NCBI GenBank assembly: GCA_029953675.1
Contig: JAMWBK010000005.1
Span: 2,976,001 to 3,040,000 of the forward strand
Origin: Rhodosorus marinus CCMP1338
Lineage: Eukaryota > Plantae > Rhodophyta
Direction: 5' to 3'
DNA length: 64,000 bases
Shown here in pieces: positions 1 through 64,000 of this stretch. The first letter of the stretch is position 1. Each line of letters starts with the position of its first letter. The notes beneath the pieces were generated by a model. That model saw only the letters and a list, made by a program, of their open reading frames with translations, searched no databases and was not told where the DNA came from. A program made the position numbers and the translations under genes.

Positions 1-253
1 CTGGAAACTTGCGCACTACAAGGAGGCGTTGGCGACGGAGCATCTAGATAACAAACTGATTCCGATTGCTATTGAAACTTTCGGGAGGACTGGGCAGATG
101 ACACGGGATTCCCTACGAGCAGGCTGTGGTCACTTGCTCACCAAGAAGGACGAGTTGAGCAATTTGAGGGCTCAACTAAACAGGACACTTTGGGCAGGGA
201 ATGCAGAGCTTGCCTTAGGAGCTTTGCGTGTGGATCAGTCGGACCAACCGTGA
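1..253 (+). mobile_element. 3' end of the ORF of a non-LTR retrotransposon with a restriction-like endonuclease (CRE/R2-type RLE); truncated by the window edge
   Basis: The frame is open from base 2: WKLAHYKEALATEHLDNKLIPIAIETFGRTG...LRAQLNRTLWAGNAEL, stop at 251-253. This matches the K-x2-(K/H)Y...PxAxETxGxxG...GNA C-terminus typical of RLE elements. The RT domain lies outside the window. Confidence 0.65.
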
Positions 254-816
254 TCCTTTATTCTTCTTTTTTTTATCGTAGCTAGACCCCGGGTGGCGGG
301 GTTAAACCCAAGCATTTTCCCTAGATAGTGATAGAACTAGTATTGCCTCGCATTTGGCAGTTGCCCAGTAAAGTTTACAGCTAAGAAAAAAATCCATGCA
401 GGGGGGTTGGTGGCATGATACTCGATTAGCAAAGTAATAGGGACAGACTGGCAATAATATCTATCCCCTTATTCTGTCCCATCTACCCTTAATATTAATA
501 CGAAACTGGTTACCCCCCCCTTGGTTCAAACCAAATTCTTTCCACCCCAGAACGTGAATCCAATCCAAAGATCACTGAACCACACACACACCCCCCTCCC
601 TTTTATTTCTCTCCCAACGTAAAAGACACGACTTTACCCCCCTTCTAAGTGTTGGTGTCCCATAAAGTTGAAACTCAATAGGAGAAAAAAAAAAGAAGGC
701 GTTTCGGTCACCAAACCAAACAACCAAACAGGAATCTGGTGCGACAAATCAGATTCCACTTGACAATAAGTTTCTTTATTTTCTAAAACCTTAACTGAAG
801 CGTACGAATCTTCTCT

Positions 817-856
817 CCAATCATATGGGAACCAGTAATTTTCGCTTATCCAATCA
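817..856. promoter_or_regulatory. Paired CCAATCA (NF-Y/CCAAT-box-like) motifs
   Basis: CCAATCATAT occurs at 817 and 850. CCAATCA also recurs in AT-rich intergenic DNA at 3241 (reverse), 13220, 27677, 28604 and 28686. No functional data. Confidence 0.25.
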
Positions 857-2449
857 TATCAAGATGCCGGGGCCTGACCAGATTCTGGTACGGCCACAAA
901 ATCTTGAAAGGAACGTTATAAAAACTTCGGATTTTAATATCTGCTGGGCATTGCCGTCAGAACTGGGCGCACTCCGATGTTGGCCAATCAAACGTTGCGT
1001 GTTATTTACTTCGGCTTCTATATTTCTGGTAGTTTTCGCAGTAATTGTCATTGAAAAGCTTTAGGTTGCGGGCTATCATCCTGCCAGCAACTACTTATTT
1101 ACACCAGCAACTACTTTACACCAGCAACCGTGCAAACTGGTGTTTTGAGGTTTGGTGGGGGGTCATGGTCACCTGTGGTTCCCGTTCTTGTCTGGCTAAG
1201 AGCATGTGGGATATAAGGAACTCTAGCAGCGAGATGAGCGCTTTTTGTTTCCCAAGCCTTTTCTGCGCTTGCTTAACTTTTCAAAATTACCACCCCCCCC
1301 CCTTCCTCTCCTCCCCAGGGTTCAACGTTTCCAAGAGCCAGTGACCATTTTCCAACTCTTGCCCAATCCGAAAATTTTCTTTGCCAATTTCCACTCTACA
1401 ACAATGTTTCCTTCGAGCGCAAGTTGGGTACGTTATTATATCCAATTTTCAAGCCAGGTTAAATGTTACTGGAAACCGAGAAAATACAGGTTAAGCAAGG
1501 TAGTTTTTATTAGGAAACACTAAAATGTACACGTGCAACTTGTACAACAGTTTGTACAATGAACAGAATTGGTTTCGGAAAGGGACGATGACGATGACAG
1601 CATCCATATTGACCGGACACTAGTCCGGCCTGAGTGACGTTTCTGGAATGTTGCCGATTGGAGTGCAAGAGCATGGGTTATAGATTTTTGGAACCCGTAT
1701 TTTTTGCTGATGGAAAGCGGGCAGACCGACTCTCCAGATAAGGTGGTGGGGTGCAACCGGAGCAGGAGAAACCTGACGAAGTCCGGTAATTCTTCGCTTT
1801 TTTAGAGGTTATTCTGAAGCTTGCAGAGCTCGCCCGCCGTGTTCTGGTTTGGACTTGCGTCTTGGACAAGCTTGGAGGCTTCGTGCGCAAAAGACCTGCC
1901 CTGGGCGAACGTTTTCGTTCGTTCTCACATCCGGTTCCCTTTGGACGTTCCCAATCGATACCTCCGAGCATTCTGAACGGGTACTCCAGACTCAGTATAC
2001 TGCTTCAAGTTGGAAGCTCGTCCAGCAAAACCAATTCAGTCTACCTCGTTCCAAGTTCCCTGAGTACTTGTTCAAATGATTCAGTACTGAGCACTGAGCA
2101 TCACTTCCGTGCGGGATTTAATGAACTACCAAGGACGATCATTGCGAGTAAACAACAGCTTTTGTGCGAAACCGCGAATGCACTGCTTCCTCGTGACCGA
2201 CGGTTTCCTTGTTTGCCTTTCCGAGGGTCCTAAACAGCGTTGTCGGCGAATTTTATGCTTCATGCAAGGATGTTGTAACTTTTTGCCTTCCTGTCACTAG
2301 GTTCAAAAATTGGTGGTGAAACTAGCTTATCCCTGCATTGCCAGACACACATCGAGGAGAGTAAACTCTCGGACCCCAAGCTTAATTGTTGCATCGTCAA
2401 TCACTAGCAAGTGAGGGTTCCAGCACTGACACAATTGTTTGCAGTGCTC

Positions 2450-3140
2450 ACAACTTTAGCCATACCTTGCTCAGCAATATGATATTGGATGTGTAAACGT
2501 CTCTGCAGCCACAACCGTAGCAATTGTACCCTGGACAGTAGTGTCTTGTTCATCAAATCCCGGAAACCGATGTTCCTGCACAGGAGATAATTTGGAAGCT
2601 GCCGCTTGATCTCTTAACGTTTGAAGAACTCCGGCACCAAGGCTGAGTCTCTTAGCCGCGAGCAATATTGGTTGAAGAGTTTTACACTCCGTGGAAGCGT
2701 TTTGGTTCTGTTTAGTCAAAGTCTCTGTCCGGGTTAAATATGAGCCAGACTCGTCCGGGACACGCTAACGTCCTGTCAAGATACAATCGACAGAGGAGCT
2801 TGGAGAGTTCAGACGGGTATGCGTCAGTTGCTGAATAGTGCCTGGAATTTTCTCAGAATATGAAACTACTGAAAAGTCTAAACGCGCAGAGAGAAAGTAA
2901 CGCCATCATGTATTCTAACGGTGTCGGCTAGCGAGGACAAGCACCGGACGCCCAATTGAAGCCTCCGCAGAATCCGCGAACATCCGATTGCGCTTGCTAG
3001 TGTACAGTGCTCCAGAGGCTGATATCGGAGAATCCTAGCCTCGGCACTTAACGTAACTGTTCGAAAATTGTACTCCAGAGCTCGTCCTTTTATCCCCATA
3101 ATCTCAGCAGGATCCCACAGACCTGAACCACTTCGCATGG
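2450..3140 (-). pseudogene. Highly decayed LINE-type reverse transcriptase remnant
   Basis: Ordered minus-strand fragments LRYQPLEHC..RILRRL (cf. NYRPISLL..K..RIL..RL), LYLDRTLA (cf. FLDxxKAFD) and GVLQ..SKLSPV (cf. GVPQGSxLSP), broken by stops and frameshifts. Confidence 0.3.
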
Positions 3141-4534
3141 CTGAGCACCGTTTAAACTAGTTAGCATTCGACGAGCTTTCTGGGAAACCAAGTTATAAGC
3201 AAAATACTATAAAAATCAAAATATTTGACATTCTTATCAATGATTGGTCTTCTTGTGTTGAAGGAGTTGTAAGTATACGGAAGAAACTACAAAATAAATT
3301 GGTCCTCCCCGTCCAAAAATATAATTTTCAACATAATAAGTTGTTTGAATAAACTGAAATTACTGAAAATCCATCCCGTCTCTAGTTTCAATTGGTTAAG
3401 CCAATACCAATGAAAATGATGAATATTGTACCATCTATTTATTACAAAATTTAATAGACTCAATTTATTCGAAGTCCGTGTGCATGCTCTAATTTACGAC
3501 AGAATCACTCTTTAGCTGCTTGATTATAGAAGCCGTCTAGTTCGATCGGAGACCTTTTGACTTAGTTTAGAAAAATATCACTTTTTGATATAATAGGTCT
3601 TATTTAGAGAACTAGTTCTATAATCTTGCAACCATTTGCATTTTGTAGAAGTTAAGGTTATATTAAAGAATATATTGAATCAAATACTTTTCATAAAGTA
3701 AATAAAGAAGGATTTTTCATGTTTTAGCAACCATAGCCTTTGATCTGGAATGTTGAAAAGACAGAAAAAAGAAGACTTTCTTTATCATGGAAATATTCTA
3801 TCACGGTTGGAGTCATATGTCATCCTGGGATCCATGACAAGCCTGCCTTCTTCCAGATGGAAAAACGCTTCTCAATGTTGTGTGAGGCGGATCCTTGAAA
3901 AAGTTTTTTTTTTTGTGGATAGTGGTGACGAGGAGGGAGGCTGGGAGGGAAAGAGTGGTGAGGTGGGGGGGGGAATTTCTGTGAATGTGCTGTGAGGAGG
4001 AGTGGTGTGGTTGAATGTGAGGATATCTCCTTATTTGTATTTAAAAGATCTACTTCAAGGCCGAGGGGTTTTTGTTGTAGTTCTATGAGTTGCGTTTGTT
4101 GAAGTTCTCTGATTTTGAGGGGTTGGAGTTCGGGGGGGGTGGGGGGGGAGGGGGAGACAAGTTTTGGGTTGGTGTTTGCTGTTGTGTTGTTGTGTGTTGT
4201 CTTGGTCTTGGGGTGAGCTGGGGTTCCTGGACTTGTGGAAATTTTGAGCAGCCCGTGCTTGATGGTTGTATTTTGCGCTCTGGGTTACTGGCGCCCAGGC
4301 TAGGCCCACTTTGAAGGGGGGCGGTTGGAGGGGAAGGGTTGGTTACGTTTTCTTGGTGGTTTTTGTTACCCTTTTTTGCGTGGGTGGAGTTTGGAAAAGG
4401 GGCTCCTAAGGGGATGTAGCGTGTCGAGAAAAAGCCCAGTGGACTTTTTCTTTTTGTACAGAAAGAATGGAGTTGGGTTTTGTTGGAATGGTTGTCGATC
4501 GGGGAATTGCCTTTTGCTATAGCGGCTGCGTAGA

Positions 4535-7500
4535 ATGGTTTTAGGGGATCAGCCTTCCAGTGGAATAAGAAAGAGCACGAGGTATGGATGATAGCGTGAA
4601 TGCGTAATGTTGAATATAGTTTTCCTCGGCGTCATCAGGAGAATTCTACCCACCTTGATGGTTGTAGAGCGAATGAAATTGTTTCCTGTCAAGGTTGGTA
4701 CTGATTGTCATGTGATCATGTATAGGATTGGATCGAGAAAAAGCGTGGCCTGGAAAGAATTTGTAGAAGTTGTAAGTGTTGGTTCAGGTGAACCCCCGAA
4801 GAAGCGAGTTGTGAAACTAGGCAGCCCTCAGACTCACAAACGCAACCGAGAAACAGCAGTACAGGGAAGATCCGGACAGATTCGTAGAGAAGTCGGGTAT
4901 TCCCGTAGACGACGGAGAAGCATGTCTCGAGAAGACGGAGATAGTGAAGATGACGGTCGACATGAAAATGGGCGGGATGTCGCTGGGAAAGGTCCAGCGG
5001 AATTGAGTGGTGACCTTGTATATAGCGCGCGGGGGAGGCTCAGGAGGAGGGTAAATCTGAATGAGGAAGAGATGTTTGAGGACGAACTCGAGGATGAGCG
5101 ACCATTGGCAAAGCGAAAAAGTGATAGCCTCACGAGGAGAAGAAGCTATAACTTAACTTCAAAATCGGAGTCACAGTCACACGATTCGAGCCCTGGAAAG
5201 ATCGCTTACACGACACGGGCGGGGAGAACCAGCAGCAGAAACTCCAAATACGATCTTTACGATGACAGCGACGACAATGATTCTATGGTTACGGAAACAC
5301 GATCGAAACGAACACTCCTCAGAAATGGTGAGCGGGCGCTGCGTGCTCAGGATGAGCACGAGGAGGATGTTGACGACAGCAGCGGTCTTCGACGGAGCTC
5401 ACGCAAGCGAAGCAGTCCAGCACCGTACGCTCATCGAGACGACCACATCAATGGGGAGAAGATGTCAAACGACTCCGTCAAGGAGGAACCAAAGTACACC
5501 CCTCGAAGCAACACGGTAAGCCGAACCCCGGCCGTCACTGGTGACGTACCTACTGGTTCTCGGAGGGCGCTCAATTCCGTTTCTTCTTTTCTCAACGCAC
5601 CTGATAGGACGGGAGTTCGGATGACGGAAAACCGATCCGCCGTAGCGGACGCCTAAGAAGACAACCGAGCAAGTCCTCTCCATTGCGGGAGGATCTAGCT
5701 TCACCGAAAATTAATCAACGACAGCGGCTGCAGCGAGTGCGGGACAGGGAGCAGAGATACATGCGACGCTCTTCGCAACCCAAATCTAGTCCGTTCGAAC
5801 CTGAACATGAATCAGATGACTTCAAGAGAAATTTACGGCCGAGATCAAGCAGAAGATCACTTCGGGAAGTACCAGACAGTCAAATAGAGGTCAGAAGACG
5901 TAGTAGGGATTCTTCTGATGACGCATATAGCGCAAACTCGTCTGAGGACGACGATACCGCTACAGTGGCCCACATGTCGGAGGAAGAGAAATACGATATG
6001 GCGAAAACGGCAAATCAGATGCAGGACCTTCCGCCTCGAGAGCTGAGACAGCCACGAGAACGTGCGCAAGTACCTGCTCATATTGCAGACTTGGCCCGAG
6101 AGGCTCGGGATTCTAGGAGGCCTCGCTCGTACCGACCTCGAGTCAGAGACATTCTTTTCGATCAGGTGAAGACCGGGGGTGAATCGAAAAAGCCTGCGAT
6201 TGAACCGGTGAAGGTTGACCCGTCCATTACTTGGGACGTTGTAGGGGGTCTTGACTCGCACATTCGGGCTCTAAAGGAGATGGTACTGTTGCCATTGTTG
6301 TATCCCGAGGTGTTCAAGAAATTCAAGTTGGAGCCTCCGAAGGGGGTTCTCTTCTACGGCCCACCGGGCACTGGAAAAACCCTCTGTGCGAGAGCGCTGG
6401 CAGCTAGCGCCGGAATTATTCCGTCCACGGACAAGGACGGTACGAATCAAAGTTCGAAGCCAGAGTCGCCTTGTTTCACTGTGCTGATGGCTTTGGTCTT
6501 GTTGCAAAATAATACAGGCAAGGCCGTCCAGACGTCTAGGGTCTCTTTCTTTATCAGGAACGGCGCGGATTGCCTAAGTAAATGGGTGGGTGAAGCTGAA
6601 AGGAATCTGCGACAGCTTTTTGAGGTTGCCAAAAAGCACCAGCCAAGCATCATCTTCTTCGACGAAATTGATGGATTGGCCCCAGTACGCTCGTCAAGGC
6701 AGGATCAGATTCACAGTTCGATTGTGTCCACTTTATTGGGACTGATGGACGGCCTGGAAGCTCGGGGACAGATCGTGGTGATTGGGGCGACGAATCGAGT
6801 GGATTCTATCGACCCGGCTCTGCGCCGTGCTGGTCGTTTTGATCGCGAACTAATCTTCAAGCTACCTAATCATGTCGCGAGAAGGCGGATCTTGGATATT
6901 CATACAAGCAAGTGGGATGTGAAACCCGAAGAGAGCCTCCTGCGTGAGTTGGCGGACAGAACCGTGGGCTACTGCGGCGCAGATTTGAAGTCACTCTGTA
7001 CGGAAGCGTCGCTGAGGGCATTGCGACGAAGGTACGTCACCATGATTTGACTCTTTCTCTCGTTTCCGATTGTCAGGAAGCCTTTGGTGTAGAACGCTCT
7101 CTAAGGCGCCACCGCTCTCCATTGTTGTGATGTTCACAAAGATACCCGCAAATCTACAAGTCCCAACAGAAACTCGAGATTGACCCAGACCAGGTCAAGA
7201 TCATGGGAATCGATTTCTTCCTCTCAATGCAATCGATTGTACCATCCAGTCATCGGTCAAGCTTGGTCCAAGCTCGTCCGCTGAGCGGTCGAGTTGCACC
7301 TCTGCTGGATTCTGCTTTCGGCGAAGCGAAGAAAAAGCTACGGGACATCTTCCGACAAGGAACGGTGAACTCAGCAGACTTTGCGCTTGGAGATGAAGCA
7401 CAGGAGGATGGGGACTCCGATCTAGAGCTATTCTATGATGAGGAAGTTTCGAAGGACGCGGGCAATCGTATGGGCACCCTCGAATCAATCGCGAGGTCTA

Positions 7501-9300
7501 TGCAACAGCCAACCACACGCCCACGTTTACTAGTTTGCGGCAAACCTGGTATGGGCCAAGTACAAATAGCCCCGGCCATTCTCCACGCACTGGAAGGCTG
7601 TCCAGTCTTTGGGATTGGAATGACGTCCTTATTCTCAGATCAGAACGCGAAGACACAGGAGGAAGCTCTCGTAACCGCTTTCCGTGAGGCTTCTAGGGCA
7701 GCCCCTTCGGTGAGACGTAGTTTTCTTTCACGGCCTGGGCATAGTGTTAGACGATAATGACTGACGCTTTCTTTCCCCGCTAGGTTTTGTACATACCTCA
7801 CCTTGACATGTGGTGGGGCACGGCCGCGGACTCGCTGAGAGCTACATTCATTCAAGCCCTCCAGGACATGCCAACCCTCCTACCGGTGTTAGTACTCGCA
7901 AGCTCACAGGTAATGAGGAAACGCTTTTTGTTTTACGCGGCAATCGCGCCCTGCAGATGACTAATGGCTGTTGTGGCTGCGTTCTTCTCCACCAGTGTGA
8001 AGACTTTGAACTCTCCAGCGAACTGCAGTTTGAGTTCGTCGACCACCTTTCCATGGATTGTCCCACTTCCGAGCAGAGGTACAATTTTTTCGGAGCACTG
8101 CTAGTGGACATTGCTTCACCAGCGATCATGATTGATCCTTCGCTGAAGGCTGCTCGAGACGCTAGGCATCAGGAGGTGCTGAAGGTGGCGCCTCCCCCCG
8201 AACGAACTCAGCCTTCGGAGGAGGAGAGAGCCAAAAGCCAAAAGAGCGACGAACAGAGTCTCAGAGCAATGCGAATGGAGATGAGAGAGCTCTTAGCAAG
8301 GCTCTTAAACGACCGCAAGTACATGGTGGGTTTACCCACCGGGTTTTTGTGGACTGCAGTCATATTTTTGACTTTAGAGAGGCTTCTCCTTTTCCTTTCA
8401 TCGCAGGTTTTCTGGAATCCCGTTGATCCCGAAGAAGCTTCCGACTACTACGAAATTATTAAGCGCCCTATCGATCTTTCGATGATCGCTGCGAATGTGG
8501 ACGCTGCTCGATACTCCGCAGTAATGCATATGGTGTCCGATGTAGACCTGATGGTCCAAAATGCGATCGAGTACAACCCTCCGCACACAGAGCAAGGGGC
8601 TAGAATCTTGAGGAGGGCTCATGCGCTCATTGACCTCGTCCACTGTTGGGCTGACGCCTTGGATAAGGACCTGGTATCCGCCTGCAACCAAATCGTTGTG
8701 CGGAAGAAACAGGAGGAAGAGAATAAGAGGAAACAGGAAGGGCAAAAGGCGAAGGTAGAGGAGGAAGAGAAGAAAAAATCGGAAGAGGAAGATAAGAAAC
8801 CGAAAGCAGAAAGCGATGCAGTCGAACCGAAGCCGAGCAATACCCTCAGTGCTCTCATGAATGGGACAACTACAGCGGAGGACTTGGTATCGGGAAGCGG
8901 AATGTTGAATCCGGACGCAATGCAAATAGAGCCTCCGGTTCCAAACGCTGAATCCGACGCGCGGACCAAAGCAGAAGTCCCGAAAGATGTTGGGGCGCCG
9001 GGGTTCAGAAAACATACAGTGCCATCTCCGTTGAACGCCGATCGTGAACCAAAGGGCAGACCCATTCCAGAGGCGAAACTCTCGAGTGACGTTCAAAGCT
9101 TCCTCGATCATCTCGTGGCCGGAACAGAAGGTGCAAACCTGGATACGTTGGAGACTATCCATGGGGCGCTTGCATCTGTGCTTTATGCAAATCGCAAGAA
9201 TCCGGATAGAGTAGAGGTCTTGAAGAGTCTTCAGCAACGCTTCGAACGTCTAAAACCGCAGAAGTTGCTTCAGAACGAAGCGGCTGAATCCCGGGCGTGA
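4535..9300 (+). CDS. ATAD2: ATAD2/Yta7-like AAA+ ATPase with bromodomain (multi-exon; start approximate)
   Basis: Walker A GPPGTGKT, Walker B IIFFDEID, SRH IGATNR..ALRRAGRFDRE, degenerate second AAA domain, and bromodomain VFWNPVDPEEASDYYEIIKRPIDL..NAIEYN, after a long charged N-terminus. Intron 5516-5607 (GTAAGC..TAG) joins ORFs 4607 and 5683 in phase 0. Confidence 0.93.
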
Positions 9301-9723
9301 GATTATTTTGTAGTACAGGTGCGATTGTCCACCACTCGGCTCAAGACGGGTGTGTTGCAGTGGCCAGGTGAGAAAGAGAATAAAAATCGACAATGTAAAT
9401 TTTAACCTTTATAATTCAGAATCGGATTGCGTCAAGTTCAAAGCCAAGCTTTTGGATTCTAATCGCGATCTTCTTCAAGGTCAGCGACAAGCCAAAACCT
9501 GGGGCTTCTGGAGGACCTACATTTTCTCTTTCAAGTTGGAAAAACACTCCAGAGGCCAAGTACGCCGGAATATTCTACTTATGACCAGGAGAGAAATCAC
9601 TGTGTCGATTCAAACCGATCTCCATCCCCTCGGGAGGTCTGGGGAACTAAAGTTGCGCTGCAGCAGGCAGCTACCCAGTAAAAGTAACGGCTACGACTAC
9701 GTCTGCGGAGCTGTGCGTAACCT

Positions 9724-12400
9724 TCACTCCGCCTCACCAACCTCTAACACAATTCCTACGGCGACCGTCCTTCCGTTGCTTCGCATCATAATTCTTCCCA
9801 TTGATCGAACCTCGCTGAAAGTTTCCATGCATACACCTCGTTGAAGACGCACCTCGACTAAAGCCTTCTGCCCTTTCGTCACCAGTCGTGGACCAGGCCG
9901 TTTCGAATCTCCTCCGTTATTAGAATTACCAAGAATCTGCGACCACAAGGACACTCCGCTTAAGAATGAGTTCGTCCCACCACCCCGTAGCTGACGGAAA
10001 GCAGTCATAATCGTACCTCAATCAGCTTGACTACTGTACATGCTTCACTCGCGCCGTTCACATGGAGCACAGCTCGATAGCCCTGTGTGATAGGCCTGCC
10101 TCCTCCCAAGACGACGATTTGAGCTCTGAAACTAGTAGCCACGGGACAAGGCTTTTCCGGACTGCACAGAACGGATCCCAGTGACATTTCACCTACCTCA
10201 ATGTTCGACAGAGAGACCTACAGGCAGAAGAAACTTCAGTATGACGAGGTTGATTTCAAAACCCAAGAGCTCACAACACACCGATACATTTGAGTCTCCA
10301 GCCATGGCCACAGCGTTGCCTTCTTCTCCCATAACTCGGAGCTTTTTAACCCCGCACAAGATCTTCTGCGGGAGCATCAGCAACTTGTCTTCCAGGGCAA
10401 TCGTCCCTGACAATACTTGCCCGCTAACACCCGTGCCCAACTCTTGACTTCGGATCAACTCGGTCACGGCGAATCTCGTTGGCTTGTCCTGGCCTTCCTT
10501 CACGGGCGTTGCTAGTGCATCCACAGCTTCTACTACGCTTGGCCCAGAGTACCTTTCCGTTGGAAACCAGAAAGTCGTTTCAGTTCGCTTCTGGCGTCCT
10601 TGTCAGTGGTCCAAACTGATTTTCAGCGCATGCGGTGAGACCTACCAGCTAGCTAGAGCCTCGGTATCCTTCACTCTATTGACCACATTGCTTCCCTGCA
10701 TACCCGAGCAGGGAACGAAGACGACGTTGCTCGAGGTTTTGAAGCCAGATTGCTTAAGAAACGCGGTCAAAGTCTCTTTGATGCTGAGAAATCTCGACTC
10801 TGAAAAGTCCACAGAGTCCATCTTGTTGCACGCGACGACGAGATGCGTAATCCCAATGGATCTCAACAACATCGCATGTTCCCTCGTCTGGCCCTCGTCA
10901 CTGAACCCGGCTTCAAACTCCCCAGACGTCGAGTCCACAACCAGTACCGCAGCGCTTGCCATGGACGCTCCCACGATCATCATTGGTACAAAGTCTCGAT
11001 GACCTATACATAGCCAGCAAAGTCCAAAACAACTTCAGCTCCGGCATCCGCAGTCAAGCCGACTCGGGCTCCGGTCAGGCATACCTGGTGAGTCAATGAT
11101 ACTAATCAATTTCCTCGAAGCCGGAACCTTGATCTGCCGAACGCTGATATTGATAGTAACCCCTCTATCCCTCTCCACCTCGTCCTCGTCAAGAAGCCAA
11201 GCCAAGTTTCCCCCAGGGATTCTCATCCCATGTCGTCCAGAGCGCTCACTCAGAGAAGACAAAATCTGACCTACCAAGGTACTCTTTCCAGCATCCACAT
11301 GACCAACAACTACGATACTAGAATGTGTAGATTCTCTCTCAAGCAGTCCTGGATCCAGTGGATGCGCCCTCTGCTTCACAACCGGACTGCTTTTCTGTTT
11401 CTCCTCTACTGCATCAGTCTGTGGTTTGTACGGTGAAAGCAAACCCTGCGTCAGTTGACCTCGACAGCGGACATTTGTACCGAGAGCTCAGGGGTATCAC
11501 TATGATGACGTGATGAAAGCACTTCTGAGAAGCACCTTTTGCGGCTCTGGTCTGCGAGTAGCTTCTCCAACTAACCTTGGACTTGGATACCTTTACATCT
11601 GATACATCTTTGTTGGTCGTCTTCGTCTTCTGTTCGATTTCTAGTGATACGTTTGCCATCTTCTTCGTAGGAGGATCCGGTGGTGGTACTTTCCTCTGTA
11701 CCTTTGGCCATGGTTTCTCCTCCGACTTGGCCTTTGGTTTGTCAAAATTTTGCTTCTTGTTCTGTTGTTTGGTTTCAGTTGCCGAGGAGACCGTTGAGCT
11801 AGAGAAAAACAAGACTTGCTTCTGAATTTGGAGGTCGTTTTCGCTAACCTGGATCAGCGAGAGCGAAGGAACTTGTGTAGATGAGTTTGTAGGTCTAGAA
11901 GGCCCTGTTTCTTCAGAAAGAAGAGCTCCAAATCCAGACGCGATGTCAGTCGCCTGAGCTCCAGATACACTGTTCTGGTTCGATTTCTGCTTTTGGGGTG
12001 TGGACGAGAGTGGTGTGAAAGATATTGAGTCTCCTTGGATATTTTCACTCAAAGAGAGGGGAAACGTGCTCACGTTGGTCGTCTGGCTCGGATTCTCAAG
12101 AAGAAACTCAATCGCCGCGTTTGGGTCGTACTGAGTACTTCGTAGAGCATTGTCGACCGATTGCTTGGAGTAGTTTTCACCAAGGATCCTTCGAACTTCC
12201 TCCGTCGCCAGTTTCAGAATCTGGTCCTCTTCCGCTTGTGCTATCGAGCTCGAGAAGAAATCGGCATTCGGGTTCGGAGGCGGGGGCAGGTACTCCGTCG
12301 GTATATCAGGAGAAGTCGAGTGGTAACTTTGATCATCGTAGAAATCTGGATCCTCATAGTCTTCATATTGAAGATTTCTAACGTTCCGGTGCCTTGACAT
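9724..12400 (-). CDS. HBS1: HBS1-like translational GTPase (eEF1A/eRF3 family), multi-exon
   Basis: N-terminus MSRHRNVRN..YEDYED. G motifs GHVDAGKSTL, ERDRGVTI, DSPG|HRDF (split by an intron) and NKMD. C-terminal beta-barrel ending GRTVAVGIVLEV. Confidence 0.92.
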
Positions 12401-13780
12401 GATGTCCTTAATCCTCGCCAGCACAAGCCCCAATTAACAGTCAAAATAAATATTATCAGGAACTGTCCCGCAGGTTCTCCATTACAAGCAATAGAGACGT
12501 TGTCAAGCTAGCTCTTCAAATATAGAAAACAGCTGCTGTCCATGGAGCTATGCCCTTCTATCTTCCGCAGTTTTATGTCCTCAAATTACGCGTTCCCTCA
12601 TGACCACCTCCCTGCTCAGTTATCAGAGCAATCCCTTCGAAGGCAGGTGGCCATGCCGCTTAGAGAGGACGGAAGAGGTTTCGAGATGCGATGAGAGCTT
12701 ACCAAAAGAAATCGCTTCGGACTAACGGAATACTCGCTCTGGTCTTTCGACTCTGTCATTAAGAGCTCTCTCAGTATGGTACAGGAGTCGAGTACTCATG
12801 CCTTTACTAGCCTTGGGATGACCTATCCTGGCCGCCCTGGGGGTTGGGGGGAGGGGGATTTGTAAACCTACTCCTTCGGTTTACTTTGGCTGATTTCCAT
12901 GCACTTGTTTGCCCACTGCAGTGACGGTCAAGTTCACTATTGTGCCGTGCTCTTGAAACCGCCCGCGAGCGTTCGTACCAAGCTGCTTCGCAGTTGACGT
13001 CGGTTTAGGAAATAATGACGGTTTTGTGCCACTTGAATGTTTTTTAAACCACTATTTCCGGAGTTGACCAGAACCTGAGAGGGTATCTGCACACCCAGCG
13101 CGTCGCCTGTTCTCCTCAACACCAGCCTTCATAGGAGCGTACTATCAGGTACAAACATGGTACTACTCTCGATACTAGCAACCGATTCCATTATTTAACT
13201 TTTATTCAAATACTTCTATCCAATCATAACCGCTACAGCTCCATATTGATATCCTTAAGAAACATGCTTCGGCCGTGGCCTTCCCCCTTACCTTTCCGTT
13301 CCGCAGATCTGCGCAGGTCAGAACCACCCCCGACCTACAAGAACGTAAAACTACTAAATATAACGAAATATTTAGTCAATATATTATATTATCCGTACCT
13401 TCCTCCCCCTATCATCCGTACGAACTCCACATTAAAATATCCAAACGGTGCGAGTTGAAGGGGGGGTAGTTTAACCACCTACAGAAAATTATTTACAAAA
13501 TATTGTAATTGTTTCAAGATATTTTACGAATTAAAATTAAAATTTCGATGAAATATGATATTCCTACTATTTTCTTCTGAAAAGGGGATATGATCCCGTT
13601 TGTTTTTTTTCTGTTGTTTTAGGAGTTAATTGCTTTTCTTTTTCTTGGGGTGACGTAGGTCTCCAAGTTTTGTGTTGGTGGGAGGGGAGTGACTTTTCTG
13701 TCGAAGATGTAGACGTGAGACGTTGATGCTTTTTAGTATATAAGAAGCGTTGCTGTTCGTTGGATTCGGAGCGGAGGAGG

Positions 13781-13800
13781 GAGAGAGAGAGAGAGAGAGA
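13781..13800 (+). repeat. (GA)10 microsatellite upstream of the M48 gene
   Basis: Read directly from the sequence. Confidence 0.9.
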
Positions 13801-13872
13801 GGTGTGAAGTGCTGTGAGAAAGAGTTTGAAATAAAGTGTTTTAGGTATCGCTGTGTTGTGCGGTGCGAGGGG

Positions 13873-15179
13873 ATGCAGGGATTTGTAGTCCAGCCCGGTG
13901 GGCTTAGATGTGGTAGTGTTCGAAGATTGGCAGTAGAATGTAGGAATAGGAGGGGTATTTCGAGGTTGGTGTCTCGAGCGAGTGTAAACGATGACCCGCT
14001 TGTGAAGGCTGGCGCGGGCAAAGGCAAGGTAGTTTTCGGGTCGTTGGAGGCCGATGACTTCCGACATCCGCTTGATACGGTCGCTACAAGGATGATGAGC
14101 AGGATCCTTGGGGTTGACATTCTCGTGCGCTCACTGCTTTCCCCTGCGGTTGAACAGGTATGTATCTTAAATCGGGTGATTGACTGTTGAACTTTTGTTT
14201 CCTTATTGAGAAATTTTTTTCGCTCTGCAGGCGCTGTTCCTGGACAATATCTCAACTGGTGTTCTTGTCGGTCCAAATCAGCTCCCCAAGATTCATGATC
14301 AACTATTAGAGGCCTGTGAAGTGCTGCGAATTACCAATATTCCTGAGCTGTACATTAAGCAGAACCCTTTGCCCAACGCATACACGCTGGCTATCAATGG
14401 GAGAAAACCTTTTATCGTCGTGCATACTTCGCTTGTGGAGCTACTTACGCCTGAAGAGCTCCAGGCTGTTATTGCTCACGAACTTGGGTGAGAAACGCAG
14501 AAGACCAAGAGGCCGAAATCGAGATCTGCCCAAAACTGATGCTCGATGGAAATGAATTGATTCATAGGCATTTGAAGTGTGAACACGGCGTCTGGCTCAC
14601 TTTGGCAAACCTCATAATGCTGTTCTCAAACGCGATCCTGGGAGACTATGCCAACGTACTTTTGGAAAATATGCGATCGAATGTAGGTTCTCCCCGAAAT
14701 CCCTGAGCTAGCGTTTCCGGAGAGTTTTGTGGCTAATGTCAAGCACCACTTTGTAGGTGCTCCGATGGCTTCGATCAGCGGAGTTGTCTTGTGACCGGGC
14801 CGCACTGCTTGTCGCTCAAGATCCAAAAATTGTTATCAGCATGATGATGAAACTTGCAGGCGGGAGCACCAAGCTGTCTAAAGAGCTCAATGTTGAAGAG
14901 TACATGAAACAGGCCCAGATGTACGAAAAGGCTACCAGCACCCAACTAGGATCGGTAAGGCACTCGCTTACGGGCCACCAGCCATTGCCCCCTGCGACCG
15001 GGGTCGATCTGAAACTCCACGCTTGTGCACCCTTCCTTGCGTAACTCCAGATGCTGCGCAGAAGCCAAACTGATTACTTAACTCATCCTCTCCCGATTCT
15101 CCGAGTAGTGGAGATTGAAAAGTTTGCCGAGTCTGGAAAGTATCGTAAACTGCTTCGAGAAGGGAGGAGGGGCAACTGA
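13873..15179 (+). CDS. M48 family zinc metallopeptidase (plastoglobule PGM48/HtpX-like), probably plastid-targeted
   Basis: FRHPLD, NAYT, AVIAHELG|HLKCEH (HExxH split by an intron), RSAELSCDRAALL and THPLPILR. Leader MQGFVVQPGG. Confidence 0.9.
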
Positions 15180-15530
15180 ACCAGTAGCACTGAGTAGAAT
15201 TTGCATCGAACACTTGTGCTGCCGTGGAACTTCGGCAAGCGATACATAGGTCACAATAGTTGGGAAGGAGAGACGAATATGTAGTTGTAGAGGTGGGTGG
15301 GTTTCCCTTCCCTTGGCGGCCATGACTGAGAGAGGCTGTTCATAGACTTGTCTGCCAGTGTACAAAAGACAGAAAGACCCGACCGCCATAAGCGCGAAGT
15401 AGGCGTCGAATGTTTTCGTTCTTCCTTCCGTTTTTATAGTTTCTTTAATTCGCTTTCTTTTTCTAATATCGAACAAGATTTTATTTCATCATTTTTGTGG
15501 TTTCTGAGTGGGGATTTCGGTAGTCTTTCT

Positions 15531-16506
15531 CTACTTCTTCTCCGCCTCGGCTTCCCGGGCCTTCCTATCTCTGGCGCCCTTCTGCCTCGCGTTCATCCTC
15601 TCCAAACGGAGTTTACCGTAAGCTCTGAATTTCTTCTCTTCATCTGTGATTGCTCTGGCCTCAAACTCTGTTGCCGCCTTCTCAATGGGCATGAGTTCAG
15701 TCTTCAGCTGAGTCGCAACTGCAACCTCCTCGGCTGAGGCCTCACCAGCCGCAGACTTTCCTGGTTTTCTCGGGAAGACGATCAGCTTGCTCTTGTACTC
15801 CTTCAGCCTTTGGACATTGGTCTGAAGACAGGGTAGAAAAAAGCCTCTATCAGCACAGGGTCTACGGCATGTCCACGACACGTGGTATTCCATGTCGATG
15901 TGGATCATATCGTACCTGGAGAGACTCAACGCAACGATTCTTTCGGCGATGGTCGACCGCAATTCCAACCGTCCTGGCGTACTTCTTGGTAATTCCAGCC
16001 TCCTTAAGCTCGTCAAGAGTGAAGCCACGCCCCTTACGCAATTTCGTATTGTACTTTACAGTCTGACAGTGCACAACTGGTCGCAAATGGTCCATCGGAC
16101 GAGGAGCAATCTTGGCAGCCTGTAAATCAAATTCGAACAAACCATTTTCAGCCCTTTGCTTCAGAGATACACAATATCCTTGAAACCCTCAACAGTGTCC
16201 AAAATAAGAGCCGCACTCTACAGCTTTCGGACGTATCGGAAGCCTCAAAAACTCAACTAGGCAACCACGCAAACCTCCTCCAACCACAAACGTTCAACTT
16301 CAAAAAGTCCATCCCCCCCCCCCTTCTCCTCCTTCAAACCACTGCCGTCCTACAAATCCCATTGAATCTAGATGTCTACATACCTTGGCGGCCCTTTGCA
16401 ACCTCCTTCTCCGCTTGCGCATCGGCTGGTTGAACCATGTCTTCACCCTCAGCTGCCATTCCTTCCGGAAATGCTGGTTCGACAGCTCATTATTATGCCT
16501 CACCAT
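15531..16506 (-). CDS. RPL13: 60S ribosomal protein L13 (eL13), three exons
   Basis: [46 protein letters not shown] and [18 protein letters not shown]. Confidence 0.97.
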
Positions 16507-17526
16507 CTTTCCAAATACTTAATGAAAACCCCCTCTCACCTCCACACCCTCCTCAACAAAGTAGCCTCCCTTCTACCTCGCCCTTCCCTATACCTTCCCC
16601 ACCCAAACCGTCCCTCAACAACCAAAGCGTCCTGTTCCCCTCCACCCTCTACACCCAACCCCGGTCCTCTACCCGAAACTTTGCAAAAACTACTACAATT
16701 CAAAAACATAGGTATTTACTCGATGGACCACGGCCGCGGCGGCGAGAAGAACAATGGCCGGATTTTGGCCCGCCGGGGTATTTCTGTGAGATTAAAAAAA
16801 CATACAAAAAATAAGAATAATGAGTAGTATCTATTTCTAAGACATTTTGTGTCCAAATTATTCTTGATAAAGAATAATTTCTTTTTTTGGCATGTTCCGT
16901 TTACTTATGGGGAAATTAATGGGTTGCTTTAGAGAAATTTCGAGGCTTGTTTTAGAATAGTTGACTTCCAGAAAAAGATCGCGAAAATGCTTGATAATAT
17001 TTGTTTACACGAAATATGTTCATGTTTATGCTGTTTTGTTGAGTATATCTAGCAAATCATGTTCGGTGAGGTTTGGATTGAAGATGGAGCCGGAAAGAAT
17101 TTAATGACTGGATTCAATCATTATACTATGCCTCAGGGTGGGTCTTGATAAAGCTGTCGGCAGGGACGATGTCTGTCTTCGACGTGTGTACTTTGACCTA
17201 TGTACAGAAGTGGGCATTGAAGTCCATCAAAAAAATCAACCCATCGAGGAGGTCAAAGCATGCGCCAGAAAAAGAAAACTTTTCCCCTGAACCCAACCGT
17301 GTTTATTCCTCCTCTTAGTTTTCTGGGATTTTTTACTTATCGTGATGGAGTAAACTGAAAACATATTTTTCCTTTCTTTTCTGTCTCTTTCACACATTCG
17401 AGAAACCCCACACTTCTGAATCCCATCCCTTCCCTCACCTTTGTTTCCCTCCTTCGTTGTAAATAGTAGCACAAACAATCGATTTCACTTGGGTTTCTCA
17501 TTTGGCCCTTCCTCTGTAGAACTTGC

Positions 17527-18687
17527 TTAGTTATAATCTCCAGTTTTAGGAGAGACTGATTTCTCAATCCAGTCTAAGAACAGTTTCCTACATTCTTCTG
17601 GTCTCTCATCATGTGGACAGTGACCCGTCTCATTGAGCATAAACAGCTGAAAGTTTGGGTGATACTCAGGGAACTCGCAACCTGGATGAAAGTTCATCCC
17701 GTTCTCATTCCCGACGGGTGTCCAGGGATCCGCCTGGCCCCAGATTGCCAACGAAGGACACCATGATAGTTTCTGTAGAAGACTCTCGGGTGTTGGGCCT
17801 GGAGGTCCATCCAGTACTTTCAGGAATACCGAACTCGCATTCTCGTCTTCCGACGGAGTAAACAGCATTTCAACCAGCTCATCAGTCACAGCGTCTTTGT
17901 TCCCGTAAACTTGAAGGAGGATGCTTTCGATGTTGGATTTCGATCGGTAGTTGTCGAAGAACCACCTACCTAAGATAGGGTTGAAGAAGATCTTCCGCAC
18001 CATGAAGTACAAAACCCTATTCTCGATTGAGAGACAGGGGGAGAACTGGTTAGACGGAGCCTAACAATGACAAAACTTTTCCCGAATTGAGTACCTTATT
18101 GGTATAGATAGCTCAGAGTAGCGGAACGCAGTGAGGCCACCAGCGCAGTTAAACAGGCAGATACCCGAGACAAAATCCTTCCCGAGCTTGTTCGCGGTGT
18201 CCAGTGCTGCTAGAGACCCTACGCTGTTTCCGGACACAATCCACTGACCTCCTTTCTCTCGAACCAGGTCGCTTAGCATATCACTCCATAGCTCTATACT
18301 GTACTCTACATCCACTGGCTTGTCGCTAGCCCCAAAACCAAGCAGGTCCACTGCATGCACACGCAGCCCCGAGTCCGCCAGCATCTGCTGAAGCTCAAAC
18401 CAGTGATTCACACTCGCACCAAATCCATGTACTAGCAAAACATTCAGTTTCGCATCCTCAGGTCCTTGAGACTTCACGTTCACTTTATATCCATTCCAAC
18501 TCCAATCCTCATAATTTCTCTGCAGACGACCCGTGTTCTCAGCCACAACCGCAGGCTCCGAAACCCTCATCAAAGTCCGCCTCAGTCGAAACGTCGCTGA
18601 AGACTCTCTGTAGTAGCTGCATCTTCCTTTCACTGCAGCAGGTCGCCCAGCCACTACACCTCCAACAAAACATACACCACCCGTCAT
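17527..18687 (-). CDS. Alpha/beta-fold hydrolase (pheophytinase-like plastid family), two exons
   Basis: Oxyanion motif LLVHGFG, DLLGFGASDKP, nucleophile elbow GNSVG, WGQADPW and catalytic His in GHCPHDERPE. Leader MTGGVCFV. Confidence 0.88.
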
Positions 18688-19379
18688 CTCTTCTTCTTCT
18701 TGGCTAAAGCCCCACGCTCAACCTCGCCATCCAGTGAGCCAACTCAATCAAACCAAATCACCACTCTTAAAAGAAATACTAAATAAATAAAAATCCCTAA
18801 GACAGTCAAAACTTTGGCTCGAGTTTTCTAAACTCGTCATCATCTCCACCATTCTCTCCGAGGCAATCTCGACAGGACCTCATGTTCACGAGGTAGCGGT
18901 GTGAGCTCGTCTTGTCAATGGTGAGCCAGAAGATGAAAACTTCAGGGTGTGTGTTGATCGGGTAACTTGATTCTTAGAGGATTATGGAGACGTTCTGCGG
19001 ACAAACTCCGCCGTGCCAAATCATAATCTCGGACTGGAGTGGGACTGTTAAGGACTCACAATAATCATTGGGACGGTGTCGTTGCGAAGGTGTTGAGGAT
19101 GGCGTTGGTTTGTGGACTGCTCATCCGGCGCTTAGCGGTTTTGAGTCTTTTTGAGCCGATTCGGCAGGCCGCTGGCTGAAAAACTGTCTACACGCTTGGC
19201 CGTGCAATCTTGCTCCAATGGGACAGAACAAGCGATGGACTAGTCCGGAGGCTTCCATACGAATCTTCGACTTCGTAATGTTCAGGTGCGCTGAGCAGCC
19301 GGGCTGATGTAGAAGGATGTCACTGGCAGTCTTCTTTGAGCCAAGCCGCATACTCACGCTCTAAACTGAATCCATTGTG

Positions 19380-20250
19380 ATCAATAACAAACACGACAAA
19401 ACTGACGGGACAGGAGAACACAACCTGACCTCGAGCTCGCCAGGTCATGTGTTTGCATCCATCGTGTCCGGGCTTTGTCGGGATTTCCTATCCACTGATG
19501 ATCGTGCAATTGGCTTGGTAATGTCCCCGACAAAGCTATTAGAGTCGATGCAATTGGCTATCTCTCCGAACTAGATTCGTATTGGCTTGTTGTCCCCGAG
19601 CCCAAACTGTCGAAGGGCTACCTCTCCCGCCTGGCTTCCCGTTGGTTTTGCGGTCCTCGACACAAGCTGGCCTCGAGTCCAGACCAAAGCAAAGCCGGCT
19701 CGGAGAGATAGCTTTTGGCCATCTCGACCTTGCGTATCTTTGACAGTGACATTACCCAAGCCAATTGCACGATCAACCACGGACAGGCAATCGCGACTGA
19801 AGGAGTGCTCCCTAGGCGCTCCCATGGTGTCGTCTTCGCCATGAGCAGAGTCGAGTTTCGTCCTGCAATTCGGCCTGCTCAGAATGGAAGAATACGGGCA
19901 TTTCCTGCTCCATGGCGCAGTGAATTCCTAGACTAAATAAGTCCCCGTGAAACAGTTCATTCCCGGTCCCGAGAGGATTTCTACAGTTGAGGATTTTCCG
20001 CAGCTTAACAAGGACGCTCACGCATCTCTGAAGCGCTTAGCCCCTCAAAATCTAGCGAGTGACGATCGACGGTTGGAATCGGTTGATCCGTGGCTGTTTG
20101 GCTCCAGACATCTTGATAAGCGGCGGCCGCCCAATGCGATTCCCCTACAATTCGAAACAGAAGGTAGCTCTCGTGTTAGCCCGATCGGCAAGGCCAAGAA
20201 GCGTTCATTGATTTTTGTAGTTGAACATCAGAAATCTCATGTATGATAGT
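19380..20250 (+). pseudogene. Highly decayed LINE-type RT remnant
   Basis: Ordered fragments DSYWLVVPEPKLSKGY (about 19570), DSDITQANCTINH (about 19745; cf. LDISKAFDTINH) and NLASDDRRL (about 20050; cf. LYADD), with stops and frameshifts. Confidence 0.28.
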
Positions 20251-21339
20251 TAATCAAAGCTAAATAGACACTGTGGTCAATGCTCATATGTCCCTATCAA
20301 AAGTTTTCCTCATCTGTAGCCCATCGATCTTCTTAGAAAAAAAACGACATTCGCTTGTCCACGTTGCTTACCGATAGAACAGAAGGTCGAGGTTTACTCG
20401 ACGACGAATTCCTGAAACAGGAATGCGCAGTACCTGTTTCAGGTACTACGCCATTAGTCCCTTCTCCCTCTCCATCTGGCCGCTTTGATTGGATTCCCGC
20501 AGCTCAGCACTCACAGTGCTATGTTTGGGGAGCAACTTCCTAAGGAGACTCCATTATTATCCTCGTCAGCGATTGTTTCACTTTCCCAATAGGTCAGCAC
20601 TCTTCCTCGCTACGGGCAGAACGCGACGAGTTCTCTCCATTTCTTGCCTCCCATGGTCCAAGCAACAGCCTGCGTTCATTCAGCCGTCTCCCTCTTGGCG
20701 ATCTTGGACCTTCGTGCTCGGCAGGAATCTTGTAATTCTAAAAAATATGTATTATCATAGTCAAAAGTCATCCTACCGAACAAGCAGAGGCAAAAAGGCA
20801 GTCTATGGCGACCTATCCTCCTCCAAACCAGCACAAGGAGAGCATCAGATCGTTCCAAAATCCGATTCTAGCTACTCGTGCTAGTCCTCCAAACTAACCC
20901 GAAAGCAGCAATGGACTCCAAGAAAGAAAAAATATATATATAGATAGCTCGACATCCGCTCGAAGAAGCTCAAAAACAACCGCGCTGACTAACCAAGTTC
21001 CGCACAACCTCTAAGAAAACCTCCTCCGCCCGGAAACAGACCACTAACTATCCATAAGCAATCAAAAAAAACTTTGCTCAGTAGCTAGAGCTGCAAAGCA
21101 TCTGCTCCAAACGTCCAGACCTTTCCCCAGCACACTCAACGCCCTACCGCCCAAGCCATCCACAAAACGGCCTATGCACTCCCTAAGGAAGCCGATTGTC
21201 ACCGCTGGTGCCACTAAAAAGGGAGATAGAATAATAGAAACTTTAGAAAGTATTATTCATCGTAAACCCACAATAGGTTGTTATATTTTTGTTATGATGT
21301 ATATATAGACATTAAATTCGCTGAATTGGTATGACCGTG

Positions 21340-22450
21340 CTTGAACAGGATCAGTTCTATAGGTCATCAACTTCCTTAGTCTTCAAAATAGACACACATT
21401 TCAGCCGAGGATGATGATCTTAGTGTTGTTGGGCGGAATGGGATGTCTGCTGGGACTCGTATCTGGTTCTTCCAGGGGGGGTGTTCAGTCTAGAAGATCG
21501 CGCCTGAAAGTCCGTTAGTGACTGGATGGCAGCTCAGCAACCGATCTAACCGGTAAACACTTTTTGTCCATCGGTTCCAGACGATCGCTCGTTGGGATGT
21601 TCTTAGTGTTGTTGGGCGGAATGGGTGTCTGCTGGGACTTGTATCCGGTTCCAGACGATCGCTCATTAGGATGTTCTTAGTGCTGTTGGGCGGAATGGGA
21701 TATCTGCTGGGACTCGTATCTGGTTCTTCCAGAGGGGGTGTTCAGTCTAGAAGATCGCGCCTGAAAGTCCGTTAGTGACTGGATGGCAGCTCAGCAACCT
21801 ATCCAACCGGTAAACACATTTTGTCCGTCGGCTCCAGGCGATCGCTCGCTAGGATGCTGGGAGGAATGGGATGTCTGGTGGGACTCGTATCTGGTTCTTC
21901 CAGAGCGGGTGTTCAGTCTAGAAGATCGCGCCTGAATGTCCATTAGCGACTGGATGGCAGCTCAGCAACCGATCTAACCGTAAACACTTTTTGCCCGTCG
22001 GTTCCAGAGGGACTTGTCAGTCGAAACGATCGCTCGTTACTCTGTTCTTACTGTTGCTGGGCGGAATGGGATGTCTGGTGGGACTCGTATCTGGTTCTTC
22101 CAGAGGGGTGTTCAGTCTAGAAAATCGCGTCTGAATGTCCGTTAGCGACTGGATGGCAGCTCAGACACCCAATCCCACCGGTAATCGCCTTCTGCCCGTC
22201 GGTTCCAGAGCTTGTTCAGTCCAAAAGATCGTCCATTCGTGACTGGATAGCATGTGAGCGACCGATCTAACCGGTGATCGCTTTTTGCTCGTCGAGGGCT
22301 TCCTACTACTGTACAAACGAACAGGATTAGGTTTACTCGTCATCAACTTCCTTAGTTTTCGAAACAGACACACGTTTCCTCCGGGAGGATGATGATCTTA
22401 GTGCCTTGGGCGGAATGGGATGTCTGCCAGGACACGAATCTGGTTCTAAA
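21340..22450. repeat. Nested tandem array: four well-conserved units of about 170-200 bp plus partial units, bracketed by a diverged direct repeat of about 125 bp
   Basis: The core GGGCGGAATGGGATGTCTG..GGGACTCGTATCTGGTTCTTCCAG..GTGTTCAGTCTAGAAGATCGCG recurs near 21430, 21690, 21865 and 22060. Segment 21344-21470 resembles 22319-22447. Confidence 0.95.
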
Positions 22451-22899
22451 CGAAGCCCGCTGCGCTCTCGTCCACTCTTCTGCGTAAGGTTTTCATGTCG
22501 CTTCCTCCCTGGTTGTCGGCTTCTGTAGGCGGCCTTTCGTAATGAACTCAAGGTTGTTGTGTTGTCTAGACGCCCCGGTTTCCTCTCTCATAGTTCTTCT
22601 GCAGGTCTGCGTCATTCCTTATTGGGACTCAATTCTGGTTTCTAGAGAGAGCATACAGTACAGGAAGATAGCGACTAAGATCCCGTAATCGTCTTGATGC
22701 CGGCAAATCAACCAGGGTGACCGATGTTTTCGTATTCGTTTCGCTAGTTTTCCTCCATTGATTTGTACACACCACTCTCAGCCGCAATTGCATAAAGCTT
22801 CGTCATTGGAAACCTTTTTTTTTGGGCTTTTATATACAAGCCATGCCCGACTCGTTTCCTGGATTGGAGCTGATAGAAGCGCAGAAGTCATTGATCACA

Positions 22900-23767
22900 T
22901 CAAAGGACATCGCGGGACTTCGATGCGAGCCACGTAGCAACCGGGTCCCCGCCGAGGTCACTCGGCACAGTCATCTCCCCCAGCTGCTTCTCAAGGGTTG
23001 GTGAGAACACTTCATAGAAACGAGCCATTGGTACTTTTCCAATCTTAAAGCAATACTCTCTTCCCCAGAAAGGTCCACGTCGGCCGAAGATGTCCTCAAG
23101 CTCGTCGTTGTATCCGAAGTGGAATCTGGTCAAGCGCGGATTCAAAAGGGAGCAATGAGTTAAGCTCTAAGCTTCGCTGCAGGCGAAGCTTAGAGTGGCA
23201 TGTCATACTTCTCTATTCTCCGTGCTATCTCAAGTTTGCTCGTCAAGATCTTCTCCCATACTACGACATTGTTTTCGCCACCCATAATCTCCTCGTATCG
23301 ACTGCGGTCCCACCACGACGCTGCGTAAAGAAGAACGTTATCGGTTTCATCCTTCAGCACGATCTGCCGTTGGCACAAAGGTTTTCGAACGTCGCTGACA
23401 AATTCCGGAAGGGTTTCATCATCTTCTACATTAGTGGCTTCCAGCACGTCAAGAAAAACCTAGCCAGGAACGTTCGTCTCTCAGTCCGGCACCATCCTGC
23501 CCTCGGTGCTCACAGGCTGCCTCCTACCTTCTTGCCCGTCACCAAATTGATATGCTGAACTGGATGACCATCAGAGGCAATCATAAACCTCCAAATTTTC
23601 GCTGGCGTGAACGTGCACATACACTCCGAAGGATCTTCGGACGCCCATATCGATTCCAAAATTCTCGCCCGTTCCACCCCACCTCGTCTACTCCGCGGAC
23701 GAGTGCCAATTTGACCTCGCCAGCTTCTATCAGGTGATGCCAACGTACAGTAAGCAAACGCATCCAT
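22900..23767 (-). CDS. ycf21: Ycf21/DUF98 family (chorismate pyruvate-lyase-like) protein, nuclear-encoded with a transit peptide, three exons
   Basis: IWRFMIASDG, RQIVL..YAASWW and GPFWGREY..FYEVFSP match the cyanobacterial/red-plastid Ycf21 pattern. Leader MDAFAYC. Intron 23126-23208 restores the frame (IEK|FHFG). Confidence 0.78.
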
Positions 23768-24326
23768 TTTAACCAGAAAAATCACAAACTCCTTTCCAAT
23801 GACCTCTCCCAGCCACCATCAACTGCCTCCATATTCATGTCCCCCTACCCCTTATCCCCAGCCCGACAAAGGCCAGATTAGTGCTTGGATCCAGAAAACT
23901 CAGAACGAGAGAGCACGCACACTGGAAATGAAGCACCCGAAAGCGATACAAACACAGACATGAAGTGCAGCCCCTAGCTATATACTTTCCTTCCACTCCA
24001 TCCGATCCATCCCTTCCAACATGTCACTCGGATCATCTCACACACGGCAATGTCCCACGGAGAAAGTGTCCCAATCACATTTTTCACATTGGTTCAGTTT
24101 ACCCCTCCCTAAATATTTATTCTCAAATTTTCGTAAAACAAAAATTCTTACCCCCCCTACGCAGCCCACAATGGGGGGTATATATTACAAAAACTGTAGA
24201 AGGGTTTCAACTATTACCCCTATATCGTTTTTGACAATATGAAACGTTTGGTTTCTCCCCCCCTTCCCCCCCCCCACGGGCCAGAAACTGCATCCAAGAA
24301 GTTCTGTTTTTTGTTAAAATTGCGTT

Positions 24327-24334
24327 TTTCGCGG
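24327..24334 (+). promoter_or_regulatory. E2F-like site TTTCGCGG upstream of RFC3
   Basis: Fits WTTSSCSS and lies about 350 nt upstream of a DNA-replication gene. Confidence 0.35.
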
Positions 24335-24686
24335 GAATATTTTGATTGAACTTGATTTTTTTGATTGACTAAGGATGGTGTCTCTTTTGGAGGATTTTGA
24401 TGAAATTGGAGGAGAGAGTAGCGGAAAGGGTTTTGGCAGAAGAGGGTGGTAGATCGACTGTGCTGGTTGGGGTTTGGGAGAGAGGGAAGTGAGATGGTGG
24501 GGGTTCCTAGCTTATCCTCTTTCCTTTGCTTTTTCTTCTGTGTTCAGTATTGAAGGAGCTTTTGTCGGTATTTATCGATTTTAGTTTGGAAAGCTTTGCT
24601 TTTGTGTGGTTTCATTCCACTTTGGTTTTGCTTTCTGCGAGCTTTTGTGACCGTTGTTTCGGTTTGGTTTGGGGCGAGGAGGGAGG

Positions 24687-26214
24687 ATGAAGCCGAATAA
24701 TCGCGGACTGTTGTGGGTCGACAAGTATCGACCTGGTACGTTGGACGAGATGGACTTCCATCTGGAGCTGAAGGAGAGGCTGGAAGGGTGAGAGAAACTG
24801 CTTTTTTGTTCTTTTGGATTCCTCCTGCGGATGAAAATTTCTGGCTCAAAAGCTCGTCCATCCCAATCGTCACTGCAGGATGGCTCAGCGAGCAGATATC
24901 CCTCATCTTTTATTTCATGGTCCGCCGGGTTCTGGGAAACGCACAAGAGTGTCTTGCCTGCTTCGGCTTATCTACGGGCCGGCTGCGGAAAAGTTGAAGG
25001 TGGAGCACCGTTCGTTCAAGGTTGGAGATCCTCCGAAGGAGATTGAGATGACGATCTTGTCCTCTATCCATCATATTGAGGTGAGCTGACGAGCACGTGG
25101 TTTGAACACGTTCCCCTCGGTTGGATCTGATCTTGAAACCTCTTTCTGACGTCTCCCATTAAGGCAAATCCATCTGATGCGGGTTTCTCCGACAGATTAA
25201 TTGTCCAAGAACTCATCAAGGAAATTGCCTCGAATGCACCGCTGGACGTTACAGCCGTAAGAGTGCCCTTCAAGGTTATTGTGCTTCACGAGGTCGACAG
25301 CTTGAGTCGTACAGCTCAGCAAGCCCTGAGACGTACGATGGAAAAGTACTCGAGAACATGCCGCCTGATTCTGATGGCCGATTCTTTGACAAAGGTGAGC
25401 ACCTTGTTTCAACATCATAGCGAGCATTTTAGCAAGAGCGACTCATCACTGCCTTGTTTTTTGGCTCCTGACAGATCATTGAGCCACTGCGAAGTCGCTG
25501 TAATTTGGTACGAGTACCTAGTCCGTCGGAGAAGGAAATCTGTGATGTACTTCAGAAAGTGAGCAAGGAGGAAGGTTTCGAGCTACCTGATCAGTTTGCA
25601 GTCAAGGTCACAAAGGCCTGTTCGAGAAACCTTCGTCGAGGCCTACTCCAACTTCAAAGCTCCAAGATGGATAATTACCCGTTTGCTGAGGACCAGGTGT
25701 GTGTAAACCTGGACAAGGGTGCCATCATGTCCTGTACTAGCTTTCTCAGCTCTTCGGTGATTCTCTCTCCTATACAGCCCGTCTCAAGGGCGGACTGGGA
25801 GCTTGTTTGTATAGATATCGCATCGCTGCTGATGAGAGAACAGAGCAACAAGAGGCTTTTGCTGGTCAGGACTCGCTTTTATGAGTTGCTCACTCACGCA
25901 ATTCCAGCGGACGCGATTTTCGAGGTAGGAATTGTGTCCCATGCCGCGGAATGAAAGAGAACGGCGCAGCTGCTGATTGACTTCCATGCCTCTTGCTTGA
26001 ACGTTTCTTTCCGTAGAGCGTGACGATGGAGCTCTTGCGCAGCGCGGACCAGGAGATCGCCCCTGCGATCTGTGAATGCGCAGCGGAATACGAGCATCGG
26101 TTAAGACAAGGCCAGAAAGCGATTATCCATCTGGAAGCGTTTGCGGCAAGGTTCATGCAGATATACAAAGAGTACATAGACAACCAATACTCCATGCTGA
26201 TCGATGATGATTAG
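24687..26214 (+). CDS. RFC3: Replication factor C small subunit (human RFC3 / yeast Rfc5 type), multi-exon
   Basis: LWVDKYRP, PHLLFHGPPGSGKRTR, EVDSLSRTAQQALRRTMEKY, NLRRGLL and HRLRQGQKAIIHLEAFAARFM. Confidence 0.95.
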
Positions 26215-26769
26215 ATTCGGGCTCCAGATGGAGATTCTCGAAGTAGCTCGAACTGCAGTATATAATTATCCCGTGGTTCTGTTTTGCCTTGGTCGATTCC
26301 ACACACATAGACGTGCAAAGTTGCATGCCTTAGTCAGAGACTGCAGCCGACTATCCCTGTATCTGGCACTATATGCTGACAGATCGGGTTAATCGCTCGG
26401 TGAATGACGGGCAGCCCGCAATGACAGAAATCGTGAATATTGGGGAGCGTTCATGGCGATTCCCTGAGTCTTTGCGACGCGATATCTACGCTGCGGAGTT
26501 CAGAGGAGCAATCATCCTTTCCAAAGCCAGATGCCGTAGTAGACAATGGACTACAAACACAAGGTAGAAGAAGGGTGCAACCGGCTGACAGAGAAAAAGA
26601 CCGTGCGACTGCACATACTCATGTCACCACCCGACAAATTCAATCGGCTGGCTATTTTAGAAACGTACAGTTCGTTTGCTGAGCGCTGTCTACGACATGC
26701 ACCTTCGTCACACGGGCCAAAGCACAAACGGGCCAAAGCACAAAACGCGAACGTCTCCCAAGACTTGCA

Positions 26770-27270
26770 TTAACTTAATGGCACCACTTTTGTTCGCAAC
26801 TTCTCCGCCGAGGGAACACGGCTCGCGCGGCCGATCGAAAGGGATGGTCTACTCCCCGCATCATCAGTGGCAACAATTGCCATCATGTGCGTGGCAATGC
26901 ATGGCGCTAAGGACTGCACATCATTCTTGCGGAACCATTCTTCCGTAGCATTTTTGCGTTCTCCTCCTCCTTGCAATCTGATGGTAGCCGAGATGGTGAT
27001 CTGCGAAGGACTTTCCAAACGCACTTGACGCTGCGTATCCCCCAGATACACATATCTACTCATAGCAGCCTTTTCAGGGAAGAAAAAGCCGGAACTGGCG
27101 CAGCTCGAGAGGACGTCTTTCCATGACGATGGTTGCAGATTTGAGCAGGAAAAGCCTATGGATCCATAGAAACACTTTTCCACTTCGCCATGCACCATCA
27201 TCTTCAACCTTTTCCGCCACAAAGACCGTCCTACACGGCTGTTATCGGTCGACGCCAAAAACCCCCACAA
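26770..27270 (-). CDS. Hypothetical protein (possibly organelle-targeted)
   Basis: 166-aa ORF starting MWGFLAS, diverging from an AT-rich promoter-like region. No recognisable domain. Confidence 0.25.
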   Translation of the reverse strand: MWGFLASTDNSRVGRSLWRKRLKMMVHGEVEKCFYGSIGFSCSNLQPSSWKDVLSSCASSGFFFPEKAAMSRYVYLGDTQRQVRLESPSQITISATIRLQGGGERKNATEEWFRKNDVQSLAPCIATHMMAIVATDDAGSRPSLSIGRASRVPSAEKLRTKVVPLS

Positions 27271-29922
27271 TCTTGTATTTCATCTAGCCAAATAAATTCC
27301 AACCTTCAGCTACAATCCTCAATACTACTTCCATCAAACGAAATAAAAGATATTTTGGAGATATTTTGGAGATATTATATCGTACGGCCTATTATTTTTA
27401 AGTTATTCAAATAATCTGCCCGAATGAGCGCGCGAAGACGGCCAAAACGATGGAAGAAAAATGAATATTTATTCGATAAAGGAAACCAGCACGATTTTTG
27501 GTCTTTTCGTTTGTTTATTTTTGTTCCACGCAATCCCGAAATTCGTTGGTTTTTCTTTAATTAAATCAGAGAAGACGTGTAATCCCAATCGAGACCAAGG
27601 CACGAGAGGGGGGGGAAGGTATCGAGATTGCTACGAGGATTTGGTTTGGGTTTTATTTCCCCGACCTATCAAGTAACCAATCAAAATAAGGATATTGAAA
27701 TTTAATTGTCCAATGAATGAAAGCTAATTCCGTCGGTTCTTGAGTGGTCGTATCAGGTTCTGATGATCAGTTTATTCAGCCCCGTATTGTATTCACTATG
27801 GGGTTTTGTAAAAGAGAGAGAGGTGGCGAAGGGGGGGGGGTGTCGGAGGTCTTGGTTGGAAGCTTGTACTTTCACGACAGGGGGAGGAATGTTGTGAAGC
27901 CGAGGGCATGTTGACTAGGTGGATTAACTGATTCGGACCTATTGACGTGGGTAACGTGCTCGTTGGTTTCTCTGGCGATATCCCGTTGGTGGTTTGTTGT
28001 GGTTGGAAGGGTGTGAGTGAGACCTGGGAACCGTTTTCGTTGGGAGGATGACCAGCGCTATTGGGCGTATTGGATATCTTTTTCCACCTCCGCAACTGTG
28101 TTTCCATGTCCGCCTCCCGCCAAAAGCTAGGCAAGCCATTTCCCCCCGGGTACCCAAAGTGCACCAGAACTCTGCCTAGGAAGACTTGCCCTGCCCAGCT
28201 GAGAACCGAATTATCTAAACTGTAAGGATTGGAGGAAAGCAAAAAGAAAGGACGAGCTGGATTAGAATGCAATCCATCCTTGAATCTCATCCAATTCACC
28301 CTCAGAGATCACTTCCAACTTCAACTACACCACGCCGAGGGTTACGGTTACCAGGCAATAGACGCCCACACCAGCCACCCCTATGTGTGCATTCGAACAC
28401 CGCCCTCGCTCCTCCCCCCACCCCCTGTTTTTTTTTTTCTTCACGAGTAGTACTAAAAAGGTCATCTTCTTTTGACAGCGAGACATCATTTGCAACAAAT
28501 TTTGCAACGAAAACGAAAAAAAACGAGGGGCTTCTGATAAGTATTCTTCAACCAATCCCCATCCAGAAGTAGAACATCTATAGGCAGATATTTAAATAGT
28601 TATCCAATCAACACACCCAAACCAATGGAGCCACCTAAATAGTTATTAAATACCAATAAAAGGATTGCGGGTAATTTTGGAAACCCCAATCAACGGGTAA
28701 GGCACCGGACATCAACTATTCATATCATAGAAGACTTTACACCTGTTTCCCGATATTTTCTTATGTTAAATCCAGCCTAACCACTTCCCCCACCCGACAA
28801 TTTATTGCCAGAGCTTAACAGCGCCTGTACATATTATGGATAGGTATTATCGAATTACTCAATACACATAGCCCACAATGCATTTCATCCACAAGGTCCG
28901 GGATTGAGTGCGCATTTTTATATTTTAGAAAATATTTAAAACGTCCAATTTGTTCACAAATCATATTCCATGAAATATCGTCGAAAACTCTTTATAATTT
29001 AATTTTCTTTCGGTCAACTTTTTTTGGATCAGAGCTTTGTGACAAGATACCTGAATCCGAATGGATCGTATTTTCCTACTCCTCCATCGATCGTGAATTT
29101 CGTGCTCCACTCCAAACCCGCGTCGTTTGGAGGAAGGGTTCTCTAACGTCTTTCAAACAAAAAAAAAAACTTATTGTTTTTCACAAAAATGTCTATGCCG
29201 TTTTCATTCATTTTATCAATTTTTTAGCATTAGTCGACCAGTAGATCTTCATGTTTCGTCTACTATTTTTCTGTTTTATAGTTTATTTTTATTATTGCCT
29301 CATTTATTTTCAACTAAACTGCTAATTTTCTTGTTTTGATTATTATTTTTTGTAAATTTGTTTTAGGGTATGGAAACTGGTGGATAGGGTTTTTCAGAGT
29401 TTTTACATCAAGACCAGGATGCAACAGATGACAGCAAGCGTGGTCGAGAAAAGGGGGGGGGGGGAAGGGTTGCGTGTGGGAGATAGACGGATTAGAGGGG
29501 TTTATTAGGGTTATTGTTAGTGGTGAGAGGTATTGGATGAGGAGTAGCGCTGAAGGAGGGCTGAGGGGTGGGGGTTTGGGGGGAAAGGAGGTCGCGTTTT
29601 TGTGAAAGTTATGGGTCTTTCGGAGAATGGGATGCGAAGGGAATGGGAATGGTAGTCCTCTCACTTCTGTGGAAGTTTGTTCAGCGTGTTACTGCTGAGT
29701 TGCCTGGTGGGCCAGAGGGGTCGTACAGGCTAGGGCATCTATGAGGGTGTGTGGTCTTCTTTCTTGGTGTGGATGCGTGAGACTGTGCGAGAATTATGTA
29801 TGGCGGGTGGCGTTGATGGGGCGTGTGTGCGGCGCGCCAATGAAGGAGCAAGAGCTCAGTTCGAGTATTTACTAACTTCTTCAGAATACCCTGGAGGAGT
29901 TTAAGGGATTCCTAGCCCGAGG

Positions 29923-32383
29923 ATGGAGGGTCGAAAGGATGTTGTTGATGAGCATGGTTCTCAACAGCTTACAACTCCATCGCTCCCAAACGCGGTAAGA
30001 TCCGCTCCTAGTTTTCTCCCTTGACGCTGTCGCGCACGAGCTGATCGCTAGGGGGCTTTTGAGTTTGTCAGTTCTCTCCTTTTTTGTTCTAAAGGGGTTG
30101 TTTTCCTCTTTTTCTTGCTGGATGAAGGATTCTCGAGTGAACTATGCCACCCCTTACCCGGGCGAAGGGGTTCAAGGCGTTCATACCGCTGGATGGGACT
30201 CGGCGGCCATTCGTCAGCTGCCGGGTTCAAAGAACTTGCAGCAGCATCGAGGACCTTACACAAACCTAGTGGTTGGCTACGTCAATACGCCTTTGAATAC
30301 TCCGAGCTATATCAGTTCGTACACCCCGAACGCTATCACGTCGGACTACAGCGGACAGATTTTTTTTTCATCGACAGATCCTTCTGGATCAAAGGACAAT
30401 GGGAGACCTTCAAAACGACGTGCGTTCAGTGAATTCAGAGATGTCCACGTTCCGCCAAGAATGGACCCGAATTTGACAGGAGCAGCCCAAGAGCGCGGGG
30501 CACTTCCAACGCCACCGTCAGCAGACAGGAGAGGTTATCGTAGCGGACCAGAGGAGGATATTAGAACGGTGAACAGGAGAATGTATACGCCAGCCATCAG
30601 TAGTAGCTACATTGACGACGTTGTATCGTTGGGATCACCAATGCTGACGATCACGCCTTTGACGGATAGATCCAGGCTCTCTGGGAGCGCTGAGGAGCAG
30701 GTAAATGCAAGGAATGGAGCTGAGTATGGGGCGAGTGAGACCCCCCGACTCCCCGGGGCGATAAGACACGACGTGGGTGATGTACAGAGGACGCAAACCC
30801 CCATTCTGGCGGCTCCCAATACGACGATGGATCGAACACCTGGGGTCCACGGGAGGCCATCTGAAAGAATACCGTTCTTGGGACTTCCGTACACCCCTGG
30901 ACTCGCAGATCCTGCTCTGGATGGTAGAAGTCAAGGTGCGAACGTTGAGGCAGCTCTGTCTGCGGGGAAGCCGGGTGCTGTTCCGGGGCAACATCCTATC
31001 CCGCAAACTCCCGGCTCTGTGGATCTACGAAGATCCACAAAGCCGATGCCTGTGTCAACTCCTGGTGACGCCGCTCAAGCGGGATATGAATCGAGGGCAC
31101 AGGAGAACTATGAGAAAGGAGGAAGGGCCCACACTCCGAGTTTCTTCGGTTTGACCCCAAGTCCCTTACCCCCCTGGGGCCAGACTCCGGCCTTTGGTCA
31201 GACTCCAGCATTTGGTCAGACTCCAGCATTTGGTCAGACTCCAGCATTTGGTCAGACTCCAGCAATTGTTCAGACTCCTGGGATTGGTCGGCCGCCCGGG
31301 GTTGGTCAGACGCCGAGAAAAGGAGAATTTTGGCAGCAGGAAGATGCACTTCTTCCCTCAAAGACGCCTCAGATTACTCCAGCGTTGATACCGCGTGATG
31401 CGCCGTACGGAGACTCGGCGTTCGTTACACCGTTTTGGAGTACACCGCACTTAACGGCTACGGGACACCAGGGTGCGCCTGTCTCCATGGTCTATTACCA
31501 GCAAAGTCCGTACTACGGTGGTAGCAGCGTCTCCCCGCAGGAACCGAATTCTGATGTTTCTCCACCAACTGAGAAGCGAGCAGCGGTGCAATCAGTATCC
31601 ACAACTGCGGATGTACGCCACGCCACAGTTCGTACCAATGCAGACTCTGTGAACACGCAAGTGCAAAGGGATGCGCCAATGGATGGGGCTGGGGCGCCCT
31701 ATGTGCTCGTTGAACATGCTCGGGGTGCTCCGCCGGCAGCTATTGCTCCGCCGGCAGCTATTGCTCCTCCGGTATCTATTGCTCCTCCGGTAGCTATTGC
31801 TCCGCCGGCAGCTATTGCCCCACCGGCAGCTATTGCCCAACAGGTTGGGGGCCAGGTGTTTCCAGGCCACAGTAACCATGGCTACGCAGGACAACAAGTT
31901 GTTTATGTACCGGTAAGCCCTTGAAGGAGCCATACGAGCCCTATTCCCGGTTCACGCATGCTATAGCTGTGGGCTCATAAAGTTTTTGGATTGTTTTGTA
32001 AACAGGCGGTACCATCAGTACCTAGTAGTCATACGGAGGTGGGCAATATGGTTGTTCAGGCCCCAAACGCGTATCCTTACAATCAGCAATATGGACCCGG
32101 TATCGCTGTATACATGCCGTACGGAGATGGACATCCGCATGGGAATGGCGTGGCACCAAACCCCAACGCTGGACTTGCGAACTCGGCGATACCCACTAGC
32201 CAAGTGGAAAAAGTGGACAAGGTGTTGGCTAGGAAGATACAATCCCGCGAGGCAGCAGTTCGACAACGCGAGAGACAGAACCGTGAGTACAACGAGCTGT
32301 GTCAAAGAAACCTTGAGCTCACGAAACGTGCTTCGCAACTGGAAGAACAGAACCAGATCCTTCGCAAAGAGCTGTCGAAATAG
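29923..32383 (+). CDS. bZIP transcription factor with a long Pro/Gly/Thr-rich low-complexity region (start approximate)
   Basis: C-terminal basic region RKIQSREAAVRQRER is followed by four Leu at heptad spacing (ELCQRNLELTKRASQLEEQNQIL). Intron GTAAGC..AAACAG joins ORFs 30059 and 31991. Confidence 0.82.
31178..31316 (+). repeat. 18-bp coding tandem repeat (GQTPAF)n
   Basis: TTTGGTCAGACTCCAGCA units: about five good copies plus degenerate ones, in frame. Confidence 0.9.
31727..31838 (+). repeat. 18-bp coding tandem repeat (APPAAI)n
   Basis: GCTCCGCCGGCAGCTATT units, six copies, in frame. Confidence 0.9.
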
Positions 32384-32599
32384 CTGGGCGCAATCCCAGC
32401 ACTCGATTTTGGAACTGGAGAGTAGACCGAGAGGTTGCTAAGAACTCCAGAAACATAGTTATTTCCACAAGTTTCATTATTTATCTGTACAATAAATTGT
32501 ACTCCTCGCGAGAATCGAGAGGATAGGGACACTCATCGCCACCGAGCCAAGCAATATGGATGCAGCGCCGAAGCTGTGGCGATGCAGTTACGAATTCTG

Positions 32600-33017
32600 T
32601 TTTCTACGGATAAATGAAGCAGATTAATCGTCGTAAGGTCCACTCACGTGGGCTTACGCTGATGTGCATCTTATGGACGAATTACAGCGCGGACAGTGGT
32701 AGACTCTCCCTGCCTCAGAGGACACCTGGTCTATGAGCAAACCTTCTTGCACAAACCCCTTGCGCAAAGCGGTGGGCCACATTCCGAGGACGGGGAAGGC
32801 TTTGGTCACACTTCGTAGATATGAGCGTGCCGGTAACTGGTGAGAAAATAGTCACATGCTCGTGACTCCCCTTTCCATGTCCCAGGACACGCACCCCATG
32901 GTCGTCAATTTTCCGGTCAACTGCAGCTACCCTCAAACCACCAAACCCCCTTTTTTTGCTCACATTCATCTCAGGCCCTTCAAACCAGATAGCTAACCTC
33001 TCAAATTCCGCCATCAA
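32600..33017 (-). CDS. Small hypothetical gene (model uncertain)
   Basis: 100-aa ORF 32715-33017 diverging from RPS16, with a G/T-rich leader. An alternative spliced model (intron of about 94 nt, GTAGCT..CTCACCAG) ends in YHCPRCN. Confidence 0.25.
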
Positions 33018-33486
33018 TCATTTTTCATCTATAATGACTCAGTACAGCCTGTCCTCTATTTATTCTACCTAAATTCAAAACACCATTTTTCAGCCATCCC
33101 TGAAGTCCGAAAGACCCCACAGCAAAAATCCATTTTTCATGATCATCCGCAGTATGACAGGCTGTCTCCCTTTTCCCTTTTGAAAATGAGGTTTGTTCTA
33201 TTTTATTGAAATATTGTAATTATTTTGGGTATCCTTCATTTTTCACGTTTTCGGCCGTCGTCGTCGATGGGAAGTCCGGGATGTGAGTTTTTTGGTAGAT
33301 TTTAGTTCGGATTTGATGTGAGACGATGGAGTGGGGGAACGGTTGTCTTTTCGTTGAAGAGGACGGAGGGCTCTTTGCGGGTGAGGGGAAGAGACTTTTG
33401 AAGACGTCCGGTTTACTGAGGGAGAAAGGTTTAGAGGGTTTGAGAGGGGCGTTTTTGAGTAGGTTTCTTGGGAGCACATAATCAGT

Positions 33487-34347
33487 ATGGTGGAGAAGAG
33501 GAACAGTGTTCAGGTGTTCGGTAGGAAGGTGAGCCTGGTGCACCAAGTTGTTTTTTTGGAGGGGGGGTGGCATGGGAGTTTGGTTTGGGGAGGAGTCGAT
33601 CAGGGTGGAGAGAGGGGTTTTCTGGCGTACTGAACAACTTTTTTTCTCGTGTGGTTTGCTGCGCTTTTTGGTATTTTGTGTGTGCCTAGAAAACCGCCGT
33701 CGCAGTTGCGCTCGTCCAAGGCAATGGGAAGGGACTCGTGAAAGTTAACGGATGTCCCCTGGATCTTTTGGAGCCGGAAGTTCTGAGGGTGAAGGCGTTG
33801 GAGCCCATTCTTATCCTTGGTCAGGAGAGGTTTGTGGACTTGGACATTCGTATTCGTGTGAAGGGTAAGCGAAGAAAGAGTCAAGCCAGCCGGATATTTC
33901 TTCGTGGATATGGTAGTGGAGGTTTTTTTGTGTTTTCGGGAGTCCGTGAAGGAAGCAACGTTGCTCACGTTGGCTTGCGCTTTTGTGACCTTTTTTACTA
34001 TCTAGGTTCGGGTTTCACCAGTCAAGTATACGCCATTCGACAAGCGATTGCCAAGGGTATCTGTGCTTATTATGCGAAATATGTTGACGAGGCGACTAGG
34101 AAGCAGCTGCGAGATCTCCTCATTTCCTACGATAGAAGCTTGCTCGTGGCGGACCCCAGAAGATGTGAGCCGAAGAAGTTTGGTGGCCGGGGTGCCAGAG
34201 CCAGGTATGAATACTACGTCCTCTTTTCTCAACTTGGATATGAGGGTTTTCAGATTCCCGGAGCCTTGTTCACATATCTGCTCCGTAGTTCGAATGCTGA
34301 CTCCATGTTTCCTTGCTGATACCAGGTTCCAGAAATCGTACAGATAG
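33487..34347 (+). CDS. RPS16: 40S ribosomal protein S16 (uS9), four exons
   Basis: VQVFGRK|[22 protein letters not shown]|[15 protein letters not shown] and [22 protein letters not shown]|FQKSYR. Confidence 0.97.
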
Positions 34348-34399
34348 ATTTATGCTTACTCATTCCTTCGGGAGAACAATAAAAGAGAAAACATTTATA

Positions 34400-35750
34400 T
34401 TTCCAGACGGTCGCGCTCTCTCTGATCTCAACCAGCTTTCAACCCTCTTACCCATTGCGAATTCCTGAGAACGAAATTCAGTCGTCAGCAACGGCTGGTT
34501 GATGCCAAACCGGCAACTGCCCATTAACAGCCCTTTACTACGTTCATCAGGGTTCAGGTTGTTCCGACAAGCCGTGAAGATTTGAACTTTCTCAACAGAT
34601 TCCTTTGAGAACTTCGCGGGTGTTCGCATGTTCGCATTGGAACCCTCTTTGAGATACTGTCCGTACGGACTCCACCACAGACCTCGCCAAAGAGGAGTGC
34701 AATCACCCGCGCCCGCCTAGAGTGTATAAAGTAGTTCGCACAATGAAAGCAACGCAGGCTCCCTTCGAGTGGTTCCGTTCGTCGTTGCACTGGGCGACTG
34801 GACGCGCTGCTACCTGTTCGGTGGCTCCGAATCGTGGTGGGAACGTTCTTCAGCAAAACTCGCTTAGGCAAATGAAAACTCTATGCGCTAGAACAGCCAT
34901 GCGAGAGGACCGTCAGTCACTTCATTCCGTTGCTGTTGCAGGGTTCGGATACGATCACAGTGAGGGAACGAAAAATAGTGTTCCTCGAGCTGCTAGGGCT
35001 CTTTTGCAACGAACTGAGGTACAAGGGAAACTTGTTGAAGGGACGTGACACTCATTCACTGACTAGACTCGGCAGAAATGTCGTTGAATCTCACTGTACA
35101 AAAATTTGCAGAAGCCAGGAAAACCCATCAAGCTCGAGGGAAGTAGCGGCAACGAACGCCAAACTGTCTGCCAGGTACATCACGTCCCAACTAACTGGGT
35201 TTCCTGTACTAAACAAGTATGAAAATACCCGTCTCATACTGGAAATAGAGGGCCATGACAAAATAAGGGGGTTGACAATGATCCTGGACGGATCAGCTGA
35301 AGAGCTCTACAAAGAAACGATCAAAGCAGACTCTTACATACCGTACGATGAGAAAACTGTACAACTCAGATAATAATACTACGGGGAGTTTCAGACCAAC
35401 ATCGCATAGGAGGAATTCACAAACCTGGGGTATGATCTTTTCCTGAGGAAGAGCCGGCAGGCTCCTCATCAACCGACGAAGGCATTGTACCTTCTGTACG
35501 ACAGAGCAAACGCGTTGCACACAAAAAAAAAAAGAAACAAACCTCTGCCTGAATTTCGCGCAGAAGAACACCTCGTCCGTTGTCTCACAAGAGCAATGTA
35601 GTCGATCGCCGAAGTCTTTCCGTAGACGTTTAATATGATGGGCGATTTCGGTCTGTAGGCGTTCAATATGGCTGCTGATACCCAGCGACTTCGTTATGCT
35701 TATCAGACACCAGACGAGGTGTTCTGCTGCTTCCCCAATTCAGGCAGGCC
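34400..35750 (-). CDS. Possible multi-exon hypothetical gene
   Basis: In-phase minus-strand splice joins give VLLREIQAE|KVQCLRRLMRSLPALPQEKIIPQVCEFLLCD..LIVR|IIVNPLILSWP. Start and end are not resolved, and no family is recognised. Confidence 0.22.
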
Positions 35751-36825
35751 CGATTTCTAAGTTCGAGCCCAGTAACCCAAATTGATTGTATCAATCAAAT
35801 TTACATAATGATTGCTCTCGAGAAAAAAGAGTTCATATTTTCCTTTACTGGTAATATTTAATTCGACTCTTCATATCCATAAATTTAGTCCTTCATCCTC
35901 CTAATTTTATTGTATACTATTATATTTATGTCTATGAGCGTTTATAGCTTTTATTTATTTTCAATACATGATATATCTGGTTGCGATCGGGTCTACTTTT
36001 CTGTTTATTATTATTATTTTCCGAGCAATTTAATTTGTAAAGAAAAATAATATCTCCTGCCCGAGCAAAAACATAAAAAAAAGCTCCTCCCCAAGGCCCA
36101 TGTTCTGGACGACTGACATCCCCCTATTAAGTTTTTGTAAATTTCTAGAACGGGGATAAGCGCTGCGGAAAAAAACAAACAAACCACCTGCCTTTAAAAG
36201 CCATGTCTTCCGTCACTCCTTGACAGTTGATGAAAACAAAATATTTAGTTTTGTTTACGGGCCAAGACAAGACGTTCTTTTTTACCAATGTTCCCCAAAA
36301 AGCTCGACCAGGAGATTTCCATCATTGTTTTTGTATTTTCAATATTTTAAGTACTAATTTTTGCAGAAGGTGAGGATTTTGGAAGATGTTGTTATAAAGT
36401 GGACAGAAAAGGTTGGGTTAGCTGACGCGGAGGGGGTGGTGGGTGGGGGAGTTGGATTTAGAGAAGAGGTAACGGGAGAGTTGGTTGAATCTACTATTAA
36501 CTCTGAAGTTTGTTCTGAGTTTCTAGCGAAAGCGGACAGGCAGTTTTTTTTGGTTTGATTCTTCCACTTTGAGTTGAAAGCCTGCGGATATTTGTTCTGT
36601 GGTCGTTGGGCTGGTCTTCGAGCTGTCGATTTTGAGGAATTGAAGTGATCGAGAAGAATTCTGAGTCGTGTTAGCGGTTGAAGAGTGGGTCTTGGAACGA
36701 GGTTGGAGCTTCTGGCCGTTGTGCTTCTTGTTTGTTCCGCCAGTCGTTTGAGGATGTTTGGGCTTTGAGTGGATCGGCCCTGCGCGATGCTCCGTGAGTA
36801 AAAGGGGGCATCAAATCCGAATGCT

Positions 36826-38749
36826 ATGGATCAAATGCCCGCTTTTTGCGTAGTGCTTGCTTCGGCCGGTGGCAAACCGCGGGGAAAGAGTGAAAACCAC
36901 AAGAGGCGACGGGCGCGGGTCTTCAGGCCTAGGACAAGCCCTATTGATGGGAAACAGATGGAATTGGGACGATTCCCTCAACAGGCGGATGCGGAGGACG
37001 TAGAAAAGAAACCCAGCCGGGGATGGTCCCATGAGTACAGTAGGGAATTTTTGGCCATCTGCCAGGCACAATTCGAGGTTCTCGCACAGATTGTGAACGC
37101 ATCACAGTGTGTACTATATTTGAGGCGTGAAAGATATATTCCAAACGATAAGGAGTATCCACTTGATGACAGTACCTCAGACGACCAAGATTTGGAATTC
37201 ATACCAGTTTGCACATTCCCTGAGCATGGATCCGCAATGGTTGTTGGTGAGGACGGTCAACCTAGGCTGGCTCATCAGCGCCTACCCGGTGGCGTTTCTG
37301 CTACCTCATTGGTTCCGGAGTATCCCTACCTTGCGCCGGAGGGAAGTACGGTGAGACAAACGGAGGATGGGTCCTTAGTTGTACCCGTCATGAGTGGACA
37401 TGATCTTATTGGCATTCTCACCACATGGAAAGGACGAACTGGCTCGGAGAATCAGTCGGCCTCCAAACGGAAAGAATTCTCTTTCATGAACGAAGTTTTG
37501 AAGCTAGTAAAACAGGCGGACCGCCGCGAAGCGAATAAGGATAGAGGCGGGTCTGGGGAGACGAACCAATGGACCGAGCTGGAAATCGAGCGCGTCACTC
37601 AAGTGGCAAGCACCCTTGCTCTTGCCTGCTTGTTGGATCAGAGGACCCAAGAATCTGAAAGATCTCGACAGGAACAACTTAAGGTCCTGGCACAGCTACG
37701 CTCTCTACTGTCGACGGTTCTGCACCAAGTCAAATCACCCCTCGGGGCTCTTGTAACATTTGGAAAGCTGCTCCTTCGGCGACTTCCGGTCGGGGACGTT
37801 AGTCGAGATCTTGCCAGGGACATATTGATTCAATCGGAGCGTATGCAGGAGCTCCTCATACCGCTTGATGGACCTAGCGAGGAACAGCTTGAGCAAAGAT
37901 CACCGAAGGAAAGGCGTTTGAGGCAGAGCGCCAAAAAAAGAGACTATGCCACAGACGTACCATATTTTGAACTGGAAGCGGCGAAGGACAGTTCAACGGA
38001 GACCGAGGTCACGGCAGTGGAGGGTAAGGAGCACAGTAGCCGTGCTGAATGAAACCTTTCATATTGTTCTCGCCTCGGAAAACTGAAGCAAAAACGCGTT
38101 TTGTTTTCTGTGCGGATAGAGCTGTTCTCTGAGTTGGAAATGAGGCGCTGCTGGCTATCAGAATTGATTCTTCCAGCAGTCGATACATGGAGAGCGCTGT
38201 CCGCAGAGGCGAGTCTGAGACTGATACCTTTCGTTGACGAGGACGCCCCACCATGCTTTGTTGACGCGACAGCAGTGGTTGAGGTGATGAACAACCTGGT
38301 TGACAATGCGATCGCGTATACGCCGTCGCCTGGCACGATTGAAGTCTCGCTTGCACCTGTATGATACTGCATTAATCGTTTCGCATAAGTTTTTTTGGTG
38401 TCTGCTACGGCCTGGAGTATTTATCCTTGTCTTCTTGCTCTTCTGTTTCTTTGTCCAGACTGCTGATGAGCAAGGAGTCGTATTTCGTGTAAGAGATACA
38501 GGCTATGGGGTGTCGAAAGATGAGATGGATTCGATCTTCGACAGAGGATTCAGAGGTTCCGCAGCTGAAAAGTGCGAGCTAGAGATGGGTGGCAAGGGGT
38601 TGGGCCTGCATATAGCGAAAGAGATCGTTGAACGCATGAACGGTAAAATTTTCCTTGAAAGCCCGAGCGGAATTGGAGGAGTGTTACCCGGGACCTCAGC
38701 ATCAGTTGTATTTGACAGAAGCGTGGTGACCTCCTCGAAGCAAGAGTAG
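36826..38749 (+). CDS. CSK: Chloroplast sensor kinase (CSK) / cyanobacterial Hik2-like GAF-HisKA-HATPase histidine kinase, three exons
   Basis: GAF region ICQAQFEVL..LACLLDQR, H-box LHQVKSPLGALVTFGKLLLRRL, N-box NNLVDNAIAYT, G1 VRDTGYG, F-box IFDRGFRG and G2 GKGLGLHIAK. Leader MDQMPAFC. Confidence 0.85.
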
Positions 38750-39001
38750 GGCACCGTAGGTGACTTAATGACAAGGGTAGCGGAACTCGCACAACTTTTT
38801 CGACCGATGAGTAAACTAATTAATCAAGAACAGTATGAATGACTGAACGGCATCTTTCAAGATCTGTTCTGACAGAAACCTGCGTACATACGAGGTGTCA
38901 CTCGCTCAAATCACAATTGGCGAACTGCACAAAGCTGTGCACAGTGTCTCTTTAATTACTACCTGTCGAGAACAGCTGCCGAGATTGCAAGATTGTATGA
39001 G

Positions 39002-40679
39002 TCAGATGTTGCCGCAGACAGCGAGGAGTGCCTCATCCGTCATACGAGAGGTCCACCAGGGCACCTCGCAGAAGGGGCCGCCAACCCCCATTGCGATAAA
39101 TATCATTCCAAGAAAACCTCCAAAGAGGATAGTGATCGGCGCGGCATACTGGAAGAAGACGCTCAAACCGGTTGTGAAAGTTGCAATGGCGAAAGCCAGC
39201 GGGGAAGAGAGCGATTTCATGAGGAAGAAGTACACGGCAGAGTTGATCAGCCCACCAGCAGCTGAAGAAGTCGACAATGGATTCCAACGATACAGGAGAC
39301 CAAAAACTCTTGGTTAGTGATGCTCAACTCTTGGCAAGGTTCCAAATAAGCAAGGGTTTGATCGACCTACAGGCAGTCACTCCTGGCAGACAAGCAGTGA
39401 TCAGTTTCGTCTTCCTAAGACTTCCCCAGAAGGGCAGAACCGCGAACACAAGCAAGACTCCAGGTCCGAACATGCCAACCGCGCTCACAAAGGCGCCAGG
39501 CAGACCCGCAACGGCAGCGCCAACGAAGGGCGCAAGGTTGAACATCGGACCTGGCATGACTTGTACTAGGGCAAATCCGTTGAGGAAGACTTCTATTGAG
39601 AGAAAACCCCTTTTCACGACCTCGTTCATCATCATTGGAAGAACGACCTGTTGGTGTTTCAAAGACGTTTGGGGAAAGGAGAGCAAGAACTATCATATCA
39701 GCCAGGGTCCACGGTGCCTAGATCAGCAATCTCGGGGTGGTTGATTTCTCCTAACCTGTCCGCCTCCGAAAACGAGAGCTCCCATTCTCCAAAATGCGTC
39801 AAACATGCGGAACAGCACGGGGCTAGGTGAACCGAAAACGGCGTCGATGAGGAACAGAAGCGCGGTAACTCCTCCGAAAACGCCGAAGAGGATGTTTGCA
39901 GTTTTTGTGGTAATGTCTCTGGAGAATTCCATGTTGATGTCTTGGTCAGAAGTGGAAACATCGGTGGCAGACATTGAATCCTTGATGTAGTTGATGAGAC
40001 CACCCCCAGCGAGCAGCAAGGGGTACATCCACTTCACTTGCGTGGGTGGCGTTACGACGGCGGCAGCCGTTGAAATCATCACGATGACCGCTTTGACCTT
40101 ATCGCCCTGTATTACTCGATGTGTGATTGAGACAGCTGCGATCGTAACTTGAGCGAAGGCGGCGGCGATTAATCCATGTGTGAAGAGCGAGATGGTGTTC
40201 AAGACGCCTCCACCACTTCCGTTGAGCATGAGTCCAAAAAATGTCATGAAGAAGAAGCCGGGGAGTTGGAACAGGAAGAAGGACAAGAGTCCACCCATCC
40301 ACCCCGCCTGTACAATCCCAAGAGCGGTGACAAGCTGTGTGGAAGACGGTCCAGGAAGCGCCTGACACATCGAGAAAAGCTCCAAGAACATCTGCTCGGA
40401 GACGCCAAGGATCGTTTGCTTGTCAACAAACTGCTCGTGGAGCAGTGCGACATGCGCTACGGGACCTCCAAAAGCCACCAGCCCAAGAGATCCAAACGCT
40501 CGAGCCAATTCCCTCCACGTCGCCTCGGAAACCTCCTCCTTCCCGACATCATTCTCCTTCAGAACATCGGCCGTAGTCGGAACCTCCAAATCAGCCTTCT
40601 CCTCCACCAACCCAGCTACATCCTTAATCCCCTTCTCAAGATCCTCCTTACCCTTCTCTAACAACTTATCCGACTCCAT
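39002..40679 (-). CDS. chrA: CHR family (ChrA-like) chromate/oxyanion transporter, two-domain long-chain type
   Basis: Two homologous halves, LGLVAFGGPVAH..CQALPGPSSTQ and GALVFGGGQV|VLP..VQVMPGPMFN, with many hydrophobic segments. Confidence 0.9.
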
Positions 40680-40844
40680 ATCTCAATAAAATACCATCCA
40701 AAAAAAAATCATTCAAATCCAAAACCCTACAAATTCAAAAAAACAACAACAAACCATACAACCATCCCCCCGAATCCAAAACCCTCCTCTCTTCCCTCCT
40801 TCATCTCCCTCCCTCTTCCTCCCCCCTCCCTCAAACTCCTCTGT

Positions 40845-40867
40845 TCTCTCTCTCTCTCTCTCTCTCT
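40845..40867 (-). repeat. (TC)n microsatellite (GA on the sense strand of chrA)
   Basis: Read directly from the sequence. Confidence 0.9.
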
Positions 40868-41949
40868 TTCCTCCTCCCCAGTCGCTCCCTCTCCCTCTCC
40901 CTCCCCATTCCCCTTTGCCCAAACCTCACCCAAACACCCCCCTTATAAAATAACTCAAATACATTAAACCTAATAAAAAATAAAACAAATAAACCAAAAT
41001 CGCCATCTTAAATCTTTCCCTACCCCCTTCCCAACAAAATCAATTTTCCGCTTTTTCCGAACTCCCTCCCTCTCTTGCTATCGCACGTCAACGGATTTCA
41101 AATTTTCCCAAAAAACAATCCCAATTTTTTCCCATAGTTTGTTTTTTTTTTCCCTTCTCCGATTTTGAATATTATTTCCCCTATTCCGAAAGAAGGAAAG
41201 CTTTTCCCCCTAAAATTTTTCAAGCGAAAAAATAATCAATCTTTCTCATTTCATCTTTCTAATTTTTTGTTTTCAAAAAAACGCGATCTATAAATTTTAC
41301 TAATTTTATCAAAGGAATAATGATTTTGTTTTAAGTTGAAAAATCGCGCATGGGATTAAAAAAAGGTTTTGGGACAGTAAATCCGTTAAAAACTCAGTTT
41401 TTGACTGGAAATGTATGTATGGGTTTGAGGAAAGGGAGACGGGGCGAGGGGGGGTATATCTTTGACACTTAGATGTTTTTTTAGTTTATGATTATTCGGT
41501 GGTTTGAGGATTGGTAGTTTTGTTTAAGAGGGGTATGATTGTGGAAATGGAATAGGGTTTGATCACAGTGGTAGGAGTTTGGAGTTGAATGTGTTTTGGG
41601 GGGGTGTGAAGTAGTGATCGAGCTGGCTGGTGGGTTTTCGTCCTCCAACATCTGTTTGATGCGCTGCATGGAGTGTCCAGGAATTTTTCGTCGTTCACAC
41701 TGGTTTGTCTGATCTGGCTATAGAAAGGGCTGGAGTAGGGGTTGATTACTTGAACAAAATAAAAAACGGAGAAAGGCCGTGGGCTTTACGTGGGGATACT
41801 CCCACCGCTCGCCCCTTTGGTGGTATACACGTCTCATCGGGGAGAACGTCACGTCACCGGGTTGTCGTGCTTTTCGCGGGCTCCTGTTCTTACTGTGAGC
41901 TCTTCAGTAGACTAGGGACTTCAGGGGAGGTCAAAAAGCTAAGCAGCAC

Positions 41950-43300
41950 GAGAGTTCTGTGCAATTGGATCGGGTACTTATGGAAGAGGTCCTTGAGCCA
42001 ATGGCAGATCCAACGTTGTCAAGAAGTCCAAAATTCTCCACTAGGACTGTCACCGTTAGGTGACTAGAATAGCGCCAGAAGGCAATGAACTGTTTGGCTC
42101 GCTTGTTCGCTCAGTGGGAGATTCAGCAAGGAGGCCTTGTCAATATATAGCTCGAGGAAACCGAGTTCAGAAAAATTTACTAGCTGACCGGATAGCTTGT
42201 GCGGAGGACAAGAGGCTTCCGGTAGATCACATTTCATACTTTGCTGTGTATATATTGGCGAGGCCTCCTCGCTGAATAGAGCTCACCGGGTGGTAGGTGA
42301 GGCGGCTTTTTATTCGGCAAGAGGTTAAAGCGCCGGATCCTGCTACAGACTACCCAGGGACTGTGGAGGCCGCTTGCTAGGCTATTGTTTCTGTCGTGGG
42401 AACTGACGGGCGAAACGAGGTCGGTAAATTAGTTGTCCCAGGGTTCAATTCAGGGGTGGGCACATTACACAGAAGAATTGCTTGCTTCGAACACGCGCTT
42501 CTAGTGTTGCTAGAAGCTTCATGCTGTAGACTGCTGGTGAAGCACCGCTTAGAATCTGACACTCCATAACAAACCTGCCGGATCAAGTGTAACCCCTAGG
42601 CATGTCCAACCATTTCTCGTCCTAAATCGATGTCGAAAAAAGTGTTCATAGTTCGTAGTTCATCCCTGAGGATCAATCAGGTAACGGCCAAACCATACTT
42701 GCCGTGCAACTCGGTACTGCTAGGAACTTACACGTCCTCGCACCAAGAAGTGAACATGAAACAATCTGCACTAGTGCCTGAGAACCAAGCATCCTGAAAA
42801 GGAAGAGATGCTCAGCACTTTTCGCTGGCCCTGAAGGGGCCAATGAGAGGACGGGAAGGACGGCAGAGGGTCTGGTGAGTGCAGAGCACTTGTCTGACAC
42901 TTCGTACTCGAAATGCAAACTTTGGGACTCCTATCATCTCCACCAGACGCAGTTCTAAAGGGGAAGTTTCTGAGCCTTTCATCACTCTGGCGACTTGCGC
43001 AATGGGCGACACAAATCCATGCCTGGGGACATCCAAGTAATAAAAAAAGATCTAAATCACTAGTTTATATCTAGATTGTTTCAACGAAAGGGAATACAAG
43101 CCTAGCACTCAAGAATGGCTTAAATAAAACGGTCCATTCACGGTTTGCAGCCGCACCAGAATCATCCAAATGAGATGATCCCGACTGTACGGGTGGAAAC
43201 AGGATCTGGACTAACTCCCAACAAGCAGTTTCCATAACAAACTGCTTTCCAACCCCTCTCTGGGAGAGACGCCAAGAGGCCATACAAGTATCAACTTCAG
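41950..43300 (-). pseudogene. Decayed LINE-type RT remnant
   Basis: Ordered minus-strand fragments MIGVPK, TRPSAVLPVLS (about 42870), VSDSKRCF (about 42560), TGSLLSS (about 42220) and LELYIDKASLL (about 42150) follow RT motif order, with many stops. Confidence 0.38.
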
Positions 43301-43356
43301 TCATCCACCAATCTATCCTTCCAAACCCAGCCTGGCAAGTGAGCGCTTCACAACGA

Positions 43357-44640
43357 TCACGGCTGTAGTGGCGGGAAGAGGATTTGGACTACTCCCAGCA
43401 AAGAATGTCCATCATAGTTGACCTTCTCCTGCGAATACTGGCAAGGAGGAACGAAAATAAATCTTCTGTCGCCTTCCAAAGCCAGCCCGGCGCGCGATCG
43501 TTTAACGAGGTAGTCAATGAACTGTTCGAAGCCCGGGCGATCCTCAGGAGTGACGGGCTCAAAGTACAGCATCGTAGCTTCTGGCAGAACAAACTGGTTC
43601 AGATGCAGCAGGCTAAATCGCCTCTCGACGACCAAAGTGTACGGGAGACCTTGGTCACCCAACCCGGGACCACGAATCTGGTGCGCATTCAAATTACAAA
43701 TGAACTTTCCGGTCTTTTGCAGTCTGCACTTCCATCTCGGCCTATTGGCCACCTTCGGATATATCTTTCTCCATTTGCTCGGATCTGTAGCCTCGACGGC
43801 CTCATCAATTAGCCGCCATGTGCTCTTATCAGTGTCTAATGACGGCCACAAGCGAATGCACAGCTCTCTCCAGAATCTGTCTTCGCAGCTGAACTCGTTC
43901 CACTGCTTGCAAACAAGCCGGACGTTGGCGAGGTCGGGTCCGTCAAGGAAGCTGAAGATCAGCTTAACCAATTCGTTTGGAAGCCCTTCAATGGAAGCTT
44001 TTGGGGCGGAGCTGTCCTGCATTTTCCTTGTGAGCTCCGTCGCCGCCGAATTGGATGAGACCATCAACAAAGTCCTCAAGTAATCCCTCATGAACGAGGC
44101 AGACCCTTCTCGGAGCTTTGGATGCGCGGAAATATACTGCAGTAGTTTTTCCAGTTCTTGCACCATGCATGGCACTGAATCCACCGGAAATTCTTCGCCT
44201 CGTTTGGACCTAAGAAACAACAGCGGGTTCAAAGTTTAGCACAAGAAGTCTCAAACTTCAGGACGGTGAGGGCACCCTCAAGCAAGAAAAAAGAAGACCG
44301 GGTGCTTTGAAACTTACAAAGCAAGAGTTTGCGGTCGTCTCCTCTTGTTGCTCTCCACGGTTATGGCCTGCCTAACTTCCTCCGCTTCAATCATGCTATC
44401 ATCCGCCGCATTCTCCACGTCATTGGCACGCCATTGCTCAGGTTCCTTACTTTTCTCCATAGTAGTGGAAACCTCTCCCGAATCCGAACTCCTCGACAAG
44501 AGAGCCCTTCGTTTTCTTCCGCTTATTGATTCACCTCCTCCACTACTTGTTAGCCCCAATCCCTCCTTCGTCGTTCTCTCAACACTCACTTCCTGATCCC
44601 CATCGGTGTCAACCACATGCCTCCTTTGATTTTCATTCAT
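43357..44640 (-). CDS. F-box protein with a C-terminal SPOC domain, two exons
   Basis: F-box IEGLPNELVKLIFSFLDGPDLANVRLVCKQWNEFSCEDRFWRELC. SPOC-like WKCRLQKTGKFIC..LPYTLVVERRF..FEQFIDYLVKRSRAGLA..IFVPP..LLGVV. The phase-2 intron GTAAGT..CTTAG joins the N-terminal exon. Confidence 0.82.
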
Positions 44641-45544
44641 CTCAAAACCAAAAGACTCCAAGCCAAGCACTTAGACTCCAACTACACGCCGCCTTCCCGC
44701 CTCCTCCAACCTCCGACTTTTTCTCAACCCTACAACGCCATGCAAACAGACACAAGATCCAAACTTAACAACCCAAAAATCCTCAACAAGTACAAAACCC
44801 CCTTTTCCCTCCTTCCTCCTCACACACAAAACCTCAAACAGTAAACTAAACCCACATGCTCCTCACGAAAAAAAAAACTTCCCCCTCAACTCTCCAAGCC
44901 CCTAAACAAACAACCTTCCAAAACTTGTAAACAACCCAGACCTCGCTCACCTCTTCCTTCCCATCCTAACGACCCTCAAATATACTCCTTCCTCATCTCT
45001 TCACTCCTCCCATAAAGAAACTCAACCTTCTTCTTCACTCCTTCCCCCCTCCCACCCCACTCCTTCCCGTACAAAACGCCTTTGTAATCAACCCCCACCC
45101 CCTCCCTCGCGCTGCGCCTCCCTCCCACAAACACTCAAAACCCTTACTCCCGTCTTCAAAAACCCCGTTTTCATTTTTCCCACTTCCCTTCCCTCTTTCC
45201 AAGTTCACACAGGAAAGAGCTAAAATATTCATCACTAATCACGTTCTTTAGCACCTCCACGGGCCAGCTATTTCCTCAAAACAAACAAAACAAGACGAAT
45301 ATTTTAAAAAAAACATATTCTTGTGGCACTCCCAATAAATTTTTTTTTCTGTCTACGAACTAAAAGGCAACACTAGTCCAGTCTTCCAATACGATAAAAA
45401 CCGCTCTTCTAGATTTTTTCGGTGAAATATATATCAGGGGTAAGATAAGTTCATATAGTTTTAACCCAGCCCTTCCAAGGGCGTTAAAAACGACAGAAAA
45501 TTTTTATCCAATGAAGTTCTGACAGCTGGTGGAATGTAAGTTTA

Positions 45545-45570
45545 TGATTGGATAAAATGAAGATGATTGG
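45545..45570. promoter_or_regulatory. Paired reverse CCAAT boxes (TGATTGG x2)
   Basis: TGATTGG at 45545 and 45564 in an AT-rich intergenic core. Confidence 0.25.
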
Positions 45571-46869
45571 TTACTCTGCCCTGTCGCGAATAAAATTTCT
45601 GTTTGGGGGGGGGGGGAAACATAAAAAATGTGCTATATATTTTATCTATGGGGTTGGATGGAAAATTGATTGAGATGATTGTTCGATTTGGATTATTTTA
45701 TGCCTTCTTGAACGATCTGTTTGTACTTCTCGCCAGCGCCTCCATTATATGTCGGTTTTTGGGGGGGGGGAGGGTGAGAGGTATCTTTTCCTGTTTATAA
45801 GTTTCGAAGTCGGTTTTTTGTCATCCTACGATCAACTTTACTCCATCTCGCTCCCCTCTACCCCCCTCCCCCCCCTTAGAAAACGTTGGAGAAAAAAAAT
45901 CTCATGTAAGCTTTCAGCCAAAAAGAAAATGGAAGGGGGGCCATTTTTTTGGAATCATCAGTTTTCATTTTGCTAATATTTGCCTTGTTTTGGACACAAA
46001 AGCCTCAATATTAGAACTTGTGCAAAGCTTTGTTCTCTACTCGAAAGGGGTAAGTAGTGATTTTGTCGGCGACAGCTTTCTGAATTAACGTTTTTTATTT
46101 AAATGAAGACGCGTCTGTGTGGGTAGGAAGAAAGGGGTGCTTTGGTTGGTCTGATATGTCCCAGATAAAGGACACTGGTCGTATTCTTTCTTTACAAGCG
46201 ATGAGGATCCACTTCACTTTTTGAAAATTTGTACGTTACCTCGGGTATATCGTTTAATAAGTTTACAGATATCGTTTTAGCCTTCGGAAAGACTTGCTCT
46301 GTATGGAGTATATCTCTTCCGAGCACGAGTTGGACAATTGTCTCTGAAAATTGAAATAATATTTCCACTTAAAAGGTTTGACTTTAGGGTATTTCTTATG
46401 GAATTATCAACTAGAGCGATGACTATTGCCGACGGACCGATGATACGATGTAATTGCTTTGTTATTGAGGAATAACAAAAATATGGTAGTACATCTTTAT
46501 GCTATCTTCCATGATATCGAAATATTGGAATCAGGTGGTTCCAATCTGAAGATACTTGTAAACAAGCACTTGTGTCAGAGAATTCACAGGCTCCTACGTT
46601 TACGTACCGGCATCTGTACATACCTGCTTCTGTGTTTGTCGCAGAGTTACGGCGGAAAACAGCATCTACAACTCCGGGCACCGTCCCTTTGACGACTTTA
46701 CTAGTGAAGTTGTCTTCATTGTGAATGGCTCTGAGATTCGGTGATCGAACGCCGCATTGTTGTTTGAAGCGCGTATCATGCGTCTTCGGTAGTTCATCGC
46801 TCTCAGAGTAGATACTCTCTCATACGCGCATTTGCCTTCTAAGCCCGCTGCATCGAACAAGAAGACTAT

Positions 46870-47850
46870 GCACAGGTGGTGCTGGTCGGCGGACAAGGCG
46901 GCACAAATTGGTCAGGTACAACTACCCCCCCTAGCTGAGTAGGACGACGAGATCTTTTCCCAGAGGTTACGAGGATTATCTCCGCGATGGGCAGTTCATG
47001 CGTAAATGGCACCGGGGACGCTGCACCTGTGTTCCGCAGACCGTACCGGCGGTCCCTACTCGACGGGAAGTAGCTCCCCCAACTGGCGGTCATACTCCTT
47101 CGAGTGGGCACAAAGAATATCTGCTGACTGAGCCTCTACTACGTAACGAGTTGATCCTTCAACTACTGTCACGGCTTGATAGTAGTCACTAGCACATTTT
47201 GCATCTTGGCAGCTAGCCCTCGGATACATTTCATTGCCCAGGAGGGCGTACATTTGCATGTTCCCATCGCCATCACGGGGGCTGATGGCGATGGCTTTCA
47301 GGACTGCCAGTGTGTTGTTTCGCGTAGACTGTATCCATGGTTAGTCTGGAAGTGAATATGCAAAGTGAAGCAGTGGCTATTGATTCAAATTATACCTGCG
47401 GATGTGGTTGTCTCGGTGTTCTCACTGAAGCGTTACAGGACCTTACCTAAACATCCTCGTCCAGTCACATGTGTGCATCCAACTTTTGCTCCCTGGAGTA
47501 AATGTGCGTTGCACTTAAAAGCAGGGCGGCGCGTTCCTCAGTGGATAAACTGTTTCAATGCGGGTGCCATGAAGCTTTCGCAATATCCTCGAGCTAAGAC
47601 TAGAGGGGATCTGTTCAGTTGGACAGCGAGCAGGTACAAGATCGGAATTACAACGCCCCATACCTGATCTTCTAGCACATTCGCATCGAACTCGGCTCTA
47701 CGGACTCGTGATGGTTGCATACGCGGCCATCTCTCTTGACCGCGGCGCTGGTATGCCAGCAACCCTTGCGCAGTCTGTGAGACTCTGTTGCTACGGGCAG
47801 CTCTCGCTGCTTTGACCCGTTGCCCGCCGTGCAGCAGTATCACCAGGAAC
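46870..47850 (-). pseudogene. Highly decayed LINE-type RT remnant
   Basis: Ordered fragments WGVVIPIL..LNRSPLVL, IFTSRLTMDTV, DRQLGELLPV and LPIAEIILV resemble RT motifs in the expected order. Heavily disrupted. Confidence 0.25.
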
Positions 47851-48584
47851 TAATATTCATGATTAAAGCAGACGCGTCCAAGGCAAACACCGCTTCGAGG
47901 CTATAACGCGAAGTGCGGTTTGCAGCAGTGTCACTGCCTTTCCTTGCTCTCGAGCGCAAAGCCTATGAGCATCGTGGACGAGATCAACCAAAAGCATTCA
48001 GTGCACATATCTATGACCTCAAAAAAGGGAAAGATTTACACGGTTTGCCAACCAACCCGCCGCTACCTGAACAAAAGCAAAGGCGAACTTCGAACTCCAC
48101 ATGGATCCAGAGAGCGTTGATGGTACCTCATTAAATGCTCATCGTCCGTCGCCCAGTTCCTTCAAATCCGAAACGACTAGGCTCCGCTCTCTTCCGAAGG
48201 CCTCACCTTATCCGGAGCGTGGCGACCTGACCAATTTCTGTAAACAATTTCAGCAGTAACACACTGTCCGTTGGGAACGGTTTTTTCAAAACCTTTATCT
48301 GTCACCTTTGGAATGAATCTTCGTCAGTTATTTTTAAACTAAAATATGAATATATTCTTGTCGTCGGATCGTATCGGTAGATGACGCTTTAGTAACACAA
48401 TTTATACCAACGAAAAACACTGGCGATGGGCGTTTCCTTAAAAGGCCATTCTCTGGTAAATAATATGCTAGAAATTGGTACTGAGACTGAAATAGTTCAT
48501 TTAAAGTATAAATACTGAAAATCTATGTACTAAAACAATAATCCCAGCGGAAAAAAAAGGTCCGCTGATCGTCCATAATAACAT

Positions 48585-48628
48585 GGGGGTGATTTTGGAG
48601 CAAAGCAAAATGCTCCAAAATCACCCCC
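48585..48628. repeat. Perfect 18-bp inverted repeat with an 8-nt spacer
   Basis: GGGGGTGATTTTGGAGCA (48585-48602) and TGCTCCAAAATCACCCCC (48611-48628). Confidence 0.95.
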
Positions 48629-49566
48629 CCAGGTTTGATCAAAACCAGCAACCCGATCCGATAGGTAAGATGTAAATATTTATACCGAAAAATACATTAT
48701 CGCCAAACCGAATGAAATCTATACCCCCTCCCAAGAAAACCAGCACTCGTTCCTTTGTTCTGAAAAATCCAAATATTTCTTCTTGTCACTTTTTTTTTTC
48801 TAATAGAAACAGCTGAAAATCTTGGACATGCCATTTTACTTCCTAAATTTCGTAATATCTGGAACATTCATGGCCGACAGAAAATATCTCGCAAAGGTAT
48901 ATTTTCCGCTCACTTCGTTTTTCATTTAAAATAGGCTCAGTTGGTTTCTATGGACTGGAGCGCTGGGGGGGTTCTCCCAGCGGTCTTCCAAGTTTTTTGA
49001 TAAGAAAAATGTAGAAAATTATGGACGCCCTGGGAAATTTTTAGGCGAAAAAAGATTGATCGATGTTTTTTTATTTGATAGATGATATAACCGGTAGAAC
49101 GGTTGGAGAGTTTCATGTCTTGGTGAGTGGCTCGTAACCCCGTAACTCTCCCCTCTGTGAGCTGTGAGCTATTTATTTTTTAATCTTTTGTTTTGTTTTA
49201 AAATATTTTTTTGTGTGTGTGTCTCCGGTGTGTGTATGACGCTTGACGCCAATTCAATATGAGAAGTGCAGAGCGTTTTTTCACCGGAGGAGCTCTGAAG
49301 GACCTTTTTGAGTTGGAGTGGATTGGTCTTTGGGGTGGGTGAAGGGAAGAGGATAGTGTGTGTATGTGAGGAATATGCTCATGAGGAATTGAGGGATAGT
49401 TGTTTGTGGGAGTATTGAAAGGTTTTGTTTGCTGGTGGAAAGCCCTGGTTTTGGATTGATAAGCTTCGTTAGGGGCGGGGAGGGGGGGGGGATTTCTTTG
49501 TTGGGCCTGTGCCTGTTTGTTATTTATAGTGTCGTTGACCTTTGGCCTGGATTTGTATGAGCTGTC

Positions 49567-51006
49567 ATGAAATGGGGAAAGGCTCTTAACGCGAAGGTGG
49601 AGGAGACTCCAGAGTGGTCTCCGTATTTTCTGAACTTTAAGAGTATGAAGAAGGAGCTCAAGGCTGTCAAGGAGATGAACTCCAGAGGTGTTGAGTTTAA
49701 AGGTAGGAACAGGTCTAGCTGTTGTCCATTGTCTTTCTCTTCGAATCTTGGTTTGAGTACTCTTACTGAGGTTGGATGTTCTTCGCATCACGTAGCCGCT
49801 TTGGCGTAGTCGTCTTTGGTGGGTTTAGTTTGGGAATCGTACTGAGATGGAGTTTGTATTTCTATGTGCTCAGAACGAGACTTGGACATGCACGGACTGA
49901 CTACACGCGAGTCTGATTCCAAGGAAAAACTGCTGAAATGTACGACGGACGCAATCGTGCCGTTCCTGGACAAGCTGAACGCGGAGATTGCAACCATTGA
50001 GACTTTTTTTGTAGCAACACTTACACAACTAGAAAAGAAGCTGAATGAGATCGAACGAGAACGCCGGGCATCGGTAAGTCGAGGAAAACCTCTTTGGTCC
50101 GGGTATCGCGAACTTAAGTAGCATCGAAATCGCTGAGTGTGGAAACGTTGGGTGATCTTGTGCGTGATGCAGGATGACGAACAGAAAGGAGTTTTGGCCC
50201 TGCGGGAAATCAACCGCAGCCTGAACGCGCTGGAGGAGTTCTCGCGGCTGAACTACATCTCAGCAGCAAAAATTCTGAAGAAGCTTGACAAGAGCATGGA
50301 GTCCGAGGTGAAAACAATCTACATTACTGAGATACTCAATGTTCAGACGTTCCACACTGCGCTCTCTTCGACTCTCCGAAACTTGAGCGAAAGAGTGGAT
50401 GCAATTTTAAGCGCAGGGTCTGATGTGTTCATGGCAAACTCGGGAAGCGACAACTTCAACAAAAACGCCCGGCAACGGTCAAACAATGCAAGGGATCTGA
50501 ACAATGACGTGGAGACGACTGAGGTCCTGCGACATGTTTCACTTTGTGTACCGCTGCGGCGAACTGATGGAGAACTCGAGGTTCTTGTCGTAACCGAAAA
50601 CGACGGCTCTCCTCACCTAGTGAAAGCACATATTGAGGCCGGAGAGACGAGTGTAGAAGGTAGTGCATTCATCAACCCCCTCAACGGACTTGACAAAAAG
50701 CGACTCACGAATATCACTATATATGGGTTTTTCTTTTGCTTCCTGATAGCGTTACTTCGGGAAATGAGCGAATTGGCAGGTTTGGCTGTGGGCCAAGAGC
50801 GAAATGTCGGGGAGTATCTGTCCACCACGAAGAAGAACACCGTTTACTACGCGTATACGGTGGTTGTCGAGCGCGAGCTTGAGGATTGGCCAATGGCTAC
50901 AACCGTTCGAAGACGATGGCTGCAGATAGACGAATTGATTTCCGAGCTCGAAGACAACACGGGAGTCCGGGTGCTGAGAAAGATCAATGAGAGTCCGCCC
51001 ATTTGA
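49567..51006 (+). CDS. SPX domain fused to a DIPP-type (plant NUDT17/18-like) Nudix domain, four exons
   Basis: SPX: MKWGKAL..PEWSPYFLNFKSMKKELK, FLDKLNAEIATIETFF and LEEFSRLNYISAAKILKKLDK. Nudix: LRHVSLCVPLRR..EVLVV..KAHIEAGETSVE|ALLREMSELAGL..ELEDWP..RRRW. Introns 49703-49873, 50074-50172 and 50660-50749 are all phase-consistent. Confidence 0.85.
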
Positions 51007-51544
51007 TCGTGGTAGATTCTCCTCAGCACTTTTTTAACTGGCTGTGCACAAGCTGGCCAGTGCTTTGTGCTTGCGCGCTCTTGAAGGGTTTTGCCGGTCT
51101 CGGAGGTGAAAACTGCGGGAAAAATGGACGCGCTATGTACCATATAGCGCCGCGGTGGGAGCCGCCTATTTGTTTTGCTCAACACTTCAACTTCCTTGCC
51201 GTACACGAACAGGAAGCGTCTGGGCTGCTCGTTTGCCCGATCCGGATGGGGTTTAGGATGCTTCCTATCCTTGCTGGTTAGCAAAGGCAAAGGGGTTAAT
51301 CTGAATCTTGTCAACTGGTACAAGCAGTACTCGATGGGGATGCGTTTCAGTCCGTACGCGCACTGCATATAAAGCGCACCTTCTTTTAAGCTATGAGTTA
51401 AGCACACGTACGTCTCCGCTGGGGAGACCGCTGAAACACGAGGGGATGTCTTCAAGAGTAATAGGGCTTGACGTCTCCAGTGAAGTCGTCTCTACCCCTA
51501 CCTTACGTTCCCTTTACAAACTCTTGGGAGCAACGAAATACACT

Positions 51545-51592
51545 GTCCAAAATGCTTTCCACAAACACGTCCAAAATGCTTTCCACAAACAC
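51545..51592. repeat. Exact 24-bp tandem duplication
   Basis: GTCCAAAATGCTTTCCACAAACAC x2. Confidence 0.95.
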
Positions 51593-51825
51593 ATCCAAAA
51601 AAACAATAACAGACGCCTTCAAAGACAAGGCACAGCAACAAGCAAATCTCCTGCACTACATCCAGCGGGTGTGGGGTTTCCCCATGGAAGTCCTAATGGC
51701 CCATGTAGAGGACAAGGGTATGGTGAAAGAAACAACTGTGCAAAGAACCGACCTCTTGCCGCACGGCAATGCCAGGGAGGAATCATACAAGTGCATGACG
51801 CGCAGGCACTCCCGTGCAGGCGTTC

Positions 51826-53446
51826 TCATAAGCCGGTTGCAAGGCGCCCAAAGTCGTCCGTTGTCCCGGTCCATGTCTTTCTGCTTTGTTCTGAATGAGT
51901 ATTGCCGAAGTCCAACCCAATGGAGTTTCTTCTGTTCTTGTATTCGTTACGAATGTGTTTGTAGTCAGCAACCTGCACGTGCTTCGGATGTTTTCCTTTC
52001 TTCCCCATAACCTCTCTCAACCATTGCTCGGCTTCCGCTTTCTGGATCGTATCCCCTTTCACCGGAGGCTGCAGTGGGGGTTCCAGAGGGGCTGGAATTT
52101 CCATTTTCTCCAGTTCTTCCCAGCTAATTCCTGACGAACGGGGTTTAATAGGGCATCCGGGAGAATAACGTTGTCAAAGACTCTTGGCCACCAAAAAAGC
52201 CCGCTAAGACATAACCAACAGTCGCAAAAGAATCGGCGGCGGTCATATGTTTGCTTCCTACCTTTGAAAAAGGGATGACCTTTGACCTCCTCTGCGTCTC
52301 CTTGACTCCCTAGCCTTTTGTTCACGTCCTTGACTAGCAGCCCGTTAATAAAGCTCTTCATCTCAACGCTCAAGATTTTGGTTCGCTCGTCCTTGTCCAA
52401 GTCCAACTCCTCCTTTTCAATTTTGCTGAACAATTCTTTGTAATCGTCGGAGCGAAAAGGGGGCCTCCCCGCGACGAGAATGTACGCCAGTATTCCCAAC
52501 GCCCACCAGTCCACAATCCTTCCGTGGCCTTTTCGGGATAGAATCTCCGGAGCCTATAATAGAGTATCGGCGCTTACTATCAGCGGAGGACAATGCCTTG
52601 CACTAAGCCGCAATTTCAAGCTTACCTGGTAAACGGCAGTACCGCTGATGTCCTTGATTGACGTGTCAGTTGCTTGACCGGAAGCATAGCGGCCCGCAAG
52701 GCCGAAATCGGTTATCCGAATGTGCCCAAGCTCGTCCATGAGGATGTTTTCTAGTTTGACATCACGCCACACGAATTTGAATCGATGTAGTTCTCCTATA
52801 GCAACTGCGAGCTCCGCTAAATAGAACTTGGCTTCCTCTTCCTCCAGAGTACCGTTCTTCGCCAGTAAATCAAACATATCTCCTCCGCTCAAGTACTCCA
52901 ATACCAATACGACCACATCTTCGGTTTGAAAGCCACTGTGGCATTCGACGATGAACGGGTGCGGTCCAGCATTTCGCAGGACTTGACGCTCAACCCTGCG
53001 AACAGTCAACGCAAACGCGAGGAAAAAAAGTTAGCTAGCTTTCTAAGCGATCGGCCAGATTTTCCCTTGCAGAACGCTCAGTATCCGCTAGAAAAACCTA
53101 AAGCGTGTGTCTAAGAAGCATGTGTGAAAAAACCTTACGTGATGTTCTCGAGCTGATTTTCCCTCAGGAGATGCTCCTTGTTCATTATCTTCACAGCGAA
53201 TCTCTCCTGAGTGGACCTCTCCCTCACCAACATCACCGATCCAAACGTTCCTTTCCCCAAGACTCCCTCCAGGTCGCATCCAGGAAGCATCGGAGTCCCT
53301 GGAGGTGCTACGAATCCATCCAAATACGTTCTATCCGTAAAAGTCTTATGAAGTTCAGAAGGAGCCCCTTGCGGACGCTCCTTCTCCTTCGCATCATCTC
53401 CTCCAAGACAACACTTAAACATCCTTACACACTCCCGATTGGGCAA
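51826..53446 (-). CDS. AGC-group Ser/Thr protein kinase, four exons
   Basis: LGKGTFGSV, FAVKIM, HPFIV, LEYLSGGDMF, WRDVKLENIL, DFGLA, GTAVYQ|APE, DWWALG, RLG and HPFF. The N-terminus has an MFKCCLGG dicysteine. Confidence 0.93.
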
Positions 53447-53687
53447 GGGGGATTCCCCTCCACTCCCCCTCCCCTCCCCAAACCCTCACGAATATTTGGA
53501 AAGGCGTTAACCCACACCCAACCCACCCACCCACCCTCCCTCCCCAACCCCCCCCGAAACTAACTTCTCCGAAAACCTCTGCTTTAAAACATCAAAACCT
53601 CCTTCCCCATCCAAACCTACTCAATAAAATAAAATAAGTTACGGCTTGTTGTCTCTACAACAACCAAAAGGTTCTCTACCTCTTCTC

Positions 53688-53742
53688 TGTCTGTCTGTCT
53701 GTCTCTGTCTGGCTCTCTCTGTCTCTCTGTCTCTCTCTCTCT
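53688..53742 (-). repeat. Compound (TCTG)/(TC) microsatellite upstream of the kinase
   Basis: Read directly from the sequence. Confidence 0.85.
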
Positions 53743-56179
53743 CACCATTCCCATTCCTCAAAAATTCCTTCCTCATTGTAACTTTTCTGTCAAATTTCCA
53801 TCCACCACAAAAAACCGCATTTTTTCCCTCCTTCTCCCTCCCCCCCTCAAAAACAAATCCTAAACAAAAAACACCGGCAACCTCAAACCCCCCTTTCCTC
53901 CTTCCCCATTTTGTCCAATCATCCAAAAAAAATTCGTCTCAAAAATTATTATTTTACAACAACTCGTTTCCAAGTTTCTACTAAAAATCCGATCCCCCCT
54001 ACCAGAATTATATTAAATTGTCTACTGCACGGAAATACTTGAATTAGTTAATATGAGAAGGTATCCTCGAGCAACCGTTTCTGTCTACCTAAACCCCTAG
54101 GAGAGTTAACACAAAACGCTTATTGTCTAAGTGTCATATAGAATCTCAATCTATTTGCGATGTAAAAATGTTTTTGTTTAATAATTACAAATATACGCGG
54201 CTCATGTTGATTGAAAAACGAGGTGATGCTTTTGATCCGGATGATTTTGTATTTAAGTTTCTCACATCTTGGCCCGATGGGAAACTCTTATATGCCTGGA
54301 GGGAGATTAGAGTACTTCTTATCATGTTTTTTTCTTCTTTTTTGATTTGTGTTTGGGGATTGACTCCCTTTAATGGAAACAAATTTGGACAGAAGTATTA
54401 TAGGTTTTTAATAAGAAAAATAAACATATCAGTCAATTTATATCCTGACGCGTTATACACCAATTTGCTGTGAGGGGGTACACGGCCATGAACCTTGTCT
54501 TTTTGGCACCCCCTCCAAAATCGCGATGTCATATTCTCTTTGAATAGCTCATAATATTTTCTATATTTCAAATGACATAATATTTTCACCGGCGTGAGCC
54601 AGTAGTTGCCAACGCACATTGGAAATGAAGCAATGGGGGGTTAAATGGATCTGTATACAAAAGCTGGAAAAATATAGGAATCAATCATTACAGTGATAAA
54701 ACAATTATAGATTTTGTGAGGTTGTCGTTAAAATGATTGACGCTCGGTATTTCCTCGCCTCCCTTGCGCGAGGTTTGCAGAGTAATTGAAGCGAAAACCG
54801 TCTTTCCCGAATTGGAGCCTCCGACGTCCACCATAGTACTTTTTTCTAATTAAAAATCGAATAATACACTAATATTGAAAAAAATTATATTAATGATTTT
54901 TATGAAAACCAGAAATATAAAACGAATTTATTTAAACGATAAAGTGTAGATCTTCGGTTCCATGTTCCTGTTTTTAAGAAAATACATGAGAACTAAAATC
55001 GACGAGAATAGTGGTGCATATCTGAATAACCAAAATTATTAATGGTTTTGTATGAAAATGGGCCGTTATAACCAATAATATCGCGCTCCAATTCGAAGTA
55101 ACGAAAATATAATAAAAAGCACATGCTATTGATGATCATAAACATGAAATAATTCATAAATTTGGGCGTATATGTATTTTTGTTGCAAAAATTCTTCGTG
55201 GTGGTCAAGATTTTGACAGCGCGGAATAGCGGCTTTTTGAAATTTATAGGATACGAGCTCGGTGTCCCAACGCTGTCCGGGTCGCACATGTCCATCTGAG
55301 AGCGGTGACCAGGATGGTGCTGAGCACTGAACCAGACTGGAAGGCTAGAAATATGCCTCCCACATATAAAAAACGTCAAAGATCTGAAATGCAGTGCTGA
55401 CCAGAATAGCTGTTCATCCCAGCAGGTTCAGAAGCTAACATCCGAAAGCGTGAATGTATATTGGCACTGAGGCCTGGTGCCATACTCTTAGCATGTCTGT
55501 TGAAGACGATTGCCCGTGCATCCTATCCCCTCGGTATTAATAGGAAGGTATACATGGCACATGACGAACCGATGTGTCCACCTCAATCTGTACGACTTGC
55601 AGCACAATCGGTACCTGTTCTATCCTCGTCAAGCAGACCCTGCTACTCAATTCCCCCGCACTGCAATCGGCTTCAAGAGAGAGACAGTGACCATCTAGCT
55701 ACTGCGGCAGCCCCAAAAAGCCAACGGAATCGGGAGCAAGTTGAGGCAGGGACAAGAATTCCCGCTGTGGGAAATCTCCTCGTCGGCCAAAGTCGAAGAC
55801 TACGATTATAAAAACAAATTCCGGCGCCACCGTTGAATCGGCTTTCTTGAAGTAAATCTAGTTCCAATGAGTGACATTTTGACATTACGAAGATATTACA
55901 ACGGCAAGCCCAATCCCTAGCGCCTCTCACCAAAGCCGAGTCGTCTCCCCGCAGTTGGGAAGCCAGTGCGGAGATTGAAATGGAGATTGAGTGCCTTGGC
56001 GTTGAACAGACTTGTCGCTTTGGAGTGGGAGAGAGAGAGAAAGTTTCAGGTGGAAGTCCATCTTGTTGGGGACGTTGGAGATAAACATTTAACGCGAAAA
56101 CATGTAGCAGAACTTCCTTGTCTCTGAACGTAGAATTCGTTTTTGTTCTGGCTGAAAAGGATTCGGAGCCAGAGGGACG

Positions 56180-57451
56180 ATGGAGAGCGTTCGGACGCTG
56201 ACGGGTTTTGCTTTGCAAGCGTCCCCTCCGCAGGGAGGTTTGAAAGCTGAAGCCTGTCCAAATTACCGCCTTTTCGAGAATTGGGACGGGAAAAATTGTC
56301 CTATGATGCTTCTGTAAGTCTGAAGAACCCCTTCGTTCTTGTTGCTTTCGAGTCTCTTGGCTTTGCTGAACGAGTTTTTCTCCACACCCAGGGCTCCTAT
56401 GGAGGTTCTGGCTGATAAACAGTTCAGAAAGGCCGTGGCAACGGTCGGTGGAATGGACGAGATGGTAATGGAGTTCATTAGAATCCCTGATCAAGGTCAT
56501 CCACGAAGCCTCGCGAATCGCTACAAGTCGGATGAGCTTGGGTCGATGACCATATCACCACAGGTGGGTATCAAACATCTGACGAGCTTGACGGTCGATC
56601 CTCGATCATATGTGGTAACTGAAACGAAACTATCCACCTTTCAACACGTTCAATAGGTCATGGGATCCCACGATCAGCGAATGTGGGTAGCAACTCGTGA
56701 GCTGGTCAAGCGCGGCGCGTACCGAGTGGACTTGAACTGCGGATGCCCGGCATCGAGGGTGACCAAGAAAGGAAGCGGTGCGAGCCTCCTGAAGACGCCG
56801 TCAATTCTCGGAGGGGTTGTTCGAAGTATGATCGGTTCTGGACCGGATAAATTTCCGAACATTTCGGTGAAGATGAGGAGCGGGTTTGAGGATACACAGT
56901 TGTTCCTTGAGAACGTGTACTCGGCGATTGATGGTGGTGCCAGAGCAATCACTGTACATCCAAGAACAAGCTACCAGAAGTATAGTGGACGGGCGGATTG
57001 GAACCTCATCAGAGAGGCCAGGAAGATTAGCACCGTTCCGATCATCGGGAATGGGGACATAACCAGCGTCCAACGAGCAGCGGAGATTGTTGAATCAACC
57101 GGTTGCGATGCTATCATGATCGGCAGAGGAGCTGTCCGAAACCCTTGGCTGTTCCACGAGATCCGTGGCCACTTCACTGGCCAGACCATTGCTCCTCCAA
57201 GTATCAAAGATGAATGGACTTTTTGGAGTACTTATAGGCAAGCTGGGCGAGAGTTCGGAGGAACAGCTCGTGGGAACACGGGAAGGCTCAAGATGATCCT
57301 GGGGTACTATTTCGACAAGTGTACCTGGATGAAGGAAGCCAAGGCTCGCTTGCTGCGTTCTCGCCACGTGGATGACGAATCGTTTCTGTACGAAATCATT
57401 GACGTCCTTGAGCAGCATCGAAAACACTGCTCCGAGTGCAGCTTCGAATAG
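56180..57451 (+). CDS. tRNA-dihydrouridine synthase (Dus family, bacterial type), probably organelle-targeted, three exons
   Basis: LL|APMEVLAD..FRKA, PQ|VMGS, VDLNCGCPASRV..GSGASLLK, SVKMRSG, VHPRT, PIIGNGDI and IMIGRGAVRNPWLF. Confidence 0.92.
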
Positions 57452-57665
57452 TATCGGCGACAAAAAACCGAGTTGGGTCGGGACTTAATTAACTTTATCT
57501 TCATGTATTTAACATGGAAGCCACGTACGATCTTTCAAAACCTACGTGGGCTGGATTACATATTTCACTACCTCGGGTTCCCCTTCTACAACAGCCGGCT
57601 GGGCACGACACCTTTCGAGGGAAAGTGATATTTGTTGTGGCTTAAGAGCCTTGCCTTCGAGCCTG

Positions 57666-59235
57666 TTAGTTTGGTACAAAAAGTGAGTGCTTGGTGTTAC
57701 AATGGGATTCCGACTCTCGCCCCGATCAGCAGATGATCAGATGGTTCTTCTTTGCTTGGGAAGGACGGGGTTGTAATCTAGGATCGAGTAAACGACAACA
57801 AACAACACATGAAGACAAGAAGAAGCTTTGTCTGAGCGTTATGCATGGTACCCTTGGCCTCCATTTTGCCCCGTCCGTAAACGGGGGGGGCGATCTCACC
57901 TCGCTTCGGTGAGGTAAGGGATCAACCTCAAGTACTTTCACGTCGTTGGAAACGAATATATAGTCCAAGCAATCCACGAAGAGCCCCTGAGAGGATATGT
58001 GGGCGTAGTTGGTGAAATCTGGTTCATTGCCGTTCACGGACATGTATGCACTTTTCATCGGTTCCTGCAGGTTCGGGGTCCATTCTCCCACTTCGGACAG
58101 GTTCGGGAAAGCTCCACTTTCCTGGGTGAGTTTCCCCGTTGTCACCAACCGGTAGGCAGGGTCAGAAATTTTCATGTTGAAGTCACCTAGCCATGGGGAA
58201 CAAAAAAGAAATACTTCAGATCCGATTCAATTCAAGTCGCTTGTCGCGCAGTCACTTATGTTCAAGATCTTGTTCTGGTATTATACCGGCGAGGAGGAGT
58301 GGGTCGCCATTAGCGAGGCGCTGGGCGCTCTGGACGGCCAGGGCGGCATGGATGACCATCACTTTTGGTGCGAAAAAGGCACAGGGCATGTGGTATGTAC
58401 TACAACAGACTGTTTTCCCCGTCTGTTTACATTGAAGTCGGAGAAACGCGAAGATGTTCGGACGCGACTTTGCAAATGCCCACTCGTCCAACGCAAGGCC
58501 TTTACCCTTTCCCGCTGCCCCAACCGGTGTCCTCCAAACCCGCAATTTGGTTGAAGTGGACTCGGACTCCTCAAAGCTGTCCTTCTTCGCCGCGGCAGTC
58601 TTCGGCATCTTGGGATTCTTGCCGAGCCTCTCAATCAACTCCTCTACCACATCGTACTTTTCGGACGGATAAGCTATTCCCACACCCAAGTAGCCGTTGC
58701 TGAAATTACCACTGAGTCCAAGCACGAATTTATACCCACTCTGCGCGAAAAAATCTGAAAGGGGTCCACTCCATGACATGGAAACTTCTTGAAGACAGAT
58801 CACTGAGCCCAGAAGGACTTCATTGTCGAGCTTGGATATAACTCTCTTGAGTCGGGTACGTGATTCCAGGTCCTCCGACATGCATTTACTGAACCGCGAC
58901 TTTTGCGAAAGCGAAGAAGAAAGCACGTTGTAAGTAACCACCCTCTGGTTCACCTCATCTGCTCGGGTGGGAGCCTGCTGATCCATCAGCTTGATCCTCT
59001 CGTTAATCATATCCTGAGCAATGGCCGAGGTCTGCGCGCTGACCGGCCTCCTAGGCGGTTCAGAAAGTACTCTCTCCTCCGTATCCAAGTTCCCTGAACA
59101 TCGCGTTTCACGCAAAGATCTCATGAAAACCCTCAACCCTCCATGCTCACTCCGTCTCGCCAAGCTCCGCCACATGTTTCCTTCAAAAGTTCGATGCGGC
59201 GAGACAACTACAAACGCCGCATCAGTTGCAGGCAT
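57666..59235 (-). CDS. Endonuclease/exonuclease/phosphatase family protein (CCR4/nocturnin/PDE12-like), probably organelle-targeted
   Basis: VVTYNVL, VICLQEV, YHMPC, LLA|GDFN, FTNY, CLDYIF and EPSDHLLI. Leader MPATDAAFV. Confidence 0.88.
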
Positions 59236-60248
59236 CACAAACCAAAACAAAGAAGAGAAAAAAAACAACACACGAACAAAGAAAAATTGGATACACAAAC
59301 AAAAATCCTGAACGTACTATAATCTCATACTCCTAACCTCAAAAAACGATCTAACAACGTCTCCTCCAGTATTCCAATCTTCAAACCCTACCGCCCCCAA
59401 ACAAGTACGAACCATTTTTCATCCATTTCACTTCCAACCAAACACTTCTCCTCCTCCTCATCGCCGACCTTAAAAACATGAATTACAAATTAATAATCCA
59501 AGTCCTGAATCCAAAACCCTTCAAAAAACCCATATCTGAATAGGAATATGAAATCGTTAAAATTATTTCAATATTTCATCTATGATCTTTATATGAATTC
59601 CGATCAATTATCATCAATATTGGTGACTATTAAAATTTATGAATCTTTAAAAATGTTTAATTGTGGTTGATTACGAAATGTAATGCTTGTTTATATGTCA
59701 CCTACGAAAAAGCTTCGTAATTAGGAAACTTAGAGATGATAGAATTATTGGATAAAAATCGATGGTGCGAGACGGATTATATAGTAAAAAGTAGAAATTT
59801 AGTTGGATAGTATAATAGTGAATTTAAGAAGTATGTAGATGATATTTGATTTATTAGATAAAAACTTCTAATTTACTTAATAAGAATGTTCCTCCATATC
59901 GTCGGCGCACTATTTTAATTTTAAGTTGGTCAGAGTGGAAGGAGCATTGGGAAAATCTCAAGACCTTCAGCAACTAGGAGAACCGTGTCACAGGGTTCTC
60001 TCTCTCTTCTTGTTCTTCGTCTTGAAGAAAGCTTTTTAGATGGTTTCTGGTAAACCTTCATCAGCGGAAAGAGACTGGGTATTTGGTCATTCGGGACCGC
60101 TGACTTTGATGTGCGGGTTTCCGAGCAGTTGGTGGTGCCTTTGAGGGTTTCTGTTGACGCGGAGATTCTTTTGACGAGAGGGAAGGAGACGGTTGGACGC
60201 CTCCTGGCAGTATTTTTCACGTCTGTGCTGGTTTTCTGTTGAAAACCT

Positions 60249-61127
60249 ATGTCTTGGCGGGCTGGGCTGAACAGGTGTGTGCTTCTATATAGACCATGTC
60301 GGTCGGGAACCTTTGTCGGTACCGAGGTTCTTTTTCTGAGGTCTGAGGGCTTGTTCGCCTCTGTGATTTCTGTGCTTCTTAGGGCCAAGAATTGGTACCT
60401 GGCTAGGACTGAGGTTGGGAGAGACAAAATTGGTGAGGCATTTCTTTATTTTTCGGGACATAGGCCGATTTTTTCTTTTCGTCCGGGCGGAGAAGAGAAG
60501 GAGGATGTAGGTACTCGTCGTTCTTGTTCTTCTCGGAGCCTGAGGCGACGCAAAGTACCGCTAGAAGAAACTCTCCGCCTCCTTAGTTTTGCGCTCCAAG
60601 ACTTACGGGAACATCTCCCCCCCCCACCCCCAGGTAACGTCTACTACCTTCAGCGCGTCAAGGGCAGAACGGAAAAGCGTTTGGTAGATTATGCAGTAAG
60701 TCGAAAGTCAAGAAAATTTCGAAGCAAGCTGACTCTCTAGACTGAGCGAAATTTGCTGATGTGCTATGACGTCGCTCACGCTTGCGATACCAGAACGGCG
60801 ATGCCACGCTTGTTAGCAAAGTTCCAAACGAATGGTGGTGAGTTGTCCACTGGTGGACTGAGTACTCGGGCAAACATTTGTCAAGCTCATCATTCCAGAC
60901 TTATACTGAAAAAACTCAACAGGTCATGGCTTCATTACAGCCGTCCCGATCCGCCAACACCGAGAGAGATCGAGATATCTGACGCAAAAGCCGCAGACCT
61001 CAAACGACGAGTAAAAGCGCTCGAGGAGGAGGATGCCAAGGAGAGAGTGCGTCAGTTTGCCAGCAAGATGTCTTCATACGACGGTGCGACACAATCAGCA
61101 GCAAAGGTTCCGCTCGCCAGACATTAG
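60249..61127 (+). CDS. Hypothetical protein (spliced; start uncertain)
   Basis: The phase-0 intron GTAAGT..CTCTAG joins ORFs 60249 and 60753. Coiled-coil-like C-terminus AADLKRRVKALEEEDAKERVRQF. Confidence 0.4.
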
Positions 61128-61159
61128 ACCGAGCTAATGGTCCCGATGTTTCCTTGAAT

Positions 61160-62010
61160 TAGATCAAGCACAAGCACATACTCAGAGCGTAGAGCAGATT
61201 GCTTTTAGAGCAATGGGAGGACGTGAGAAAGGCGGCATGACGAGTTCCCAAAATGCTTCTGCAGAAAAGAGAGATGCAGATGCGAGCACTCACATGAACG
61301 AAGAGATTGCTCCGCAGGTAAGTCCTGAAACGGACTGCTTGTCCGAGTAAGCCCAAGCGATAAGTCGTTCTGAGCATCTGCGAATCCGTTTCGTTTCTGA
61401 AACTTGTTAAGGGCGAGGGTGAGTCATTCCGGCCTGGAGAATGGAAGCCTTCAACAACACGAAGACGTGGGAGATTAGGATAATTCATGAATGGTTCACC
61501 GTGACTTCGATGAAGGCGTAAACAGCATACGCAGAGCTGCTGCTGACAAAAACATATCCCCCCGGCCAAAAAGCAGTATGCCGTTGCCTTCAAAGGCGAA
61601 TTTTTTGGCCAGATATCGACCTTCTATGATGAACCCATGGCACGTGAGAAAAGACCTCCTTGCTAAGGTCACTCAGCGAGAATAGCTCTTCAGACAAATT
61701 TATGAAAGGACGTATCCGAAGGATTCGTTCCCGGGCCGTTTGGAGTGTCCAGTTGAACGTCTTCAACCTTCCTAAGTGCATCACTCGCTCCTGCCTTGGC
61801 GATTCTCCGATCAGGGGTAACCACGCTAAGACGCTCGCTTTCAGCCCAAGGTGGAAGGTTGGGACAGGCGTCTGCATAGTTCTCCAACGTAAACTAGATT
61901 TTGAGATTGATACTAGCCGATCTACTACATAAGCACTCAGAGATCCGTCTTGTGCCCACGTGCACTTTGACCACAAAACGGAAGAGCTTCTTTGACACAC
62001 TCTCACGTAG
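61160..62010 (-). pseudogene. Decayed LINE ORF2 remnant (end of APE domain, linker, start of RT)
   Basis: Ordered fragments VPTFHLG, HVPWV, HSPGRND and TTYRLGLL resemble the PTF, PW, APGPDG and YRPISLL motifs. Confidence 0.27.
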
Positions 62011-62609
62011 GGATCAATCGAAGTCGAAATTTGGAAATCGTTGCACTAGGACCTTTGTCTTCTATGGCGTTACTTGGCAAGAGCAGTTTGCTCTGGTCAG
62101 CACGGTGGCAAATTGATCCAGTTCAACGGACGAGTCTACAGCTGAACGAAATTCGTCAATTGCAGATCTGACAAAGGCACAGTCCGGCCGAAAAGCGAGC
62201 GCTCATCTCCTCGACGCCTTAGCTGAGATCCGTTAGTCTCCTCCAGGGTAGAGCATAGGGGCTATGGTACTAGACTTGAACGAACTGCTTGCGCGTATTC
62301 CGATTCTTTCAACTGACGCGAACCTGCAACCGATCAGCGACCCTCAGCGCACTGCTGAATGTTCAAATCGGACATTCAACTTTCCATCGGAGGAGAGATG
62401 ATCAGACTTGAATCGTTCAAGAAGTCTTAATACAAAGAGCTGAGAATAAAAAATCGTTTGCTCGTTGACTCCTTCGCAGAGGAATCCACGTGCCCGTCTT
62501 CTTCGAGCAGAGATCGTCTTCTTCTACGTGAGTTGAGAGCCTTGTAGGGGTTGCGGAAGGGCTTGGAGGACCGGAAGGTTGGTGTGGAAGCTATTTCGGA
62601 TTACGAAGT

Positions 62610-62798
62610 ATGGCGAAAGGAGGAAGTAGGAAGGTAAAGTCAGTACTCATTAAGCTTCTCAGTGAAGCTGGGACTGGGTACTTCTACATGCGACGAAAGA
62701 ACCCGAAGAATCTGCCGCACAAGCTACAGCTTATGAAGCTTGACCCGATTGTTGGTAGGCACGTGCTGTTTACGGAGACTAAGTTTAAGAGGAGGTGA
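62610..62798 (+). CDS. MRPL33: Ribosomal protein bL33 (probably mitochondrial), single exon
   Basis: IKLLSEAGTGYFYMRRKNPKN..KLQLMKLDPIVGRHVLFTETK. Confidence 0.93.
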   Translation: MAKGGSRKVKSVLIKLLSEAGTGYFYMRRKNPKNLPHKLQLMKLDPIVGRHVLFTETKFKRR

Positions 62799-63640
62799 AG
62801 ATACGAAGTCACTAGAAGCGATGGTTTGTGGCGTTCGTTGGAGTACGACCCTTAGCCAGAGCATGCGCGAACCACCAACCTCGCGGGGGACAGCCATAAT
62901 CGCTCTTAATCGCTCAGTCGTGATGGTGTGCATTCGCTAGCGCTAGCCGCGGGTGACTCGCAAATTCGAATCGACACAACTGCTAGATACTTGTTTGTCA
63001 TGAAATGTATGAAACTAAAGTTTGGAAAACCTTTGCAGAACTGTAGAATGCTTGTCCCGCTCGCGGGCTTTGCTAGTTGCTTGCAAGAGCACGGCGGCGG
63101 TCGTGGTGGTGGTGCCAGTTCTCATTCTAGTCACGAGCTGAAAGTAATGCTTAAGATGGATATATCGCACAAAGCAAGAGCCCTTCTCCTGCTAGGACCG
63201 GGAAACTTTCAGTAGTACACACCCTTGCCGTAGCTCAATCCTAAATTTTCGCCCAAAGTGCATCAGAAAAGCGATTAACAGAGACTTACCAAACTACTCG
63301 CGGATAATTTCGACCTCTCAATCCATCACAGTCTTGTACAGTCTCCTCAGGCATAACCCGAACCCGTGCAGCACTATGATTCCTTGCCTCGATGTCCCAA
63401 AATCATCCAGATGCAGAGTAACGCATAAAGTATGTAAATATCGAATATAATAAACGAAGTAGGTGTATTTGCATAAAAAACAATTACTCATATTTCCTTT
63501 TCTTTTGCTACTATAAGCCTATTTAGTTTCTTAATATATATCTTATTTATATTGAATACAAATAAATAATATCGATAAAGGTTTGGGACATTGCTACTGT
63601 GTCCCAAAGTTCACGCTCGGTGCTGTCTTAGTGCTTTTTA

Positions 63641-64000
63641 TTAGCACGGTTTGTGTGCTTGGAATGGTTTGGGGATGGGGCGGTTGGTGGTGAAGCAGTT
63701 CGACTTACGAAGACAATATGGATATTTTATCTGAATCAGGACAGCCAGTGAAGCTAGCTGAAGGTAGATGGGTAATGATTCCGACTGTATCTGTTGGTAA
63801 TGTTCCTCAGCTGGCGGTTGATTTATTGGTGAACACTTGGGGGGATTCCTTGGTGGGGCACGTGATGGATCCGAACATGGTTCCGGTCTGTGGGAATGGT
63901 GGTCCTGGATTTTCGATTTCAACTGGCTGTGAGATGTTCGATTTAGGAGGGAAAGGATACGCTTTGCTTCCCCGAGCGCCACCGGCGCCTGGGAGAGCGG
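63641..64000 (-). CDS. C-terminal part of an unidentified ORF entering from the window edge
   Basis: The frame is open from 64000 to the stop at 63641. No recognisable motif. Confidence 0.25.
   Translation of the reverse strand, partial: PLSQAPVALGEAKRILSLLNRTSHSQLKSKIQDHHSHRPEPCSDPSRAPPRNPPKCSPINQPPAEEHYQQIQSESLPIYLQLASLAVLIQIKYPYCLRKSNCFTTNRPIPKPFQAHKPC

Follow-up and report, generated by a model that had tools for sequence, protein, structure and literature searches.

An SPX protein of red algae with a DIPP-derived domain and a degenerate Nudix box

The fusion partner of the SPX domain is the basis on which SPX proteins are classified and understood. In the described fusion classes, which are SPX-EXS (PHO1/XPR1), SPX-MFS, SPX-RING (NLA), SPX-VTC4, SPX-SLC13/CitMHS, and SPX-ANK-GDPD, the SPX domain lies at the N-terminus and controls a C-terminal effector in phosphate handling, and surveys of these classes list no Nudix partner (PMC8717665, PMC13573052, PMC11528361), in agreement with the earlier note on this locus. 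The stand-alone plant SPX proteins (rice SPX1/SPX2, PDB 7e40/7d3y; Arabidopsis SPX1-4) have little sequence beyond the SPX domain, and their targets are MYB-CC PHR factors. The PP-InsP/polyP pyrophosphatases of the DIPP/Ddp1/Aps1 type, to which the plant enzymes NUDT4, 12, 13, 16, 17, 18, and 21 belong, are single-domain Nudix proteins. A Nudix fold with a degraded box can be reused as a ligand-binding sensor on another module, as in NUDT9-H of TRPM2 and in the NrtR regulators, but these domains come from the lineage of ADP-ribose pyrophosphatases and have ADP-ribose as their ligand, and their likeness to the DIPP-lineage domain described here is an analogy only. A comparable case is an engineered one: the S. 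pombe Aps1 variant E89A-E93A has lost the hydrolysis of polyP, IP7, and IP8 and keeps part of the biological function, which its authors tentatively ascribed to binding or sequestration of IP8 (PMC11323792). The locus analyzed here encodes an SPX protein that, in contrast to the fusion classes of these surveys, carries a partner derived from an enzyme that acts on the SPX ligand itself.

One gene for an SPX domain and a DIPP-like domain

The window is the whole stretch of 64,000 nucleotides from Rhodosorus marinus CCMP1338 that was analyzed (contig JAMWBK010000005.1 of assembly GCA_029953675.1, positions 2,976,001 to 3,040,000), and all positions below are counted from its first nucleotide. 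The gene lies on the forward strand and comprises:

49567..51006, + strand: whole coding sequence of the SPX / DIPP-like protein, ATG to TGA, 359 aa, four exons
49567-49702, 49874-50073, 50173-50659, and 50750-51006, + strand: the four exons
51007..51854, + strand: probable 3' UTR, up to the end of the alignment of the related-strain transcript L004 at 51854

The gene model runs from the ATG at 49567 to the TGA that ends at 51006, and the public annotation of the assembly has the identical 1440-nt span. The three introns are of the GT-AG type, with 171 nt (49703-49873), 99 nt (50074-50172), and 90 nt (50660-50749); all three lengths are multiples of three, and the reading frame is open across intron 3. 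The predicted product is identical over its full length (100%) to the NCBI protein NDN08_001895, a 'hypothetical protein' of Rhodosorus marinus. A 24-nt tandem repeat with 2.5 copies (TRF) lies inside the probable 3' UTR at 51540-51600.

The SPX domain and the Nudix-fold domain are encoded by one mRNA, as proposed earlier, because the domain junction lies within a single exon and the introns are missing from a spliced related-strain transcript. Exon 3 by itself codes for the linker together with the adjoining halves of both domains, the C-terminal one of SPX, in which KILKKLDK lies, and the N-terminal one of the Nudix fold. Transcript contig L004 encodes a protein with 89% identity, and its alignment to the window falls into four blocks that end at the predicted exon boundaries, with all three introns absent. 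One could have suspected an artefact, either adjacent SPX and Nudix genes that were mis-merged or a decaying pseudogene, as the single-sequence Pfam scores are modest and the intron lengths and the open intron 3 would permit such a suspicion. This explanation is hardly credible and is refuted by exon 3, by the one ORF of the four-exon related-strain transcript, by MMETSP transcripts of several genera that code for the same fusion, by the Porphyridium purpureum homologue, which is one unbroken, intronless 1125-nt ORF (L001:6001-7125), and by an overall dN/dS of 0.16.

The domain organization of the product is as follows:

49567..50418, + strand: SPX domain, residues 1-194 (Pfam PF03105), split by introns 1 and 2
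50269..50292, + strand: lysine surface cluster K145-I-L-K148-K149-L-D-K152 (KILKKLDK, residues 145-152) on the long SPX helix
50419..50523, + strand: linker, residues 195-229, predicted to be disordered (AF2 pLDDT <50)
50491..50511, + strand: conserved linker motif R219-D-L-N-N-D-V225, directly upstream of the first Nudix strand
50524..50991, + strand: DIPP-like Nudix-fold domain, residues 230-355 (PF00293, Foldseek, profile), split by intron 3

Both domains score above the curated Pfam gathering cut-offs (27.8 bits for PF03105, 21.1 bits for PF00293): the SPX domain reaches 40.4 bits (E=5e-10), and the Nudix domain reaches 32.6 bits in the full protein (E=9.5e-8) and 35.7 bits as a domain alone. 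In the AF2 model, residues 3-200 are all-helical with pLDDT values mostly between 80 and 94, and residues 232-355 have values of 83-93 with a Nudix fold that Foldseek recognizes as such. The geometry between the two domains is modeled without confidence (pTM 0.52).

The SPX half resembles the stand-alone plant SPX proteins in its MKxGK start, its KILKKxDK motif, its soluble character without a membrane anchor, and its similar size. Rice SPX2 and SPX1 match residues 1-207 at E=2e-12, and Acorus SPX2 and a Chlorokybus protein are among its closest SPX-only relatives. The lysine cluster, described as intact in the earlier note, aligns with KILKKYDK of rice SPX1/2, and in the family alignment (A2, n=11) K145, K148, K149, and also K28 (codon 49648-49650, + strand) are invariant and K152 is nearly so. 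K28 and the cluster are the predicted PP-InsP-binding surface. The phosphate-binding Tyr of SPX domains is F24 in the window protein and Tyr in the members of other genera, and hence the N-terminal Tyr/Lys pair (F24, K28) is partly intact in R. marinus. Besides this Tyr to Phe exchange, the window protein differs from the plant proteins by the additional DIPP-like domain of 130 residues.

The linker is indeed Asn-rich in R. marinus, with 8 Asn in 35 residues. Its two parts evolve very differently: residues 195-218 have a mean pairwise identity of 14%, as opposed to 86% for the motif R219-V225, in which R219, N222, N223, and D224 are invariant (alignment A2, n=11). This motif may be the counterpart of the N-terminal R10-T-Y-D-G-D-G segment of DIPP1, with R219 in the place of R10.

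The C-terminal domain is DIPP-derived and nearer to the DIPP type than to other Nudix subfamilies, as evidenced by a match of the family profile A3 to DIPP1/2/3 with E=1e-13 (54 bits), a 30-bit gap to other Nudix types such as Ap4A hydrolase (24 bits, E=3e-4), and a TM score of 0.80. The same profile gave 38 bits with an oomycete Nudix effector (8zjb) and 22 bits with MutT1, and the window protein as a single sequence matched DIPP at E=5e-6. In Foldseek, where matches to Nudix structures reached E=1e-8, DIPP1/2/3 were on top (target-normalised TM 0.77-0.84, rmsd 2.3 A), the first six rows being five entries of DIPP1, DIPP2 (NUDT4), and DIPP3 together with 2duk ('MS0616'). Shared with the DIPP-type enzymes are, apart from fold and profile, KK-x-A-x-C at the start of strand 1, LEDW, and R-x-W. 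The affinity to DIPP/Ddp1 that had been read from RHVSLCVPLR, EVLVV, ELEDWP, and RRRW, all of which are found as quoted, is supported by these matches.

Distribution and constraint of the fusion

When 1.84 billion representatives were searched with a profile, about nine clusters had the SPX-Nudix architecture. The named members are all from red algae (Rhodosorus, Porphyridium, Rhodella, Compsopogon, Rhodochaete, and Pyropia), the other two-domain clusters are JGI/Logan fragments that carry the same motifs, and matches below 94 bits had either SPX only or Nudix only. The fusion is thus limited to red algae, where it covers five classes, and Florideophyceae and Cyanidiophyceae were absent from the fusion matches in this search. 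A wide occurrence of the architecture beyond red algae was considered and ruled out, as every named two-domain cluster among these representatives is red-algal. Literature searches for SPX-Nudix, algal SPX evolution, and red-algal SPX found no description of the fusion or of any SPX partner from the family of enzymes that break down the SPX ligand. The earlier suggestion of a possibly undescribed component holds with respect to the searchable literature. The fusion does occur beyond this genome, and the databases already contain it as a conserved red-algal family whose entries are named 'SPX domain-containing protein' or 'hypothetical protein'.

The Nudix-fold domain is under purifying selection: dN/dS between two Rhodosorus strains is 0.17 for this domain, and its mean pairwise identity in the family is 41%, compared to 30% for the SPX domain. 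With regard to the gene neighborhood, the P. purpureum homologue is arranged head-to-head with a gene for a PPK1-type polyphosphate kinase. That kinase and the other Porphyridium neighbors had no tblastn match in the window, and no PPK lies within 8 kb of the Pyropia locus, which rules out a conserved linkage with polyphosphate kinase.

The Nudix box and the proposed function

The Nudix box of the C-terminal domain has the following position:

50626..50784, + strand: degenerate Nudix box A264-L286, coded by 50626-50659 and 50750-50784 across intron 3

The box reads A-HIEAG-E-TSVEALL-R-E-M-S-E-L-A-G-L, with REMSEL (R278-L283) at 50758-50775. Compared with the consensus GX5EX7REUXEEXGU, the first Gly is replaced by A264 and the last Glu by L283, and E270, R278, E279, E282, and G285 are retained. 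This degeneration had not been flagged in the earlier note. DIPP1 residue equivalences were taken from HMMER alignments. The Mg1 ligand E70 of DIPP1 corresponds to E84 of Ddp1 and E93 of Aps1, and E66 to E80 of Ddp1 and E89 of Aps1. The E70 equivalent is acidic in none of the 11 members (L, S, V, A, Q, T, or W; L283 in the window protein). At the E66 position, Glu is found only in the three Rhodosorus sequences (E279), and the remaining 8 have A, G, V, K, S, or H. The first box Gly, G51 in DIPP1, is A, V, S, or T throughout (0/11 Gly). The structural positions in the Nudix helix are shared with the DIPP-type enzymes: the equivalents of E57, R65, and G72 are invariant, and that of E69 is E or D (n=11). 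An intact box with the metal-binding glutamates E66, E69, and E70 is, in consequence, not present in the family. Where such positions were mutated in active enzymes, activity was lost: in Ddp1, where E84 is the Mg1 ligand, the E80Q and E83A variants have little or no activity (PMC8064635), and MoNUDT E79Q is inactive (PMC12678693). Most fusion members naturally lack the same two glutamates as the dead Aps1 allele, which differs from them in that it derives from an active enzyme and has no SPX domain (PMC11323792).

Because the magnesium-binding glutamates are lost, the DIPP-like domain is most likely a pseudo-enzyme, judging from its sequence. The earlier proposal of a turnover module with sensor and eraser in one chain could consequently not be upheld, and its own alternative of a second binder is more in keeping with these residues and more likely. 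The proposal can be phrased as an active, SPX-regulated PP-InsP/polyP pyrophosphatase, in which an InsP8-sensing SPX domain switches a hydrolase of the same chain and thereby forms a self-contained feedback module. The DIPP ancestry, the purifying selection, the retention of R278-E279 and E282 of the REUXEE motif in Rhodosorus, and the hint at polyP metabolism from the Porphyridium PPK1-type neighbor would all suit such an enzyme, but we regard it as unlikely, since the Mg1 ligand is replaced in every member, the E66 equivalent is mostly and the first Gly always missing, and laboratory mutants at these positions are dead. Furthermore, a shared enzymatic function should conserve the catalytic residues, and the free-standing Nudix matches P0028, P0047, and P0143 do keep those that are missing from the fusion members. 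A residual or non-canonical catalysis is possible in the Rhodosorus clade, where R278-E279 and E282 are kept, and another acidic residue, such as E267, E296, E317, or D343, could possibly serve as an alternative metal ligand. If the domain were active despite the missing Glu, SPX would directly control a Nudix enzyme with a non-canonical mechanism.

For the phosphate-clamping residues, the DIPP1 clamp set of K18, S39/S40, R89, R115, and K133 and the DIPP1-specific R10, R20, R41, and H91 were compared. In the sequence alignment, to which these statements are restricted, the equivalents of K18, R89, K90, and R117 are mostly basic, those of R20, S39, S40, R41, H91, and K133 are unconserved, including the Ser-Ser-Arg phosphate loop of the DIPP-type enzymes, and the R115 position falls within a two-residue gap. 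The domain is net negative with a pI of about 5, which by itself is uninformative as a proxy for polyanion binding. Binding of PP-InsP by the dead domain is not assured, because several DIPP1 phosphate anchors are unconserved and the domain charge is net negative.

Our preferred reading, to which we assign a probability of about 0.55, is that an SPX sensor is joined to a DIPP-like domain that is catalytically dead and holds a phosphorylated ligand or docks a partner. The N-terminal SPX domain with its intact basic surface would sense inositol pyrophosphates, and the flexible linker with its invariant R-x-L-N-N-D motif would tether it to a domain that descends from a DIPP/Ddp1/Aps1-type PP-InsP/polyP pyrophosphatase. 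Ligand holding without cleavage, or partner docking, is proposed because the fold, the helix residues E270, R278, E282, and G285, and the basic K18/R89/R117 equivalents appear to survive in the pseudo-enzyme. The dead domain would hold PP-InsP or polyP uncleaved, or it would dock a partner protein, and the SPX domain would couple this to the cellular phosphate status. In that case, the whole protein would serve as a reader, buffer, or adaptor rather than as a turnover enzyme, with a phosphate-signaling role that would be specific to red algae.

The C-terminal domain could also be a module for protein interactions or for a non-inositol ligand (e.g., nucleotide, cap, or ADP-ribose) that has no PP-InsP role, making the protein a stand-alone-type SPX regulator of red algae with a lineage-specific output. 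Such a function would agree with the closeness of the SPX half to plant SPX1/2 and to SPX-only relatives, with the loss of many DIPP1 phosphate anchors in an acidic domain, and with the existence of non-enzymatic Nudix folds (PMC8064635). In addition, red algae have been reported to be without MYB-CC PSR/PHR factors (bioRxiv 10.1101/2022.04.15.488190), and a different output partner would be needed. We nevertheless consider this improbable, as the still basic K18, R89, and R117 equivalents and the invariant R219 fit a retained phosphate site, and the present sequence data indicate no partner or alternative ligand.

A further-reaching form of the preferred reading is tentative and, in our view, somewhat doubtful: the pseudo-DIPP domain would be an eraser turned reader, so that one polypeptide would contain two receptors of the messenger, SPX and pseudo-DIPP, and serve as a core phosphate switch of red algae. 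The dead pocket would still bind a PP-InsP isomer or polyP, and the joint function of both domains would be that of a coincidence detector, of a two-site clamp, or of a PP-InsP buffer. Should PP-InsPs or polyP indeed bind to the dead DIPP-like domain, an evolved PP-InsP reader made out of an eraser would be known for the first time, and this would support the suggestion from the Aps1 mutant that dead DIPP-type proteins may act by sequestering IP8. Such binding would also open a way to study how red algae sense phosphate, among them the nori crops Pyropia and Neopyropia, in which the plant SPX-PHR system is reportedly absent. In Neopyropia, an 'SPX3' is up 5.2-fold under P deficiency (PMC11641120), and this gene could be an ortholog of the SPX-Nudix fusion.

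One gene encoding an SPX and a DIPP-like domain

The window consists of eukaryotic DNA of about 48% G+C from the unicellular red alga Rhodosorus marinus, and reading and translation of the SPX/DIPP-like gene gave the following structure with GT-AG introns:

49567-51006 (+), coding span, ATG to end of TGA; 4 exons, 359-aa product
49567-49702 (+), exon 1
49703-49873 (+), intron 1, 171 nt
49874-50073 (+), exon 2
50074-50172 (+), intron 2, 99 nt
50173-50659 (+), exon 3
50660-50749 (+), intron 3, 90 nt
50750-51006 (+), exon 4

The two domains are encoded by one gene, which was established on three independent grounds. Exon 3 by itself codes for the C-terminal half of the SPX domain (with KILKKLDK), the entire linker and the N-terminal half of the Nudix-fold domain, and the fusion is therefore independent of splice prediction. 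L004, a JGI-sample contig of 1984 nt whose encoded protein P0002 is 89% identical to the window protein, aligns in four blocks (49535-49702, 49872-50074, 50172-50659 and 50748-51854) that correspond to the four exons minus the introns, and it therefore represents a spliced mRNA of a related strain, which also delimits a 3' UTR of about 850 nt (to 51854). Finally, the Porphyridium purpureum homologue is a single unbroken 1125-nt ORF (L001:6001-7125). The earlier note's assignment of both domains to one ORF and mRNA thus holds, and an annotation artefact is effectively refuted. The public gene call in GCA_029953675.1 (JAMWBK010000005.1) has the identical 1440-nt span, 'hypothetical protein NDN08_001895 [Rhodosorus marinus]' at NCBI equals the window product with 100% identity over its full length, and MMETSP transcript ORFs of other genera code for the same architecture.

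All three intron lengths are divisible by three. Intron 3 interrupts the Nudix box and has no in-frame stop, and its retention would add 30 residues to the Nudix helix; a 195-aa Logan fragment of another species (P0011) appears to run into an intron at this position. The probable 3' UTR contains a 24-nt tandem repeat, ACACGTCCAAAATGCTTTCCACAA (51540-51600, +; 2.5 copies, 94% matches).

Both domains exceed their Pfam cut-offs, SPX with 40.4 bits (cut-off 27.8, E=5e-10) and NUDIX with 32.6 bits in the full protein and 35.7 bits as the domain alone (cut-off 21.1), and the motifs quoted for them previously (KILKKLDK, RHVSLCVPLR, EVLVV, ELEDWP, RRRW) were each found in the protein. In a search of solved structures, residues 1-207 matched rice SPX2 and SPX1 (E=2e-12), and residues 214-344 matched human DIPP1 (NUDT3; E=2e-5). 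In an AlphaFold2 model from the 11-sequence family alignment (mean pLDDT 80), the N-terminal domain (residues 3-200) is all-helical, residues 195-229 (pLDDT <50) are a disordered linker, and residues 232-355 fold into an alpha/beta domain. DIPP1, DIPP2 (NUDT4) or DIPP3 account for five of the top six Foldseek matches in the PDB, the sixth being 2duk, labelled only 'MS0616' (target-normalised TM-scores 0.77-0.84, rmsd about 2.3 A over about 127 residues). A C-terminal-domain profile of eight members scored 54 bits on DIPP1/2/3 (E=1e-13), as opposed to 24 bits on Ap4A hydrolase and 22 bits on MutT1. The sequence, fold and profile matches therefore indicate specifically a DIPP/Ddp1 ancestry rather than a generic Nudix domain, as had been claimed.

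A degenerate Nudix box next to conserved ligand surfaces

DIPP1-equivalent columns were tabulated in the family alignment (A2), with equivalences taken from HMMER alignments. The structural positions of the Nudix helix persist: E57, R65 and G72 have invariant equivalents, and the equivalent of E69 is E/D throughout. At the first Gly of GX5EX7REUXEEXGU every member has another residue (A, V, S or T), Glu at the E66 position is limited to the three Rhodosorus sequences (with A, G, V, K, S or H in the others), and the E70 equivalent is not acidic in any sequence (L, S, V, A, Q, T or W). Free-standing Nudix proteins from the same search (P0028, P0047, P0143) retain PKG...RExxEE. In Ddp1, Mg ions are held by E80 and E84, and little or no activity is left in E80Q and E83A (PMC8064635); Magnaporthe NUDT E79Q is inactive (PMC12678693); and the S. 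pombe Aps1 double mutant E89A-E93A, mutated at the same two positions that are naturally missing in most family members, has lost hydrolysis of polyP, 1-IP7, 5-IP7 and IP8 (PMC11323792). Together, these losses and mutants make canonical Mg-dependent pyrophosphatase chemistry unlikely for the family as a whole and doubtful for the Rhodosorus protein. The headline of the earlier note, 'sensor plus eraser', is thus probably wrong. In favor of an active SPX-gated hydrolase is the box of the window protein (R278-E279-M-S-E282-L283), which departs from the consensus at just two positions, the first Gly and the last Glu; with the E70 equivalent never acidic, we consider such a hydrolase unlikely.

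The DIPP-like domain is predicted to be functional despite its degenerate box. Mean pairwise identity across genera is 41% for this domain, 30% for SPX and 14% for the linker, and in a comparison of the window gene with the transcript of the related strain, dN/dS is 0.17, 0.10 and 0.31, respectively. Three phosphate anchors of DIPP1 are still basic (K18 as R/K in 9/11 sequences, R89 in 10/11, R117 in 11/11), and S39, S40, R41, R20, H91 and K133 are not conserved. For a partner-binding or other-ligand module with no relation to PP-InsPs, the lost anchors speak in favor and the retained ones against, and we hold it to be likewise unlikely. One linker motif is 86% identical family-wide:

50491-50511 (+), residues 219-225, R-D/A-L/I-N-N-D-V/I/M

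Its R, N, N and D are invariant, strand 1 follows directly downstream, and the rest of the linker is unconserved. The motif resembles the R10-T-Y-D-G-D-G segment of DIPP1, a putative correspondence; R10 of DIPP1 touches substrate phosphates (PMC8064635).

On the SPX side, four lysines (K28, K145, K148, K149) are invariant and a fifth, K152, is almost so, which bears out the intact lysine cluster described earlier; the cluster aligns to the helix KILKKYDK in rice SPX1/2. Where other genera have the N-terminal Tyr of the phosphate-binding pair, the window protein has Phe (F24), and P0002 lacks exactly residues 23-27, NFKSM (49633-49647). The predicted PP-InsP-binding basic surface is thus essentially preserved, though slightly eroded in Rhodosorus, where the ligand site seems to be relaxing in its N-terminal part.

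We therefore favor, with a probability of roughly 0.55, a protein in which the linker joins an SPX sensor to a pseudo-enzyme of DIPP origin. Its SPX domain would signal the PP-InsP level, and the dead domain would retain PP-InsP or polyP uncleaved or dock a partner. Degenerate Nudix sensor domains such as TRPM2 NUDT9-H and NrtR are precedents by analogy. Dead Aps1 is a precedent for function of a catalytically dead DIPP-type protein, as the mutant keeps partial biological activity, for which the authors speculate on IP8 binding (PMC11323792). MYB-CC PSR/PHR factors are reportedly absent from red algae (bioRxiv 10.1101/2022.04.15.488190), and an SPX output unlike that of plants is therefore plausible.

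Distribution and relation to known systems

A word-indexed search of 5.8 billion proteins returned five relatives, and a full HMMER profile search over the representatives of 1.84 billion clusters about nine clusters with both domains (9 at E<=1e-30), every match below 94 bits being SPX only or Nudix only. By source name, members come from Rhodosorus, Porphyridium purpureum, P. aerugineum, Rhodella violacea, Compsopogon caeruleus, Rhodochaete pulchella and Pyropia vietnamensis, which we take to represent five red-algal classes; no florideophycean, cyanidiophycean or non-red-algal fusion was among the HMMER matches. Among the closest SPX-only relatives are stand-alone SPX proteins from plants and from streptophyte algae (Acorus SPX2, Chlorokybus), and a small Physarum protein is one of the closest Nudix-only relatives. 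The Porphyridium aerugineum (P0154) and Pyropia vietnamensis (P0159) proteins carry Ser/Thr/Gly/Ala-rich low-complexity insertions of about 65-90 residues in loops of the DIPP-like domain (A2 columns ~400-475 and 550-612), and large expansions of the loops are evidently compatible with the fold; the protein is 571 aa long in Pyropia and 359 aa in the window. In the bangiophyte Neopyropia yezoensis, 'SPX3' is upregulated 5.2-fold under phosphorus deficiency (PMC11641120), and it may be the orthologue of this family, to which a Pyropia protein belongs.

Class-1 SPX proteins and DIPPs are homologous to the respective halves, and the protein would work like the SPX-effector fusions. Since the defining catalytic feature of DIPP/Ddp1/Aps1 is missing, we do not class it as a PP-InsP pyrophosphatase but as a new subclass of SPX proteins and a new pseudo-Nudix. 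In surveys of SPX fusions, the partners listed are EXS, MFS, RING, VTC, SLC/CitMHS, Na_sulph_symp and several plant oddities, with no Nudix domain among them (PMC8717665; PMC13573052; PMC11528361); the red algae sampled in one of them (Cyanidioschyzon, Galdieria, Chondrus; PMC8717665) belong to groups that are not among the taxa with fusion matches in our profile search. Database labels are only 'hypothetical' or 'SPX domain-containing protein', and full-text literature searches found nothing on an SPX-Nudix fusion, in line with the suggestion that it was undescribed. The fusion is real, conserved, undescribed and directly testable, but lineage-restricted.

Genomic neighborhood

In Porphyridium purpureum (VRMN01000002.1), the homologue (L001:6001-7125, +) lies head-to-head with PPK1 (L001:1707-4706, -), about 1.3 kb apart. 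This bacterial-type polyphosphate kinase has 999 aa with PP_kinase_N, PP_kinase, C_1 and C domains, and the pairing is suggestive for a phosphate regulator. A conserved linkage was rejected, as no PPK was detected in the Rhodosorus window by tblastn or among the gene calls within 8 kb at the Pyropia locus (L006). The window neighbors are public gene calls shifted to window coordinates, except for the RNA (Rfam) and the gene-free stretch:

21331-21554 (+), U3 small nucleolar RNA (RF00012, full-length; 48.6 bits, gathering score 34, E=1e-7)
~39567-40679 (-), chromate transporter
43357-44640 (-), F-box/SPOC protein
44641-49566, ~4.9 kb without called gene, upstream of the SPX/DIPP-like gene
51826-53422 (-), protein kinase, convergent
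56180-57451 (+), Dus tRNA-dihydrouridine synthase
57697-59175 (-), Exo_endo_phos protein
from 60249 (+), NDUFA12

The gene-free stretch could be a promoter/regulatory region or an unannotated element. It has no ORF of at least 110 aa in 44671-49197, and the sole one beyond (197 aa, 49198-49791, -) overlaps exon 1 in antisense. The ATG is closely preceded by a (TG)n run (near 49215-49236) and by a G-rich one (near 49476-49492). Downstream, the inferred 3' UTR (aligned to 51854) extends to the end of the convergent kinase CDS. The convergent pair recurs on L002 (kinase 1672-3030, -), the contig of the 48%-identical homologue P0003, which suggests that microsynteny is conserved or that the 3' ends overlap.

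Follow-up and report, generated by a model that had tools for sequence, protein, structure and literature searches.

Rhodosorus marinus CCMP1338 encodes a protein in which an SPX domain is followed by a Nudix domain of DIPP type whose box has lost catalytic residues, and we estimate at roughly 65% the probability that the protein as a whole is best explained as a red-algal SPX protein carrying a non-catalytic, DIPP-derived Nudix module, a reading built on sequence comparison and predicted structure. The gene lies in the window (the whole 64,000-nucleotide stretch of DNA that was analysed; Table 1). PP-InsP messengers are read by SPX domains and destroyed by DIPP-type Nudix enzymes; in fungi, plants and animals alike, phosphate homeostasis is set by the two together. 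No earlier description is known of a natural fusion, shared by a whole lineage, of an SPX sensor with a DIPP stripped of catalysis: literature searches, including full-text searches for SPX-Nudix phrases, returned none, and the architecture is absent from an SPX-family survey that covers red algae (PMC8717665) and from a 2026 review of PP-InsP phosphatases (PMC13573052).

The two-domain protein is genuine and its gene is expressed. The model has four exons running from ATG to TGA with GT..AG boundaries at every intron, and the 359-residue product is identical over its full length (100% identity, 100% of length) to the NCBI entry 'hypothetical protein NDN08_001895 [Rhodosorus marinus]'. L001, an intronless contig of transcript sequence from a close relative (91% nucleotide identity), reproduces the three exon-exon junctions without a mismatch; both domains lie in one continuous ORF in this contig and in two further intronless transcripts (L002/L003). 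Retention of intron 3 would keep the reading frame and add 30 residues within the box helix; its sequence was not found in the L001 cDNA or in any homologous transcript. The original prediction had allowed that a different splice might restore the missing Glu-Glu pair of the Nudix box. This is excluded, because the segment RE-MS-EL-AGL sits entirely in exon 4, its codons unbroken (50758-50784), so that no splice can bring the pair back, and the L001 junctions agree.

Table 1. Features of the SPX-Nudix gene, in window coordinates.
Feature	Position	Strand	Residues and remarks
Whole gene	49567..51006	+	Model identical to NCBI NDN08_001895; Pfam matches to SPX (E 5e-10) and NUDIX (E 1e-8) both exceed the gathering score
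Exon 1	49567..49702	+	aa 1-45 plus one base; SPX N-terminal helices MKWGK...YFLNFKSMKK; junction matches transcript L001
Phe24 codon TTT	49636..49638	+	Tyr position of the SPX phosphate-binding cluster (AtSPX1 Tyr25); aligned to OsSPX1/2
Exon 2	49874..50073	+	Gene model; junctions match L001
Exon 3	50173..50659	+	End of SPX, linker and first half of the Nudix-like domain, to box position 11
KILKKLDK (K145/K148/K149/K152)	50269..50292	+	SPX lysine surface cluster and PBC lysine; all kept
Variable linker	50407..50490	+	aa 191-218; predicted disordered
R-D-L-N-N-D motif	50491..50508	+	aa 219-224; family-specific, just N-terminal of the Nudix fold; R, N, N and D invariant (11/11)
DIPP-like Nudix-fold domain	50491..51003	+	aa 219-359, intron 3 included; DIPP1/2/3 are the best PDB matches
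Nudix box positions 1-11 and first base of position 12	50626..50659	+	A264...E274
Intron 3	50660..50749	+	90 nt, GT..AG; splits the Nudix box; in frame, stop-free
Exon 4	50750..51006	+	Remainder of the Nudix-like domain and stop codon
Nudix box positions 12-23	50750..50784	+	A275...L286; R278, E279 (50761-50763), E282 (50770-50772), L283 (50773-50775)
S/T/K-rich conserved loop	50830..50850	+	S299-T-T-K-K-N-T305; aligns to DIPP1 loop L2 (Arg89-His91)

The C-terminal part has an alpha/beta/alpha Nudix fold (Pfam PF00293, 35.7 bits against a cut-off of 21.1) and, as judged from sequence, profile and predicted structure together, derives from the DIPP/NUDT3/Ddp1/Aps1 family, hydrolases acting on inositol pyrophosphates and polyphosphate, its nearest relative by all three. 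A phmmer search of the PDB retrieves DIPP1 at 5e-6, while the family profile places DIPP1/2/3 at ~1e-13 as compared with 5e-6 for Ap4A hydrolase. The AF2 model is well defined over residues 232-355 (pLDDT 81-93), and Foldseek places DIPP1, NUDT4 and DIPP3 at the top of its ranking for the predicted structure (TM 0.78-0.83, rmsd ~2.5 Å), with a probability of 1.00 to many Nudix structures. The model as a whole has a pTM of 0.52 and the predicted orientation of the SPX and Nudix domains relative to each other is of low confidence. The best matches, to the DIPP/NUDT3-4-10-11/Ddp1/Aps1 group, in which the PP-InsP-hydrolysing NUDTs of plants are included, cover residues ~232-345, and common to both groups are the strand YKK-x-A-x-C-(V/L)-x-x-R, the motif ELEDW...R-x-W-(F/L)-x-I-(D/E) and Glu7, Arg15, Glu19 and Gly22 of the box. 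Unlike the DIPPs, the red-algal family has neither the Gly of box position 1 nor the Glu of position 20, and most members lack the Glu of position 16; the family is also without the DIPP residues Arg41, Arg115 and Trp46 and the Ser loop, and has the SPX fusion and motifs of its own (RDLNND, ST[TS][RK]KNT and EDN[ST]x[IV]R[VI]L[R]).

The Nudix box spans residues 264-286 and reads A264-HIEAG-E270-TSVEALL-R278-E279-M-S-E282-L283-A-G285-L286. It departs from the consensus G-x5-E-x7-R-E-U-x-E-E-x-G-U at position 1, where Ala stands, and at position 20, where Leu (L283, codon TTG) replaces the last Glu; the pattern that is left, A-x5-E-x7-R-E-M-x-E-L-x-G-L, lacks the third glutamate. This is the spliced box, with both substitutions, that the original prediction had given, and the codons of the gene model bear it out exactly. 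Because the box claim is a residue-level reading, a chance statistic is inapplicable and the pertinent test is conservation. Across an alignment of 11 family members Gly is missing from position 1 throughout, and position 20 (L, L, S, V, V, A, Q, T, V, W, A) holds neither Glu nor Asp in any of them. The glutamate of the RE pair, position 16, is retained in 3 of the 11 (E, E, E, A, G, V, G, G, K, S, H). The Rhodosorus clade (P0001-P0003) keeps both E279 and E282, two of the three box glutamates; just one is left in the other eight members. Positions 16 and 20 fall at the 91st and 94th percentile of entropy within the domain, among its most variable columns, while the structural scaffold of the box is kept across the family (Glu7, Arg15, Glu/Asp19 and Gly22) and G269, E270, R278 and G285 are invariant. 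In Ddp1, Glu84 (position 20) is a ligand of Mg1, and the E80Q and E83A mutants are inactive (PMC8064635); in Aps1, E89A-E93A (positions 16 and 20) abolishes hydrolysis of polyP and of IP7/IP8 (PMC11323792).

Homologues were sought by an exhaustive profile search of 1.84 billion representatives. About a dozen proteins with the SPX-Nudix architecture were found, all from red algae and spread over five classes, and the best 150 matches contained no such fusion from outside the red algae; the rest of the 150 consisted of SPX proteins of the ordinary kind (P0013-P0015 were checked) and of canonical Nudix proteins standing alone (P0028, P0047, P0143). A search of a 5.8-billion-protein word-indexed database with the Nudix-domain profile returned one weak match and missed known family members. 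Porphyridium purpureum, P. aerugineum, Compsopogon, Rhodella, Rhodochaete and Pyropia show the same architecture, in MMETSP/EukProt transcripts or among NCBI proteins, and SPX and Nudix form continuous ORFs in at least seven red-algal genera. The Nudix domain evolves under purifying selection (dN/dS 0.15, with 0.07 for SPX and 0.58 for the linker). That Glu20 and the first Gly are gone from every homologue found, and the RE glutamate from most, shows that the last metal-binding Glu and the first box Gly were lost no later than the origin of the family; together with the purifying selection, losses common to all homologues argue for an old, conserved pseudo-Nudix as opposed to recent decay. Conserved loss of catalytic residues under purifying selection is the mark of a pseudoenzyme, and by its sequence the domain appears to be one, which supports the pseudo-enzyme part of the original prediction, and more strongly than the sequence of the window by itself could; the R. 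marinus copy most likely works without catalysis.

Loss in the family extends from the catalytic residues to the DIPP ligand contacts (contact roles from PMC7619153 and PMC8064635; role of loop L2 from PMC7619153). The position of DIPP1 Arg115, equivalent to Ddp1 Arg152, which is described as essential in coordinating InsP and polyP (PMC8064635), is a conserved V/I/T in all family members; that of His91 is Asn, that of Arg41 is non-basic, Trp46 is lost, and variable, frequently acidic residues occupy the Arg41 and Ser39-Ser40 loop positions. Arg41, Arg115 and Trp46 are all present in human DIPP1 and in three canonical relatives that stand alone. The polyphosphate clamp of the DIPPs (Ser39-Ser40-Arg41, Arg89/His91, Arg115, Lys18) is incomplete in the family, with Lys18 and Arg89 mostly still K/R. 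Basic residues are kept at K18 (R/K), at the Lys of 'PKG' (K263), at R89/K90 (K/R) and at R117, and the strongly conserved loop ST[TS][RK]KNT has newly appeared relative to DIPP. Further conserved residues particular to the family are the invariant R219, N222, N223, D224, D343 and R348; the acidic E296 is conserved alongside D343. The R-D-L-N-N-D region is of low confidence in the predicted model.

These residues bear on the further proposal of the original prediction, that the dead Nudix domain binds PP-InsP or polyP uncleaved in the old DIPP pocket and makes the protein a two-site (SPX plus Nudix) sensor or a buffer of the messenger, which we consider unlikely. The DIPP origin of the domain, the basic residues that are kept and the S/T/K-rich loop at the L2 position are consistent with it, as are the Ddp1 mutants E80Q and E83A, which still bind substrate without catalysis (PMC8064635), and the in vivo sequestration of IP8 proposed by the authors of the dead-Aps1 study (PMC11323792). 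However, the loss of Arg41, Arg115 and the Ser loop as contacts speaks against PP-InsP or polyP binding in the DIPP manner: Arg115 and His91, whose roles are established in the DIPPs (PMC8064635, PMC7619153), are replaced family-wide, and Mg1, which positions the diphosphate, is without its Glu ligand. The net charge of the domain (-2 to -7) also seemed to speak against a polyanion ligand, but was dropped as a proxy since the human DIPP1 core is net negative too. Comparably doubtful is the broader idea that red algae hold both arms of PP-InsP signalling in one polypeptide, pairing SPX with a non-cleaving DIPP as second receptor or decoy; in the decoy version the dead DIPP, under SPX control, would hold PP-InsP/polyP or capture an active PP-InsP phosphatase or another partner.

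Nudix enzymes often take catalytic or metal-binding residues from beyond the box, and the domain might still be an active hydrolase, using a non-canonical metal site or another substrate, at least in the Rhodosorus clade with its R-E-x-x-E. We regard this as less probable again. The two glutamates retained in that clade, the purifying selection on the domain, the conserved E296 and D343, which could in principle contribute, and the precedent that the Nudix catalytic base varies and may lie outside the box (PMC6461439) point towards activity. Against it, one would expect conservation in a catalytic site put to new use, whereas no member has an acidic residue at position 20, and positions 16 and 20 belong to the most variable columns; 8 of the 11 members have a single box glutamate, and mutations of the equivalent residues kill Ddp1, Aps1 and NUDT9 (PMC8064635, PMC11323792, PMC6461439). 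It is very improbable that the gene is an artefact, with SPX and an adjacent Nudix gene wrongly joined in the model or in the assembly, or a relic, with a domain that is decaying and functionless. An in-frame intron that splits the box made a mis-called splice conceivable before checking, but the junctions are exact and the fusion artefact is rejected on single-ORF, intronless transcripts from several genera, while the low dN/dS and the invariant family-specific motifs speak against decay.

On the preferred reading, a red-algal SPX protein with a non-catalytic DIPP-derived module, the SPX domain would sense PP-InsP and the dead DIPP domain, its canonical Mg-dependent hydrolysis gone, would serve as an output or partner-binding module of SPX. 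The remodelled site (the PKG lysine, the ST[TS][RK]KNT loop, R329 and R348) could hold a phosphorylated ligand; alternatively, the domain could dock a protein partner.

CFIm25/NUDT21 and the NrtR regulators retain the Nudix fold for binding although box glutamates are gone; they belong to unrelated subfamilies with other partners (RNA, DNA-binding domains), and none of them is known to be fused to SPX. In vertebrate TRPM2 the NUDT9-H domain (box RILRQE) binds ADPR without hydrolysing it, while invertebrate NUDT9-H orthologues are still active (PMC6461439). Like the red-algal protein, TRPM2 joins a degenerate-box Nudix domain to another functional module, but NUDT9-H is of the ADP-ribose pyrophosphatase subfamily, with another ligand and an ion channel as partner, and its ligand binding is demonstrated, whereas the red-algal domain is known from sequence and predicted fold. 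Closer in kind is dead Aps1-(E89A-E93A) of fission yeast, of the same subfamily and hit at the same box positions, 16 and 20, which keeps partial function in vivo and for which its authors suggest sequestration of IP8 (PMC11323792); it partly rescues S. pombe aps1-delta siw14-delta on YES medium. That mutant was made in the laboratory and its substrate pocket is intact in other respects; in the red-algal family, natural and ancient, substrate contacts are lost as well.

If the dead domain does bind PP-InsP, polyP or a partner, the family would be a natural example of pseudoenzyme-based signalling in the PP-InsP pathway, an approach to red-algal phosphate sensing, a nearly blank field, and a natural test of the idea from dead Aps1 that non-catalytic DIPPs act by sequestration. 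A two-site sensor or buffer would have no counterpart in plants, fungi or animals. Should the domain be a structural appendage only, what is left is still a tidy annotation of a red-alga-specific protein family.

Plant stand-alone SPX proteins (AtSPX1-4, OsSPX1/2) are PP-InsP receptors that control PHR transcription factors, and the red-algal SPX domain is of their type, the nearest solved SPX domains being those of rice. The N-terminal part matches Pfam PF03105 (40.4 bits, cut-off 27.8); OsSPX1 (7e40, E 1.6e-12) and OsSPX2 (7d3y) are its best PDB sequence matches, and Foldseek also aligns it to the SPX domain of XPR1 (TMt 0.81). K28, K145, K148, K149 and K152 match lysines of the plant phosphate-binding cluster (PBC; one Tyr and two Lys) and lysine surface cluster (KSC; three Lys), the last four corresponding to K136, K139, K140 and K143 of AtSPX1 (PMC7810988); within the family alignment K145, K148 and K149 are invariant and K152 is at least 90% conserved. 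Unlike the plant proteins, the red-algal protein continues into the C-terminal pseudo-DIPP, across a linker region with pLDDT <50 in the predicted model (residues 195-229), and in R. marinus the Tyr of the PBC is Phe. This residue, F24 in FLNFKSMKK (residues 21-29), aligns with the Tyr of 'LSYKDLKK' in rice SPX1/SPX2 and so with AtSPX1 Tyr25, part of the phosphate-binding cluster (PMC7810988), as originally read. Its conservation did not hold up: Phe occurs in the window protein alone, Tyr is present in every other family member that covers the position, and in P0002 the position is deleted along with four neighbouring residues. R. marinus has five of the six SPX ligand residues and the others have all six. 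In yeast VTC a Y19F,Y22F mutant is partly ligand-independent and ligand-insensitive (PMC10167327). Being limited to R. marinus, the Tyr-to-Phe change is no feature of the SPX-Nudix architecture, and is probably a species-level peculiarity of the SPX site.

The SPX-Nudix gene lies in eukaryotic DNA with short GT..AG introns, and its 359-residue product is identical over its full length (100%) to 'hypothetical protein NDN08_001895 [Rhodosorus marinus]' from this unicellular red alga. Pfam assigns an SPX domain (E 5e-10) and, in the isolated C-terminal part, a NUDIX domain (E 1e-8), both above the gathering score. A JGI transcript contig from a relative (L001), whose protein P0002 is 89% identical and whose coding sequence shares 91% nucleotide identity with the gene, carries the same reading frame without introns and matches all three predicted exon-exon junctions exactly; the box is likewise uninterrupted in several MMETSP/EukProt transcripts and in P0003, a homologue with 48% identity. 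Retention of intron 3 would give a 389-residue protein with 30 extra residues in the Nudix-box helix, an isoform found among none of the transcripts and homologues compared. Because the codons for R278-L286 are contiguous in exon 4, no alternative acceptor can convert E-L into E-E, and the different splice that the original prediction had allowed for is ruled out, in agreement with the L001 junctions. On L002, the transcript-derived contig encoding P0003, the SPX-Nudix frame is followed after about 340 nt by a protein kinase reading frame in tail-to-tail orientation (1672-3030, minus strand), suggesting a contig of genomic origin or overlapping 3' ends.

Features of the window and motifs of the SPX-Nudix protein
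Feature	Position	Strand	Details
SPX-Nudix gene	49567-49702, 49874-50073, 50173-50659, 50750-51006	+	4 exons, TGA stop, 359 aa
Phe24 codon	49636-49638		TTT
Indel relative to P0002	49633-49647		15 nt
Motif R-D-L-N-N-D (residues 219-224)	50491-50508	+	family-specific; R, N, N, D invariant in 11/11
Intron 3	50660-50749	+	90 nt, in frame, no stop codon
R278-E-M-S-E-L-A-G-L286	50758-50784	+	exon 4
Box position 20 codon	50773-50775		TTG
Loop G-E-[FY]-x-S-T-[TS]-[RK]-K-N-T-V-Y			family-specific; DIPP L2 position
E-D-N-[ST]-x-[IV]-R-[VI]-L-R			family-specific; near C-terminus; D343, R348 invariant
AAA ATPase domain (E 4e-39), AAA lid, bromodomain (E 1e-17)	5683-7050, 7810-9300	+	ORF pieces; probably one ATAD2/Yta7-like gene, intron-split
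U3 small nucleolar RNA	21331-21554	+	full-length match, Rfam RF00012, 48.6 bits vs gathering 34, E 1e-7
ORF, weak HisKA (histidine kinase phospho-acceptor)	36826-38052	+	E 1.6e-5, slightly below gathering score
ORF, chromate transporter domain	39723-40679	-	PF02417, E 1e-28
ORF, dihydrouridine synthase (Dus) domain	56660-57451	+	E 6e-44

The Nudix-like part (residues 219-359) retrieves human DIPP1/NUDT3 first from PDB sequences by phmmer (E 5e-6), then DIPP2, DIPP3 and the Ap4A hydrolase NUDT2, while an 11-member family profile scores DIPP1/2/3 at ~1e-13, an oomycete Nudix effector at 6e-10 and Ap4A hydrolase at 5e-6. With the family alignment as input, the AlphaFold2 model (mean pLDDT 80) places an SPX helical bundle at 3-200, a disordered linker at 195-229 and a confident Nudix fold at 232-355, in which the box helix covers 272-284. 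Its top Foldseek matches in the PDB are DIPP1 (6wof), NUDT4 (7nnj) and DIPP3 (3mcf) (target TM 0.78-0.83, rmsd ~2.5 Å); for its N-terminal half the match is the SPX domain of XPR1. By these matches the fused domain derives from the DIPPs, enzymes that hydrolyse polyP and also PP-InsPs, to which SPX domains bind. The SPX-DIPP fusion is real.

The spliced box reads A264-HIEAG-E270-TSVEALL-R278-E279-M-S-E282-L283-A-G285-L286, with Ala in place of Gly at position 1 and Leu in place of Glu at position 20, the same two substitutions as originally predicted. Both positions are non-canonical in all 11 aligned family members (position 1: A, A, A, A, V, S, V, A, S, T, A; position 20: L, L, S, V, V, A, Q, T, V, W, A), and position 16, the RE glutamate, reads E, E, E, A, G, V, G, G, K, S, H. 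Positions 16 and 20, defining invariants of active Nudix enzymes, are thus among the least constrained in this family (91st and 94th percentile of column variability within the domain), while Gly6, Glu7, Arg15 and Gly22 are invariant (11/11) and position 19 is Glu or Asp throughout. The box is complete in human DIPP1 and in the three closest stand-alone relatives (Physarum P0028, P0047, P0143). What remains of it in the family corresponds to the Ddp1 triad Arg79, Glu80 and Glu83, described as structural; the counterpart of Glu84, the Mg1 ligand, is absent from every member (PMC8064635). Ddp1 E80Q and E83A are inactive (PMC8064635), removal of positions 16 and 20 in Aps1 (E89A-E93A) abolishes polyP and IP7/IP8 hydrolysis (PMC11323792), and the NUDT9-type box variants RIL and KK retain a kcat of ~1% and 0.1% of wild type (PMC6461439).

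The loss of metal-ligand and substrate-clamp residues is family-wide and extends beyond the box (DIPP1 numbering; roles from PMC7619153, PMC8064635). Arg115 is V/I/T in all members and aligns with Ddp1 Arg152, to which an essential role in coordinating InsP and polyP is ascribed (PMC8064635, PMC7619153); Arg41 and the Ser39-Ser40 loop have given way to variable, frequently acidic residues, Asn replaces His91, and Trp46 and Pro49 are lost. Kept are Lys18 (R/K; Ddp1 Arg32), Arg27, the 'PKG' Lys (K263), Arg89/Lys90 (K/R), Trp107, Arg117 and Trp119. With these losses and the family-specific motifs, the old DIPP pocket has been remodelled and not just disarmed. The R-D-L-N-N-D motif takes the place of the DIPPs' conserved N-terminal arm, in the linker predicted to be disordered (low model confidence), and may represent either a strand missed by the shallow alignment or a short linear motif. 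Long low-complexity Ser/Thr- or Gly/Ala-rich inserts occur between strands β1 and β2 of the Nudix-like domain in P0007 (Porphyridium aerugineum) and P0012/P0159 (Pyropia vietnamensis), the P. vietnamensis orthologue having an additional one ahead of the conserved Trp; large insertions are evidently tolerated in these loops.

When 1.84 billion representative proteins were searched exhaustively with a profile, only 9 scored below E 1e-30; the rest of the best 150 matches were either Nudix proteins of the canonical, stand-alone type or ordinary SPX proteins, with no SPX-Nudix fusion outside red algae among those 150. Named members come from Porphyridium purpureum, P. aerugineum, Compsopogon caeruleus, Rhodella violacea, Rhodochaete pulchella, Pyropia vietnamensis and Rhodosorus-like transcriptomes, and by these organisms the family spans five red-algal classes (Stylonematophyceae, Porphyridiophyceae, Compsopogonophyceae, Rhodellophyceae and Bangiophyceae). 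Public databases label the proteins only 'hypothetical' or 'SPX domain-containing'. Between the window coding sequence and L001, dN/dS is 0.07 in SPX and 0.58 in the linker; the Nudix-like part, at 0.15, is under purifying selection. An artefact or relic is excluded, a decaying relic because of dN/dS, retention across classes and the invariant family motifs.

We favour, at a probability of about 0.65 on sequence and model grounds, an SPX-DIPP fusion in which the SPX domain would sense PP-InsPs and the Nudix-like domain would be a pseudoenzyme, a dead DIPP serving as a non-catalytic output, docking or ligand-holding module. Canonical Nudix hydrolysis by the fused domain is improbable, and the pseudo-enzyme part of the original prediction is supported by the family-wide loss at positions 1 and 20 in a constrained domain. 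Its further proposal, that PP-InsP or polyP is bound in the old DIPP pocket, fits the lysines that remain, the S/T/K loop and the example of Aps1, but the loss of the Mg1 ligand, of Arg41 and Arg115 and of the Ser loop makes it unlikely. The Rhodosorus clade keeps E279 and E282, and residual or non-canonical activity there has a low probability. The domain descends from the DIPPs, and is likened to them in its working, but lacks the catalytic features that define their family.

Conceptual likenesses to the fused pseudo-Nudix are found in CFIm25/NUDT21 and NrtR. Another is the vertebrate TRPM2 NUDT9-H domain (PMC6461439), and for the SPX half the nearest known proteins are the stand-alone SPX receptors of plants. 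The class is absent from an SPX-family survey including three red algae (PMC8717665), and full-text literature searches for SPX-Nudix phrases returned nothing. A 2026 review of PP-InsP phosphatases gives the Nudix type for fungi, plants and animals and names pseudoenzymes for the PFA-DSP family only (PMC13573052). Pseudo-Nudix modules as such are already known; what is new is their red-alga-specific fusion with SPX, which, on the functions predicted here, would tie the sensing arm of PP-InsP signalling to its degrading arm in a clean natural case that can be tested.

Finally, in the SPX domain FLNFKSMKK (residues 21-29) places Phe24 at the Tyr of rice SPX1/SPX2 'LSYKDLKK', the Tyr25 position of the AtSPX1 phosphate-binding cluster (PBC), bearing out the predicted Tyr-to-Phe change. 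All five lysines corresponding to the AtSPX1 PBC (Y25, K29, K139) and KSC (K136, K140, K143) (PMC7810988) are present (K28, K145, K148, K149, K152). Because every other member covering the position has Tyr (NYK, HYK or NYN) and the closest relative, P0002, an indel, the change is a Rhodosorus-level peculiarity outside the shared architecture. Since yeast VTC with Y19F,Y22F is partly active independently of ligand and insensitive to 5-IP7 (PMC10167327), Phe24 could by analogy matter for the R. marinus SPX response. The P0002 indel is in frame (AACTTTAAGAGTATG; L001 about 100-105; TGAA microhomology flanks), removes five residues (NFKSM) and falls in the SPX helix bearing the phosphate-binding Tyr/Phe position; in the resulting YFLKK a Tyr once more stands four residues ahead of a Lys.
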